Positions 1-64,000 of a DNA stretch of 64,000 nucleotides are shown piece after piece (position 1 is the first letter of the stretch; each line of letters begins with the position of its first letter). The notes under the pieces are model-generated. The model searched no databases and was not told where the DNA came from. It saw only the letters and a program-made list of their open reading frames with translations. Both the position numbers and the translations under genes were made by a program. Origin of the DNA: Nitrospirota bacterium (lineage in GTDB: Bacteria; Nitrospirota; UBA9217); contig CAVVOB010000014.1 in the NCBI GenBank assembly GCA_963749655.1, forward strand, positions 128,001-192,000, given 5' to 3'.

Positions 1-453
1 GGAGAGGATGGCGATGCGCCGCTGCCACAGGTCCCGCGACCGAGCAAGAGTATACAGCCTGCTGCGGCCGCTGCCCGAAAGGTGCTTTCCGACGATGTGC
101 GGAGCGCTGAGGTCGACGAGGTCCCAGTTGTTGATGTGCCTGGTGTTCCGGAGGTACAGGCCGAAGATCTTCTCCCTGGACGCATCATCGCCGGCGCGGT
201 ATGCACGCACGAGCATAATGAGCGCAAGGAGCCGCTCCTCGTGGATTGGCGAGGCGAGAAGCTTCATAATGTCCGACAAGGTGGCTGCGGAGAATTCCCT
301 GGCGACCTTCCGGATGTCGGGGACCATGACCCCGACGAACGCGTCCCCTTCTCCGTATTCTCCCGGACCGGTCTTGAAAAAGCGGCGCAGGACCGCAGCT
401 TTCTCACTGCTCGCGTATGTTCGCAACTTGCTTCGGATCTCGCTGACGCTCAT
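1..453 (-). CDS. DNA alkylation repair protein (AlkD-like HEAT-repeat family), 3' end outside window
   Basis: Manual translation of the minus strand from ATG at 453: MSVSEIRSKL...FFKTGPGEYGEGDAFVGV.VP..R...HEERLLAL...INNWDLVDLSAP..VG...LWQRRIAI, the typical family motifs. It is absent from the ORF track because it runs off the window. Confidence 0.85.
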   Translation of the reverse strand, partial: MSVSEIRSKLRTYASSEKAAVLRRFFKTGPGEYGEGDAFVGVMVPDIRKVAREFSAATLSDIMKLLASPIHEERLLALIMLVRAYRAGDDASREKIFGLYLRNTRHINNWDLVDLSAPHIVGKHLSGSGRSRLYTLARSRDLWQRRIAILS

Positions 454-750
454 GGAAAGAACTCTCGCCGTATCGCTGTAAAATCGTTTTTGCGCGGAGA
501 CGCCGGGGCGCTGAGAAAGGACTGGCCTGAAGCGAAAATAGTTTTTGGTTCGGATAGTTCTAAATTGACGGTTTCGTAAAATACCGGAAATCGCCGACTG
601 TCCGGAATGTCGCATGACCCATTTGAAATGGAACGATCCCGGAGTGGCGTCAAAGGCGTACAACCCGGCTTTTTCGACGTCACTATAATTGTTTCGGTTA
701 TGGCTTTCTTTGCGCCTTTGCGGCTTTGCGCGAGACAGCTTTTTGTTCCA

Positions 751-1203
751 TCATCCCGCCTGGGCCAGCTTTATTTTTTCGATGACCGCCTTCAGGATGT
801 CGGCCCTCGTCAGGATGCCGATGAGAATACCCTGGTCGTCGACGACGGTCAGCCGCCGGATCCTCCGCTCGTCCATCATGCGCACGGCCTCGGCGATATT
901 CGAGTCGGGATGGATGGTAAGGGCCGGCGTCGTCATGATGTCCCCCACGTGGTCGCCCAACCTGCGCTCGGGAAGCTTCTCGCCGAGCATATACTTGAGC
1001 AGGTCTTTGAACGTGTGCTCCCGGCCCACTCCCACCATGGACAGGATGTCGGCCTGCGTGATGATGCCGACGACCTTGTTTTCCTTGTCCACCACCGGAA
1101 GGCCGCTGATGTTCTTTTCCGTCAGGATGTTGGCCACCTTCATGATGCTTTCGAACTTCGTGATGGAAAGTACATTTTTCGTCATCACATCACGGACCCG
1201 CAT
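751..1203 (-). CDS. CBS domain-pair protein
   Basis: MRVRDVMT...ISGLPVVD...VGIIT..D and DIMT...IRRLTVVD..GILT..D: two CBS repeats. Start trimmed to the Met at 1203. Confidence 0.9.
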   Translation of the reverse strand: MRVRDVMTKNVLSITKFESIMKVANILTEKNISGLPVVDKENKVVGIITQADILSMVGVGREHTFKDLLKYMLGEKLPERRLGDHVGDIMTTPALTIHPDSNIAEAVRMMDERRIRRLTVVDDQGILIGILTRADILKAVIEKIKLAQAG

Positions 1204-1435
1204 CTCGAGCCCGATCGACGACCGTAAATGTCCCTCCGTCCTGCTGCTGTCTGCGCTGTCCATAACGATCTCCATAAAACAGTGGGATTGTGCGGAAGTG
1301 CCGATGAAAAAGGACGCCCCGCGGCCGGCACCGTCTTTGCCGGGCCGGTGCGGACCGGGTAGTACTATAACATAAAAGGGCTGACAGGTGAACTGCATAC
1401 TTTGGTTCGTGCTCCGGACGGATGCAGGCCTTCGG

Positions 1436-1474
1436 AAAAATAGGGACGCAGGCATGTGACTCCAGCCTGCGTCC
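1436..1474 (-). terminator. Probable intrinsic terminator after the dienelactone hydrolase gene
   Basis: GGACGCAGGC/GCCTGCGTCC stem followed by CTATTTTT on the minus strand. Confidence 0.55.
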
Positions 1475-1493
1475 GTCTGAAAGGAGCTGTGAC

Positions 1494-2297
1494 CTACTTC
1501 AAGACTTCGCCCAGTAACTTTTTCATGGCGTCCCAGGACTCTTGGTCCGCTTTCTTGTTGTACGCGAGGGGGATCTTGAACTTTTTCCCGTATGCCGTCG
1601 CGTCGGGGTTGGTAAAGCTGTGCAGGGCGCCGGGGTAGACGATGAATTGGTAATCGGCGCCGGCCTTCGTCATCTCGTCCTTGAACGCCGCGATCTGCTC
1701 CGGCGTGGTGAACTTGTCGTCCCCGCCGTGGAGCACCAGGAGCTTCGCCTTGATCGCGCCGGGTTCGGCCGGCTTGACCGCGCCCAGCATGCCGTGGAAG
1801 CTGACGACACCCTTCAGATCCGCCCCCTGCCGCGCCATATTGAGAACAACGCCGCCGCCGAAGCAGTAGCCGATGGCCGCGATGCGGGTCGGATCAACGG
1901 TCGGCTGCTTTTTCAGGAACTCCTCGCCGGCCGCGAACCGCGCTTTTGCCGTGTCGAAGTTTTTCATTACCTCGGACGAAAACTTGCCCGCATCATCAGG
2001 GTGCGAGGCCGTCTTCCCTTCGCCGTACATGTCCACTGCCAGGGCCGTGTAACCGAGACCGGCCAGCATCCGCGCCCGTTTCCTGGCATAATCATTGAGT
2101 CCCCACCATTCATGCACGACGAGAATTCCGGGGGACTTGACCTTGATCGCGCTGTCATAGGCCAGATAGCCCTTGAGCGTGACGCCCTGGGCCGAATATT
2201 CGACATTCTTTCCCACGATCTTTGCATGGGCAGGGACAGCTGCGGCCGCCATGGCCAAAAATGCAAAGCCCGCGAGGAACAGGATAATGCGTTTCAT
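1494..2297 (-). CDS. Dienelactone hydrolase family protein, secreted
   Basis: Signal peptide; HEWWG, GYCFGG nucleophile motif, HSF catalytic His. Confidence 0.92.
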   Translation of the reverse strand: MKRIILFLAGFAFLAMAAAAVPAHAKIVGKNVEYSAQGVTLKGYLAYDSAIKVKSPGILVVHEWWGLNDYARKRARMLAGLGYTALAVDMYGEGKTASHPDDAGKFSSEVMKNFDTAKARFAAGEEFLKKQPTVDPTRIAAIGYCFGGGVVLNMARQGADLKGVVSFHGMLGAVKPAEPGAIKAKLLVLHGGDDKFTTPEQIAAFKDEMTKAGADYQFIVYPGALHSFTNPDATAYGKKFKIPLAYNKKADQESWDAMKKLLGEVLK

Positions 2298-2467
2298 GAT
2301 AGCCTCCTTGATGTGAGAATCCTTGATGGCTGGTGCCTCCGACTTAAGATGCAGGAAGCGTTCTTCGTCCCTTGCTTGGCAAAAACGCGCCGAGAGGGCA
2401 CTCAGGGCCGCATCCTGAGGCAGAGGTCGTCATGAAATAATTGTACCAGAGACGGAGGGGGGGTGCT

Positions 2468-2935
2468 CTAGCGGTTCCGTTCCTTTATTGCGCGCTCCAC
2501 TTCGCGCTTCGATTCTTTTTCCTTGATCGTATCGCGCTTGTCAAAGGCCTTCTTGCCCTTTGCCATGCCGATCAGGACCTTGGCCTTGCCGCGCACGAAG
2601 TAGATCTTGAGCGGGATGAGGGTGTATCCCTTCTGCGTCATCTTGCCGATGAGCTTCCGGATCTCCTCCCGGTGCATCAGGAGCTTGCGGGTGCGGAGCG
2701 GATCGTGGTTCATGATGTTGCCGAAGGGATAGGGGCTGATGGTGGCGTTGAACAGGAAGACCTCGTCCTTCTTCACCAGGGCGTAGCTGTCGGTCAGGTT
2801 CGCGAGGCCCGCGCGCAGGGACTTGACCTCCGTGCCCTGGAGCACGACGCCCGCCTCGAGGGTCTCTTCGATGAAGTAGTCGTGGAACGCCTTGCGGTTC
2901 GTGGCGACTGCGGATTCCTGTTTCTTCTCGGTCAT
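2468..2935 (-). CDS. smpB: SsrA-binding protein SmpB
   Basis: [33 protein letters not shown] motifs. Confidence 0.97.
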
Positions 2936-3008
2936 GGGGCCATGATACACGATGCTGGACCGGGAAGCAAGCGGACAGGCTATGATGCCGACGCGGAGCG
3001 CCGGATGG

Positions 3009-3431
3009 TCATGCGGCTTTTCTGCCCCGGGAAGCGTTCATGCGGACTTCAAGATATTCCTTCAGCGCAACGGCGTTGTTGATGCGCTCCTCTTTCGAAC
3101 CGAACAGCAGGGTCACCGTGCCTTGCATCGAGTAGTTCGCGATCTGGCCGATCAGGTCTTCCTTCCCCCGCAGTTCCGTGAAGAACCGCTTTTTGAACCC
3201 GCCCCACTTGTCCGGATCATGATTGAACCAGATCCTGAGTTCGTTGCTCGGGCTGAGCTCCCTGAACCATGCATCGATTCGCGCCTCCTCTTTTCTGAGC
3301 CCTCTCGGCCAGAACCGGTCGACCAGGATACGCTTTCCGTCGTGCGGCGACGGCTCGTCATAAACGCGTTTGATCTTTATCACGACGACTCCTGTCCTTT
3401 CTGTCAATGGATGAACGGCAGAAACAATCAT
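3009..3431 (-). CDS. DUF488/YeaO family protein (true start probably ~3385)
   Basis: KRVYD...[32 protein letters not shown] motifs. Confidence 0.9.
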
Positions 3432-3471
3432 TGTCGCGGCCGTTCGATCCTGCGCGTCTTACAGCGTAAGG

Positions 3472-3858
3472 TCAGAGCTGTGCGCTCGCTTCCTCGACTT
3501 TGACGGCAAGCACTCCCCTGGCCCAGGGGAATTTTTTCTTTGCCGCCGCGAAGCGGTCCCCGGAGGTCTCGATCGTTCCCGTGCCCCTGACCCTGCATCC
3601 CTTCCCCGGCCCGTTCGCGCCCTGCACCTGCTTTGTGGCGAAGAGCAATTCTATCCTGCTGTCCGACTGAAGATTCCGTTCCGTGGCGCGGTAACCGCCG
3701 ACCGGCACAAATAGCATCCCGTCATCGCCGTTGCTCAAGACCCGGATATAGTCACCCCACGTTCCCGCAAGATGAGCCCCCTCAACGCCTGACGTCGCAA
3801 TCGCAACCCATTCGGCTTTTTCGATGACTGCTTTGCATGCATTTTCTATTTTTGACAT
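3472..3858 (-). CDS. FMN-binding protein, pyridoxamine 5'-phosphate oxidase-like
   Basis: VAIATSG..GAHL..TW..Y, T..NL, G.GCR..GTG, FPWARG, as in Desulfovibrio-type FMN-binding proteins. Confidence 0.8.
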   Translation of the reverse strand: MSKIENACKAVIEKAEWVAIATSGVEGAHLAGTWGDYIRVLSNGDDGMLFVPVGGYRATERNLQSDSRIELLFATKQVQGANGPGKGCRVRGTGTIETSGDRFAAAKKKFPWARGVLAVKVEEASAQL

Positions 3859-3899
3859 AATGGATCTCCTTCTCGGTGCTGATGTCGCTCCTTCCCCTT

Positions 3900-4421
3900 T
3901 CATTCCCCTTCATCGGAGATGAGCCCGGCCTTCCTGAGAAGCCGGAATGTCCTTTTCCGTTCCTCCTCGGCGTTGAGCTCGAAAACATTCTCGCGGTGCT
4001 CTGCGTATCTGTCGAAGGCGAAGAGGACCATGTCGTCGATGACGGCGTCCCAGGCTGTCAGTTCCTCACTCCAGCGCGGATCGTTCACGATCGTGCTTCC
4101 CAATTCGCTTCGTACAGCCTTTTTGAGCGCGATGAAAAACTTCAGGGAGTGGGACGCTGCTATAGCGCTTGTTGCCCTGATTCCCACAATGCTGTCCAGA
4201 AACCTCGATGTGTCCTCGTCCAGAACGCCCAGAAGAAGGGCGTCGAAAAGTGCATTCAGCCCTGCTTCAAGGTCGCTGTACCGTGCCCCGGCCAGGAGAG
4301 ACAGCTGCTTTTCCGCAAAATCGGGCGAGCTGCCCGCGGGGGCAGCCAGCACGGCTTCGTGCCATGCATTTACAATGGCGGATTTTCTTTCCCGCAGCAA
4401 TTGTTTCAGTTCTGCATTCAC
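3900..4421 (-). CDS. DsrT-like (RsbRD N-terminal domain) protein
   Basis: LD.IV.IRA......S.SL.F...LKK..R.EL...ID...L.AFD.Y...RE..FEL.A.E...RT..LL..A pattern characteristic of DsrT/RsbRD_N proteins. Confidence 0.7.
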   Translation of the reverse strand: MNAELKQLLRERKSAIVNAWHEAVLAAPAGSSPDFAEKQLSLLAGARYSDLEAGLNALFDALLLGVLDEDTSRFLDSIVGIRATSAIAASHSLKFFIALKKAVRSELGSTIVNDPRWSEELTAWDAVIDDMVLFAFDRYAEHRENVFELNAEEERKRTFRLLRKAGLISDEGE

Positions 4422-4448
4422 CAGACTTGCCTCCCGGCCCGACCTGCC

Positions 4449-4889
4449 TCAGTCCCCTTTCAGCTTCAGGTACTCTCCGATCAGGATTGCTGCGGGATAA
4501 AGGACCTCTTCCTCGGTCTGTGCGTGCAGTATCAGCCTTTCAGCGAGCTGCACATATTCATCCCGTTTCTCTTCCCTCGCGGCCTCCATGAGCGCATGGA
4601 GCGCGATCACAACGGCCTTATGCTCATGGAGCATGTGTCCGAAGTCCGCTTTTAATTTGTCCGTCATGGCGATCACGCCTCCGCGGTCCGGCGGGACCTC
4701 TCCCGCCGCGAGCCCCGGCAAAAGCCCGAGCGGAGGCATGGCGTATTCCTCTTCCTTTGCAAAATGGGGATGGAGCGCCTGCGCAACTGCCTTGGCGGCA
4801 AGAGCAGTTCTGCCGCCTGCCTTCGTCGCGGCAACAAGTTCGGCATGAAGCTCTTCATGTTCACGCTTGAGCGATGCTGGTGCTATCAT
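4449..4889 (-). CDS. Hemerythrin (HHE) domain protein
   Basis: EH..LH, HF.KEE, EH, H...EE.VLYP motifs. Confidence 0.8.
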   Translation of the reverse strand: MIAPASLKREHEELHAELVAATKAGGRTALAAKAVAQALHPHFAKEEEYAMPPLGLLPGLAAGEVPPDRGGVIAMTDKLKADFGHMLHEHKAVVIALHALMEAAREEKRDEYVQLAERLILHAQTEEEVLYPAAILIGEYLKLKGD

Positions 4890-4988
4890 GGCAGATCATC
4901 CTTTCTTTCCGCTCCCGTATCCCTCTTCTCTTTCATTAAAATTCTACCACCGCTGGCCGGGCCACAACACCCGGGAATTCCCTGTTCA

Positions 4989-5552
4989 TCACTGTATCGC
5001 GTTCAGGTGGTCCTTGAGGTAGGCAATCTTTTGCCTCAGGCCGTATCGTACCTGCGGTTCCTTTACGCCTGTTCCGTCAAGGAGGACGGCATAGACAACC
5101 CGTGATGACCGGAGGATGAGATAAAAATAGTCGTCTGCCCGGTAGAGGTAGGTCTCATCGACTTTATAGAGAGCGGGGTCTACCGTTTCTTCCTCGCCGA
5201 AAATGCGGGGGGAGGACTCAGGAATCATCTGCTTGAAATATTCGCGCGCCTGCCCGAGCGTCGGAGGGATATTCACGAGACACAGGTATTTTACTTCCCT
5301 GCCCTGCGACCCCACCATGATCGTTCCATATACGCCGCTGAACCCGAACTGCGTGGTGTCTATTTTGAGAAAAATATACGGCACGCCCTCGGGCGTCATT
5401 TTGTGCCAGTACCGATCGATCGGGAAACTCACGATCTCCGCAGGCACAAAGAGGTACTTCCTGTCCGCAGAAGTGACTTCATGCCCTCCCGAACAGGCCG
5501 CAGCCAAAAAAACAAGCGCTGTACTCAACGCGAAGACCGGTGATCGTATCAT
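4989..5552 (-). CDS. Hypothetical lipoprotein
   Basis: Hydrophobic N-terminus ending in LAAAC lipobox; clean ORF. Confidence 0.65.
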   Translation of the reverse strand: MIRSPVFALSTALVFLAAACSGGHEVTSADRKYLFVPAEIVSFPIDRYWHKMTPEGVPYIFLKIDTTQFGFSGVYGTIMVGSQGREVKYLCLVNIPPTLGQAREYFKQMIPESSPRIFGEEETVDPALYKVDETYLYRADDYFYLILRSSRVVYAVLLDGTGVKEPQVRYGLRQKIAYLKDHLNAIQ

Positions 5553-5612
5553 ATCGTTCCCCCCGACCGTGTTCCGGCAGAGACCGCATCAAAGGATCAA
5601 AAGACCGCCCGT

Positions 5613-5843
5613 TCATCCTACGTGGATGATCGCGACAGGGCAGGCATCAGCGGCCTCATTCACCTTGTCCTTCAGGGTGTCAGGAAACTGTCCGCTTGCC
5701 GGATCGCCTCCTACCTGATACTTGGGAACGACCTGGCTCCAGCTGTCCACGGAGTTCTGTTCAAAGACCTCAGGGCACATTGTCCAGCACGATTCGCAGC
5801 TGATGCACTGATCCCTGTCGATCGTCACGCCTATGTTCGCCAT
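5613..5843 (-). CDS. Single-cluster [4Fe-4S] ferredoxin
   Basis: CISCESC...CP and distal ACPV; Met start at 5843 with upstream GAGGGG. Confidence 0.9.
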   Translation of the reverse strand: MANIGVTIDRDQCISCESCWTMCPEVFEQNSVDSWSQVVPKYQVGGDPASGQFPDTLKDKVNEAADACPVAIIHVG

Positions 5844-6086
5844 CACGACACCCCTCAACCTTGAATTTATTTTTTCTGGTCCTCGTCGCAAACCGGTTCT
5901 CATTCGTGGCAGCTTCCGGGGATGGCCCTTTCGTACCCGAACTCGACAAGCCGGACGTTCCTCCTGTTCTGGAAACACCCGCTTCAGTATTGATATAAAT
6001 AATTATACATAAATCGGAACTGATATTCTTTTTGAACTGAGCCTCCGGGAAACTATCTCTCCCTCCTCGTTCATGCCCTTTACGTC

Positions 6087-6124
6087 AAAAAAAACCGGAG
6101 GTCGCCCTTCAGGGACCTCCGGTT
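6087..6124 (-). terminator. Intrinsic terminator
   Basis: AACCGGAGGTC...GACCTCCGGTT stem followed by a T-tract on the minus strand, just downstream of the 6166-6846 gene. Confidence 0.8.
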
Positions 6125-6165
6125 GGGATACCTCTATTGTTCATTCATTATTCGGCATGTTTTGG

Positions 6166-6846
6166 TTATGCATGCTGATGGGGGCGAAGGCTGCTGAGCA
6201 CCCTGCCGCTGATTGCCGTGCCGCTCATAAGGTTCGAGAGGCCGATTCCCAGCAATGCCACAAGGTTCAGGATTGCCGGGCTTAGTCCGACAATGGCGAG
6301 TATCCCGAGCGTAACCGCGGTCACGCCGAAGAGGAGGGATACACCGGCAGAAGCGGTCACCGCCTCACGTGCCACGTCCTTGTAGAGCTCGTCTTCACCC
6401 ATCCTGCTGATCAGCATCTCATCGAGCCTGGCCGAAATTCCGCTGCTGAATATCAAGGTGCCGCCGAATACGATGGCTGCTGCGGGCATAAGGATTGTTG
6501 GCGATACATTGAGAAGCGTCAGAATCCCCAGGATTATGCCGGTAATACCCCCGACAACCTCGGCGGTCAGACCCGAGCCCAGACCCGACACGTCGTACCA
6601 CTTCTTCGTCGCTTCGGCGAATAGCCTGGTGAAACGACGCGCCACGGCGCCTCCTTCGAACACGAAGGCGACGCCCAGGGCGATGGTCGACACCGGTATC
6701 ATGTAGCTCGGCATGATGTTGGCCAGACCGATGATCGCCAGCGCCACGCCGGCGCCCCCTGCGATCCCTTCGGCTAGCGAGCCGCCCTTCATGTACCGCT
6801 CCTCTGATCCTTCATAGGTTTCTGCAGTTGTTGCCATAAACCACAC
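6166..6846 (-). CDS. Hypothetical Gly-rich multi-pass membrane protein with internal repeats
   Basis: About six hydrophobic segments with a repeated E..G...V.L.ILG/IIG pattern. Confidence 0.7.
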   Translation of the reverse strand: MWFMATTAETYEGSEERYMKGGSLAEGIAGGAGVALAIIGLANIMPSYMIPVSTIALGVAFVFEGGAVARRFTRLFAEATKKWYDVSGLGSGLTAEVVGGITGIILGILTLLNVSPTILMPAAAIVFGGTLIFSSGISARLDEMLISRMGEDELYKDVAREAVTASAGVSLLFGVTAVTLGILAIVGLSPAILNLVALLGIGLSNLMSGTAISGRVLSSLRPHQHA

Positions 6847-7128
6847 TTCCTTTCTGGCAGGGCTGAGAATACATCCTGAGCCGCACCATACTTACTGCCG
6901 CTTCATAACTACCACATATATTGTATCGCTTCGGCAGCCACAGTCAATTGCACTAAAATAGTACCGTTAATGTCTGCTACCCACTTATCACACATGAAAG
7001 GATTATGAAAAGGAGGTGGTGATGGGGATGACACTGCGTGGACGGGGGATAGCTGTTTCAAATGCCCGCTATTGCGCGAACGAAAATAGCTCGGCAGGGG
7101 TTCTCTGCAGTTTTTTTTCGAAAGGAAA

Positions 7129-7846
7129 CTACTTCCCGAGGTACCGGTTGAGCAGATCTTCCGTTCCCCTCTTGAGAAATTTCTCTCCCTCCGACCGGGC
7201 GACCGCTGCCGCGGTCTCCCGTGCCAGGGCTGCGGCAACGGTTTTGGCCACCTCATCAGGCGTTGCGCCGCCGTTCCCGCCGATGTCGTTCAGCTCTATT
7301 CTCGGGAGATCAAGCATAAGCGGCTTGTCTCCCAGTGCCGCGATGCGGGCCTCTATGTGGCCCTTTTCGATCACGAGCCGTTTGATGGAAAGCCGCGTCT
7401 CTTTGCTTTTCGTTTTCTTCGCGGCATCCCGTCGCGGCTCCTTTGCCTGGAGGTTGGCCTTGAGCGCGTCGACGTTGGACGTCTTCGCCTGCGTTATTTC
7501 GTAGAAGACCTCGGGACCGGCGACGCGGATTTCCCGGATAACGATCGGAGATTTCGTGACGGATTTCACGGCGATCTTCGTCGAGAATCTCTCCCAGGCT
7601 GAATATATGCGGGGCTGAAAAGCCGGGTGGATTCGCAACGGTCAATCCTTTGATCGATGCCTCGCCGGACGAGAGCCGGATGCTCACGGAGGAAACGCGC
7701 ACCGCAGTCTTCACTGCCTGGGACCCGTACTTTTCGATGGCGCTTTTTACGATAAAGTCCAGGTTCGTAAGAACGTAGATGATCGAGCCGGTGATTACGA
7801 GCAGCACGACTGCCGCGACGATCAGAAAAGGTCTGCCCTTTTTCAT
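7129..7846 (-). CDS. AsmA-like membrane-anchored protein (frameshift ~7590)
   Basis: N-terminal TM, then NLD..VK.AIEKYGS...V.V.SV.I....GE..I.GL.V.NP.GFS; continues in ORF 7129-7638 (IVIREIRV.GP.VFYE...I.L.DIG). Confidence 0.7.
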
Positions 7847-7926
7847 AGTCCACTCCCTGTGTTTGCTTTTATTGTACCATGAATCCGGCACACGGAAACA
7901 ACAGGGACTGCGAAGGCACGGGGTGT

Positions 7927-8664
7927 TCACGGTCTTGTTTTCTCGAGCTTTCGCGCAGCGGCGGCGGTGTGCGAGGATTCCACGACCATCATCTTTCCGT
8001 CAAACCGTGCTGCGGCGCGGAACTCGGCCTCAGCCTCGTGGGGCTTATTCAGCGCGAGGAAGACTTTGCCGAGGTTGTAATGCGCTTCCGCGAAGCCGGG
8101 CAGGAGCCTGAGCGCTGCTTCGTATTCCTGCCTGCTTTTCTCGAGCGAGCCCTGCATGAAGAAAAGGTTCCCGAGATTGTTCCTGCATGCTGCCTCCGCC
8201 GGTCGGTTCCTGTTCGTCCGCGCGTCGTCGATCTGTATCCGGAGCGCTACCTCGAAATTGTGAAACGCATCCGCGTAACCGGGCCGCAGGGCGAGAGCCG
8301 CCCGGTACTCCGGGGCCGCTTCCGCGGCCCTGCTGAGCCTGAGGAGCGCATTGCCGATATTTTAGTGGGTGACCGGATCCAGGGGATCGAGCAGTGCCGC
8401 GGCGCGGTACTCTCCGAGCGCCTTTCCGCTTCGCCGCTGATCGGAATATAACCTGCCGAGGTTGTAGTGGGGCCGCGCCTTTGCCGGGCTTTTCGCAGCG
8501 GCATCCTCCCAAAGCAGGATTGTCGAGTAATAGGCGGAGTTTCTCGCAAGAGACGCTGCTCCGAGGGCAAGCAGAATAACGACCGCGGCTGCGGCCTGAA
8601 CGATGGCGATCGGGACCGCGAATTTCGTACGCTGCGGCGGATTTGCTTTTTTCATGACTGGCAT
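7927..8664 (-). CDS. Membrane-anchored TPR protein, paralogue of 10255-10857 (several frameshifts)
   Basis: ARN..Y....LWEDA..KSP.KARPHYNLG plus TPRs, split over ORFs 8362-8664 and 7927-8157. Confidence 0.75.
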
Positions 8665-8671
8665 GGGCGGC

Positions 8672-10063
8672 CTATTTTATCGCATAGAGCTTGGAATCAA
8701 CCGACCCCACGTAGAGGGTCCCGTCAGCTCCGATGGCAGGGGAGGAGTAGATACCATTCCCTGTAGGGTAGCTCCACTTGAGCGTGCCCGAGGAATTCAG
8801 CGCGTAAAGTTTGCTGTCCCATGACCCTACATAAACGGTCCCGTCAGCACCGATGGCGGGAGAAGAGAAGACAGAGCTTCCGGTCGCGAAGCTCCACTTG
8901 AGGCTGCCGTCGGATTTGATTGCATACAATTTAGAGTCCTGCGACCCAACGTACACGGTTCCGTCGGCGCCGACAGCTGGGCATGACCTGACCGATTGAC
9001 CCGTCACATAACTCCACTTGAGGCTGCCGTTTGGTCTGATCGCATACAGCCTGGTATCCCCCACTCCTGAACCTATATATATTGTCCCGTCTGGTCCTAT
9101 GGCAGGAGAAGACCTGAGCATGGCGGAGCCGCCGGTGGCGTAGCTCCACAAGAGGCTGCCGTCTGGCCTGATCGCATACAGCTTATTATCATCCGACGCG
9201 ACGTACACGGTCCCATCTGTGCCCAGGGCGGGAGAAGACCACACGATGCTGCCCGTCGCATAGCTCCACAGGAGGCTGCCGTCGGATTTAAACGCATACA
9301 ATTTGTTGTCATACGATCCCGCGTACACGGTCCCGTCCGCGCCGATCACGGGAGAGGAATCGACCATGTCTCCCGTCGCATAGCTCCATTTGAGGCTGCC
9401 GTCGGACCTGATCGCATAGAGGGTTCCGTCGTCCGACCCCGCATACATGGTCCCGTCCGCGCCGACGGCAGGTGAAGAGTACACACCGCTTCCTGTTGCA
9501 TAACTCCACTTGAGGTTGCCGTCGGACTTGATCGCATACAGTTTGTTGTCGGCCGATCCCGCATACACAGTCCCGTCCGCGCCGACGGCGGGTGAAGTAT
9601 ACACACCGCCTCCGGTCGCATAACTCCATGCAAGCGATCCGGTTGAGCTGGAAACAACAGGGCTCACGCCCGTGCCCTGAAGATCGCGCCGGAACCTGGG
9701 CCAGGGACTCAGACTCGTCACCGTCATGTCCGTGCTCAGCGACGCGGTCTCGGCGCCCGTGCTCACGACCAGGCCGACCGCGAAAATCCCCGGGATACCC
9801 TGCGAGGTCCACGTCTCGCTGCTCGCCGTGCCGATCCCGATCCCGCCCGCGGTCCACTGGTAGATCGCTGTCGCACCGGACGGCACCGACACCGATGCGG
9901 ACAGGTTTGCCGTTGTCACCACCGGCTGGGGCGTGATCGTGATGCTGCTGATGGTGAGCGGCCCGGATGTACTGCCTGATGAGCCGCCGCCCCCGCCGCC
10001 GCAGGCGAACAGCACGATCAACGCAAGCATAAGGATCATGAGCCTGACAGAACTGTGTTTCAT
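8672..10063 (-). CDS. PQQ-like 8-blade beta-propeller repeat lipoprotein
   Basis: LFAC-GGGGGG lipobox, Ig/PKD-like segment, WPRFRRD..TG.S, eight ~40-aa WSY.TG....SSPA.G.DGT.Y.GS.D.KLYA repeats. Confidence 0.9.
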   Translation of the reverse strand: MKHSSVRLMILMLALIVLFACGGGGGGSSGSTSGPLTISSITITPQPVVTTANLSASVSVPSGATAIYQWTAGGIGIGTASSETWTSQGIPGIFAVGLVVSTGAETASLSTDMTVTSLSPWPRFRRDLQGTGVSPVVSSSTGSLAWSYATGGGVYTSPAVGADGTVYAGSADNKLYAIKSDGNLKWSYATGSGVYSSPAVGADGTMYAGSDDGTLYAIRSDGSLKWSYATGDMVDSSPVIGADGTVYAGSYDNKLYAFKSDGSLLWSYATGSIVWSSPALGTDGTVYVASDDNKLYAIRPDGSLLWSYATGGSAMLRSSPAIGPDGTIYIGSGVGDTRLYAIRPNGSLKWSYVTGQSVRSCPAVGADGTVYVGSQDSKLYAIKSDGSLKWSFATGSSVFSSPAIGADGTVYVGSWDSKLYALNSSGTLKWSYPTGNGIYSSPAIGADGTLYVGSVDSKLYAIK

Positions 10064-10254
10064 GTCGCCCCTCCTCGCAAGTGATACTCGTCAACGGCCG
10101 GAAATTACCCCGGACAAGCCCGGAACCGGAAGGCATCTCCCGCTCGGCACTGCCCGCTGCCGCGGTCGAACCCACCCTCACCCCAGCCTCTCTCCGCGGT
10201 TAAATCATTCGAGGACAGTCTCTGAGGGAGAGGTGCAGGCGGACAAAGATATTT

Positions 10255-10857
10255 CTATCCGCGCTGCCCTGCCTTTCTCATTTCATCGAGAACTTTTTCG
10301 AGATTGAACCGCGCCTCTGTAAACCCCGGCAGGAGCCTGAGCGCTGCTTCGTACTCGCTCCTGCTCTTTGCAAACGCTAGTTGCATGAAGAAAAGGTTCC
10401 CGAGATTGTTTCTCCATGCGGCTTCAGCCTGACGGTTCTTTCCTGCTGTCGCCTTGTCGATCTCGATCCGGATAGCGACCTCGAAGTTGTGCAGCGCATC
10501 GCGATAGTTCGGCTGCAGGGCAAGCGCTGCCCGGTACTCCGGCACCGCCTCCGTCCCCCTGCCGAGAATCAGCATCACGTTGCCGATGTTGTAGTGCGTG
10601 ACCGGGTCCAGGGGATCGAGCCGCTCCGCAACCCGGTACTCTCTCAGGGCCTCGACGTTTCTCCGCTCGTCGGAATAGAGCCGGCCGAGGTTGTAATGCG
10701 GCCGCGCCTTGCCCGGGCTTTTTTCGACCGCGTCTTCCCAGAGCCCGGTTGCCGACTGGTAAACCGTGTTTCGTGCAAAGCACACGGCCATGAGCGCGAG
10801 CAGAATGCAGAGTGGAGCGACGACCTGCACTGAACTTGTTTTTTTCAAAGCGTGCAT
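10255..10857 (-). CDS. Membrane-anchored TPR protein
   Basis: TM segment, ARN.VY.S...LWEDAVEKSPGKARPHYNLG, then TPR repeats. Confidence 0.85.
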   Translation of the reverse strand: MHALKKTSSVQVVAPLCILLALMAVCFARNTVYQSATGLWEDAVEKSPGKARPHYNLGRLYSDERRNVEALREYRVAERLDPLDPVTHYNIGNVMLILGRGTEAVPEYRAALALQPNYRDALHNFEVAIRIEIDKATAGKNRQAEAAWRNNLGNLFFMQLAFAKSRSEYEAALRLLPGFTEARFNLEKVLDEMRKAGQRG

Positions 10858-10864
10858 AAGCGCC

Positions 10865-12265
10865 CTACTTTATTGCATAGAGGTTGCCGTCATAGGAACC
10901 GACGTACACAGTCCCGTCAGAACCGATCGCGGGGGAAGATACGACAAAATCTCCCGTTACGTAACTCCACTTGAGCGAACCCGAGGGATTGATTGCATAA
11001 AGCTTTCTGTCAATCGACCCGAGGTAAACAGTTCCGTCCGCGCTGATCGCAGGTGACGACAAGAAGATTTGGTTCCCCGTGGGAAAGCTCCACTTGAGGG
11101 TGCCCGAGGAATTCAGCGCGTACAGTTTGCTGTCCGCAGACGCTATGTACACAGTTCCGTCCGGGCCGATCCCGGGGGAGGAATAGATGACAGACCCCGC
11201 GGGATAGCTCCACTTGAGCGTGCCGGAGGGGTTCAGCGCGTAAAGCTTGTAGTCCTTTGAACCCACGAACAAGGTCCCGTCAGCGCCGATCGCCGGGGGA
11301 CAGACGATGAGATTTCCGGTTACAGAGCTCCACTTGAGCGCGCCCGAGGGATTGATCGCATAAAGTTTCTTGTCATTCGACCCTATATACACGGTTCCGT
11401 CTGCGCCGATCGTCGGGGAGGAATCTATCAGATTCTCCGCGGGATAACTCCATTTGAGCGTACCTGAGGAATTCAGCGCGTAAAGCTTATTGTCCTCCGA
11501 CCCTACATAAATGGTCCCGTCTGCCCCGATTGCAGGGGAAGAGTAGACTGCACTCCCCGTTGGATAGCTCCACTTGAGGGTGCCGGAGGGATTGATCGCA
11601 TACAGTTTAAAGTCCTCCGACCCTACATACACCGTCCCATCCGCGCCGATCGCAGGGGAGGACTCGACTTTATTCCCTGTGAGGTAGCTCCACTCGATCG
11701 TGCCAGAGGGATTGATCGCATAAAGCTTAGAGTCATCCGATCCTACGTACACGGTCCCATCCGCGCCGATCGCGGGAGAGGACCAGATTTTGCTCCCCGT
11801 TGGGTAGCTCCACAAGAGCGATCCGGTCGCGCTCGAAACAACGGGGCTGAGACCGGTCCCCTGAGCATCGCGCCGGAACTTCGGCCACGGGCTTTCGCTT
11901 GTCACGGTTATGTCCGTGCTAAGCGACGCGGTCTCGGCACCCGTGCTCACGACCAGTCCGACCGTGTATCTGCCCGGGATACCCGGCGACGTCCATGTCT
12001 CGCTGCTTGCTGTGCCCGCTTCGATTCCACCCACGGTCCAGCCGTAACTCGCAGTCGAACCCGCCGGGACGGAGACCGATGCGGACAGGTTCGCCGTGGT
12101 CACGACCGGCTGGGGCGTGACCGTGACGCTGCTGATCGTAAACGCAGCCGGTGGTGTATCGGTCGGCGTACCACCGACTCCCCCTCCCCCGCCTCCGCCA
12201 CACCCTGTTAAAAACAAAATGCATAGAACGACTGCCCATGAAATCGAAAAATGTCGGCTCTTCAT
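10865..12265 (-). CDS. PQQ-like 8-blade beta-propeller repeat lipoprotein (paralogue of 8672-10063)
   Basis: LTGC-GGGGGGG lipobox, same N-terminal domain, eight WS..SSPAIG.DGT repeats. Confidence 0.9.
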   Translation of the reverse strand: MKSRHFSISWAVVLCILFLTGCGGGGGGGVGGTPTDTPPAAFTISSVTVTPQPVVTTANLSASVSVPAGSTASYGWTVGGIEAGTASSETWTSPGIPGRYTVGLVVSTGAETASLSTDITVTSESPWPKFRRDAQGTGLSPVVSSATGSLLWSYPTGSKIWSSPAIGADGTVYVGSDDSKLYAINPSGTIEWSYLTGNKVESSPAIGADGTVYVGSEDFKLYAINPSGTLKWSYPTGSAVYSSPAIGADGTIYVGSEDNKLYALNSSGTLKWSYPAENLIDSSPTIGADGTVYIGSNDKKLYAINPSGALKWSSVTGNLIVCPPAIGADGTLFVGSKDYKLYALNPSGTLKWSYPAGSVIYSSPGIGPDGTVYIASADSKLYALNSSGTLKWSFPTGNQIFLSSPAISADGTVYLGSIDRKLYAINPSGSLKWSYVTGDFVVSSPAIGSDGTVYVGSYDGNLYAIK

Positions 12266-12337
12266 AGCTGTTTTCTCCTTCAGAAAAGAAAATCCTTCTA
12301 TTTTATTTCATAAAGGTTGCCGTCAGGACTTGGTCCG

Positions 12338-14467
12338 CTACCAGAGCGCTATGCCGAACGGCATATCCAGCCCGGTGTTCGTACCCGAAATCGTGCGCAC
12401 AGGCGCGACATCGCCGTTGTCGGTCCTGTTGTAGACGGTGATCGAATTATTGTTGAAATTGGACACGAATAGCAGGTCGTTCGCCAGGTCCAGGGCTATG
12501 CCCCGCGGCATGTCCAGACCGGTACTCGCGCCGTAGATCTCCCGCACAGGCGCGACATCGCCCGTGTCGGTTATTCCATAGACCGTGATCGAGGTGCTTG
12601 CCAGGTCGGCGACCAGGATCTGGTTATTTACCGTGTCCACGGCTATGCCCGATGGATAGCTCAAGCCGGTGCTTGCGCCCGAGATGAATCGGACGGGTGC
12701 GATATCGCCGTTGTCGGTCCTGTGGTAGACGGTGATCGAACCGGGGTTGTGATTTGTCACGAAGATCTCGTTGTTCACCGGGTCCAGGGCGATGGCGGTC
12801 GCGCCGCTCAGGCTTGTGGTCGGTCCTGAGATGATCCGCGCAGGCGCAAGGTCGCCGCTGTCCGTCCTACCGTAGACGGTGATCGCGTGGCTGCCCTGGT
12901 TTGCCACGAAGATCTGGTCATGCACCGTGTCCACGGCTATGCCGGCCGGGTCGCTCAGACTGGTAGTCGGGCCTGAAATGGTCTGGACGGGACCGGCATT
13001 GCTTCCATCCGTCCTGCTGTAGACCGTGATCGCATTGTTCGAGTTGGTAACGAAGACCTGGTCATTCGCCGGGTCCACGGCAATTCCCGAGGGGTAGCCC
13101 AAACCGGAGCTTGTGCCTGAAATGGTCCGCGCGGGCGCGATATCGCCGGTGTCGGTCCTGTTGTAGCCGGTGATCGAGCTGCTGTAGAAGTTTGACGCGA
13201 AGATCTGATTCTGTATCGTGTCCAGAGCAATGCCGAGTGGGCCGTCCAGGCCCGTGCTTGGGCCCGCGATGAATCGCGCAGGCGCTACATCGCCGTTGTC
13301 GGTCCTGCCGAAGACGGCGATCGAGTTGCTGGAAACGTTGGTCACGAAGAGCTGGTTGTTGGCCGTATCCACGGCAATGCCGGCCGGGCCGTTCAGGCTT
13401 GTGGTAACGCCGGAAATGATCCGCGCGGGCGCGATATTGCCGTTGTCCGTCCTGTTGTACACGGTGATCGCGCTGCTGTAGCCGTTCGTTACGAAGATCT
13501 GATTGTTCACCGTATCCACGGCAAGGCCGCCCGGTCCGTTCAGGCTCGTGGTGGCTCCGGAAATGATCCGCACAGGCGCGACATCGCCGTTGTCCGTCCT
13601 GTTGTACACGGTGATCGCGCTGCTGTTGGAATTCGTTACAAAGAGCTGATTGTTCGCCGTGTCCACGGCTATGCCGCCCGGTCCGTTCAGGCTTGTAGTA
13701 GCTCCGGAAATGAACCGCACAGGCGCGACATCGCCGTTGTCCGTCCTGTTGTATACGGTGATCGAGTTGTTCACGTTGGCCACGAAGATCTGGTTGTTCA
13801 CCGTGTCCACGGCGATGCCGGCCGGTCCGTTCAAACTGGTGGTCGGGCCCGAGATGGTCCGCAGGGGCGCGATATTGCCCGTGCCCGTTCCGCTGTATAC
13901 GGTGATCGTGCTCTTGATGTAATTCGCCACAAAGAGCTGGTTGTTCACCGTGTCCACGGCTATGCCGAGGGGGTAGGATACGCCGGTCACGCTACCGAGT
14001 TTTCTCAAGGCATTCACATTCCCGCCCTGGGACGCGTCGAACACGGCAACCGTATTGTTATAGTAATTGGCCGTAAAAAGCTCTCGCGGCGGCCCGGCGA
14101 CCGTCACGGTATACCGTGCTGCCGAGCCGTCCGCCGCCGTTATCGTGTATGCCACGGGAGCGGTAAAGTCGTTCGCCGTGGCGCCGCTCGTCTGAACAGC
14201 ATTCCCCACCAAGACCGACGCGCCGCTCGTGGCGAAAGAGGCTACGAGCGCAGTCACGTTCGTTCCGCAGGGCACGGCGACGGCGATCGTCTTTGCGTTC
14301 TCATCGATGACCCCGGTTGCAGTGGGCTTCGTGAACGAGAACGCAGTCAGGGCCTTGGCATCGGAAGCCGGAGTTCCGCTGCCGTTGCCGCCGCCCTTGC
14401 CGCAACCCGGAAGCGCAAGGGACATTGCGAGAATAAGGACCAGGCCGCAGACAGAAGAATATCTCAT
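12338..14467 (-). CDS. NHL/YncE-type beta-propeller repeat lipoprotein with N-terminal Ig-like (DUF5018-like) domain
   Basis: LPGC lipobox; K.LT.FSF...NDFT.PV.YT.TAADGS domain; about 12 repeats of ~49 aa (GIAVD..NNQ.FV.N...ITVY.RTD.GD.AP.R.ISG..T.L..P). Confidence 0.88.
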   Translation of the reverse strand: MRYSSVCGLVLILAMSLALPGCGKGGGNGSGTPASDAKALTAFSFTKPTATGVIDENAKTIAVAVPCGTNVTALVASFATSGASVLVGNAVQTSGATANDFTAPVAYTITAADGSAARYTVTVAGPPRELFTANYYNNTVAVFDASQGGNVNALRKLGSVTGVSYPLGIAVDTVNNQLFVANYIKSTITVYSGTGTGNIAPLRTISGPTTSLNGPAGIAVDTVNNQIFVANVNNSITVYNRTDNGDVAPVRFISGATTSLNGPGGIAVDTANNQLFVTNSNSSAITVYNRTDNGDVAPVRIISGATTSLNGPGGLAVDTVNNQIFVTNGYSSAITVYNRTDNGNIAPARIISGVTTSLNGPAGIAVDTANNQLFVTNVSSNSIAVFGRTDNGDVAPARFIAGPSTGLDGPLGIALDTIQNQIFASNFYSSSITGYNRTDTGDIAPARTISGTSSGLGYPSGIAVDPANDQVFVTNSNNAITVYSRTDGSNAGPVQTISGPTTSLSDPAGIAVDTVHDQIFVANQGSHAITVYGRTDSGDLAPARIISGPTTSLSGATAIALDPVNNEIFVTNHNPGSITVYHRTDNGDIAPVRFISGASTGLSYPSGIAVDTVNNQILVADLASTSITVYGITDTGDVAPVREIYGASTGLDMPRGIALDLANDLLFVSNFNNNSITVYNRTDNGDVAPVRTISGTNTGLDMPFGIALW

Positions 14468-14538
14468 CGTTCCCTCCTAATGGTTATATCGCGTCACGGC
14501 CGCGTATGCGTCCGAAAACCCCACAACAACGATCCCTG

Positions 14539-14772
14539 TTATGAGGAGCCTGATCGCTGCTTTTTCAGTTTCTTCCCGAGGAACAGTGCCGCGGTCCCGA
14601 GAGCGGCTGACGAGAGGGCTATTATTCCGAGGATCTCTACATCGGCGAAAAGGAGACCGGGGCCGGAGCGCGTCCGCTCTAAAAGGGACTGCAGAGACGC
14701 GAAACCGGAAAGCATCGCGATGATCACGAGGACGACGCCGACACCGGTCAACAGGTTAGCTAAAATTTGCAT
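14539..14772 (-). CDS. Small two-TM hypothetical protein
   Basis: Two hydrophobic helices and a basic C-terminus; co-oriented with neighbours. Confidence 0.55.
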   Translation of the reverse strand: MQILANLLTGVGVVLVIIAMLSGFASLQSLLERTRSGPGLLFADVEILGIIALSSAALGTAALFLGKKLKKQRSGSS

Positions 14773-14832
14773 AAGGTATCGAGGACATTATAGCATAGCA
14801 ATAGCGCACGCCGGATTGTGCAAACGCGGAAA

Positions 14833-15276
14833 TTACGGGCATGCTCCCTTGGCGGCGGTAAAGGTATCTGTCCCGTTGCACGATCCATTACTATACGAGG
14901 TAGAGCCGGAGCCGTGCGTGGCGTCCGAGAACGTAAAGTTTGTCGTCGTCGTAAAACCGAAATTTGTCCCTGTAACAGAAGCCGTGCTGCCGCAAATGGT
15001 GCCTGAATAAGACCCCCCATTCGACGAGCCGGTTAGCGTGTTTCCGCTTTGCGTGAACACAGCGTCATAGGGAGTAGTATTGGTGTTCCCGCAGTTGCTG
15101 TTTATGTTGGTGATGCTGATGCACCAGGTTCCTGTAGCGTCCAGAGCAGGAGCGGCGCATTCCGACGAGCTTGAGCCTCCGCCTCCCCCGCAGCTGGTGA
15201 AGACAGTCACACTGATTGCGGCGATCACGACAATCAAACAGAACAGTACCCTGACCCTGGCATGCTTCTTTCTCAT
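14833..15276 (-). CDS. Hypothetical Ser/Thr/Gly-rich lipoprotein
   Basis: MRKK..hydrophobic..FTSC-GGGGG lipobox; beta-strand-rich mature part with six further Cys. Confidence 0.75.
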   Translation of the reverse strand: MRKKHARVRVLFCLIVVIAAISVTVFTSCGGGGGSSSSECAAPALDATGTWCISITNINSNCGNTNTTPYDAVFTQSGNTLTGSSNGGSYSGTICGSTASVTGTNFGFTTTTNFTFSDATHGSGSTSYSNGSCNGTDTFTAAKGACP

Positions 15277-15375
15277 AGTTCCCCCGTATACCCGTATTTG
15301 ACGCATATTGTTTTTGCCACTGTTTGTAAGTTTTCCGACAAAACCGCTTTCCCTCGTAGCTCAAGTTGGTAGTTG

Positions 15376-15484
15376 GTAGGTCGGGTAGAGCAAAGCGAAA
15401 CCCGACACTTTGCTATTCATTACATCTGCAAATAATCCAGCTTACAGCGTCGGGTTTCACAGAAAACCGTTCTACCCGACCTAC
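15376..15484. repeat. GTAG-type REP doublet (REPIN-like)
   Basis: GTAGGTCGGGTAGA...AAACCCGAC and inverted GTCGGGTTT...TCTACCCGACCTAC. Confidence 0.75.
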
Positions 15485-15535
15485 CCGGCTGCCGGGGCAT
15501 AAGATGGAAACGCAGGTTGCCGTTGAAGGCGGCAT

Positions 15536-15808
15536 CTATTTCTTTATCCTCTTTTTCCCAATTTTGAAGACCTCTATATCCTTCGGGAATTGGCCCCACT
15601 TATTAAAATCAGCATCAGTCATTCTGGCGTATTCAGCTGTTTTTATTGTCCGCGCGTTCCAGGCAAAATTAAGATGGTGATATGCGTGCTGGAGATTGAG
15701 ATAGATCTCGGCCTCATCAGGATAATCTTTCTTTTCGATTCGTTTTTCAATCTCCGCAATCTGTTCCCGGGCTTCCCGAAGATTGCCTGCTATAACTTTC
15801 CAATTCAT
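15536..15808 (-). CDS. Hypothetical protein, 90 aa, AT-rich
   Basis: Clean ORF with purine-rich RBS; HAYHHLNFAWN motif. Confidence 0.65.
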   Translation of the reverse strand: MNWKVIAGNLREAREQIAEIEKRIEKKDYPDEAEIYLNLQHAYHHLNFAWNARTIKTAEYARMTDADFNKWGQFPKDIEVFKIGKKRIKK

Positions 15809-15851
15809 GCTCTTCCCCTTTTGCTCTTGTGGCTGTTAGTCCTGCTTCCAA

Positions 15852-16610
15852 CTACGGCAGAATCGCTACGACCCGCGCAGGTCCGGCGCTGCCGCCTGCA
15901 ATCTTGAGCGGGAAGCAGGAAACCTTGAACCCCTGTGGCGGCAGCGCGCCCAGGTTCACCAGCCGCTCCATATGGGCGTAGGGCAGATCAACCTGATGGG
16001 CAGTCCAGAAGGTTCCTGCCCGGCCGCTTGCCAACGCTTCTTTCGCCTGTTGATCCAGGGGCTGGTCCCAGCCCCAGGCATCGATCCCCATAACGCGGAT
16101 GCCCTGGTCATAGAGCCATCGGGTTGCTTCAGGCGTGACCCCGCAGCCGCGGAAAATATAATCAGGCTGTACGTAGCAGCTGTCGCGTCCCGTCCGCACT
16201 AGGACGATGTCGAGCGGTTTCAGTGTACAGCCGATGCGCGCCAGTTCCTGCTCCGCGTCGCTCCTGCTCATCGCGTCGCCGTCGGCCTTGTGCGACATAT
16301 CCAGGACAACCCCGTCGCTGTAGAACCAGTCCAGGGGCAGCTCGTCGATCGTCGCTGCGCGCTGTCCCTGGATCGTGCTGTTGTAATGCCAGGGCGCGTC
16401 GACATGGGTGGTGTCGTGCGTCCCCAGGTTGGTTATGGTCTCGGTCGCCCAGCCTTCGCTGTTGCGAAAGACCGAGGAAGGCACCTTGAGGATCGCCTGC
16501 GCCTGGGCAGCGCCGGCAGCATGAGAATGATAGGCGATGTCCGTGCGCAGGAAGGGAGGCGTGCCTTCGGGACTTGGTTTGATCAGGGCGGACAGATCAA
16601 CGAGTTTCAC
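15852..16610 (-). CDS. Cyclase family (kynurenine formamidase-like) metal hydrolase
   Basis: GTG start after GGAG; HDTTHVDAPWH, MGIDAWGWD, E.L.NL..LP, GPARVVA motifs. Confidence 0.88.
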   Translation of the reverse strand: MKLVDLSALIKPSPEGTPPFLRTDIAYHSHAAGAAQAQAILKVPSSVFRNSEGWATETITNLGTHDTTHVDAPWHYNSTIQGQRAATIDELPLDWFYSDGVVLDMSHKADGDAMSRSDAEQELARIGCTLKPLDIVLVRTGRDSCYVQPDYIFRGCGVTPEATRWLYDQGIRVMGIDAWGWDQPLDQQAKEALASGRAGTFWTAHQVDLPYAHMERLVNLGALPPQGFKVSCFPLKIAGGSAGPARVVAILP

Positions 16611-16696
16611 AGGATAGGTTCTCCTTTTATAATGGTCCCTCTCCAAATCAAGTGGGTAAAATAAACTCTTTTTTGCACATCCCCTTCGCGGCCTTA

Positions 16697-17047
16697 ATGA
16701 AAATTTTGACCCGTCTAAGGCCACGTCAGCTCGCCCGCGCAAACTCGTCCTTCGGCCTCAGACAGTGCGCGGCGCCCTTCGGGACACTTCCTTAGACCTT
16801 GACGGGTGCCCAAAATTTTCATAGGTCCGTTCCGGGGACGTGCGGGGTATGGGTAAAGATGGAAGCTTTTGAACCACCCCATGCGAAAATTTAGGCATGC
16901 GACCGAGTCCGAGAGTTAAGCATTTCGGACTGTCTGAGCCCGCAGGGCGAGTTTCCGAAATGTACCGAGGACGACCGAGCATGCTGTGAAGAATTTTCGC
17001 CGGGTGCCATTCTTTGGTTACTTTCTTCGGGCAAGCAAGAAAGTAAC
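16697..17047. repeat. Composite structured intergenic element: two related long hairpins in opposite orientation plus a GTTACTTTCTT/AAGAAAGTAAC hairpin
   Basis: Hairpins at 16697-16822 and 16883-17000 share an inverted 26-nt core; third hairpin at 17017-17047. Confidence 0.65.
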
Positions 17048-17077
17048 ATGACCCACTTATTATGAAGAAGAACCTTA

Positions 17078-18046
17078 TTAATTATGCTTCACCGTAATCA
17101 CGACATTTCCGGTTTTCTGGCCTTGCTCGACGTATTTCGTTGCCTCGATGATTTGCTCCAGGGGATAACGCCTGTCGATAACGGCTTTATACTTCCCCTC
17201 TTCGATGATCTTCTTGAAAAAGAGCACGTCATCCTTGCTTTCTTTCGGGATCGGCAGCATGAGCCTCCTCTTGCCGAATTTTGCGGTCACCAGTATAAAG
17301 AAAACGTTCTGCCATAGAAATCCCAGGTCGGTCACAAGATAGATTCCGCCCGGCTTGAGAGAATTTTTACAGCGCAGATAGGAAGTCTTGCCTACAGCAT
17401 CGAAAATAATGTCGTACACTTGGCCATTCTTCGCAAAATCCACTTTTGTGTAATCAATGACCCTGTCGGCTCCCAGGGATTTCACGATCGCCACATTCCG
17501 TGTATTGCACACAGCCGTAACATCTGCTCCATAGTACTTGGCAAGCTGGACGCCTGCAGTGCCGATCGACCCTGATGCCCCATAGATCAGGATCGTTTGC
17601 CCGCTCCGGATATTCGCCTTCCGCAGGTTGGTCAATGCAAGCATTGCCCCATCGCAGACTGCGGCAGCTTCCTCAAAGGTCATGTTGACCGGCTTTAATG
17701 CAATGGCCCCCTCTTCAGGCAGGCACAAATACTCGGCATGGGCTCCAAAATTGTCGCCCGTCAGTCCGAATACCTGGTCGCCTTTTTTGAAGGACTTGAC
17801 GTCTTTGCCCACTGCTTCAAGTTCGCCGGAGAACTCGCTCCCGAGGATGTTCATTTTCGGCCTTGTGAGGCCGCAGAAAAACCTCACGATGAAGGGATCG
17901 GCCTTCCGAACGCCGCAATCCCCACGGGTTTCCGTTGTGGCATGAACTTTTATCAGGACTTCATTGTCCCGTGGAGAAGGCTTCTCGACTTCTTTTATCT
18001 GAAGCACATCCGGCGGTCCGTATTTTTCGCAGACGATCGCTTTCAT
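17078..18046 (-). CDS. NAD(P)-dependent MDR-family oxidoreductase (alcohol dehydrogenase/quinone reductase-like)
   Basis: MKAIV...YGPPDVL, GASGSIG nucleotide-binding motif, DIIFDAVG, VIDRRYPL, GNVVI. Confidence 0.9.
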   Translation of the reverse strand: MKAIVCEKYGPPDVLQIKEVEKPSPRDNEVLIKVHATTETRGDCGVRKADPFIVRFFCGLTRPKMNILGSEFSGELEAVGKDVKSFKKGDQVFGLTGDNFGAHAEYLCLPEEGAIALKPVNMTFEEAAAVCDGAMLALTNLRKANIRSGQTILIYGASGSIGTAGVQLAKYYGADVTAVCNTRNVAIVKSLGADRVIDYTKVDFAKNGQVYDIIFDAVGKTSYLRCKNSLKPGGIYLVTDLGFLWQNVFFILVTAKFGKRRLMLPIPKESKDDVLFFKKIIEEGKYKAVIDRRYPLEQIIEATKYVEQGQKTGNVVITVKHN

Positions 18047-18087
18047 GGGTATCCTCCCGCTTGTCATGAAGCATCATGCTTTGCCAT

Positions 18088-18819
18088 TCAGGCAGATCCA
18101 AAAGAAGGATTGTCCGACTGTTGAGCGTTCAAGCCTTTTACCAAAAGCCATAGACCAAGTATCAGTTCCAGGAGGATGCTCGGCGTGAAGCAAATGGTTT
18201 GAATCATCATTTTCGCTGCATAGCCCGGCGCTAGAATCATTATTAAAGCATAAATTAAGACGAGTACATAGGAAAGAATACCGAAGCCTGTCAGGTTTCT
18301 CGGAACGTATCGTGACTTGAAAAATAGATACAGGAATATAGTGGAATTCAGCCCGTGAAATACCAGCCCAACGGCACCTACATAGAAATACAAGTTAACA
18401 AACAGTCCGACAAGGGCCTGTATCTGATCCGGCGCAAATACCGTCAAAGCAGCCCGTTCGTTCAGCATCAGCAAAGCAATGAAATGGCCGAGGGCGATGA
18501 CAGCCAACAGGATGGCTTCTGTCATTTTGAAGCAAAAGGCAAGCAACGCGAGATTCTTGTTTACTGGTTTGAGGATTATATAGAGGGTGAGGCCGAATAC
18601 TGCGGCAAGGACAGATATGATCAGCTCGCTGACAATGCCGATGCGAAACAGCAATTCATCGGCCATGATATTTCCGGCTGTGGCTATGGCATTTCCCGTT
18701 GCCATAAACTTGGAGAGCAGCAGGAAATTGATTGTCGGGAGTATAAAGGTACAGAGAAACAGGAGGCCCGCGACCCTGGCAATGCTGTTTAGAGATGGAT
18801 TTGCGCTATGGTAATTCAT
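18088..18819 (-). CDS. DUF4386 family membrane protein
   Basis: ARVAGLL.L, TA.NI...E.LFRIG, LY.ILKPVN, SRYVPR, EL.LGLWLLVKG. Confidence 0.85.
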   Translation of the reverse strand: MNYHSANPSLNSIARVAGLLFLCTFILPTINFLLLSKFMATGNAIATAGNIMADELLFRIGIVSELIISVLAAVFGLTLYIILKPVNKNLALLAFCFKMTEAILLAVIALGHFIALLMLNERAALTVFAPDQIQALVGLFVNLYFYVGAVGLVFHGLNSTIFLYLFFKSRYVPRNLTGFGILSYVLVLIYALIMILAPGYAAKMMIQTICFTPSILLELILGLWLLVKGLNAQQSDNPSFGSA

Positions 18820-18861
18820 TGCAGGACCTCCATCGGTTTAATAGAGTCTTGTTGTGGAATC

Positions 18862-18920
18862 TATGAACGCGGCGCTGATGCGCCGACCCTGGCGCGTCGC
18901 AGTCCAGCGTCAGGTTGGAA
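18862..18920 (-). other. attC-like recombination site (degenerate)
   Basis: Minus strand TTCCAAC-ctgac-GCTGGA...gcgcc-loop-ggcgc..TCAGC-gccgc-GTT: AAC/GTT ends and L-box-like pairing, ~65 bp downstream of the ATPase stop. Confidence 0.4.
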
Positions 18921-18983
18921 GTCGAGCATAGACTCTGGTCCAAGTGTCTTTGTCAGTAACTGAAATCCAACTACAAAGACATA

Positions 18984-20252
18984 TTAAAAGTTTTTCCAGG
19001 CTTCATCAACTTTCTCAGCAACACCATTGAAAAGCGAGAGACGAAGATTAACATAGCGTTTAAACATCTTATTACAAAAGCGTACTAAACCTCTTTTATG
19101 ACCTACAGGTATAAAAATAACTTCACCGAATTTCTCATCCATGAGCTGATTCTTCAATGTTGATGGATTTGATATTTTAAGAGACCTTGTTAATTTATAA
19201 ATTTCTGAAAGCGGTATATTATCATCACCCCATTTAGCAAGTAATCGCAAGAATATTTCTCGCGGCTGAGAATCTCTTACAGCTTTAAAATATAAGTCGG
19301 AAAATTGATTTGCATAACGATTGTCGGCCAAACTAGACACAGACGCTTCAACATCTTTGTCCGTTATCTCTTTAACATTTTTATCAAAAGCATTTATTAA
19401 TGTATCCTGTCCGATAACATGTACAAACCATGGGAAGCCCCCTGCGAGAAGCGCAAGTTTTTTCTTTGCAGAATCAGCAAAAGAAATATCAATATTATTG
19501 TCACCTAAATAAGCTTCTACCTTCGAGGTAATCTCCATTAATTCATCTTTAATCATGCCCGGAACATTCACTGGAAATAATTGCCGTTCAAGGGAACTAT
19601 GGTCTGATAATAATTGCGAGATATTATCTGCTATTCCAACAAATATGAATTTAATTGATTCGGAGGAATTATTTTTTACGAAATTGGCAATGCCGGTAGA
19701 TGATTCAACGCGATCAAATTCATCTAGAATAAAGAGAAACCGCGCGATGCCTTTTTGTTCTGCTTTTGTTATGGCTGAAAGAAAATCCTCCTCAACGTCT
19801 ATAGCACCTATCGGTTCATTCGGTGCTACTACTGTCGTCGTCTCCTCTTCAAAAACCTTAAAATTCAGCTTAATCTTAGTTGTAGTGGTGATCGAATTGG
19901 GATTTTCGATTAAGCGATAAATGTTGCGCACAATTTTTCGTACAATGTCGTTGCTATTCTTCATTTGCTCGTTGCACGGAATCCAAAATGGTTGAAACAT
20001 AGCTCTTTCTGATAAGGCATGTGATTCTAGGCCCAGAATATTCAGAAGTTCAACATCTCCGGTACCAATTCGCATCGCCTGGACCGCCAAACTGGATTTC
20101 CCAACCCCACGTTCACCGAATATAATGGGGCAAGAGCCATCAATTTGCAGGGAATCCGCTAAAGATTTAACTAAATTCCGGCGTCCTGCAAAAAGACCAG
20201 GCTCTGAAATAACGTTACTTGGAGTAAATGCATTTAAAACTGTTTTTCTCAT
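18984..20252 (-). CDS. Stand-alone AAA+ ATPase (Cdc6/STAND-like) with probable C-terminal winged helix; AT-rich
   Basis: FTPS...LFAGR, Walker A GERGVGKS, Walker B FILDEFD, GFPWFVH motif. Confidence 0.85.
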   Translation of the reverse strand: MRKTVLNAFTPSNVISEPGLFAGRRNLVKSLADSLQIDGSCPIIFGERGVGKSSLAVQAMRIGTGDVELLNILGLESHALSERAMFQPFWIPCNEQMKNSNDIVRKIVRNIYRLIENPNSITTTTKIKLNFKVFEEETTTVVAPNEPIGAIDVEEDFLSAITKAEQKGIARFLFILDEFDRVESSTGIANFVKNNSSESIKFIFVGIADNISQLLSDHSSLERQLFPVNVPGMIKDELMEITSKVEAYLGDNNIDISFADSAKKKLALLAGGFPWFVHVIGQDTLINAFDKNVKEITDKDVEASVSSLADNRYANQFSDLYFKAVRDSQPREIFLRLLAKWGDDNIPLSEIYKLTRSLKISNPSTLKNQLMDEKFGEVIFIPVGHKRGLVRFCNKMFKRYVNLRLSLFNGVAEKVDEAWKNF

Positions 20253-20870
20253 ATTCCCTCCAAAAGCCGAGCTTGATAATAAATAGTACGGGATGCCAGA
20301 AATTGTCCAGCCCCGGCTAAGTCGTAAAAAACGGATTTCCGTTCTTTACCAGCCTAGCAAGACTGATGCCCTAGCAAGGTGTTGAGCCGTTAGGCTCTTG
20401 CACTCTAATACCATTTGCTTTTCGCATGTCCGTCAGCTCCGGCGTTGTCTTCAGCCCAAAACAAGAATTTAAATTGCCTGTGAGAAAGCTTTTTTGACGA
20501 ATAATTAATCAGGTCAAGCGGTCATGCAAGGGAGGAGTTGAGAAAATCGTCTAACCGCGCGTGGAAGGGCCTCCCAGGGGGAAGACATTACTATACTTCG
20601 GCGAATTAGGCAAGGGCTTCGATGGGGTATTTTTGGGGGAGGGGTTACAACAGTTACAAGTTTCGAGTTTTTAGTTTTGAGTTAAAAGTCCTGTGAAGAA
20701 TTGCGGCATCATAGAACATGATTCAGAATGCGGATCGTCCAGTAACCCATTTAAATCAAATTCAGCGATCGACATCGACAAACCTCATCGCACTTCCTGC
20801 GGTACTTCTCCTCCAGGATGCTTTGGAAGTAGCGTCCCGGTGTCTTTCAATCACATCCGCCACATCGATC

Positions 20871-21206
20871 TTATATGCAGCCCGTCGATTTGGGAAGGCC
20901 GGCGATCTTGCACGCCTGTTTGGCCGGACCGCAGGGATAGAGCTGGTAGAGATATTTGCTGTTGCCCTTTTCGGAGCCGAGCTTATGTCCGATTTCCTTG
21001 GCCAGGATCTTGACCTGCGGAGCGACGCTATACTGCCTGTAATAGTCGCGAAGGAAATTCACGACCTCCCAGTGATGTTCGGTCATCTGGATTCCCTCGA
21101 TCGCTGCTATATAGTTGGCCACATCAATGTTCCATTCGGCGGGATTTGACAGGTAACCGTTCCCATCCAATTCCAGTGTCTTTCCTTTTATTGTAATGAC
21201 TTCCAT
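20871..21206 (-). CDS. DsrC/TusE family sulfur-relay protein with both C-terminal cysteines
   Basis: LDG.GYL...W, HWEVV.FLR.YY, LY.LYP.GPAKQAC-KIAGLPKSTG-CI (C-x10-C). Confidence 0.9.
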   Translation of the reverse strand: MEVITIKGKTLELDGNGYLSNPAEWNIDVANYIAAIEGIQMTEHHWEVVNFLRDYYRQYSVAPQVKILAKEIGHKLGSEKGNSKYLYQLYPCGPAKQACKIAGLPKSTGCI

Positions 21207-21442
21207 CGTTGCTTACTCCTCTCGCAAAAACTGAATTTGACTGATTTTACGAAGCTTACGAGATGGAACTATAAACAACTAGCGGGTAGAAGTGAATACC
21301 CCTGGCAGGGTATTTTTGGGGTATGCCAAAAAAAATAGTATAGGGTTGAGGATTAAGTGTTGGCCTTTATCATCCTGGAAAATCAAACACTTGGATTCAG
21401 CGGTTGCGCCGGTTTTATCTGGTGCCCCGGCTGACGCAGCCT

Positions 21443-23635
<2,193 letters not shown>

Positions 23636-23639
<4 letters not shown>

Positions 23640-24187
23640 GAATCCAGCGGGAGGGACAGTTTCTCAGGCTTTGAATCTTTTTCCTCGGTCTTTTGCTTCG
23701 TTTTTTCAGCAGTGCCCTTCAGGGCTTTCAGTTCCTTGCTGCTCAGGATGTCCTTCAGCTCGTTCATGAACTCGTTGATGTCCTTGAAGGAGCGGTAGAC
23801 CGACGCGAACCGGACGTAGGCGACCTCGTCGAGCTTGTGCAGGCGGTCCATCACTTCTTCGCCCACGACCGTGCTCGGGATCTCCTTGAGCCCCTTTTCC
23901 TGGAGCGACTTCTCGATCTCGTCCACGGACCGTTCGAGCATCTCCATGCTGATGGGGCGCTTTTCGCAGGCCTTCTTCAGGCCCGAGAGGATCTTCAGGC
24001 GGTCGAAGGGCTCGCGCCTGCCGTCCTTCTTGATGACCAGCGGGAGGACCTCTTCGACGCGTTCGTAGGTGGTGAAGCGGCCCTCGCACTTGAGGCACTC
24101 GCGCCTCCGGCGTATGGACTCCCCTTCCTTCCCCATCCGGGAGTCGACGACTTTGTTGTCGAGGCTGGTGCAGTAGGGACAGCGCAT
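23636..24187 (-). CDS. nrdR: Transcriptional repressor NrdR
   Basis: MRCPYC...[18 protein letters not shown]-cone, [10 protein letters not shown]. Confidence 0.97.
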
Positions 24188-24380
24188 AGGTTAGCTCAGA
24201 AAACCAGGGTTCAGGGGCCAGGGTTCAGGGTCCGGTCGTCCGGCAAAGCCGGTTTCCACAGTTTTAGAAAAGCAGCAGTGCAGGTGCGTTTGCTGTTCAT
24301 TTACACGCTTGTTGTTTTCTCTGCGATCTCTGCGTTCTCTGCGGCGAAAACTCTCTTGGCCTTTTGCTCCGTCAGGGCCG

Positions 24381-24830
24381 CTACGGCTTCTTGTACTGGG
24401 TGACCTTGATGCCCGATTCCTTCAGCATCTCGGCGGCCAGCTGGTCGGGATAGCCGTCCTGGAAGATGATGTGCTTCACGCCCGCGTTGATGATCATCTT
24501 GGCGCAGATGCCGCAGGGCTGGTTCGTGCAGTACAGCGTGGCGCCCTCGATGTTCGTCCCGTGTTTGGCCGCCTGGATGATGGCGTTCTGCTCGGCATGG
24601 AGGCCCCGGCAGATCTCGTGGCGCTCGCCCGAGGGGATGCCCATCTGCTCGCGCAGGCACCCGCGTTCGAGGCAATGCTGGATGCCCGACGGCGTTCCGT
24701 TGTAGCCCGTGGCAAGGATGTTCTTGTCCTTGACGAGCACGGCGCCGACCTGGCGCCTGAGGCAGGTGGCGCGCTTCTTGACCAGGTGCGCGATCTCCAT
24801 GAAATATTCGTCCCAGGCAGGTCTTGTCAT
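24381..24830 (-). CDS. dCMP deaminase (ComEB-like)
   Basis: RP.WDEYF, TC.RR.VGA, HAEQNA, PC..C zinc motifs. Confidence 0.93.
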
Positions 24831-24843
24831 AGTTCTATATCTT

Positions 24844-24967
24844 GCCACGAATTGAACAACGGGAGCTTGTCCATCTATAAAATCAGGAATTAACACGAAT
24901 TTTCACGAATTTTAAAGCCAACTCTGGGTTCCTGCGTGTATTCGTGCAGATTCGTGAAATTCGTGTT
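24844..24967. repeat. 9-nt periodic palindromic repeat (CACGAATT / ATTCGTG)
   Basis: Tandem CACGAATT units followed by inverted ATTCGTG units. Confidence 0.75.
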
Positions 24968-24985
24968 CAAATCCGATTGGTTTTG

Positions 24986-26239
24986 TTAGACGGTCGCTTT
25001 TTCCATCGCGAACATCGGGAACTTGCTGCAGAACGCCTTTGTCCGCTCCTTGATCGCGGAGAGCTTTTCCGGGGCGTGGCCGTTTGCCAGCGTCTCGCAG
25101 ATCAGATCGCCGATGACCTTCATCTCGGGCTCGCGCATGCCGCGCGTGGTTACGATGGGCGTGCCGAGGCGGATGCCGCTCGTCGTGACCGGCGGCTTCT
25201 GGTCGAAGGGGATGCTGTTCTTGTTGCACGTGATGCCCGCGGCATCGAGCCACGTTTCCGCGTCCTTGCCGGTGATGTTCTTGGGCGTGAGGTCCACGAG
25301 CATGAGATGGTTTTCCGTGGTGCCCGAAACGATGCGGAAGCCGTCCTCGGTCAGGCGCTTGGCGAGGGCCTGGGCGTTCTTCTTCACCTGCTGCTGATAC
25401 TCCTTGAACCCGGGAGCGAGGGCTTCCTTGAACGCCACCGCCTTGGCGGCGACCACATGCACCAGCGGACCGCCCTGGATGCCCGGGAAGATGACCTTGT
25501 CGACTGCCTTGCCGAATTTTTCGCGGCACATGATCATGCCGCCGCGCGGCCCCCGGAGGGTCTTGTGCGTCGTGGTCGTGACGAAGTCGGCATGGGGCAC
25601 GGGGCTCGGGTGCTCGCCCGCCGCGACCAGGCCCGCGATATGGGCGATGTCGGCCATGAGATAGGCGCCGACCTTGTCCGCGATCTTCCGGAACCGGGCG
25701 AAATCGAGAATGCGCGAATAGGCGCTGTAGCCGCAGACGATCATCCTGGGCTTGTGCTCGACCGCGAGCCGCTCCACCTCGTCGTAGTCGAGGAGCTCGG
25801 TCTTTTTGTCCACGCCGTAGGAAAAGGACTTGTACAGCTGGCCCGAGAAGCTCACCGCCGCCCCGTGAGTCAGGTGACCGCCGTGGGGCAGGCCCATGCC
25901 CACGATCGTGTCACCGGGCTGAAGCACGCTGAAGTAGACCGCCATGTTGGCGGAGGACCCGGAATGGGGCTGCACATTCACGTGCTCTGCGCCGAAGAGC
26001 TGCTTGGCGCGCTCGATGGCCAGCGTTTCCACCTGGTCGGCGAATTGGCACCCGCCGTAATAGCGGCGGTTCGGGTAGCCCTCGGCGTACTTGTTCGTGA
26101 ACACCGAGCCCTGCGCTTCGAGCACGGCCTGGCTCACATAATTTTCCGAGGCAATGAGAACGATCTTGGAGAGCTCCCGCTCCTCCTCGCCCTTGATCGC
26201 GTTGTAGACATCAATGTCTGTTTCTTTGAGTTCCGACAT
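24986..26239 (-). CDS. glyA: Serine hydroxymethyltransferase
   Basis: [34 protein letters not shown]. Confidence 0.98.
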
Positions 26240-26298
26240 TCCGTTTTCCTTTTTGGTAATATCTTTCTCCGCGGCCTCCGCGGTAAAAAATCTTTATA

Positions 26299-26754
26299 CT
26301 ATTTCCCGATCAGCGATTTCTCGATCGCCGTGATCTTGTCGAGTCGCTTCTGGTGCCGCCCGCCGGCGAACTCCGTGTCGAGCCAGGTCTTCACGATTTC
26401 CAGCGCAACGCCCTTGCCGATCACCCGCTCGCCCATGACCAGGACGTTCGCGTCATTGTGCTCCCGGCTCATCTGCGCCGTGAAATGATCGTGGCAGAGC
26501 GCCGCGCGCACGCCGGGATAGCGGTTCGCCACGATCGACATGCCGATGCCGGTGCCGCAGATCAGGATGCCGCGGTCCGCGGCGCCCGAGGAAACAGACT
26601 CCGAGATCCTGGCGCCGTAATCGGGATAATCAACGGAATCCCTGCCTGCGGGGCCGAGGTCCTGGACCTGCAGATTCGCAACTGTCTTTAGGAATTTGAG
26701 GATCTCTTCCTTGAGTTCAAAGCCGCCGTGGTCGCAGCCGATCGCCAGTTTCAT
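26299..26754 (-). CDS. rpiB: Ribose-5-phosphate isomerase B
   Basis: DHGG..LK, CGTGIG, HNDAN, GGRH..R. Confidence 0.96.
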   Translation of the reverse strand: MKLAIGCDHGGFELKEEILKFLKTVANLQVQDLGPAGRDSVDYPDYGARISESVSSGAADRGILICGTGIGMSIVANRYPGVRAALCHDHFTAQMSREHNDANVLVMGERVIGKGVALEIVKTWLDTEFAGGRHQKRLDKITAIEKSLIGK

Positions 26755-26783
26755 GCACAGCCCCGCCTTTCCAGGAGATGCTG

Positions 26784-26813
26784 ATATTAACATCTCCGTT
26801 GATTTAGTGTCAA
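26784..26813 (-). promoter_or_regulatory. Sigma-70 promoter for the rpiB-glyA operon
   Basis: TTGACA-N18-TAATAT on the minus strand, ~30 bp upstream of the rpiB start. Confidence 0.6.
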
Positions 26814-26957
26814 GAAAAATACCGGCGCAAGCGGGGTTTAGGCGATGAACTGGCGGAAATCAGGGGACCGGCCGGGGCAATCCGGAATCAGAAGCTTCGA
26901 CGGGATGACAGGATAAAATCGGATGAAGGCATTTTCACATCCTGAAAATCCTGTCAA

Positions 26958-27081
26958 AACAGACATTGAAAAATATGTTTACCGCAGAATACGCAGAGGG
27001 ACGCAGAAAGAAAACGAATTCTTTCCAGGCTGTTATCCCCTTCTGCATATTCTGCATCTTCTGCGGTTAGAGGGTTTAAAG
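26958..27081. repeat. Dispersed ~124-bp palindromic element, copy 1
   Basis: AACAGACATTGAA..ACCGCAGAAT.CGCAGA...TTCTGCATATTCTGCATCTTCTGCGGT..AAAG; similar copy at 45177-45300. Confidence 0.8.
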
Positions 27082-27192
27082 TATTCTCAAGAGGGGAAAG
27101 GGACGTTCTGCTTGTGTTGAAACGTGAAGTTTCTGCTGATCATTCCGACTACATCGTATCGAGTCGCTTCTGCGCTACTTTGCCGCTCCCGG

Positions 27193-28110
27193 TCAGGCCT
27201 GCGAAGGCTTGTCGCATTCCTTCTCCCATGAGGCCGGGTCCTCGATAGACTCCAGGTGGGTGATCACTTCTACGTTGGACAGCGCACAGCGGATGTCGTA
27301 TTCGATGCGCTCCACGAGATCGTGTCCCTGCTGGACCGTCCATCTGCCGGGGACGAGAACATGAAGGGAGACGAACCGGCTGGACCCCGCCTGGCGCGTG
27401 CGCAGATCGTGGTACTCGATGCCGTCCTGCCGGAGCTTGTCCAGAATATCGCAGACGACCTTCAACTCTTCTGCGGGAAGCGCCGTATCCATGAGCCCCG
27501 CCACGGAATCCTTGACAATGCGGACGCCGGTCCAGACGATGTTGACCGCTACCGCAATGGCCACCAGCGGGTCCAGGCGCTGCCAGCCCGTCACGGCCAC
27601 GGCTCCGACGCCGACCACAACGCCGGCCGAAGTCCAGACGTCGGTCATGAGATGGTGGGCGTTTGCCCTGAGCGTGATGGACTCGTGCTTCCGGCTTGCG
27701 CGCAGCAGTACGAGCGCCACGCCGAGGTTTACGAGGGACGCAGCCACGGACACGGCCAGCCCCAGGCCGATCTGCTCCAGCGGTTTGGGCGTTATAAGCC
27801 GCTCGATTGCCGCCGCGGCAATGCTGATTGCGGCGATCAGGATCAGCGTCCCCTCGACGCCGCTCGAGAAGTATTCGGCCTTGCCGTGGCCGTAGGCGTG
27901 GTCCTCGTCGGCCGGGCGTGCGGCGATCGTGAGCATGGCAAGCGCCATGATTGCGCCGACAAGGTTGACCAGCGACTCTATGGCGTCCGACAGCAGCCCT
28001 ACCGACCCCGTCAGAAGGTAGGCAACAGTCTTGAGCCCGATGGTAGCGATTGCGGCGGCGATGGACAGCCAGGCGAATTTCGTGAGAAAGGAACGGTTTT
28101 CTGTTGTCAT
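27193..28110 (-). CDS. Cation diffusion facilitator (FieF-like)
   Basis: [22 protein letters not shown]...DV..S, HDLRTR..G, THLE. Confidence 0.93.
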
Positions 28111-28497
28111 GGCAGGGGCAGTGTAGCATAAACAGCTGCTTTTTGAAACGGGGAAAATGGCGTCCCGGAAAGAACCTGCAGGGGAAATTCCTGCGCTCTC
28201 CGACTGGTGACCCGCATGGCCGTTCAGCAGCGACTGATCATCTTCCCTCGTGATCAAAAGTGAATAGAGTGGTAATTTTGCTGTCGAGGACCCGGATGCA
28301 TGCTGCCCGGCATCCGGACCTCGACAGCGGGGAGGACTCATTTCTACTGTTGCTTGATCGCCGCAGCCTTGACAATGCGGGCAGCCGATTCCATCTCTCC
28401 TTGAACAATCCCCTCGAAGCCAGAGTGCAGATTACTGGGCGGCGCCTCATACAGAAGAGAGACGCCGCCCATCTTTGCCCTTTCTTCTTCGCGCCGT

Positions 28498-29028
28498 CTA
28501 CTTGGCCCGTTTCCAGACCTGGATGTTCCTTCCGCCGCCGCCGATGGAAGGGGCGTTGTTTATGACCTTCAACTCGTCTCCGTTGACGGTTATGGGCCGC
28601 TTCTGATCCTGGCCGTCCCAGTTGGGGAACGTGCTCCCCTCCATGTGCAGATTCAGCACCTGCTCCTTGTCGCCCGTCACGGTGTACGTGCCGATAGCGG
28701 CGACCGACCCCTCGACAACCGCTTTGTACTCCTCAGCGGTTCCTTTTGTGCGGACATTGGAAGCGAATTTCGGAAGGCTTGACCGCATCATGGTCATCGA
28801 AAAGCGTCCATCGGGGGTCAAAAGCATGGAGCCTCTCGGATTGGGACCGAACGGTTCCGACTTCTTGCCGTCCGTCTCGTTATAGAGCTCGACGAGAATC
28901 CAGCTTCCCTGTGCCGGACCGGCGCCCTTCTCCCCGGCATAGATCTTCGATGCGCCGGACAACGTCCCGGCAACGAGTAGAGCGACGGAACACAGGACGA
29001 TTGCTGCTTCCTTTATTGACCATTTCAT
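28498..29028 (-). CDS. Lipocalin-like domain protein (Lipocalin_5 type), secreted
   Basis: Signal peptide; GSW.LV, FGPNPRG...TPDGRFS, GS.A..GTY, GSTFPNWDG.DQKR, WKRA. Confidence 0.85.
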   Translation of the reverse strand: MKWSIKEAAIVLCSVALLVAGTLSGASKIYAGEKGAGPAQGSWILVELYNETDGKKSEPFGPNPRGSMLLTPDGRFSMTMMRSSLPKFASNVRTKGTAEEYKAVVEGSVAAIGTYTVTGDKEQVLNLHMEGSTFPNWDGQDQKRPITVNGDELKVINNAPSIGGGGRNIQVWKRAK

Positions 29029-29151
29029 GGTGTTTCTCCCTTGAATGAGTTGCCTGGTTAATGCATTACTGCCCCGCATATGCGGAAATCACGGAAAAAC
29101 TGTTCTCGAATTTCAGTCGTCGTAAACCTCCCTTCCTGATGAATGATATCT

Positions 29152-30195
29152 CTATGCGCCGAAGGTGTATTTCGTTCCGGCTGTATTGAGGGTGAACGCT
29201 TCGGGCATTTCCTTGCTGAATGCCACGAGCGATTCGAACCCGGTGCAGTGCGCCGGCATAAGGTGCTCCGGCTTCATTGCCTTGATGTCGGCTACCGTGC
29301 TCTGGATTCGTTCGGGCTTCGAGTTGATCATATGAAATCCTCCCATGATCGCATGCACCTTTTCCGTTCCGGAAGCCTTCTGTGCCTGCCTGACCGTATT
29401 CACGATGCCGGAATGGGCGCATCCGGATACGACCACCAGTCCTTTTCCTTTCACGTTGAAGAAAAGGGCCTGTTCACCGCGGAAATCGTCCTGTTCGGGT
29501 TTATCGCCGCGCTTTACCTGATTGGATGGCGGGATCTTTTCGTAGGACGTGTGGCGTTCGATGTTCCCGGTAAAGAACGCGCCCGGAATGATCTGAGTGG
29601 GATTCTTCACTTCAATCACTTTGAGACCGAGGGACTCGATGTCGGACCTCTGGAGTTGTCCCAAGTCGGCCGCTTCGGTTGTCCCGGGGCGGAGCGAATA
29701 TCTGCGAAGAAACGCCTCTTCTCCCACGTAGAACGGGGTCCCCGCCGGGATCCGGGACTGGTTCTGCTTCAGGATATTGACCATGCCCATAAAATGATCA
29801 TAATGTCCATGACTCAAGCTGAACGCAGCCGCCTTGCCGATGTCGATCCCCAAAAGGGCCATGTTATTCAAGACGCCGGCGGCATCGAGCCCGTAGTCGA
29901 ACATACAGGCGCTTGTCTTGCCGTCCACCACAGTCTCGACATAATAGGACAGGCCATGCTCGGCATGGATCGACTTTCCGGGGACGACGCGGTAACGCTT
30001 CCCGTTCTTCCCGTCGACGATGTTGGTATCATAATAATTGTCCGTCAGCACCCAGATCGTCAGCTTGTCCACCTCGGCTGCCTTCATGGATTCATTCGCC
30101 ATCACGCTTTTTATCATGCTCTCTCCCGCAGCCAACAAAACCCCTGTCGCCATGGAATACTTCAGAAAATCCCTTCTGTTCATACGCTCTTTCAT
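29152..30195 (-). CDS. Tat-exported MBL-fold metallo-hydrolase (MJ0448-like subfamily)
   Basis: NRRDFLK Tat motif; AEHGLS, SHGHYDH, SGCAHSG, GGFH, HCTG. Confidence 0.9.
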   Translation of the reverse strand: MKERMNRRDFLKYSMATGVLLAAGESMIKSVMANESMKAAEVDKLTIWVLTDNYYDTNIVDGKNGKRYRVVPGKSIHAEHGLSYYVETVVDGKTSACMFDYGLDAAGVLNNMALLGIDIGKAAAFSLSHGHYDHFMGMVNILKQNQSRIPAGTPFYVGEEAFLRRYSLRPGTTEAADLGQLQRSDIESLGLKVIEVKNPTQIIPGAFFTGNIERHTSYEKIPPSNQVKRGDKPEQDDFRGEQALFFNVKGKGLVVVSGCAHSGIVNTVRQAQKASGTEKVHAIMGGFHMINSKPERIQSTVADIKAMKPEHLMPAHCTGFESLVAFSKEMPEAFTLNTAGTKYTFGA

Positions 30196-30483
30196 GGTCC
30201 GCCTCCCTCTTTCATGAGCATGAAGCTCCCTTCCGACCTATTCCTGCGCGGCTAATTCCGCAGCAGGTTGAATATCAGGATGCACAGCCCGCCGATCGTC
30301 AGTATCATGCCGGTCCAGAACACGACGTACACGAAAACGTTATGAAGCCTGCTGTTAATGGGGCACCTCGGTAAGCCGTCCGGCAGGAGCCGGTGGCTCC
30401 TCGACAATAACAACGCGACTTCTCGCGAATTAAGACGCATTCCGCACCCGGCACGAGCCGGGGCATGCCGGGTCGCGGGACAG

Positions 30484-30892
30484 CTATTCGTTCTGCTTCC
30501 CGGTAGATGTTGTTTGTCTCTTCTGCGGAGTCAGCCACGCGAAAACAGCGGCGGCAATGAGCAATACCGGCACATCGCCGAACAGATGCCCGCGGTGCTC
30601 CGGGTATACGAACGCCTGGATTGCCATGATCCCTCCATGCACGATGCTTGACCAGACCGTGAACCAGATCAGGCTGAGGTGTTCGACGGGATGCTTGGCC
30701 GCAATGATCAGGAACACGCCGAGCGTCGCGTAGATCCCGGATTATCATCTGCAGATAGAGCGAATGGCCCTGCGCATGCCACGCCCATCCCGAAGGCCAC
30801 AGGATCGTAAGGGGATAAACGCCGACGACGCAAAATGCTCCGACCGATACCAATGCAATTTTCAAGTACCTGAGTTGTGCTGACGTTTCCAT
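30484..30892 (-). CDS. DUF6632-like membrane protein (frameshift ~30740)
   Basis: YPL...WPSGW.WH...Y..MI.GIYATLGVFL..A...P..HLSLIWFTVWSS.VH..IMA.QA...H.GHL.GDV across two frames. Confidence 0.75.
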
Positions 30893-30908
30893 AATGCTGC
30901 CTCCTTTC

Positions 30909-31477
30909 TTAATGCGAGGTTTCGGGCATTGGACAATAGGCCCCCTCAGACAAACCCGCCGGACCGCAACGAAATGCCCGGTTGAACCTCCCGCGGAAAT
31001 TTGCCTGGGCTATCTCAGTGGTCAGCTCGACGAACTGTGCGTCCGTAAAATGCTTTCGCAGATCGGCGATCAATTCATCACTGACTTCCGGGGGAGTGCG
31101 TGTCATGGCAACGGCAAGATCGAGCACTACCTTTTCAACAGGACCGAATACGCTGCTTTCCCGATAGTTCGTGAGGTTCATCAGCTCCTCTTCCGCGACT
31201 CCGCTTGCCCTGCCCTCGGCAGAGCCTGAATCGATTCAGGCGCGGCAGCGATCAGCATCGCGGTCTTGATGTCGGCCAGCCTTCTGAAGCGGAGAGGGAC
31301 AAGATGCGATCGATCGAGCAGCAGTTCGAAAATGCCCCGTCCCAGGTGGAGCCGGGGAACATGCGCCAGGATCCGCCAGGACTCGGGAACACGCCCCAAC
31401 CTCCGCCGCACGGCAGCGAAAAGCACCCTGCTGACGAGTGAAGCATTTTCTTTCGCGACTCCCTTAATGTATGACAT
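30909..31477 (-). CDS. AhpD/carboxymuconolactone decarboxylase-like protein with predicted selenocysteine (CxxU); one-base deletion ~31249
   Basis: Restoring one G gives KTAMLIG-C-R-A-TGA-IDSGSAEGRASGVAEEELMNLTNYRES, joining ORFs 31181-31621 and 30909-31181 into one CMD-like protein. Confidence 0.75.
31207..31225 (-). promoter_or_regulatory. Candidate bacterial SECIS hairpin
   Basis: GCTCTGCC-GAG-GGCAGGGC stem-loop starting 11 nt after the in-frame TGA (31238-31236); G-initiated apical loop. Confidence 0.6.
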
Positions 31478-31645
31478 CGGATCGTCTCCCTGCAGGACTA
31501 CACGTCCGCCGTAAGTCAGGATCACGCCGATCCGGAGCCGGATGAAACCAGTTGCGCTGAGGGTCCTGTTATGAATTGGGCACCTCCGCCGTTTTTTCAC
31601 CGCGCACAGAGCAGCGGCCATTTCCCTTCACCCTGCGCGCATTGC

Positions 31646-31831
31646 CTATTTCTGCCTTGCCGATGACTCTGCAAACCGGTCCATGCCGTGCGGGGCCATG
31701 AGGTTTTCGGTCTGCCAGGCTTTCAGCCTCACGAGGCATTCCCTCATCTCACGCTCCTCATTTTCATCATCTCTGGCGCTTTTTTGGTGAACCTTCCGGT
31801 GGAGTCTCTCTGGAATCATTATTTTCATCAT
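31646..31831 (-). CDS. Small hypothetical protein (60 aa), first gene after a putative sigma-54 promoter
   Basis: Strong GGAGGA RBS immediately upstream of the ATG. Confidence 0.5.
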   Translation of the reverse strand: MMKIMIPERLHRKVHQKSARDDENEEREMRECLVRLKAWQTENLMAPHGMDRFAESSARQK

Positions 31832-31883
31832 GCTATCCTCCCTTCTTTTGATGGATCATGCTACGTTCTCTGCTGCTTTCTAT

Positions 31884-31900
31884 TTCAAGTACGATGCCAG
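31884..31900 (-). promoter_or_regulatory. Putative sigma-54 promoter
   Basis: CTGGCATCGTACTTGAA: GG-N10-GA, a variant of the -24/-12 consensus. Confidence 0.55.
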
Positions 31901-31985
31901 TTCGCGGTTCGGGAGAAATGACGGGTATTTCAACAGAGTAGGGAATTATCGAAGCGGTAGTGCCTTTGGACCGTCTTTAAAAAGA

Positions 31986-32206
31986 TGTAAATGAGGTTTA
32001 CAGAAAGAGGCAGGAGAGGGGGAATGCGTTTAATTCCAGTCTGTATTCAAGCGTTCTTCTTGTCATACCGGACTCGATCAGGTATCCGGAATGTTTTGAA
32101 AAAACTGGATTCCGGTCTTCGCTGAAATGACGGTCAGTATTGTATTGACGATGACAATTGGGCGCTGGTTGCAGGAAGGGGCAACAGTGCAAACAATGTT
32201 TACACT
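31986..32206. promoter_or_regulatory. Two palindromic enhancer-like sites (TG[T/C]AAA-N5-TTTACA)
   Basis: TGTAAATGAGGTTTACA at 31986-32002 and AGTGCAAACAATGTTTACACT at 32186-32206. Confidence 0.5.
32062..32131. repeat. GTCAT...ATGAC palindromic intergenic repeat
   Basis: GTCATACCGGACTCGATCAGGTATCC...TGGATTCCGG..CGCTGAAATGAC, a REP/RPE-like element. Confidence 0.6.
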
Positions 32207-32322
32207 TGGCCGCGGGTGTTTACCTTTTTGTGCCGTCATGCTTGAGAGGATGAAATTCACGAGCGCTGAGACAATATAGCCGCAGCAAGAAGAAAAATGA
32301 AGAAGGGAAAGAGTATGCAGCG

Positions 32323-34283
32323 TTATTGAGCGCCGGATTTTGAGGAATACGCGATCTTGTGTCGCTGGATCTTCTTGTCCAGCCCTTGCCGCGTGATGCC
32401 GAGTAGTTTCGAAGCCTGGAGCTTGTTTCCCTTGGTCCTGCGAAGCGCTTCTTTGATGCTCGTGATTTCAAGCTCGTTAACGCGTTCCGCAAGGGACAGG
32501 TCCCGCGTGCTCTCGACCAGTGCCAGCGCTCTGACGTTCCTCCCTTTCCGCAGCTCCTCGGAACAATGCTTCAGGGAGATCCGTTGACCTTCAGGCGTCA
32601 AGGCGACCATATGTTCCACCTCATGAAGGAGCTGCCGCACATTGCCCGGCCAGGGATACTCTTCGAACAGTGAAAGCAGCTCGGGCGAAGGGCCCGCGAG
32701 CTTCTTATTAAACCGTTTGCCGACCTTGTTCACGAAGAACAGCGTGAGAGGAACGATGTCTTCGCGACGATCACGGAGAGGCGGGATCGGGATCTCCACG
32801 GAAAAGATACGGTAAAAGAGGTCCTCCCTGAACCTGCCCGCCGCGACCTCCTGACGCAGGTCCTTGTTCGAGGCGCTGATGATGCGCAGGTCGTATTTGA
32901 CCGGCTTCGCGCTGCCCAACCTGCTTCCTTCACCCTCCTGGATGACGCGCAGGAACTTCGGTTGGATTGCGGACGGCATGTCCCCGATCTCGTCCAGGAA
33001 AAGCGTGCCCCCGTCGGCCTGCTCGAAATATCCGCCCCGGCTCGCGATTGCCCCGGTGAACGCGCCCTTGTCGAATCCGAAGAACTCGCTCTCCATGAGG
33101 TTTTCGGGGATCGAAGCGCAGTTGACGGCAACAAAAGGCTTGTCCGACCGGTCGCTGTGAAGATGGATCAGCCGGGCGACCACTTCCTTGCCCGTGCCGC
33201 TCTCGCCGCGGATGAGCACATTGACCGGGTTCCTGCTCACCGACCGCATGATGTTGAGGACCTGCTGCATGCCGCGGCTTTCCGCGATGAGCTGGACCTC
33301 TTCCTTCAGGTTGCGGAGCTCAAGCGCTTCGCTCAGTTCCCTGAGCCGCTTGTTCTCCAGGCATGTCCTGATCCTGGCCTTCAGCAGAACATGGTTGAAC
33401 GGCTTGATCAGGTAGTCTTCCGCGCCCAGCCGGATGCAGTGCACGACGCCGTCCATGTCATCAAGCGCCGAGACCACGATGACCGGGATGTCTCCATAGT
33501 CCCCGCTGTTCTTCAGCCGCTGCAGGACCTGGTAACCGCTCATGTCCGGCATCATGATGTCGAGCAGGACAAGGTCGAAGGTACGGCCCAGCAGCATATC
33601 GAGTGCCTGCTTTCCGCTCTCTGCCGTCGTCACGGTGTGGCCCTGCCGTTCGAGCTGACGGCGTATCAGGTCGCGGCTGATCTCGTTGTCATCAACAACA
33701 AGCAGGCTCCCCCGCAGGGTGGCAGAGCCGCTCCTGGTCAAGGGGCGGGATATCGTTCATGACTTCCCGGACCATGGCTCCGGACGCGGGTGACGATGCA
33801 CGGGAACCCTCGTCTCCAAGTTCGGATGGAGTGAAACCGGCAAACTCCTCGATGCAGGCGAGGAAGTGGCGACCTGCCTGACGGATCTTTTCAAGGTCGG
33901 GGATGAGATCGTTCTCGCCGTCCGGAGCGGCGTCCTCGATCAGCATCTCGCTGTACCCGATGATCGCGTTCAGCGGTGTGCGAAGTTCGTGGCGAAGATT
34001 CGAGCTGAATGCCTCCCTCTCTCGCTCCGTCTTCGTGGTTACAAGTGCCGTTTCTGCCAGGCCGGCATCAACGAGTGCCAGAAGTTTTTCCCCAGGACAA
34101 ATGGATCTTTGTCAGGTCTGAAGTGAGGTCGTCCCGTCCCTGCTTCTTGGCATCGTCCAGCAGCATCTCGCTGTACTCGATCACGGCATTGACGGGAACG
34201 CACAACCGGTCGCGCAAGCCTGCAAGGAATATTCGTTCACAACGATCGGTTTGCTCCTGACCGGTCCTGCATTGCTTTAGCAT
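32323..34283 (-). CDS. Sigma-54-dependent response regulator with N-terminal HisKA-like repeats (frameshifts ~34090 and ~33745)
   Basis: REC (LVVDD, DIMMP, KP), GESGTGKE, GAFTGA, LFLDE, WPGNVRQL, Fis HTH; upstream frames give RDRLCVPVNAVIEYSEML and RHELRTPLNAIIGYSEML. Confidence 0.85.
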
Positions 34284-34322
34284 TGAATTTGTTCCTGTCT
34301 GTATTTTTTTGCTTTGGCAGTG

Positions 34323-34700
34323 TCATGGGGCAGCCTGTTTGCTCAGGAGCGTCTGCATCTTTCCGAGCAAACGCTCGAAATCGATGGGCTTGGCGTCATA
34401 GTCATCGCAGCCGGCCTCAAGCGCCTTGTCGCGGTCGCCTGCCATGACGTGCGCGGTCAGAGCGATGATCGGTATCGAGGCGGTTTCGGACAGGCCCTTG
34501 ATCCGCCGTGTGGTTTCCCATCCGTCGATCTTCGGAAGGCTCATGTCCATCAGAATGAGATCGGGCTTCTCCGACGCCGCCATTTTCACGCCTTCCTCCC
34601 CGTCCACGGCGATCAGCACTTCATACCCCTTGCGCTCAAGCCGGCGGGAAAGCATGTCCCGGTTCATTTCGTTGTCTTCTACCAGGAGTATTCTGGGCAT
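34323..34700 (-). CDS. Single-domain response regulator (DivK/CheY-like)
   Basis: ILLVEDNE, LILMD..LP, IALTA, KPID. Confidence 0.93.
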   Translation of the reverse strand: MPRILLVEDNEMNRDMLSRRLERKGYEVLIAVDGEEGVKMAASEKPDLILMDMSLPKIDGWETTRRIKGLSETASIPIIALTAHVMAGDRDKALEAGCDDYDAKPIDFERLLGKMQTLLSKQAAP

Positions 34701-34711
34701 GGTTCTCCCTT

Positions 34712-36276
34712 TTATGAGGATTTCGGCTGCTCGCCTGTTTGCATCGGCACCGCATCCGCTTTATCGCTCGGCACCGCAAGAGGAATTTTTACCGTAAATG
34801 TCGTGCCCCTGCCGTACTCGCTCGTGACCCCGATCTCTCCACCCATCATCTCGCAGAATTGCCTGGTGATCGCCAGACCCAGCCCGGTCCCCCCGTACTT
34901 TCTCGCGGTCTGAATGTCCGCCTGCGAGAACGGCTGGAACAGCTTTGCCATCTGCTCCCCGGTCATGCCGATACCCGTATCGCTCACGATGAGAGCTAAC
35001 CGTTCGGAGCCCTCCGACTTCTCCCGGGAGGCGTCCAGCAGCAATCGCTCCCTTCTCCGTGAACTTACATGCATTGCTGAGCAGGTTGAACAATATCTGC
35101 CGGACCTTCGTGATGTCAGCGTACATGGAGCCCAGGTCGTCCCGCATGGTTGATCGTGAGCAGATTCGCATTCCTGTCGATCAGGGGCTGGACCATGCTC
35201 GCCACCTCCTCGATCAGTCCGGCGATGTCAAAGGTCTCGGGCGAGAGCTCGATCTTTCCCGCTTCGATCTTGGAAAGGTCAAGGATGTCGTTGATGAGCG
35301 CAAGGAGATGCTTGCCCGAGGCCCGGATCTTCTGGAGGTCGGGAACAAAATTTTTCTGATCACGGTCCACGGCCTCCTCGGTCAGCATCTCGCTGTAGCC
35401 GATGATGGCATTCAAGGGCGTGCGCAGTTCGTGGCTCATGCTGGCCAGGAAATCGGACTTGTGGCGGCTCCCGGCTTCGATCTGCTGATACAGACTGCGG
35501 AGCTCATTGTTCATGCGGTTCAGGTTGTCCGCCAGGGTCCCGAGCTCGTCGCGGTTCGGCACCTCGACCCGCTTCGAGAAATCCCCCGATGCGATCTGCT
35601 TCAGCTGCGTGTTCATGAGGGTGACGGGGCCCATTAGGGAGGAAGAAACGGCATAGCCGAGCAGGATCGCCAGCCCGATGCTTCCCGCGGCAAAACCGAT
35701 GACCACCCAGCGTGAGGTCATGTACGCCTTGTTGCTTTCGTCCACCTTTGCTTCCATGTCCGCCTCGGCCCGGTTCACCATCTCGTTGGTGAGCCGTTCG
35801 AGGCTGTCCGCAAGCGGGGCTGTCCGCGTGCGCAGTTCCTTTGCCTCGGTGAAATTCCGCTGACGGGTCAGCTCCAGGACCCTGACGATCAGCTGGTTCA
35901 ACCGTTCATGTTCCGCGTTGATCTTCCTGAAAAGCTCCGCCTCATTCTTGGTCACGAACTGGAGCCGTTCCAGGTCGTACCGGTACTCATTCAGCTGACG
36001 AAGGGCGCTTTCGAGCATCCGCTCCTCCGGCGACAGCAGCGCGGAGGTGACGCTGTAGAGCTGGGAAGTGGTGTCATGCTGCAGCTGCCGGAACGCGGCG
36101 ACCTTGCGGCGGAGCTGGCTCAAGTCCTCGGAGCGGCGGTTCATGCCGCTCAGGACCTGAATGACGACAACGCCGAAAATGATCAGCAGGCCCACGATGG
36201 CAAAAAAGGCGCCGATCAGCTTGGTATGGACCGTGAACGGAGCCTTGGCCACGAGCCGGGGCAGCCAGTCCTTCAT
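34712..36276 (-). CDS. HAMP-domain sensor histidine kinase (frameshifts ~35140 and ~35040)
   Basis: Two TMs around a helical periplasmic domain, HAMP (DELG.LA...N.M), SHELRTPLNAIIG, NLLSNA.KFT, DTGIG, GGTGLGL. Confidence 0.9.
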
Positions 36277-36322
36277 GTCCGCGCGCCCTGCGTCGTCTCC
36301 GCACGACTGATCTGTCGGGAAC

Positions 36323-37366
36323 CTACCATGTTATCCAGAACTCCTTTTTCAGCTCATTCAAGAAGCGCCAATCAGTGTGCTGCATGATGAACTCCTCGGG
36401 GGCGGTCGCGATCATTCCTGTCTCCCTCATGCGGAGCGCGTAAAAACGGATCGTGTCTTCAGGATTGTATTCCCGCCATCTGCCGTAGGGGATTTCCCTG
36501 AGCGCCCGGAGTATCGACTTATATTCCGCTTCCGGCCTGATCTTCATCGCGATCAGGGTTTTGGTCGCCAATACCGGATCGCGGGAGACGATATCGACGG
36601 CCTTCAGGATGGCGCGAAGGGCCCGTCTGGTGGCAATGGGGTTCTTCCTGATGAAATAGCTCTGCCCGGTCACCACGCAGCAGAAATACTGGGACCACGG
36701 TTTATCAACATTGGTGTCGACCAGAATATGTCCATAGCCCTGTGCGATGAGCTCATGCGGCCCCGGAGGAAACGATATGAATGCATCGATCTTGCCCTCC
36801 TTGAACAGACGCATGGCCTCGTCCTTGTTCACCCAGAGATAATTGATGTCCGTGCGCGGGTCAAGACCCACATACGCCACGATCGCGGTGAAAAAAAGGT
36901 GCGGCCCCTCGTTCTTGAGCGCCCCGGCCCAGACGGTCTTGCCCTTGAGCTCCCGTACGGACCGGACCCGTTCGCTGCCGACGAGGGCATAGCATCCCAC
37001 ATGCAGCCCCGAGATGATCTTGAGCGGATGCTGTTGCTGCTCCAGATTGTACATGAATCGTACTGAAAAACCCGCGCTCAGGTCGAGTGCGCCCTCCCGG
37101 CACATCTTTGCCACCTCTGATCCCTGCGCGAACACGTATTCGATGTCGGTGAAGCCTTCTTTTCGCAAAAGCGGTTCAGCCACATACATGGGCGCCCAGC
37201 ACGCCGGGTCGCCTTTGTGGATACGCAGCCGCGTGGTCTCGGGCGGCGGCTCCACGGATGCCATGCTCGATTCCGGTTGCCAGCCGAGCACGGCCGCTGT
37301 TCCGGTCAGGGCAAGGCCTTCCAGAAATTCCCGCCGGCTCCAATTACGCGATTTTTGGTCTTCCAT
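36323..37366 (-). CDS. Tat-exported NMT1/THI5(SsuA)-like substrate-binding protein, copy 2
   Basis: SRREFL Tat motif; PPETT, CWAP.YVAE, LKGK, GLDP..DI, PWSQYFCC, DTIRFYALR. Confidence 0.88.
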   Translation of the reverse strand: MEDQKSRNWSRREFLEGLALTGTAAVLGWQPESSMASVEPPPETTRLRIHKGDPACWAPMYVAEPLLRKEGFTDIEYVFAQGSEVAKMCREGALDLSAGFSVRFMYNLEQQQHPLKIISGLHVGCYALVGSERVRSVRELKGKTVWAGALKNEGPHLFFTAIVAYVGLDPRTDINYLWVNKDEAMRLFKEGKIDAFISFPPGPHELIAQGYGHILVDTNVDKPWSQYFCCVVTGQSYFIRKNPIATRRALRAILKAVDIVSRDPVLATKTLIAMKIRPEAEYKSILRALREIPYGRWREYNPEDTIRFYALRMRETGMIATAPEEFIMQHTDWRFLNELKKEFWITW

Positions 37367-37445
37367 GCAACTCCTTTCGGAACGTATTCCCGGGCTTGCG
37401 ACTATGACCAATGAGCAGTCAAATCAAAGCTGTTGTCCCCCGCGT

Positions 37446-38489
37446 TTACCAGGTGATCCCGAACTCCTTTTTCAGCTCATTCATGAAGCGCCAATCCGTA
37501 TGCTGCTCGATGAACTGCTGAGGGGCCGTGGCGATCAGCCCCGTTTCTCTCATGCGCAGAGCGTAAAAACGGATCGTATCTTCGGGATTGTACTCCCGCC
37601 ATGTGCCGTAGGGGATTTCCTTGAGCGCCCGAAGGATCGATTTGTATTCCGCTTCCGGCCTGATCTTCTTCTCAATGATGGTCTTTGTTGCGAACTTCGG
37701 GTCGCGGGAGACGATGTCGACCGCCTTGAGGATGGCGCGCAGGGCCCGCTTGGTTGCAACGGGATTCTTCTTGATGAAGTAGCTCTGTCCCGCCACCATG
37801 CAGCAGAAATATTGGGACCACGGTTTGTCGACATTGGTGTCGACCAGGAGATGGCCGTATCCCTCCGCGATCAGCTCGTGCGGGCCGGGCGGAAAGGATA
37901 TGAAAGCGTCGAGCTTGCCCTCCCGGAACAGCCGCATGGCATCATCCTTGTTCACCCACAGATAATTGATGTCCGTTCTCGGATCGAGCCCGACGTAGGC
38001 CACGATCGCCATGAAAAAAATGTGCGGACCGTTGTTCTTGACCATCCCTGCCCAGACGGTCTTGCCCTTGAGGTCCCGCACGGAATGGACCCGTTCGCTT
38101 CCCACGAGAGCATAGCATCCCACATGAAGCCCGGAGAGGAATTTGAGCGGATGCTGCTGCTGTTCCAGATTGTACATGGACAACGCTGAAAAATCCGGGC
38201 TCAGGTCGATCGCACCTTCCCTGCACATCTTAGCCACTTCCGTCCCATGCCCGAACACGTACTCGATTTCAGTGAATCCCTCTTCGCGAAGCATGGGTTC
38301 CGCCACGTACATGGGCGCCCAGCATGCCGGGTCTCCCCTGCGGATTCGCAGCCTCGTCGTTTCAGGCGGCGGCTCGACGGCGGACGCCGCCGAATCGGGC
38401 CGCACACCAAGAGCCGCGGCAGTACCCGCCATTGCAAGCCCGCCCAGGAACTCCCGCCTGCTCCAGCCGTTAAACGCTCTATTTTTCAT
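37446..38489 (-). CDS. Tat-exported NMT1/THI5(SsuA)-like substrate-binding protein, copy 1
   Basis: Same motifs as 36323-37366; close tandem paralogue. Confidence 0.88.
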   Translation of the reverse strand: MKNRAFNGWSRREFLGGLAMAGTAAALGVRPDSAASAVEPPPETTRLRIRRGDPACWAPMYVAEPMLREEGFTEIEYVFGHGTEVAKMCREGAIDLSPDFSALSMYNLEQQQHPLKFLSGLHVGCYALVGSERVHSVRDLKGKTVWAGMVKNNGPHIFFMAIVAYVGLDPRTDINYLWVNKDDAMRLFREGKLDAFISFPPGPHELIAEGYGHLLVDTNVDKPWSQYFCCMVAGQSYFIKKNPVATKRALRAILKAVDIVSRDPKFATKTIIEKKIRPEAEYKSILRALKEIPYGTWREYNPEDTIRFYALRMRETGLIATAPQQFIEQHTDWRFMNELKKEFGITW

Positions 38490-38877
38490 CGTGCACCTCC
38501 TGCTCGTTTTTCAGCGTACGGAAAAATGTACCTCCCGTGGCTGAAATGTTCGCGCTTTGATGCGATGAATATACATCGGGGAAGACGTCGGTGGGTCATC
38601 TAAAAGCAGGATGGACCTGCCTCGAGAATTCGCCTCGGGAGGAACGGGACTTGCGTTTTTGGCAGGCTGCGTCTTTCTCTGAGACAAGGTGCTCATGGCA
38701 TTGTCCTCATCAAAACGAGCACGCACTGCATTACAGCACGATCGCCAAAAAAAATATGGTTGATGATCGAAGGAAGGGAGCGAAAACTCTGATGTTATTT
38801 TATCACTGTCCGGCAAACAAACAAAGCGAATAAAGCAGAAAGATGCACTTCCGCGGAACCCATCACATGCAAGGATC

Positions 38878-39614
38878 TCACGAAAAATACTCGTACGCGA
38901 TCATGCTGAGCGTTGCCAGGGCCGCAGTCTCGGTGCGAAGGATGTTCCTGCCCAGACTGACGATATGAAATCCCCGCGCCCGTGCCAGCTCCGCCTCGCG
39001 TTCGAGAGCCCGCCTTCGGGGCCGATGAGGACGATGATGCGCTCGATATCGGTATTCTGCCCGAGTATCCTTTTGATGGGATCGGTGCCCTCTTCCCAGG
39101 GGAGGAGTAAAAGGGTCCCGGGACCGGGGGCCAGGGTCCGGAGAAAATCGCCGAACCGTTGAACAGGTTCCACCTTCGGGATGTCCGGCCGGTTGCTCTG
39201 CATGGCCGCTTCCCTCGCGATCTTCTGCCAGCGGCTGATCCGCTTTTCCTCGTCCTTGATCTTCACGATAGTCCGCTCTGTAATCAGGGGAACGATGGCT
39301 GCGGCGCCGAGCTCCGTGGCCTTCTGAACGATCAGGTCCATTTTGTCCGACTTGGGCAGACCCTGGCAGAGTGTGATGCGGGGACAGGCGGGGTCCTGCT
39401 TCAAAGTGCTCCTGATCTCGGTCGCGATCTCGGAGCGGTCGATGCGGGTAATGACAGCCGTGTAATCAATGCCCCGGCCGTCGCAGAGGAGCAGTTCGTC
39501 GCCGGCCTTCATGCGCAGAACTGCGCCGATGTGCCGCACGTCTTCGCCTGCGATGGTGATGCTCTCGCCCGAAACCTGATCAGGAGATATGAAGAAACGG
39601 GGAGGTCTTGACAT
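38878..39614 (-). CDS. rsmE: 16S rRNA m3U1498 methyltransferase (frameshift ~39000)
   Basis: HI..VLR, QKATELG, EAA.QS.R, IGPEGG; C-terminal ILRTETAAL in the shifted frame ending at TGA 38878. Confidence 0.92.
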
Positions 39615-39781
39615 GGCAAAAATCAGTTTTGAGTTTTTAGTTTAAAGTTTCGAGTTGAAGTCACAACTCTGAGTTCATAATCCGGAGTGCTGGTTCGAAA
39701 ATCCGAATCAAGGTTCACCGTACCTGGCTCAAAATCAATGGCCCCGCATGAGAATACGCGCCTTTTCTGCGGTGCTGTCCC

Positions 39782-41265
39782 TCACGCTTTCGGCTTCGGC
39801 TCCCTGGCCCTGTCCTTCCCGCCCCGTCTCCTCCGCCTTTTTCTTCCCGGTTTGAAGCGCTTCTCCTGGCCCTTCTGCACTTCTTTTTCCTCAGCCGGCG
39901 CAAGCGGATGGGTCTTGATGAATTCCTTCCACCAGGCGCGCAGCTCCCTGTTTTCGTCCGTGGCCTCGCTCGTGAAACGAAGATACTCATAGGCGTCTTC
40001 GAAGCCGGGACGCCTCAGGAAGTAGCGGGGGTGCTTGCCTTCGCGCTTCGCGAACCGGTGCTGGTTCCAGTACATGTCGCGCATCGCAAGCCCGATCTTC
40101 TTGGGGATCATTACGCGCCGGGCCTGTTCCGTCATGGCTTCGCTGACCGCCCTGGTCACGGCATCAAGTGCCGCTGTGCCGCCCTTTTCCTGCAGCTCCG
40201 TTGCCCTCTCTTCCAGATACTGGCCGTAAAGGAGGCCGAAGAGGATATGAGGCGGAACCGTCCGCCCCGCCTGTATGTAGGTATCCACCCATTCAAGCGC
40301 CTTCCCGATCCAGGTGTGCGGGAAGCCGCCGTTCTCCGTGTCCACCCACGCATTCAGGCCCGGGAAGATCACGCCGAAGAGCCCGGTCTTCCTGAGCAGC
40401 TGGTAGGTCTTCTCGCCTTCTCCGAGCAGAAAGAGCTTGAGCACCTCTTCGTACATCCGCGCCGGAGAGGCAAGGGCCACCTTGTCCTTCAATTCCAGCA
40501 TCGCATGCCACGTATCTTTTTCGATCTCGAACCCGAGCATGGCGGCAAAACGCACGGCGCGGACCATCCTGACCGGGTCCTCGGTGAACCTGACGACGGG
40601 ATCGCCGATGGTGCGGATGAGGCCCTTCCGGAGGTCTTCCATGCCGCCCACGTAGTCAATGACCGAAAAGTCCGCGATGCTGTAGAAAAGGGCGTTGACG
40701 GTGAAATCGCGACGCAGGGCGTCCTCTTCGGGCGTGCCGAAAACGTTGTCGCTCAGGATCATGCCCTCTTCGGTCTTGAGCATGCGCGGCAAACGGGGCC
40801 GCCCCTTGGCTGATAGGGGGGAGATGCCGGTGCCTCTTCCCCGCCTGCAGAGGGCGCAGAAGGATCCGCGATGTCTACGACCAAAGGTTCGGCCGGCGTT
40901 GGTGCGGGCTGCTGCTCCGGCGGGGCCGCTTCCGCAACTTCCGGCGCCTCCGGCGCATTGGACCGGAACGTGGCGACTTCGATGATCTCGTTGTCGAAAT
41001 GAATGTGGGCCAGGCGGAACCGCCTGCCGATGAGGCGGCAGTTGCGGAAGATCTTCTTGATCTCGTTGGGCTTCGCATCCGTGGCGATGTCGAAATCCTT
41101 GGGTTCCCGGCCGAGCAGAAGGTCGCGTACGCCGCCGCCTACAAGGTAGGCATAGTGGCCCTTCTCTTTCAGCCGGTAGAGGACGCGCACTGCATTGGGG
41201 CTGATCCACTTGCGGGAAATGCTGTGCTCGGAACGGGAAATGATCGTGGGCTGTATCGGTGTCAC
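39782..41265 (-). CDS. pcnB: Poly(A) polymerase I (frameshift ~40800)
   Basis: VGGGVRD, KDFDIAT, PAP signature [32 protein letters not shown], basic tail. Confidence 0.92.
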
Positions 41266-41539
41266 GGGATGATATTAACACATCTTGAAAGGAAAGGCAA
41301 AGAGACAGCATTTTTCGCGCAGGGACGCAGAGGCGCGGGAAAAACCGTCCATCGATGGACACCAGTTGACCGTACTTCTTTTTCTTTTGCCGGTTCAGGC
41401 TTGTAGCCTGAACCATGGATTAAGGTTTTGGTTCAATCTGCAAGATTGAACCAGCGCGAACTGCAAAAGATCTCGCCCTTCGGCCGAGATGACGGTGTTC
41501 TTATATTGGTACCCGGCAACCTACCTTCACCGGTTTTTC

Positions 41540-41593
41540 ATTCCGCACTCCGCACTCCACGTTCCGCATTTGGGGTACTCCGCATTCCGCATT
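41540..41593. repeat. Heptamer tandem repeat ([T/C]TCCGCA)
   Basis: ttccgca ctccgca ctccacg ttccgca...; similar array at 52822-52853. Confidence 0.65.
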
Positions 41594-43209
41594 TAGAACA
41601 GCCCCATCTGCTTGTCCGGCCCCTTTTGCTTCTTTATTTTATCTGGGGCCATAATTTCAGAGAAAAGGCCTTCCGGGATCTCGCGCAGAAAGGGCGAGGG
41701 GGCAGGCGCAAGGCGCTGTCCGTAGAGGAAGCGGCTGCGGCCGTGAACAAGGAGCAGTTCGTCCCTGGCCCGGGTCATGCCCACATAGAACAGACGCCGC
41801 TCCTCTTCGACGTCAATGTCGTCCTGCATGATGGTGCAGGGAAGGAGGCCCTCTTCCACGCCGGCTATGAACACAACGGGAAACTCCAGCCCCTTGGCCA
41901 TATGGAGCGTCATGAGCGTGACCGCGTCGGCGCGGGGGTCGAAGATGTCCGCGGGCGAAAGAAGCCTGTCTTCAGGTGAGCCCGAAGGCGGCGGTTCAGG
42001 CATCTCCCCCTCGCCGGAGAGGAATGACCGGAGATAGGCCATCGTTTCCTCTAGCTCCTTTGCCTGGACGCTGCTCCTGCGGCCGATGACCTGATAAGGA
42101 ATGCCGGAGGCGCTGAAAGCGTCCTCCAGGACTTTTGCCTGTCCATTGGTCCTGAAGATGACGGCAAAATCGCCGAAGCGGCTGGCGGCAAGGCCGGTAT
42201 CGGGCCCCTTTCTGCTCTGTCTCATCTGATGATGGCTCGTTCCGCCCATGCGCGCCTCGATCTCGCTCACGACCGCCGCGGCCTCGGCCCGTTCGTCCTG
42301 CACGGAGAGGATCGTTATCGCTGCGCCGCGGCCTCGCACGGGAACAAGTTCCTTTTCGATGCGCCGACTGTTGTTCCTGATCACTCCGTCCGCAGCCCGG
42401 AGGATCGTGTCGACTGAGCGGTAGTTCTCCGTCAGCGTGATCCGCGCGGCGTTCGGAAAATCATGTTCGAAATTCAGAAAATTTCCGAGGTCCGCCCCCC
42501 GGAAGGCATAGATTGCCTGGTCGGAATCGCCGACAGCGCAGACATTGGACGATCGATGGGAAAGCTTCCGGAGGAGCCGGTACTGCGCGGGGTTGATGTC
42601 CTGGTACTCGTCGATGATGATATGGGAGAACCGGTCCCGGTAGGACTGCGCAAGGTCGTCGTTCTCAAGGACGGAAACGGGTATGGTGATGAGATCGTCG
42701 AAATCGAGGGCGTTCCGCTGCCGCAGCGCGGACTGATAGGAGTCGTAAAGGGGAGTCAGTTCTTCATCAAGCCGGTCCTGAAAATTCTTTATCCTCGAGA
42801 TCCGCTCGGCCGTGTTCTTCCCGTCCCTGGCCGAACCCTTCATCAGGGACCGCAGCAGCGCGATCTGTTCTTCGCGGGAATAGATGACCGGATCGTGCAG
42901 GTGATGCTGTCTGATGATCGAAAGGCCGAAGAGATGGAAGGTCCCGATGAAGACCGCGGCTGCATCCCTGTTGAGCAGGGCCGTGGTACGCTCCCGCATT
43001 TCCCGCGCCGCGCGGTTCGTAAAGGTCACGGCAAGGATGCTCTCGGGCCGCACGCCCCGGTGGATAAGCCAGGCGATCCTCCGGACGATGGTAAGCGTCT
43101 TGCCCGTGCCCGGGCCGGCGACGACCAGCAGGGGTCCGTCAGTGGTCGTGACGGCGAGCTTCTGTCGATCGTTCAGACCGTCGAGTATGGAAGAGGCGTC
43201 GTTGCTCAT
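41593..43209 (-). CDS. UvrD/PcrA-like helicase, short form
   Basis: AGPGTGKT, TFTNRAA, DEYQD, GDSDQAIYAFRG, ENYRS, TLHMAKGLEF, EERRLFYVGMTRA. Confidence 0.92.
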   Translation of the reverse strand: MSNDASSILDGLNDRQKLAVTTTDGPLLVVAGPGTGKTLTIVRRIAWLIHRGVRPESILAVTFTNRAAREMRERTTALLNRDAAAVFIGTFHLFGLSIIRQHHLHDPVIYSREEQIALLRSLMKGSARDGKNTAERISRIKNFQDRLDEELTPLYDSYQSALRQRNALDFDDLITIPVSVLENDDLAQSYRDRFSHIIIDEYQDINPAQYRLLRKLSHRSSNVCAVGDSDQAIYAFRGADLGNFLNFEHDFPNAARITLTENYRSVDTILRAADGVIRNNSRRIEKELVPVRGRGAAITILSVQDERAEAAAVVSEIEARMGGTSHHQMRQSRKGPDTGLAASRFGDFAVIFRTNGQAKVLEDAFSASGIPYQVIGRRSSVQAKELEETMAYLRSFLSGEGEMPEPPPSGSPEDRLLSPADIFDPRADAVTLMTLHMAKGLEFPVVFIAGVEEGLLPCTIMQDDIDVEEERRLFYVGMTRARDELLLVHGRSRFLYGQRLAPAPSPFLREIPEGLFSEIMAPDKIKKQKGPDKQMGLF

Positions 43210-43749
43210 CACTGCCTGCGGCCGTCGTCGATCACGAGTTTGTAAGTCGTGAAGCTCTCTCTGCTGTAAATCCCCGGCATGGCGTGGTCCCCGGGGGCAA
43301 AGTTAAAATTGACGTCCTTGACCCCGGGATGCTCAGTCAGTGTGTAGGTCACCTCTGCGAGGTAATCCTGGGCGCCCGATGAACCCATGGTCCGGGTCAG
43401 GTACCGGTCGTTCAGGATTTCTATGCTTGCCGTGTGCCCTTCGATCTTCTGCAGGATGACCCTCGGGAACTCCGCTTTCATCCCGTCCCCATGCGGGTGG
43501 AGGACTTCCTCATCCTCGACGGCTTTGTTCAGGGCGATGATCAGCTTGTTCACGTCTTTTTTGACGTCATCCACGTGTCTGCCGCGGACCAGCAGATCCG
43601 CGCCGTCCTCAGGGCCGCTCTCTGTATGCCAGACGTAGTTGCTGTTGTAGACGATCGTTTCATTGGTCTTGAAAAAGGTGTACGACCGCGAAGAACGCGA
43701 CGATAAAAGCCGCGCCGAGCATCAATGCAACGATGATTTTCTTGGCCAT
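43209..43749 (-). CDS. Hypothetical membrane-anchored protein (frameshift ~43680)
   Basis: MAKKIIVAL TM start; C-terminal MGSSGA..YLAEVTYTLTE.PG...VNF.F..GDHA.PG.Y.R. Confidence 0.6.
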
Positions 43750-43834
43750 GAAAACCTCGGAAATCAGTTTAAGTTTTGAGTTTTTGTTTTTAGTTTTCTG
43801 CCGCGAACAGAACAAAGCAACAGCGAAGCTGTTT

Positions 43835-45107
43835 CTACAGCAGCTTCATCTGCCCCTTGATCTCCTTGCGCTCCACGTCCTCGAAGATTCTGACCTTGCC
43901 GAACTCGCCGTCGTAGCCCGGCGCGATATGGACGCTGCCGCTCCGCATGCGCGCGATCGCCTCGCGGAGCAGACGGGGTCCCGGCCCGTTCGATGTCGTC
44001 GAGGGGAGCATCCATGAGGATGCCGAATTCATTCCCGAGTTTTTCCAGGAGTGCATGGTACTGGGCCTGCACCTTCTTGGTATTCACTCCGCATTTCAGC
44101 CCCTCGGCAATGATCTCCGGAAGGGGAATGATGGAGGTGAACGGCGGCGCCCCCTCGGGTCTGAACCCCAACTCCCGGTCAGCGAGCTTCTCCACGCGAT
44201 GCATCACGCCCACGGTCACTTTCCGGGAGCAGACCGGGCACAGGTAGTCGTAGTGGATGGTCTCCCCGGGCGCCAGGCTCACGCCGCAGTCCCGGTGTCC
44301 GTCGTAGTGGTACTTCCCTTCCTCGGGGAAGAACTCGATGGTCCCGGCAAATCCCTTCTTCGTTTTGATGGCCGCAACAAGGGACGGATAGGCGATGTCC
44401 GTGTTCAGGATGTTCGCTTCGCGGCCGATCTTGGCTGCCGAGTGCGCGTCGGAGTTCGAAACGAGCGTGAGGCGGTCCAGGGCCGAAAGGCGCCAGTTCA
44501 TAGGCGGATCGGACGACAGGCCGGTCTCGATAGCATGGATGTGCGGGGTCAGGTCCTCGAAGCATTCCTCGAGGTGGTCGAATCCCGAGGCCGCGCCGAA
44601 GACCGAGAAATGCGGCGTCCAGGCGTGGGCCGGGATGAAGAGGGCGTCAGGGGCCGAATCGAGCGTGATCCTGAGCAGCTCCTTTGCGTCCAGTCCGAGG
44701 ATCGGTCTGCCGTCGGAGTGGAGGTTGCCGATCCTGGCGAGCGCGAGATTCAGGCGCGCGGCGCTCGCGAAGTCCGGGACGAGGATGACGGAATGGATCT
44801 TGCGGGTCCTGCCGTTCTTGCTGTAGATGCAGCTGATCTCGGCCGAGAGGATGAATGATACTTCGGACCGGCAGGCTGCAGGCACGCCGTCGGCGTGAAA
44901 ATTATTTTTGAGCGCGAACAGACCGTTGCCGAGCGGCTCGAGCTTGCTGTCCAGCTCCTTGAGCCATTCGGGATGGGTAAAATCTCCGGTGCCGATGACC
45001 CGTACGCCTTTGAGCTGCGCCCATTTCCAGATGCCTTCGGGGCACATGTCGCTGCTCGTCGCGCGCGAATAGTGGGAGTGGACATGGAGGTCGGCGATGA
45101 ATTTCAT
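43835..45107 (-). CDS. Endonuclease Q / PHP-domain protein (frameshift ~43978)
   Basis: DLHVHS.YSRATS, GTGDFTHP, PAHAWTP, ETGLSSD, SNSDAHS, GKYH.DGHR.C, CPVC; ends PGYDGEFGK. Confidence 0.92.
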
Positions 45108-45176
45108 GGCCGATTATACCATGAAGATTATTTTTTTAACATGGATTTGAGCGGGCAACTGATGACGGATTCACGG

Positions 45177-45300
45177 AACAGACATTGAATAATATTTTTA
45201 CCGCAGAATTCGCAGATGGACGCAGAAAAAACAAATTCGTTCGCAAACGGTTGTCCCCTTCTGCATATTCTGCATCTTCTGCGGTCAGAAGGTTCTAAAG
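45177..45300. repeat. Dispersed ~124-bp palindromic element, copy 2
   Basis: Similar to 26958-27081 along its length. Confidence 0.8.
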
Positions 45301-45424
45301 TTTGTGACATTTTACCGCGAAGACGCAAGGGACGCGAGGAAATCCGTGTCAGACTGAAGAATCTATTGATTTCCTAGCGACCTTCGCGCCCCTCGCGGTT
45401 CGATCTTTTTGATTGCTCCGTGAC

Positions 45425-45455
45425 AAAAAAAACGGCTCCCCTTTCAGGGAGCCGT
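45425..45455 (-). terminator. Intrinsic terminator after the YeeE gene
   Basis: ACGGCTCCC/GGGAGCCGT stem followed by a T-tract on the minus strand. Confidence 0.85.
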
Positions 45456-45484
45456 CCGTGATTCGTCTGATGCGCTGCTGCTGA

Positions 45485-46597
45485 TTAGTCCTGCATGGGC
45501 TTGATGAGCTTGAAGTACACCATCGTCCAGTTGCCGAGGATGATGGAGACGATGGCCACGAGGCTCGAGATCGCCATGGTGGACATGCCGGTTACGCCGT
45601 GGCCGAGGTTGCAGCCGCCGGCGATGACCGCACCGATGCCCATCAGGATGCTGCCGAAGAACACCGTCAGGAACTCGGCTGCCGGCGGAATCTTCCACTT
45701 GAATTCCTTGAGGGCCAGCGCGCTCAGCCATGCGCCGAAGGGAACGGACAGGATGAAGAACATGCCCCACGATCCGCGGAAGATGCCGAGGAAGCTGAAC
45801 TCGGGGTAGCTCGAATGCGTGCTCTTGGTGAGGAGAACGCTGAAGAGCTCCCGGATCGGGCCGCTCACGGCCATGCCGCGGGGATAGCCGCCGAAGTAGG
45901 AGGAAACCCACCAGGCAACGATGGTCAGAACGCCGATCAGAACGCCCGTCGTCCCCCAGGCAAAGCCCTTTGATCTTGCTTTAAACTCCGGCTTGCCCGC
46001 GATCACGAAAGCCAGGACCGCGATGCAGAAGACCGCGATCGTGATCCATTTCGCCGTCATGCCGCCGCCGAAGAGGTCCCAGAGCGCCGGGCCGCCCGAC
46101 CCGTTGATCTCGACCTTGAAGCTCTTGAGGTAATTGTTCACCGGGCTCAGCAGTCCGTCGGCCGTCATCACCGCGCCGAAGAAGAAGCCGAGGATCGCGA
46201 TGAGGGCCGACAGCTGGCCTTCACCGATGCGGTAGACGATGCCGCTTGCGCACCCGCCTGCCAGAACGATGCCGAGGCCGAAAAGGAATCCGCCGAGGAC
46301 GTTCGCGACCGGCACAAAGCTCTGGCGCATGAGGTTCGTCGCCTCCAGGGCGCCGGTATCGGTGTTGATCACCTGGAGAAGCCCGAAGTCCTCCATCAGG
46401 TTGGACCCGAGGATCGCAACAACGAGGGCCAGCAGATAGGCCCGGAAAAGCGTGTAGTCCTTCATGAAGATGATATCGCGGAACGCGGAATTCAGGCAGA
46501 AGCGCCCTTTCTGCAGAATGTAGCCGAGTGCGAGACCCATCAGGATCGCGGTCCCAAAAGATACAATGCTGCTATGCAACATAATCTTCCCCTCCAC
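45485..46597 (-). CDS. YeeE/YedE (TsuA-like) sulfur-compound transporter
   Basis: RFC...FRD, LAGGCASG, IAGGCNLGHG: the three conserved Cys motifs; multi-TM. Confidence 0.9.
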   Translation of the reverse strand: MEGKIMLHSSIVSFGTAILMGLALGYILQKGRFCLNSAFRDIIFMKDYTLFRAYLLALVVAILGSNLMEDFGLLQVINTDTGALEATNLMRQSFVPVANVLGGFLFGLGIVLAGGCASGIVYRIGEGQLSALIAILGFFFGAVMTADGLLSPVNNYLKSFKVEINGSGGPALWDLFGGGMTAKWITIAVFCIAVLAFVIAGKPEFKARSKGFAWGTTGVLIGVLTIVAWWVSSYFGGYPRGMAVSGPIRELFSVLLTKSTHSSYPEFSFLGIFRGSWGMFFILSVPFGAWLSALALKEFKWKIPPAAEFLTVFFGSILMGIGAVIAGGCNLGHGVTGMSTMAISSLVAIVSIILGNWTMVYFKLIKPMQD

Positions 46598-46928
46598 CCA
46601 TTAATTAGTATAGTTATATAGATTTCTTTTCCCCCTGCCCTTGCAACAGGCAGGGTGTTCCGCACCGCCCCCTCCTATGGAGAGCTGATGCACACGGGCC
46701 CCGGTGAACTGCTCTTCCGGGACCGTGTTTCTATTGACGGACGGCGCCGAAAAATCAAGGCCGACAGACGGTCATCGCGTCAACAACCCCTTGTGAAGAC
46801 TTTTTCTCTTCCCCCCTCCTTTTCCGGAATTTGGTCCCTATCAATCATGAAGCCCCTCCCCAGGGGCTCTAAATCCTTAACAGGTTGCTTATCTTTATAA
46901 ATTGCTAAACTATATTACACTAAACACG

Positions 46929-46978
46929 AAAAAAAGTGAAGGGTCTCGTCGCACTGATTTCTGACGAGATCCTTCACT
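46929..46978 (-). terminator. Terminator-like hairpin after the USP operon
   Basis: AGTGAAGG.TCTCGTC/GACGAGA.CCTTCACT stem followed by a T-tract on the minus strand. Confidence 0.7.
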
Positions 46979-47031
46979 CTGGGTGGACTGAAAAAACAGG
47001 GTTTTTTTACGCTGCCCATGCGCAAGCAGGT

Positions 47032-47556
47032 CTAGCTGCTTCCCTTAAGGTTGACCGCTGCAGCGGCGGACCAGGCATACTTCTCCGCTTCCGTCGGGTT
47101 CTTCGCAACGAGCACCGGCACCGGCGCGTTCTTTTCCATGTCGCTGCTCACGGAGCCGGAGATGAGGCGCTGCATGAGGGTCTTGCCGTTGTAGCCGGTG
47201 ATGATGAGGTCCGCGCTCTCCTCCTGGGCGACCTTCGCGATCTCCTCGGAAGGCACGCCGTCACGGACGACGGTCTTCACATTGACCAGCCCGCCGTTGT
47301 CCAGCTCTTTTTTGTAGAAATTAAGGATCTTCTGAGAACGCTGATCGAGCGCTTCCTTGTACTCGGTGCCTTTCAGGGACTCACGCAGCGTGTTCCGCTC
47401 AGCATCGCCGAGCATATCGATCATCATGGACTTGCCTTCGAGCTGCTGCACATGGACGAGAACCACCGTCTCCGGCGGGCGGACCATGTTGCGAAATACC
47501 GACAATACCGCCTTGGAACCCTCTGTTTCATCTACCGCGATCAAAACCTTCTTCAT
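47032..47556 (-). CDS. Universal stress protein
   Basis: KKVLIAVD...G.PSEEI..A....ADLII.G..G.....ISGSVS...PVPVLV. Confidence 0.9.
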   Translation of the reverse strand: MKKVLIAVDETEGSKAVLSVFRNMVRPPETVVLVHVQQLEGKSMMIDMLGDAERNTLRESLKGTEYKEALDQRSQKILNFYKKELDNGGLVNVKTVVRDGVPSEEIAKVAQEESADLIITGYNGKTLMQRLISGSVSSDMEKNAPVPVLVAKNPTEAEKYAWSAAAAVNLKGSS

Positions 47557-47604
47557 TGTGAACCTCCCTTTTTTGTTTTCTTTTATTTTCTTCGAATGTT
47601 AAAA

Positions 47605-48189
47605 TTAATGAACCAGCATGCCCCTCTGGAGAATGAATCCGAGAAGGAACAGCGCTACCATGATTGCCGTGGTTACCGACACTGCTGCATAGGCATCCTT
47701 CTTGGTGTACGGCTCTTCGCACATAAGCGGCCTCTTTGCAACGAGGACCGGGACTTTTGCCCTGGCCTCTACGTCCCGGGCGACCTTGCCGGTGATGAAC
47801 CGGTCGAAACCGCGCCTTCCGCTCTGGCCGAGAATGACCATCTCAGCGCCTTCCTCCTCCGCAACCTTGAGGATTTCCTCGGCAGGGATGCCGTCCCGGG
47901 TCAGGGTCTTGAGTGTGGACTTCCCGTCGAGAGTCAGTTCCTTGGAATAGAACCCGAGGATCTTCTGCGACCGGCTGTCCAGGGCTTCCTTATGATCGGT
48001 TCCGGACAGCATGTCCTTCAGGGTCGAGAGCTCCGCATCGCCGAGCATGTCGATCATCATAGACCTGCCCTCAAGCCTCTCGACGTGGAGCAGAACGATT
48101 TCCGCCGGCTGATGAACGAAGTTATGAAATACCGACAGCACGTTCTTGGAACCCTTTGTGTCGTCAACCGCAATCAGGATCTTTTTCAT
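47605..48189 (-). CDS. Universal stress protein with C-terminal TM helix
   Basis: USP motifs plus hydrophobic tail (AIMVALFLLGFIL); GGAGG RBS. Confidence 0.88.
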   Translation of the reverse strand: MKKILIAVDDTKGSKNVLSVFHNFVHQPAEIVLLHVERLEGRSMMIDMLGDAELSTLKDMLSGTDHKEALDSRSQKILGFYSKELTLDGKSTLKTLTRDGIPAEEILKVAEEEGAEMVILGQSGRRGFDRFITGKVARDVEARAKVPVLVAKRPLMCEEPYTKKDAYAAVSVTTAIMVALFLLGFILQRGMLVH

Positions 48190-48251
48190 GATTCCTCCGA
48201 AACAGGTGAGATAGTAATTTATGTGTTCATGTGTTATACTTCCTCTACTAA

Positions 48252-48268
48252 AGCAATCGCTATGCCAA
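48252..48268 (-). promoter_or_regulatory. Sigma-54 promoter for the USP pair
   Basis: TTGGCATAGCGATTGCT: canonical GG-N10-GC; AT-rich upstream region with GTT.A/T.AAC repeats. Confidence 0.8.
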
Positions 48269-48432
48269 ATCACAGGCAGCTTATTTTCCTTTATTTTCAT
48301 CATATTACTACTCATTATAATTTCGTGTTGACAATTATATGTTAAAATGATAATTAACGTTAAGGGTGTTCACTTAACAATTAACACCATGCTAACTAAC
48401 ACGTTTCACAATTCAACGCAAAAGGAAACGCC

Positions 48433-49776
48433 ATGATCGATGAATTTTGCAAGGATCCGAACTTTCTGATCAACGTGTTCGAAACCATGCGTGATGGCCT
48501 GATGATCGTGGACAAGGACGGCAATATCCTTTTCTTCAACCGGGCGGCCGAGGAGATCACCGGGTACAGCAAGCAAGACGTGGTCGGGAAACAGTGCACC
48601 ATTCTCGACAGCGACACCTGCGTTGTTTTGACCGAGGAGGGAAAACAGAAGAACTGCGCCATCTTCAAAACGGGCTCGATCGAGAACAAAAAATGCCGGA
48701 TACGCGCAAGCGACGGCCGGGCCGTCTACCTCCTGAAGAACGCAACGATCCTGAAGGACGAAAAAGGAGAGATGATCGGCGTGGTGGAGTCCCTGACGGA
48801 CATCACCTCGCTCTATATGAAGGAAATGGAGCTCGAGGAGCTCAAGCAGGAGCTGCGGCAGGAATACTGGTTCATGGGACTCCTGGGAAAGAGCGGCCCG
48901 ATGCAGAAGCTCTTCGAGCAGATCCGAAACGCTGCCGTGAGCGAAGCGCCGGTCCTGATCTGCGGCGAGAGCGGCACGGGGAAAAACCTTGTTGCCCAGG
49001 CAATCCATTCGCTCAGCAGACGCAAGGAGGGCCCCTTTGTCGCGCTGAACTGCGGGTCGCTGAACGACTACCTGCTCGAAAGCGAGCTCTTCGGCCACAA
49101 GAAAGGGTCCTTTACCGGCGCGGTGAGCGACCGGATGGGCAGATTCGAGGCTGCCAACAACGGGAGCATCTTCCTCGATGAAATCGGCGACATGCCGAAG
49201 GTCATGCAGGTGAAGCTGCTGCGGGTGCTGGAGGAAAAGGTCTTGGAACGCGTCGGCGACCACCGGCCGGTGAGCGTCAATGTCAGGCTGATCTCGGCAA
49301 CAAACAAGGACCTGAACGCCCTGGTCAATTCGGACTTTTTCCGGGAAGACCTGCTCTACCGCATCAATTCCATCCTGATCAAGGTCCCCCCCCTCAGGGC
49401 GCGGACCGAGGACATTCCGGTAATCACTTCGCACTACCTGAAAAAGATCTCCCACATCAACAGCAAGGACATCAGGCGAATAAGCCCCGATGCCCTCGAT
49501 GTCATCGTCAACTACAGCTGGCCCGGCAATGTGCGGCAGCTCATCAATGCCCTGGAGCACAGCGCGATCACCTGCCGCGGAGACGCGATCGAACTGACCG
49601 ACCTGCCCGATTATGTGTTCGATAAAAAGGCCGAGGAAAAGGAACAGGACATGGACCGGCAGAAATTGGAGACAGCGCTTTCCATGAACAAGGGCAACCG
49701 CACCCTGACGGCAAAACAACTGGGCATCAGCAGGGTCACGCTCTGGAAACGACTGAAGGAACACGGAATCGAGTAA
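48433..49776 (+). CDS. PAS-domain sigma-54-dependent transcriptional activator
   Basis: PAS (N..AE.ITGY..Cys-rich), GESGTGK, GSFTGA, FLDEIGD, WPGNVRQL, Fis HTH. Confidence 0.93.
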   Translation: MIDEFCKDPNFLINVFETMRDGLMIVDKDGNILFFNRAAEEITGYSKQDVVGKQCTILDSDTCVVLTEEGKQKNCAIFKTGSIENKKCRIRASDGRAVYLLKNATILKDEKGEMIGVVESLTDITSLYMKEMELEELKQELRQEYWFMGLLGKSGPMQKLFEQIRNAAVSEAPVLICGESGTGKNLVAQAIHSLSRRKEGPFVALNCGSLNDYLLESELFGHKKGSFTGAVSDRMGRFEAANNGSIFLDEIGDMPKVMQVKLLRVLEEKVLERVGDHRPVSVNVRLISATNKDLNALVNSDFFREDLLYRINSILIKVPPLRARTEDIPVITSHYLKKISHINSKDIRRISPDALDVIVNYSWPGNVRQLINALEHSAITCRGDAIELTDLPDYVFDKKAEEKEQDMDRQKLETALSMNKGNRTLTAKQLGISRVTLWKRLKEHGIE

Positions 49777-50007
49777 TCCCGCATCCGGCTGTCGTCCGCC
49801 TGCCTGAACGATCTTTTCGCAGCCACCGACTTTCCGCAATAATCTACCGCCGCTGTGCACGCTTCAGGGTTGCCGCGACCCTTCACAATTTTTCAGGGGG
49901 AAAACGTTCAGTCCCCCGGTTCCGACACCTCATTGAAAACGCAATAACACTATCCGTTCCGAAAGGAGGTCCGCAAACCGGAATCGTTCACAAACAGGAT
50001 CCGTTAT

Positions 50008-51096
50008 TTATCTGGGTCGAAGCGCGAAATATTCCTTCAGCAAGGCGGGAGCAAGACGGGGATTAAACAGGATATTGGTCATGAAATAGCATTCATGGGT
50101 ACAGTAGCATTCGTTGTTCATGATCGAAGCATTGACGCGGCGGGCGTTTCCCGAACGAAGGACCTTTCTTATATCATATTCGAACTCCCGGACATTGCCG
50201 AATGAGCTCGTGAGGATTTCGCAGGGATAGACGTCCCCCGATTCCGAGAGCACAAGATTCAGCCTTCCTGCGTAGCAGGGGATGAGCCTTTTCTTGTCCG
50301 TCATGATCCGGTGGATCAGGCGCCTCTGAAGGATATCCTGGGCAGCCTTGAGCCTGCCCCCGCGGAAACGGTATACCGGCGACTTCCCCGACTGCAGGTT
50401 CTTTTCCAGTTTCAGCACCGCATCATGATACTTGCCCATGTCCACACTGCCGAACTGCTTGTCCTGGAGATTGCCGCGCACCAGGGAGATAGTATGCGTT
50501 CTCACGGCGGAGAGTCCTGCCACAAAATCGATGATCTCATCCATGGTGCTCTGGTTCTCCGAGCAGAACACCGTGTTGATCCCGAGCTCGAGATTTCCGT
50601 ATTGTTCGATCAGCGGCAGGACCTTCCGGTAGGTCTCCATGGTCCGCTCGAAGCTGCCCGGCGTATTGCGGACCCCGTCGTGGGCCGCTCCCACGCCGTC
50701 CAGGGACAGCTTGAGCGCTATTATGCTTTTTGGGCAGGCGCGCAGGACCGCCTCCATCCGGTCGCGGATCACCTCGGAGAGAAGACCGTTTGTGGGGAAC
50801 AGCATGATGGCCGGACTGGTATTCCGATAGAAAGTCGTCGCGATCTCGGCAAGATCATTGCGAAGAAAAATTTCCCCGCCCGAAAAGGCCAGCCAGAGAA
50901 GATTGCCGAGGGAACGCGAAACTTGCTCGACCTCCGGCAGCGACAGTTCCGGACCGGCCTCGGACAGGGCGTCATCGGACCTGAGATAGAAGCAGAAGGG
51001 ACACCGGGAATTGCACCGTCTGGTCACGAAGTAGGTGAGATGGATGGGCCTCCCCTTCCGGAAAACATGACCTATATGTCTGAATGGTGAGTACAT
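50008..51096 (-). CDS. Radical SAM protein with SPASM/twitch domain
   Basis: CNSRCPFC (Cx3Cx2C), GGE, CYAG...GDVYPC, CYCTHEC. Confidence 0.9.
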   Translation of the reverse strand: MYSPFRHIGHVFRKGRPIHLTYFVTRRCNSRCPFCFYLRSDDALSEAGPELSLPEVEQVSRSLGNLLWLAFSGGEIFLRNDLAEIATTFYRNTSPAIMLFPTNGLLSEVIRDRMEAVLRACPKSIIALKLSLDGVGAAHDGVRNTPGSFERTMETYRKVLPLIEQYGNLELGINTVFCSENQSTMDEIIDFVAGLSAVRTHTISLVRGNLQDKQFGSVDMGKYHDAVLKLEKNLQSGKSPVYRFRGGRLKAAQDILQRRLIHRIMTDKKRLIPCYAGRLNLVLSESGDVYPCEILTSSFGNVREFEYDIRKVLRSGNARRVNASIMNNECYCTHECYFMTNILFNPRLAPALLKEYFALRPR

Positions 51097-51254
51097 AATA
51101 ATAAGCCGGATTAGGATGTTCTCTTCCCGGCGGATAAGAGAATTTACCGCAGAGCTTACTGAGTGCACAGAGAAAGGCAAGATAAAGTTCTTATAATCGC
51201 CTTAATTCTGCTTTTTTGCTACCCTCTGCGATTTCTGCCTCCTCTGCGTTAAAA

Positions 51255-52256
51255 TCATCTTTCGCTTGTCCGCTTGCGAAGAGCGAAGCGGACCACGCCC
51301 CGCACGACCCCTGTCCAGATTGCCGCAGGATATACCATACTATAATACAGTCCCGCCCGAAAGGCGAACCAGCCGTCCCCGGCCCGTGAAAACGCTCTGA
51401 ATATATGCCTGTTGAGCGCAGCAGCAGCGCCCGCCCAGACCAGCAGGAGGGGGAGCACAAAAGTCCCCTGTCCCGCTAGAAAGACAATGGACAGGGACAG
51501 GAAGGCGGCCAGCCAGAATATGCCGTTGAGCTTCATCTCCCGCGAAGCGGTGCCTGAATCAGCAAGGATGTCCCGGTTCGCAAGGGAATACTCGATCCAG
51601 TAGCGCGTTTTCTTGACGGCGTTTCGCAGGGACTTCCCGAGGGTGAAGTTGAAAATGTGCCGGACGCGGAGATCGGGGTTCATGATGAGCCGGTAGCCGG
51701 CGCTGCGGAGTCGATGGCTGAACTCGACATCTTCCAGGATGGGCATGAAGTCTTCACGGAACCCGCCGATCTTCCGGAAGATCCCGGCGTCGATGACCAG
51801 AGCGTGCGTCGCAAGGTAATCGGGATTTGCGCAGTTCCTGGTCTCCGAATAATTGATGAAGGCGGACTGGAAATGGCTGAAGAATCCCGGATCGTAGGGC
51901 GACGCCTCGTAGGTACCCCCCATGGTAACGCCGGGTTGCTGCCCGGCCAGGGCCTTCCGGAGGACGGGAAGGGTATCTTCCTTCAAGATGCAGTCTCCGT
52001 CGATAAAGAACAGGAGATCCCCGCGGGCGGCCGCGGCCCCTGCATTCCTGGCCCCGGCAGCGCCGGCATGATGGTCCAGGGGAATGAAGGTGCAGGGAAA
52101 TTTCCGGATCAGATCAGGGGATCCGTCCACAGAGCAGTCGTCGACCACGATTACTTCGCAGTCCCTGTCCTGGACCGTGCAGGCCGCTGCCAGGCATGTC
52201 CCGATCGTCGCGCCGCCGTTGTATGTAGGAATGATTATCGAAATAAGAGGATTCAT
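51255..52256 (-). CDS. GT2 glycosyltransferase with C-terminal TMs
   Basis: ISIIIPTYN, VVDDCS.D, ARN.GA, FIDGD, EDVE. Confidence 0.9.
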   Translation of the reverse strand: MNPLISIIIPTYNGGATIGTCLAAACTVQDRDCEVIVVDDCSVDGSPDLIRKFPCTFIPLDHHAGAAGARNAGAAAARGDLLFFIDGDCILKEDTLPVLRKALAGQQPGVTMGGTYEASPYDPGFFSHFQSAFINYSETRNCANPDYLATHALVIDAGIFRKIGGFREDFMPILEDVEFSHRLRSAGYRLIMNPDLRVRHIFNFTLGKSLRNAVKKTRYWIEYSLANRDILADSGTASREMKLNGIFWLAAFLSLSIVFLAGQGTFVLPLLLVWAGAAAALNRHIFRAFSRAGDGWFAFRAGLYYSMVYPAAIWTGVVRGVVRFALRKRTSER

Positions 52257-52325
52257 GGGAAAGCCTTCGGTCCGGGGCCGTGAGAGCCCGCTGCTGCAGC
52301 GTACACACCGGCTCCTGTGGCCATT

Positions 52326-52709
52326 TTACAACAGCGATAGAACCGTCAACACTATCACGGCTAAAGCAAAGCCGAACCCGATGACGGCTGCTGTCTTGCG
52401 ATTCCGGAGCTCGGTGGCTTTCCCTCTGTCCAGGAACGGCGCAAGAAGCAGAACGCTGAAAGCGAACCCCGGCAGCACAACAGCGCCCACGAAGGTCCAC
52501 CGGCCGGGAAAATACTTCGTCAGCTGATAGAGGAACAGAAAATACCACTCAGGCCGGGGGCTGTATTGCGCTGAAAAATCGATCTCCCTGCCGACGGCAG
52601 GCGGAAACAGCGTGGCCAGGATCAGGACCGCCTCGACCGTGAACAGCGCGACAACGGTGATCTCAAAGAAATAATAGGGGAAGAATTTTATTTCGTTCTT
52701 TTTTTCCAT
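52326..52709 (-). CDS. Cytochrome b6 subunit IV-like (PetD/QcrC without cytochrome c domain)
   Basis: FFP..., PRPEWYFL, PFLDR; three TMs; no CxxCH. Confidence 0.88.
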   Translation of the reverse strand: MEKKNEIKFFPYYFFEITVVALFTVEAVLILATLFPPAVGREIDFSAQYSPRPEWYFLFLYQLTKYFPGRWTFVGAVVLPGFAFSVLLLAPFLDRGKATELRNRKTAAVIGFGFALAVIVLTVLSLL

Positions 52710-52854
52710 CAGGCTGCCGCAATCCTGTCTCAAGTTTCGAGTTTCAGATTTCAAGTTTCAAGCGGAATTCGCGATTGCACTCCGGCCCCTTGCTACCGGC
52801 TACTGGACCCTTGCCTTATTAATTCCACATTCCGCATTCCGAATTCCGCAATTT

Positions 52855-53499
52855 CTACATTCCCCCTGAGATCCCGATCCTTCTTAATATATGGAAATGC
52901 ACCCACAGAAAAAGGGCGGTAAGGAGCGGGAACCACAGCATATGCATGCTGTAGAACCTCAGGAGCGTATGCCCCGATACTTCGGCGCCCCCGCGGACGA
53001 AGGACGACAGAACGGGGCCGATCACAGGAAGCGATCCAAGCATGTTCGTTCCCACCACCGTGGCCCAGTACGCCTTCTGGTCCCAGGGCAGGAGATAGCC
53101 GGTGAACCCGAACGCGAGCGTCATGACGAACAGCAGCGCCCCGGCCACCCAGTTCAGCTCACGGGGGTTCTTGTAGGAGCCGGTGATGAACACCCTCATC
53201 ATATGAAGGATCACCATCACGACCATGAGGTTCGCCGCCCAGTGGTGCACGGAACGGAGCAGCCGGCCGAGCGGCACCGTCTGCTGCAGCTGCTGGATGC
53301 TGCGGTAGGCGTCGGCCTCCGATGGGATGTAATGCACGGACAGGAGCAGTCCGGTCAGGACCTGCATCAGAAACAGCGTGAACGTGATGCCGCCGAAACA
53401 GGTGAAATAATTGATCCAGCCGGGCACGGGCTTGTCCATGATGCGGCGGTGCCTGCTGGTAAAACCCAGGCGCGTATTGACATGTTCGATAATCTTCAT
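52855..53499 (-). CDS. petB: Cytochrome b6-type (PetB/QcrB) N-terminal cytochrome b
   Basis: CFGG, Q..TG, RSVHHWAAN..HM.RV, GYLLPWDQ.AYWA, RFY..H..H; 214 aa. Confidence 0.9.
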   Translation of the reverse strand: MKIIEHVNTRLGFTSRHRRIMDKPVPGWINYFTCFGGITFTLFLMQVLTGLLLSVHYIPSEADAYRSIQQLQQTVPLGRLLRSVHHWAANLMVVMVILHMMRVFITGSYKNPRELNWVAGALLFVMTLAFGFTGYLLPWDQKAYWATVVGTNMLGSLPVIGPVLSSFVRGGAEVSGHTLLRFYSMHMLWFPLLTALFLWVHFHILRRIGISGGM

Positions 53500-53611
53500 G
53501 AGATAGCTCGGATCACCGCAAAGGTACCCATTTCAACGCAGACTCCACATCGGCATTTCTTCGCGTCAGAAAAATTCTTTCCTCTCCGGAGAGAATTCGA
53601 CGTTTAAGCGG

Positions 53612-54064
53612 TCAAACTTTTACACCGGCCAGAATCATCCCATCCTGCATTTTAACAGGGAAGCGCGTGAGCGGCGCAGGAGGCGGACCGGCAATATTTT
53701 TGCCGCTCAGATCATAACGGCCGCCATGGCAGGGACAAACGAACTCCCCTTTTTCTCTCTGGTAATTGACAAGACATCCCAAGTGCGAGCAGGTTGCAGA
53801 GAATACGATCGGCCCTGATGGAGAGGAGACGATGAAGACCCGGCTCTTTCGTTCCTTGCCCCCTGCCATAAACACCAGCTCGGCTTTTTTTATGCCCAGC
53901 CGCGGGACATCATCCTCGGCAATGAGGGGAAAGAAAACCAGTTCCTTTTTCCGGTCATGAGCCGGCGAGAACACTTCGATGGCGGGAAGCAGGAAGCCGA
54001 GACCCAGGAACGCAAGCACGGCGGCGATCGCCTTTTTGATGAAATCCCGACGGCCTGTTTCCAT
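53612..54064 (-). CDS. Rieske iron-sulfur subunit (Tat)
   Basis: GRRDF Tat/TM anchor; CSHLGC and CPCHG boxes; GPPPAPL. Confidence 0.93.
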   Translation of the reverse strand: METGRRDFIKKAIAAVLAFLGLGFLLPAIEVFSPAHDRKKELVFFPLIAEDDVPRLGIKKAELVFMAGGKERKSRVFIVSSPSGPIVFSATCSHLGCLVNYQREKGEFVCPCHGGRYDLSGKNIAGPPPAPLTRFPVKMQDGMILAGVKV

Positions 54065-54363
54065 GAGTTTATATACTACGATCAATGAAGCCTGTCAACC
54101 GGGAAAGCGCGGAAGCACGTGTGAAACGGGCTCTCCTGCGGGCATTCAAGCGTGCGCGACTGCCGTCGTCCTTTCGCACGAGGTTGCGCGAAGAGGACCC
54201 CATACGATTTTCTCTCTTTTATGATGTTTATAAAACAGTGAGGCACTTTCTACCCAAGCGGCGGTCTCGTCCGCGGGAAATAGACCCATGAATCCGGACC
54301 TCCCTGCGCAATCCCTGCAGGCCTGACAACGACGGCCGTACAAGCCCATGAAAAAATAATATA

Positions 54364-54392
54364 TTGACAAAGCTGCTGTTCTGCGGTATAGT
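54364..54392 (+). promoter_or_regulatory. Near-consensus sigma-70 promoter for rho
   Basis: TTGACA-N17-TATAGT. Confidence 0.85.
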
Positions 54393-54740
54393 TTTTTTTA
54401 TCATAAACAATACGTCCTAGCCAACAACCCCAATTACTGCCAAATCCGACACACAGAAAATAAGAACCATCGGGAAAAAAACACAGACCGCGGCAAATAG
54501 ACAGGAAGGCGCTATCACCCGAACGAACCGGCAGCCGTCGTTTACGTACCATCTCCAGAATATCTAAAACCACGCAAACCGACGACCCAAGGCACAAACT
54601 CCCCTTACTTTTAGAATGCCATGACCTACAGCGATTGAAGAATCGCCGACTATGCACGAACTCCGGAGTATTATTAAATTACATACCCGCCCTAATCACG
54701 CCCTATCTGCCCGCAGGACTGCGGGCCAAGGAGTATCCAC

Positions 54741-55988
54741 ATGAATTTAGTAGAACTGAAAGGCAAGAAGATCGCCGAGCTTACCGCCATGGCGGACGAA
54801 CTGAAGATCGAAGGCATCAGCGGCCTGCGCAAGCAGGAGCTGATCTTCGCCATACTGCAGGCCCAGACCGAAAAGAACGGCATGATCTTCGGCGAAGGCG
54901 TGCTCGAGATCCTGCCGGACGGATTCGGCTTCCTCCGGGCGCCGGATTACAACTATCTGCCCGGACCGGACGACATCTACGTATCCCCCTCGCAGATACG
55001 GCGGTTCAGCATCCGCACCGGCGACACGGTCTCCGGCCAGATCCGGCCTCCCAAGGAAGGCGAACGCTACTTCGCCCTGCTCAAGGTCGACGCCATCAAC
55101 TACGAGGACCCGGAGATCTCCCGGTCCAAGATCCTCTTCGACAACCTGACCCCCTACTATCCCGAAAAGAAGATCAAGCTCGAACATTCACCGACCGACT
55201 ATACGACCCGCGCCATGGACCTCGTCACCCCATCGGCATGGGCCAGCGCGGTATGATCGTGGCGCCGCCCCGGACCGGCAAGACCATGCTGCTCCAGGCC
55301 ATTGCCAAGGCCATCCTGAAAAACCATAACGACATTAAGCTGATCGTGCTCCTGATCGACGAACGGCCCGAAGAGGTCACGGACTGGGCAGCGTCAGGTC
55401 AAGGCCGAGATCATCAGCTCCACCTTTGACGAGCCGCCGCAACGGCATGTGCAGGTCGCGGACATGGTGAGCGAGCGCGCAAAACGCCTGGTGGAGCACA
55501 AGAAGGACGTGGTGATCCTGCTCGACAGCATCACCCGCCTGGCCCGGGCGCATAACGCCATCATCCCGGCCTCGGGCAAGGTCCTCTCCGGCGGTCTGGA
55601 CGCGAATGCGCTCCAGCGGCCGAAACGGTTCTTCGGCGCAGCCCGCAGCATCGAGAACGGCGGCAGCCTCACCATCCTCGCGACGGCGCTCGTGGACACC
55701 GGCAGCCGCATGGACGACGTGATCTTCGAAGAGTTCAAGGGCACGGGCAACATGGAACTCCACCTCGACCGGAAGCTCGTGGACAAGCGCGTATTCCCGG
55801 CCATCGACATCAACGCCTCGGGCACCCGCAAGGAAGAGCTGCTCGTGGACAAGGACGACCTGAACCGCATGTGGGTGCTCCGGAAGGTACTGAACCCCCT
55901 GTCCACCGTGGAAAGCATGGAGTTCCTGCTCGAGAAGCTGAAACAGAACAAGACGAACAGGGATTTCCTGGATTCCATGAACAAGTAG
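54741..55988 (+). CDS. rho: Transcription termination factor Rho (frameshifts ~55230 and ~55390)
   Basis: [61 protein letters not shown]. Confidence 0.97.
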
Positions 55989-56091
55989 ATTTTACTTGAT
56001 ATTCCGTGGTGATTGGTATATTATTCCCGCTCTCATCAGCGAGGGCGGCAGTTTTTCGGCTTTCGCAGTAATTCTTTAGGAGGATCAGGTC

Positions 56092-56290
56092 ATGAAAGAA
56101 GGCATTCATCCCGACTACAAGGTGGCAACAGTAAGCTGCGCCTGCGGGGAAAAGTTCACCACCAAGTCGACGAAAGAGAACGCTCCGGCTCGACATCTGC
56201 TCGGTCTGCCATCCGTTCTTCACCGGCAAACAGAAGCTGATCGATACGGAAGGCCGCGTCGACAAGTTCCGGAAAAAATACGCGAAATAG
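56092..56290 (+). CDS. rpmE: 50S ribosomal protein L31, zinc type (frameshift ~56183)
   Basis: MKEGIHPDY...CACG, then [27 protein letters not shown] in the shifted frame. Confidence 0.93.
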
Positions 56291-56300
56291 CATCGCCACC

Positions 56301-56326
56301 GGCGGCCCTTCGGCCGCCTTTCTTCT
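56301..56326 (+). terminator. Terminator-like hairpin after rpmE
   Basis: GGCGGCC-CTTC-GGCCGCC-TTTCTT. Confidence 0.55.
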
Positions 56327-56355
56327 GGAAGAACAAGCCCCGTGAGGTTTCTGCT

Positions 56356-57268
56356 TTGTCAGAAAAAGTGCAAATAGGCGGCCAGGCGGTTCTCGAAGGC
56401 GTCATGATGCGCTCTCCCCATGCCTATACCGTTGCGGTGCGCAAGGGGGGGAAGCCCGACGCCGAGATCGCCATCTTTCGCCAGACCATCCTGCCCATCG
56501 GGGAGCGCTTTCCGTTCCTGAAGACCAGGATCGTCCGGGGTTCGGCCGCGCTCTTTGAGGCCATGTGGCTCGGCATCCGGGCGCTGAACTTTTCGGCCAA
56601 CGAAGCGCTCGAAAGCGACGAGGACGGGAAAAAAGAGGAGATCGGGCCGCTTGCCATGGCCGGCACCATGATCGTGGCGCTCGCCTTTTCTCTCGGGCTG
56701 TTCCTGGCGCTGCCCGCTCCTGCTCACCAGCCTGCTCGGCGCTCAGTACTGCGGCGGTCAACCGGCACAGCATCCTGTTCAACCTCACCGACGGCGCGTT
56801 CCGCGTGGTCCTGTTTCTGGGATACGTATCCGGCATTTCCTATATGAAGGACATCCGCCGGGTCTTCGAGTATCACGGCGCCGAACACAAGGCCATCGCA
56901 GCCTACGAGGCCGGGGTCGAGCTCACGGTGGAGAACGCCAGGCCCTACTCCCGCATCCATCCGCGCTGCGGCACCAGCTTTCTGCTGACCGTGGTCGCGA
57001 TTTCCATCTTCTTGTTCTCGCTCATCCCGGGCGTCCTGGCCCTTCTGGGCAAAAGCAGCTGTCACGGATCGTGCTGCTTCCCGTGATCGCCGGGCTGGGC
57101 TATGAGTTCATCAAATACAGCGCCAAACAGTGCAACAACCCGCTGATCCGGAAACTGATGCAGCCGGGCCTCTGGCTGCAGCGCCTCACGACGCGGGAAC
57201 CGTCGGATGACCAGATAGAAGTGGCCATCACGGCGATGCGTGAAGCCCTCGCCATGGAACCCCGCTAA
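56356..57268 (+). CDS. DUF1385/YqhQ family membrane protein (frameshifts)
   Basis: [41 protein letters not shown]. Confidence 0.9.
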
Positions 57269-57281
57269 GGCGGGGTTTTTT
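57258..57281 (+). terminator. Intrinsic terminator overlapping the DUF1385 stop
   Basis: AACCCCGC-TAAG-GCGGGGTT-TTTT. Confidence 0.7.
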
Positions 57282-57308
57282 GTTGGAAGAGCAAATCCAC
57301 TATCAGGC

Positions 57309-57377
57309 AACCACGGATTAACACGGTTTGTAAAATCCTGCCGCCTTTCTTGCTTTCATCCGTGTTCATCCGTGGTT
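57309..57377. repeat. 9-nt periodic palindromic repeat (CACGGAT / ATCCGTG)
   Basis: AACCACGGATTAACACGG...ATCCGTGTTCATCCGTGGTT. Confidence 0.75.
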
Positions 57378-57391
57378 AATGGTTCACAACT

Positions 57392-58463
57392 ATGCTAAGA
57401 AAACTCGAAGCTGTTGCAGAAAAATACGATGAGCTGACCAGGCTCCTGTCCGACCCGGGCGTTGCTGCCAACCACCAGCAGTACCAGAAGTATTCCCGGG
57501 AGCGGTCGGAGATTGAAGACGTGGTGAACCACTACCGCGCCTACAAGGACCTGGAAAAACAGATCGAGCGAAGCCGGAGGAGATCACCAACGACAAGCAG
57601 TCCGATCCCGAACTGCGCGCCATGGCCGAAGCCGAGCTCAAGGAGCTTTCGGCCGAAAATCGCGCAGATGGAGCAGGAGCTGCGGCTCATGCTGGTGCCC
57701 AAGGACCCGCGCGACGACCAGAACGTCTTTCTCGAGATCCGCGCAGGCGCAGGCGGCGACGAGGCCGGCCTCTTTGCCGCGGAGCTCTTCCGCATGTACT
57801 CGCGCTACTCGGAAAAGAAGCGCTGGAAGCTGACGCTCCTCGATATGAGCACCACGGGCGTGGGCGGGGCAAAGGAAGTGATCGCCCAGATCCAGGGCAA
57901 GGGCGTCTTCAGCAGGCTCAAGTACGAAAGCGGCGTTCACCGGGTGCAGCGCGTGCCGACAACGGAAGCCAGCGGCAGGATCCACACCTCGACGGTGACC
58001 GTGGCGGTGCTGCCCGAGGTCGACGACGTGGACGTGAAGATCGAGCAGAAGGACCTGCGCATCGACACCTACTGTTCCTCGGGCCCCGGCGGCCAGTGCG
58101 TGAACACGACCTACTCCGCGGTCCGCATCACGCACATCCCGACGGGCGAGGTCGTCGCGTTCCAGGACGAGCGCTCGCAGCTCAAGAACCGCGAAAAGGC
58201 CATGAAGATCCTCAAATCGCGTCTGCTCGAAAAAGAGCGCGAAAAGCGGGATGCCGAGACCGCCCAGCGGACCGCAAGTCGCAGGTCGGCACCGGCGACC
58301 GCAGCGAAAAGATCAGGACCTACAATTTTCCGCAGAGCCGCGTGACCGATCACCGCGTCGGAGTTTCACTCTACCGGATCGATGCCGTCATGGACGGCGA
58401 TATCGACGAGTTCATCGACGCCCTCACTTCGGCGACAATGCGGAACGGCTGAAAAACCTGTAA
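57392..58463 (+). CDS. prfA: Peptide chain release factor 1 (several frameshifts)
   Basis: [20 protein letters not shown] (PxT RF1 motif), [19 protein letters not shown]; upstream of prmC. Confidence 0.95.
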
Positions 58464-58466
58464 AGC

Positions 58467-58558
58467 AGTTTTTAGTTTTAGTTCTTAGTTTTCAGTTATC
58501 AAACAGGGAAAATCCAAAGCACCAAAACTTAAAACTCGCAAACTCAAAACTCAGAACT
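58467..58558. repeat. Heptamer inverted tandem repeat (TTTTAGT / ACTNAAA)
   Basis: agtttttagttttagttcttagttttcagtt...aaaacttaaaactcgcaaactcaaaactcagaact. Confidence 0.7.
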
Positions 58559-58570
58559 GTTTTTAAAACC

Positions 58571-59440
58571 GTGACTCTCATTGAAGCAATCAACGATGGG
58601 GCGGCGAAACTGGCGGCAGCGGGCATAGACTCCGCCCGGCGAGACGCCGAGCTTCTGCTCTGCCACGCTGCGGGAAGGGACCGCGCCTGGCTCCTGGCCC
58701 ATATCCGGGACGGGTTCGACGAAAAGCGCCACGGGGCCTTCAAAACTGCGATTGAGCGCAGGGCAAAACGTGAACCGGTCCAGTACATCACGGGAAAGCA
58801 GGAATTCTGGGGTCTCGACTTTCACGTTGGTCCCGACGTCCTCATTCCGAGGCCCGAGACCGAGCTGATCATTGAAACGGCCCTGGAAAAACTGACGGAC
58901 CGGAGCGCGTCGCTCCGGATCATCGACCTCTGCACCGGTTCCGGCTGCATTGCCGTCAGTCTGGCGAAAGAGCTTTCCATGGCCCATCTGTTTGCAACGG
59001 ACGCATCAGAGAAAGCCCTCGCCGTGGCCCGGGAGAATGCAGAGCTGCACGGCGTTTCACGCAGCATCGATTTTGCGGAAGGCGATCTGTTCGAACCCCT
59101 GGAACTGCTTGACATCCACGGCCGCGTTGATATGATTGTCTCGAACCCGCCCTATGTTCCATCGGGAGACCGTCCCACGCTCCAGCCCGAGGTCAGGGAC
59201 TATGAGCCGGCCATGGCGCTCTTTGCCGGCCCCCGGGGAACGGAGATTCATAACCGCATTCTCGATCGGGCCCCGAAGTTCCTGAAGGAACGGGGCGTGC
59301 TGATCATGGAAATGGGAATCGGCCAGACGACAGCGCTCCAGGCAGCAGCAGAACGGACGAACGCGTTCAAAGAAATCGAAATAAAGAAGGACCTGGCAGG
59401 AATCGAACGGGTGATCGTAGCAAAGAAATATAAGCTTTAG
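58571..59440 (+). CDS. prmC: Release factor glutamine methyltransferase
   Basis: EP.QYI.G..EFWG, VLIPRPETE, DLCTGSG, SNPPY. Confidence 0.95.
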   Translation: MTLIEAINDGAAKLAAAGIDSARRDAELLLCHAAGRDRAWLLAHIRDGFDEKRHGAFKTAIERRAKREPVQYITGKQEFWGLDFHVGPDVLIPRPETELIIETALEKLTDRSASLRIIDLCTGSGCIAVSLAKELSMAHLFATDASEKALAVARENAELHGVSRSIDFAEGDLFEPLELLDIHGRVDMIVSNPPYVPSGDRPTLQPEVRDYEPAMALFAGPRGTEIHNRILDRAPKFLKERGVLIMEMGIGQTTALQAAAERTNAFKEIEIKKDLAGIERVIVAKKYKL

Positions 59441-59444
59441 AGCA

Positions 59445-59520
59445 GCCACGAATTACACGAATTTTCACGAAGAAGACCTAAACCTCATCCAATTCGTGTC
59501 AATTCGTGATAATTCGTGGC
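59445..59520. repeat. 9-nt periodic palindromic repeat
   Basis: GCCACGAATTACACGAATTTTCACGAA...ATTCGTGTCAATTCGTGATAATTCGTGGC. Confidence 0.8.
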
Positions 59521-59533
59521 AAATAAGGTTTTC

Positions 59534-60781
59534 ATGAAATCAATCTACATCAACGGCGGGAAAAAACTCTCCGGTGAAGTATCGATCAGCGGCGCGAAGA
59601 ATGCGGCGCTGCCGATCCTCGCGGCCGGCCTTCTGTGCGCGGGCAAGCACCGGATCGCGAACGTTCCGCAGCTGGCCGACGTGACCACCTTCGGAAAGAT
59701 CCTCCAGAACATGGGAGTGACCTTCGAGCGGCAGGACCACGAGATCATCATCGATTCCACGGGCCTTGCGACCCCGGAGGCGCCTTATGATCTCGTGCGC
59801 ACCATGCGGGCGTCGGTGCTCGTGCTCGGCCCCCTCGTGGCGCGCATGGGCAGAGCCCGGGTGTCCATGCCCGGCGGATGCGCCATCGGCGCGCGGCCGA
59901 TCAACCTGCACCTCATGGGGCTCGAAAAACTCGGCGCAACCGTCGAGATCGAGCACGGCTACGTCGTCGCTTCGGCGAAGAAGCTCCGCGGCGCTCATAT
60001 CAATTTCGACACCGTCACCGTAACGGGCACCGAAAACCTCATGATGGCGGCGGCGCTGGCAGAGGGCGAGACGGTCCTCGAGAACGCCGCACGGGAGCCC
60101 GAGATCGTCGACCTCGCGAACGCGCTGATCGGCATGGGCGCGCTGATCGAAGGCGCGGGCACGGACATCATCAAGATCCGCGGCGTCGAGCGCTTGAGAC
60201 CCATGGACTATACCGTCATGCCCGACCGCATCGAGACAGGGACCTTCGTGATCGCCGCGGCCATCACGGGCGGATCGGTCCTGATCAAAAACTGCTCGCC
60301 GGGCCACCTCGACGCGGTGCTGGCAAAGGTAACGGAAGCAGGGGCCTCGATAACAGCCGGGCCCGACACGCTTCACGTAACCGGCCCCCGCGTCATCAAG
60401 CCGGTCAGTGTCAAGACGCTGGAGTACCCCGGCTTCCCCACGGACATGCAGGCGCAGTTTATGAGCCTCATGACCCTGGCGGACGGCACGAGCGTGATCA
60501 ACGAGACCATATTCGAGAACCGCTTCACCCACGTTGCGGAGCTCCGCAGGATGGGGGCCGACATTGAAGCCGACGGCCGCACCGCCATCGTCAAGGGCGT
60601 GGCCAGCCTGTCCGCCGCGCCGGTCATGGCAACGGACCTCCGCGCCAGCGCATCGCTCATTCTCGCGGGCCTCGCGGCCCAGGGCCAGACCGTGGTGTCG
60701 CGCATTTACCATCTGGACCGCGGGTACGACAACATCGAGGAGAAGCTGTCGGCGCTCGGAGCGGATATTAAAAGAGTATAG
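59534..60781 (+). CDS. murA: UDP-N-acetylglucosamine 1-carboxyvinyltransferase
   Basis: [40 protein letters not shown]. Confidence 0.98.
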
Positions 60782-60786
60782 TTCAT

Positions 60787-60860
60787 AACCACGGATTGAC
60801 ACGGTCAAAGACTCGAGGAGCACCGATTTCATCCGTGAAAATCTGTGCTCATCCGTGGTT
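60787..60860. repeat. 9-nt periodic palindromic repeat
   Basis: AACCACGGATTGACACGG...ATCCGTGAAAATCTGTGCTCATCCGTGGTT. Confidence 0.75.
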
Positions 60861-60881
60861 GCTGCCTTATTGAGGATTTTC

Positions 60882-62175
60882 ATGAAGATCATCGATTCAC
60901 AGCAGCAGGACATTCTGACCGGAGCTCAAGCGCATCATCAACCGGGGCGAAACCGCGACGGAAGAAGTCGCCCTTGCGGTCAAAGAAGTCGTCGAAGCCG
61001 TACGCAAGCAGGGCGATCCCGCAGTGCTCGAATTCACCGAGAAGTTCGACAAGGTGAAGCTGACGCATAAGGACATGAAGGTCTCCCCTGAGGAGATCAG
61101 GGACGCCTACTCCAAGGTAGAAACGAAAAAAGTCGAGGCCCTCAAGCTCGCTGCCCAGAACATCCGGGCTTTCCATGAGAAGCAGAAACTGAGCTCCTGG
61201 GTCAGCCAGGAAGCCGACGGTGTGATACTGGGCCAGCTCGCGCGGCCGATCAGGAGCGCCGGCATCTACGTCCCCGGCGGAAAGGCCTGCTACCCGTCGT
61301 CGGTGCTCATGAACGTGATCCCGGCGAAGGTGGCGGGCGTGGAGCAGCTAATCATGTGCTCTCCCGCGCCGGGCGGCAACCTCAACCCCTACATTCTCGT
61401 GGCTGCGGACATCGCCGGCGTGAGCGAGATCTACAAGATCGGCGGCGCCCAGGCGGTCGCGGCCATGGCCTACGGCACCGCGACGATCCCGAAAGTGGAC
61501 AAGATCGTCGGTCCCGGCAATATCTACGTGGCCACGGCAAAGCGGTACGTCTTCGGCCAGGTGGACATCGACATGATCGCCGGACCGAGCGAGATTCTCG
61601 TCATCGCCGACGACTCGGCAAACCCCGAATTCGTCGCCTCCGACCTGCTGTCGCAGGCGGAGCACGACGAGCTCGCCTCGTCGATCCTCGTGACGACGTC
61701 GCGCGACATCGCCGCAAAGGTGGATGCCGAGGTCGAGCGGCAGCTTGCGAACCTGTCGCGAAAAGAGATCGCCCGCAAGGCCATCGACCGCTTCGGCGCC
61801 ATCATCGTCGTCGCCGATCTTCAGCAGGCAGCCGAAGTGTCGAATTCCATTGCGCCGGAGCACCTCGAGCTTGCGGTGGAAAAGCCCTTCGAGCTTCTCG
61901 CGCACATCAGGAACGCAGGCGCCATCTTTCTGGGACATTTCACGCCCGAATCGGTGGGCGACTACATCGCCGGTCCGAACCACGTGCTTCCCACGGGCGG
62001 CACGGCCCGGTTCTTCTCGCCCCTTTCCACCGACAGCTTCATGAAGAAATCGAGCCTCATCTTCTACACGCGGGAAGGCCTGGACAAGGTCGGCGAGGCG
62101 GTGATGCAGATCGCCGATGTCGAAGGGCTCGAAGCGCACGGTAATACGATCAGGCTCAGGATGACGAAAAAGTAA
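60882..62175 (+). CDS. hisD: Histidinol dehydrogenase (frameshift near the N-terminus)
   Basis: YVPGG, GGAQA, VGPGN, DMIAGPSE, QAEHD, APEHL, GPNHVLPT. Confidence 0.96.
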
Positions 62176-62180
62176 TTTCT

Positions 62181-62327
62181 AACCACAGATGAACACGGGT
62201 GCGGCTTTTTCCGCACTCACAGATGGAGCTTTCAGAAATGATCAAAAGAAGCGGCAGATTGATAAATCCACACTTCACCGTGTTCATCCGTGGTTCAATG
62301 CGATGTTATCTGTGTTAACCAGTGGTT
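62181..62327. repeat. 9-nt periodic palindromic repeat
   Basis: AACCACAGATGAACACGG...CCGTGTTCATCCGTGGTT plus a further degenerate unit. Confidence 0.7.
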
Positions 62328-62355
62328 ATTAAATTTTTTTATAAGGAGAGGTACA

Positions 62356-63276
62356 ATGCCTCCAAAATCGAAAGTCAAAGCCTCAAAGACCATGGTTGCT
62401 TCCAACCAAAAGCTCAAGCTCGGCCTTCCCAAGGGGAGCCTGCAGGAGTCGACCTTCAAGCTCTTCGGCAAGGCCGGCTACCGCGTGCAGGTCAGCTCGC
62501 GAAGCTACTATCCGACCATCGACGATCCGGACATCAGCTGCATCATGGTCAGGGCGCAGGAAATGGCCCGGTACGTGGACAACGGCATCTTCGACGTGGG
62601 TCTCACGGGCAAGGACTGGATCCTGGAGCAGAACGCCGACGTGGTGGAGGTCGCGGAGCTGCGGTATGCCAAGGGCGGCCTGAACCCGGTACGGTGGGTC
62701 GTGGCCGTGCCCGAGGACTCCAAGATCAAGTCAGTCAAGGACCTCAAGGGCAAGCGCATCGCCACGGAGCTTGTGGGGTACACGAAGCGCTATCTGAAAT
62801 CAAAGGGTGTGACCGCTGATGTCGAATTCTCCTGGGGAGCCACGGAAGTAAAACCGCCGCAGCTCGCGGACGCCATCGTTGAGTTGACCGAGACGGGCAG
62901 TTCGCTGAAAGCCAACAAGCTCCGTATCGTGGAAGTGATGCTCGAATCCACCACCCGCCTCGTCGCGAACAAGAAAGCCTGGCAGGACCCGTGGAAGCGG
63001 AAGAAGATCGAGAACATGGCCATGCTGCTCCAGGGAGCGCTCGCGGCCGAGGAAAAGGTCGGCCTCAAGATGAATGTGCCGAAAAAGGCGCTCAAGGACA
63101 TCTGCGGCATCCTGCCGGCCATGCACTCTCCCACGATCTCTCATCAGGCCGATCCCGCCTGGGTGAGCCTGGAGGTCATGCTCGACGAAAAGCAGGCCCG
63201 GGACCTGATCCCGCGGCTGAAGCGACGGGGAGCCTCGGGGATCATCGAGTATCCCCTGAACAAGGTGATACCGTAA
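62356..63276 (+). CDS. hisG: ATP phosphoribosyltransferase, long form
   Basis: [29 protein letters not shown]; C-terminal regulatory domain (SPTIS). Confidence 0.95.
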
Positions 63277-63284
63277 CAGACATG

Positions 63285-63309
63285 AAAGGCGGCCCGATGG
63301 CCGCCTTTT
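63285..63309 (+). terminator. Intrinsic terminator after hisG
   Basis: AAAGGCGGCC-CGAT-GGCCGCCTTTT. Confidence 0.8.
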
Positions 63310-63330
63310 GTATTTCCGGGTTTCAACCTC

Positions 63331-63416
63331 GTAGGTCGGGCTGAACGGTTCAGGTGAATCCCGACGCTTCACAATCAGTGATGTTGGGCACGATGAACCT
63401 TTTTTGACCGACCTAC
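63331..63416. repeat. GTAG-type REP doublet, second copy
   Basis: GTAGGTCGGG...CCCGAC...GTTGGG...CCGACCTAC. Confidence 0.7.
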
Positions 63417-63448
63417 GGAGTTCGACTAATTTTCATCGACTAAAGAGT

Positions 63449-64000
63449 CTATTTTATTAATTGCCATCTAACCCCATCAAATTTGACAGGTATAAAATCT
63501 TTATTTTCATAAACACCCGCTTGCCCATCTTTAGATACTGAATCGTACCACCGTCCGTTTAACCAAATTTGTGCATGCTTATTATCAGGAAGAGACAACT
63601 TCAGATCGGGCTGCCCATCCATATTAAAATCAGCCACTTCACCTGATAAAGAACCTTTATCGTCAAAAGTCTTGTAAGATATTTTATGAAACAAACCATT
63701 CTTATCCTGATCCTGAAGAGTAAAAATAACTTTAGAAGAATCGTCCTGTAATTTTTCACTGAACAAATTCAGCCCAAAGCCATCCTGAAAAATGAGAAAA
63801 GGCCCCTTTTCTGTCCAGATAAATAAAGTATCACTGCTGCCCTCCGCAGGAACAGCAATCTTATAGAATCCCAAATTGCATATCTTCGCCTTCTTGATCC
63901 AGTCGCCTCCCAGTAGCTGCATGATTTTCGCTTCCTCTTTAGTTCGACCTTGCGACAAGTCTCCAATAACGCAGTCTGGGCCTGCGGTGACAGCGTAGGG
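63449..64000 (-). CDS. AT-rich hypothetical protein, 5' end probably outside window
   Basis: Frame stays open to the window end; DFNMDGQPD Ca-loop-like motif. Confidence 0.6.
   Translation of the reverse strand, partial: PYAVTAGPDCVIGDLSQGRTKEEAKIMQLLGGDWIKKAKICNLGFYKIAVPAEGSSDTLFIWTEKGPFLIFQDGFGLNLFSEKLQDDSSKVIFTLQDQDKNGLFHKISYKTFDDKGSLSGEVADFNMDGQPDLKLSLPDNKHAQIWLNGRWYDSVSKDGQAGVYENKDFIPVKFDGVRWQLIK

Follow-up and report, generated by a model that had tools for sequence, protein, structure and literature searches.

The locus at 31477–30909 on the minus strand of the window (the whole stretch of DNA analysed here, 64 kb in length) raises the question of whether a coding region that carries both a change of frame and an in-frame TGA is a dead gene or a selenoprotein gene that has escaped annotation. 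ORF calling with translation table 11 splits the region into two pieces, 31181–31621(−) and 30909–31181(−), the same division that the preliminary description of this DNA had reported when it proposed that a Sec-dependent oxidoreductase, missed by standard annotation, lies hidden there. That proposal is supported by a column occupied by Sec or Cys among the homologues, by a conserved hairpin and by the homology of both halves to one protein. We consider it quite likely that the region is a single gene encoding a selenoprotein of the AhpD/CMD fold, with the motif Cys-Arg-Ala-Sec, in which the TGA stands for Sec and the gap between the two frames is most likely an indel error.

Gene layout and reading frames

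The whole gene comprises about 189 codons, and all its features lie on the minus strand. The start ATG (31477–31475) is preceded, 7 nt upstream, by a Shine-Dalgarno-like GGGAGA (31490–31485) that can be read off the sequence. The N-terminal coding part, frame A (31477–31250), extends from Met1 to Ile76 and translates as MSYIKGV...IKTAMLI, i.e. MSYIKGVAKENASLV...RRLADIKTAMLI, beyond which this frame gives nonsense. The C-terminal coding part, frame B (31235–30909; IDSGSAEGR...CPMPETSH), lies one base out of register with respect to frame A and terminates at a TAA (30911–30909). With the codons that precede it, frame B reads R-C-R-A-[TGA]-IDSGSAEGRASGV...PETSH*, also written [TGA]-IDSGSAEGRASGVAEEELMNLTNYRESSVFGPVEK...AYCPMPETSH-TAA, and it contains a single TGA between 31463 and 30909. 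This in-frame TGA (31238–31236), predicted from the homologue column to be a selenocysteine codon, completes the CxxU redox motif TGC CGC GCC TGA (C-R-A-U, 31247–31236), whose aligned counterpart is CxxC in 72 loci and CxxU in seven. The minus-strand string quoted in the preliminary description is present in the sequence. The transition from frame A to frame B takes one extra base between ATC (31252–31250) and TGC (31247–31245), at a break site (31249–31248) where two bases, G and C, stand in place of the three-base Gly codon, GGC or GGG, of the orthologues. A perfect 14-nt palindrome, CTGAATCGATTCAG (31239–31226), includes the Sec-TGA, and in the closest genomic orthologue this string differs by a single change.

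Homology of the two halves

Frame B, used as the query of a protein search, retrieved 23 database relatives. To the closest full-length one, P0002 (187 aa), frame A aligns over residues 1–76 and beyond at 54% identity, collinear through residue 76 (E = 2e-31), while frame B matches residues 78–186 of the same protein at 73% identity (E = 3e-59). Since each half is homologous to one full-length protein, the two parts belong to one gene, as had been proposed. The closest genomic orthologue, L001, comes from an uncultured Nitrospiraceae MAG and is 77% identical over 108 columns; frame A is collinear with its codons 1–76. When each half is compared with L001 in its own frame, dN/dS is 0.22 for the frame A half and 0.13 for the frame B half, and as judged by these ratios both gene halves are under purifying selection. 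At the level of homology, the region 31477–30909 is thus one gene in two frames.

The TGA column among homologues

A scan of genome contigs yielded 80 loci, one of which (L016) ends before the TGA column, leaving 79 that are informative. The column is occupied by TGC in 71 loci, TGT in one and TGA in seven, so that the alignment with homologues called for in the preliminary description finds both Cys and TGA there, and the TGA does fall on the second Cys position of CxxC. All seven TGA loci are open from Met via the TGA to the stop, and the two halves in the window are open in their own frames. Two marks of a selenoprotein gene, a Sec/Cys pair at the UGA column and a UGA kept in orthologues that are open on both sides, are therefore found here. 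The Sec-type subgroup occurs in five phyla: Nitrospirota (L001, Nitrospiraceae, motif CASU), Chloroflexota (L002, Anaerolineales, CPAU), Myxococcota (L020, Myxococcales, and L022, 'Deltaproteobacteria', both CPFU), Binatota (L035 and L037, Binatia, both CPFU) and Acidobacteriota (L046, Acidobacteria, CPFU). L035 and L037 are two Sec-type paralogues located on different contigs of the same Binatia MAG. A quick ML tree, built on 80 rows, places the eight Sec-type rows in one group (SH-aLRT 94), inside which a long-branched Cys row, L080, is nested; the Cys-type rows belong mostly to Actinomycetota.

The database relatives bear the traces of the same codon. Sixteen of the 23 are N-terminally truncated predictions (15 of 101–107 aa and one of 162 aa), and 13 of these begin at V/M-G-R right after the TGA column, a pattern that an upstream in-frame stop would be expected to produce. 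In two relatives, P0002 and P0004, the Sec column is filled by W. Near the motif, the P0004 sequence is otherwise identical to the translation of L002 (GCPA-W-LDAASAVGREEG versus GCPA-U-LDAASAVGREEG), and the L002 DNA has TGA at this place, so that the W in both proteins most likely reflects the gene caller's choice of code. With 16 relatives truncated and two bearing W, the family appears to be routinely mis-annotated.

These two W residues are what would favour a TGA that, by readthrough or under a reassigned code, specifies a standard amino acid, for instance Trp, instead of Sec. The column is, however, Cys and not Trp in 72 loci, the W of P0004 is explained as above, and TGA serves as a stop in the window, where it terminates 12 of the 44 Pfam-supported ORFs. 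This ordinary use of TGA as a terminator rules out a reassigned genetic code, and we regard insertion of Trp or another standard residue as extremely improbable.

The hairpin downstream of the TGA

A SECIS-like hairpin (31225–31207) follows the TGA. It consists of 8 bp, starting with the pair g31225–c31207, and a GAG loop (31217–31215); its conserved 17-nt core (31224–31208) comprises 7 bp and the GAG loop, and the eighth pair, 31225/31207, is present in the window. The preliminary description, which had placed an 8-bp stem with a G-initiated loop 11 nt after the TGA, was right about the stem and the loop and needs a correction of the spacing: a spacer of 10 nt precedes the 8-bp stem, whose first base is the 11th nucleotide, and it is the conserved 7-bp core that is preceded by an 11-nt spacer. 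The published bSECIS model, as excerpted from PMC13188914, lists a loop of 3–9 nt with a G within the opening two positions, a stem of 4–16 bp, a distance of 16–37 nt from the UGA to the loop and an MFE of at most −7.5 kcal/mol. With a 3-nt GAG loop, an 8-bp stem, 18 nt from the UGA to the loop and about −12.5 kcal/mol, the window hairpin lies within all four of these listed constraints; its loop has the required G, without the commoner G[G/U] start.

The 17-nt hairpin, CUCUGCC-GNN-GGCAGRG, is found at the same site, within the codons S-A-x-G-R, in all eight Sec-type genes (the window gene and the seven orthologues), which bears out the earlier claim of a SECIS-like element just 3′ of the TGA; in the window it sits within the codons G-S-A-E-G-R. 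The stem has one mismatch in L001 and one in L035, the latter because Cys replaces Ser in the hairpin codons. When applied to the eight Sec-type genes, RNAalifold predicts these seven pairs by itself, and 92.2% of the cells are paired, compared with 36–50% after the 3′ arm has been shifted by 1–3 columns. Covariation is absent from the hairpin among the eight genes, no pair being changed on both sides and five of the eight pairs being invariant, and the RNA-level argument therefore rests on codon choice. The Arg codon in the hairpin is AGR in 7/7 Sec-type orthologues (the window is left out of these counts), as opposed to 0/53 Arg codons of Cys-type loci, which are CGN in 53/53. Similarly, the Ser codon is TCT in 5/5 Sec-type loci versus 4/69 Ser codons of Cys-type loci, and the codon at U+8 is GGC in 7/7 versus 2/72. 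The window uses the Sec-type codons at all three positions. The 30 nt that contain the UGA and the hairpin form the best-conserved 30-nt block between the window and L001, with 28/30 identical positions compared with 17–25 in the other blocks.

Taken alone, the hairpin does not exceed chance expectation, because shuffled sequences, other TGAs of the window and Cys-type genes give similar structures. Folding of the 54-nt segment that begins with the TGA gives −19.9 kcal/mol (z = −2.15), a value reached by 6 of 200 shuffles. Of the 2117 TGA trinucleotides of the window, 144 precede some perfectly paired hairpin (7 bp or more) that obeys the SECIS rules, and about 17 of the 2117 reach the −12.5 kcal/mol of the target or lower. 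A generic SECIS-hairpin criterion selects 5/7 Sec loci and 11/72 Cys loci, which makes it too weak as a discriminator. Over the 36-nt stretch after the column, the mean MFE is −14.3 kcal/mol for the Sec type versus −11.5 kcal/mol for the Cys type, and 28 of the 72 Cys loci reach the stability of the weakest Sec locus. The weight is carried by the conservation of the hairpin in all Sec-type orthologues. A search against Rfam gave no family at the gathering score in the whole window, and around the gene just noise at E values up to 10.

These data also bear on the reading of the TGA as an ordinary stop, or as a Cys codon turned into a stop by mutation, which would make the region a truncated, dead CMD gene followed by a coincidental hairpin. 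Hairpins of similar quality do occur by chance behind roughly 1–7% of TGAs, and the use of TGA as a terminator in the window would suit such a reading. It is hard to reconcile, however, with a TGA at the same column in seven orthologues from five phyla, all open on both sides, with the same hairpin and its Sec-specific codon choice in every one of them, and with purifying selection on the sequence past the TGA. We judge an ordinary stop to be very improbable.

In the preferred reading, the TGA at 31238–31236 would be decoded as selenocysteine, SelB with its Sec-tRNA(Sec) being recruited through putative binding to the 17-nt stem-loop that lies 11 nt past the UGA, inside the coding sequence. 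The use of Sec is plausible for this host, since Sec machinery is noted in Nitrospirae, with selC embedded in or overlapping selB, in the excerpted text of PMC13188914; from the sequence features described here we infer actual Sec insertion in the source organism. A same-frame TGA-bridging scan of the window returned 110 raw, unscreened candidates, and the Pfam scans of the window revealed no typical selenoprotein families.

Frameshifts in the window and the one-base gap

The DNA alignment with L001 (332 columns, 85% identity) contains one 1-nt gap in the window sequence. It is located at 31249/31248, between ATC (Ile76) and TGC, where L001 has GGG and the window keeps the G and C of the Gly codon. 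Gly precedes the first Cys (Gly-Cys) in all seven Sec-type orthologues, and the missing base is hence consistent with a G. One base added at ATC GC, as suggested earlier, thus restores the frame exactly where the alignment is one base short.

The earlier remark that indels break many genes of the window holds as well. Pfam scans, which covered all ORFs of at least 90 aa, detected domains split between frames in a DUF748 gene (6909–8664), priA (21443–23639), a histidine kinase gene (34712–36276), a poly(A) polymerase/CCA-type gene (39782–41416), rpmE plus DUF1385 (56092–57086) and prfA (57392–58452), and a rho domain in three pieces (54635–55988). A DUF6632 membrane protein gene (30305–30892, minus strand) is likewise frameshifted, with profile positions 5–49 in one frame and 57–127 in another (30484–30717). 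This gene begins 16 nt past the selenoprotein gene, and tblastn of its two pieces against L001 gave no match at E 1e-5, despite synteny with L001 on both sides. Relative to L001, five frame changes occur within about 8 kb of synteny, two in the kinase gene, two in the sigma-54 regulator gene and one in the selenoprotein gene. The window has the look of a long-read assembly that is rich in indels and probably not polished.

In such a setting, the gap has to be weighed against true pseudogenization, in which the lineage would have had a functional AhpD-like selenoprotein gene and a real 1-nt deletion would have inactivated the copy of the source organism. The given sequence is indeed one base short relative to L001, and no Sec machinery is seen within the 64-kb window, where Pfam domains of selA, selB and selD and tRNA genes were searched for and none was found. 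Against decay, the normally indispensable rho, prfA, priA and rpmE are frameshifted in the same window, the frame changes accumulate along the segment syntenic with L001, and the selenoprotein gene has no other lesions, its halves remaining open in their own frames with the dN/dS values of 0.22 and 0.13. This combination argues for a sequence error rather than decay of the gene. Since these housekeeping genes and others of the window are also broken, an assembly indel is the likeliest cause of the break, and the gap at 31249/31248 most likely arose in base calling or assembly and not as a real lesion; a pseudogene is unlikely.

Protein family and predicted fold

The frame B piece scores 13.3 bits with the Pfam CMD profile (PF02627), for which the cut-off is 23, and the frame A piece gave nothing with Pfam or NCBIfam at E values up to 1. 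Because the window pieces score weakly, the classification was taken from the orthologues. Among the full-length relatives, L001 (31.8 bits), P0002 (23.6), P0006 (29.5) and P0012 (34.1) exceed the Pfam CMD cut-off, and P0024 has no Pfam CMD match. The best NCBIfam match is NF053654, with 70.7 bits for the frame B piece (E = 1.3e-19) and 100.6 bits for L001, both under the equivalog cut-off of 310; residues 1–169 of L001 align to positions 1–169 of the 179 of this profile. With TIGR01926, whose cut-off is 81.8 bits, the window piece scores 22.3 and L001 scores 37.8.

When the family profile was compared with the PDB, Atu0492 (2gmy, E = 5.9e-18), PA0269 and the debrominase Bmp8 were retrieved with their CxxC motifs aligned. 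The AF2 model of the orthologue L001 has a pLDDT of 90, and Foldseek superimposes it on Bmp8 (6ohi), 2prr and 6k40 with TM scores of 0.82–0.84; the modelled orthologue displays an all-helical AhpD-like fold with the CxxC motif at a helix start. The Pfam scores of the orthologues, CMD by this measure, and their predicted AhpD-like fold support the assignment of the gene to the AhpD/CMD-like family that had been put forward from the sequence.

The family motif is C-x-x-[C/U]-x-D-x-G-S, and a nearly invariant extra Cys lies near the C-terminus. The His of the CxxCxxxH motif is part of the AhpD active site (Mycobacterium tuberculosis type). AhpD sensu stricto has this His four residues past the second Cys, and a Gly stands there in the present family; the Foldseek comparison with 1knc gave E = 0.68 and a TM score of 0.50. 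In the proposed chemistry, an oxidised substrate would be reduced at the expense of the selenol and the adjacent Cys thiol, which would become joined in a selenenylsulfide and then be returned to the reduced state. Candidate substrates are peroxides, partners of the peroxiredoxin type, disulfides and possibly halogenated compounds.

The gene and its relatives might form a distinct, undescribed subfamily of AhpD-fold selenoproteins, whose chemistry might not be peroxide reduction, a minority view that we would still entertain. Such a subfamily would be characterized by Sec members in five phyla and Cys members mainly in Actinomycetota, the absence of the CxxCxxxH His, the nearly invariant C-terminal Cys and a minimal 17-nt SECIS fused to the S-A-x-G-R codons. 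Reductive dehalogenation of the Bmp8 type, or the handling of sulfur or selenium compounds, are possibilities for its chemistry.

Gene neighbourhood and host

Among the Sec loci, only L001 shares neighbours with the window, with identities of 87% for a sigma-54 regulator, 71% for a TAT-signal protein, 71% for a kinase, 90% for a receiver and 64% for a lipocalin-like protein. The other Sec loci have unrelated neighbours, namely a Na/H exchanger, an ammonium transporter, PFOR, an outer-membrane barrel and MttB, and the gene neighbourhood of the Sec loci provided no functional clue. The TAT-signal protein, 347 aa long (29152–30195, minus strand), contains RRDFLK as its twin-arginine signal and HGHYDH as an HxHxDH-like motif; it has no Pfam domain at E 1e-3 besides the TAT signal, and in L001 it is encoded beside the selenoprotein gene. 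The spacer between the sigma-54 regulator gene and the selenoprotein gene (31478–32322) measures about 845 nt, versus about 130 nt in L001. Elsewhere in the window, a DsrC-like gene (20871–21206, minus strand), a YeeE/YedE-type 'sulphur transport' gene (PF04143; 45485–46597, minus strand) and Rieske and cytochrome b genes (52326–54085) together indicate a sulfur-metabolising Nitrospirota organism.

Comparison with known systems

The gene is doubly hidden, by its Sec-UGA and by a probable assembly indel, and with its recognition a Nitrospirota genome gains an AhpD-like selenoprotein. The compact conserved SECIS candidate, a 17-nt stem-loop with an 11-nt spacer, could serve as a search pattern. 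General knowledge of selenoproteins is unchanged by the gene.

The kind is not new, reports of AhpD-like CxxU selenoproteins going back to 2005. According to the extracts of the papers used here, AhpD-like (COG2128/YciW) and CMD-domain CxxU selenoproteins were reported by Zhang and Gladyshev in the Sargasso Sea study of 2005 (PMC1088965) and the GOS study of 2008 (PMC2398784), the latter listing 299 'AhpD-like 1' and 70 'AhpD-like 2' genes, and such selenoproteins also appear in recent reviews and a database paper (PMC9312934, PMC13188914, PMC13326102); the existence of CxxU variants, invoked in the preliminary description, is thereby documented. As these extracts describe them, the Zhang and Gladyshev families share with the present gene the AhpD/CMD fold, the Sec in second position of CxxU, homologues with CxxC, a bacterial SECIS that closely follows the UGA on its 3′ side and genes routinely truncated by annotation. 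The difference is that those families are assigned to COG2128/TIGR01926 or PF02627, whereas TIGR01926 is missed here, a separation made by profile scores and not by the published sequences. The closest named counterpart, the NCBIfam family NF053654 'YciW-related (seleno)protein' (GroundWater_YciW), is annotated as a (seleno)protein family and represents the same kind of protein, to which L001 aligns end to end; unlike its members, the present proteins score far below 310 bits, which points to a sister family and not to membership.

The hairpin resembles the SECIS of the E. coli fdhF type, whose minimal form is, in the excerpt of PMC8659212, a stem-loop of 17 nt at a distance of 11 nt from the UGA. 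The family hairpin has the same size and spacing (nt 15–31 counted from the U) and a G that opens the apical loop, followed by U to give GU in 6/8 family members. It differs from the element so described in that it is devoid of a bulged U in the 5′ arm, its loop is limited to 3 nt, GAG replaces GU in the loop of the window and of L001, and no lower stem is conserved.

The solved CMD/AhpD-like structures, Atu0492 (2gmy), PA0269 (2o4d, 2ijc, 7xw1), Bmp8 (6ohi), 2prr and 6k40, match the family profile with E values from 5.9e-18 to 1e-10 at 15–29% identity. They carry Cys where the Sec-type members of the family carry Sec, and in 2gmy and PA0269 a His lies four residues past the second Cys, at the position of the Gly in the family studied here, which is further set apart from these structures by its C-terminal Cys. 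In light of these comparisons, the gene is an AhpD-like selenoprotein of an already known sort, in a subgroup that falls under all the specific NCBIfam cut-offs tested.
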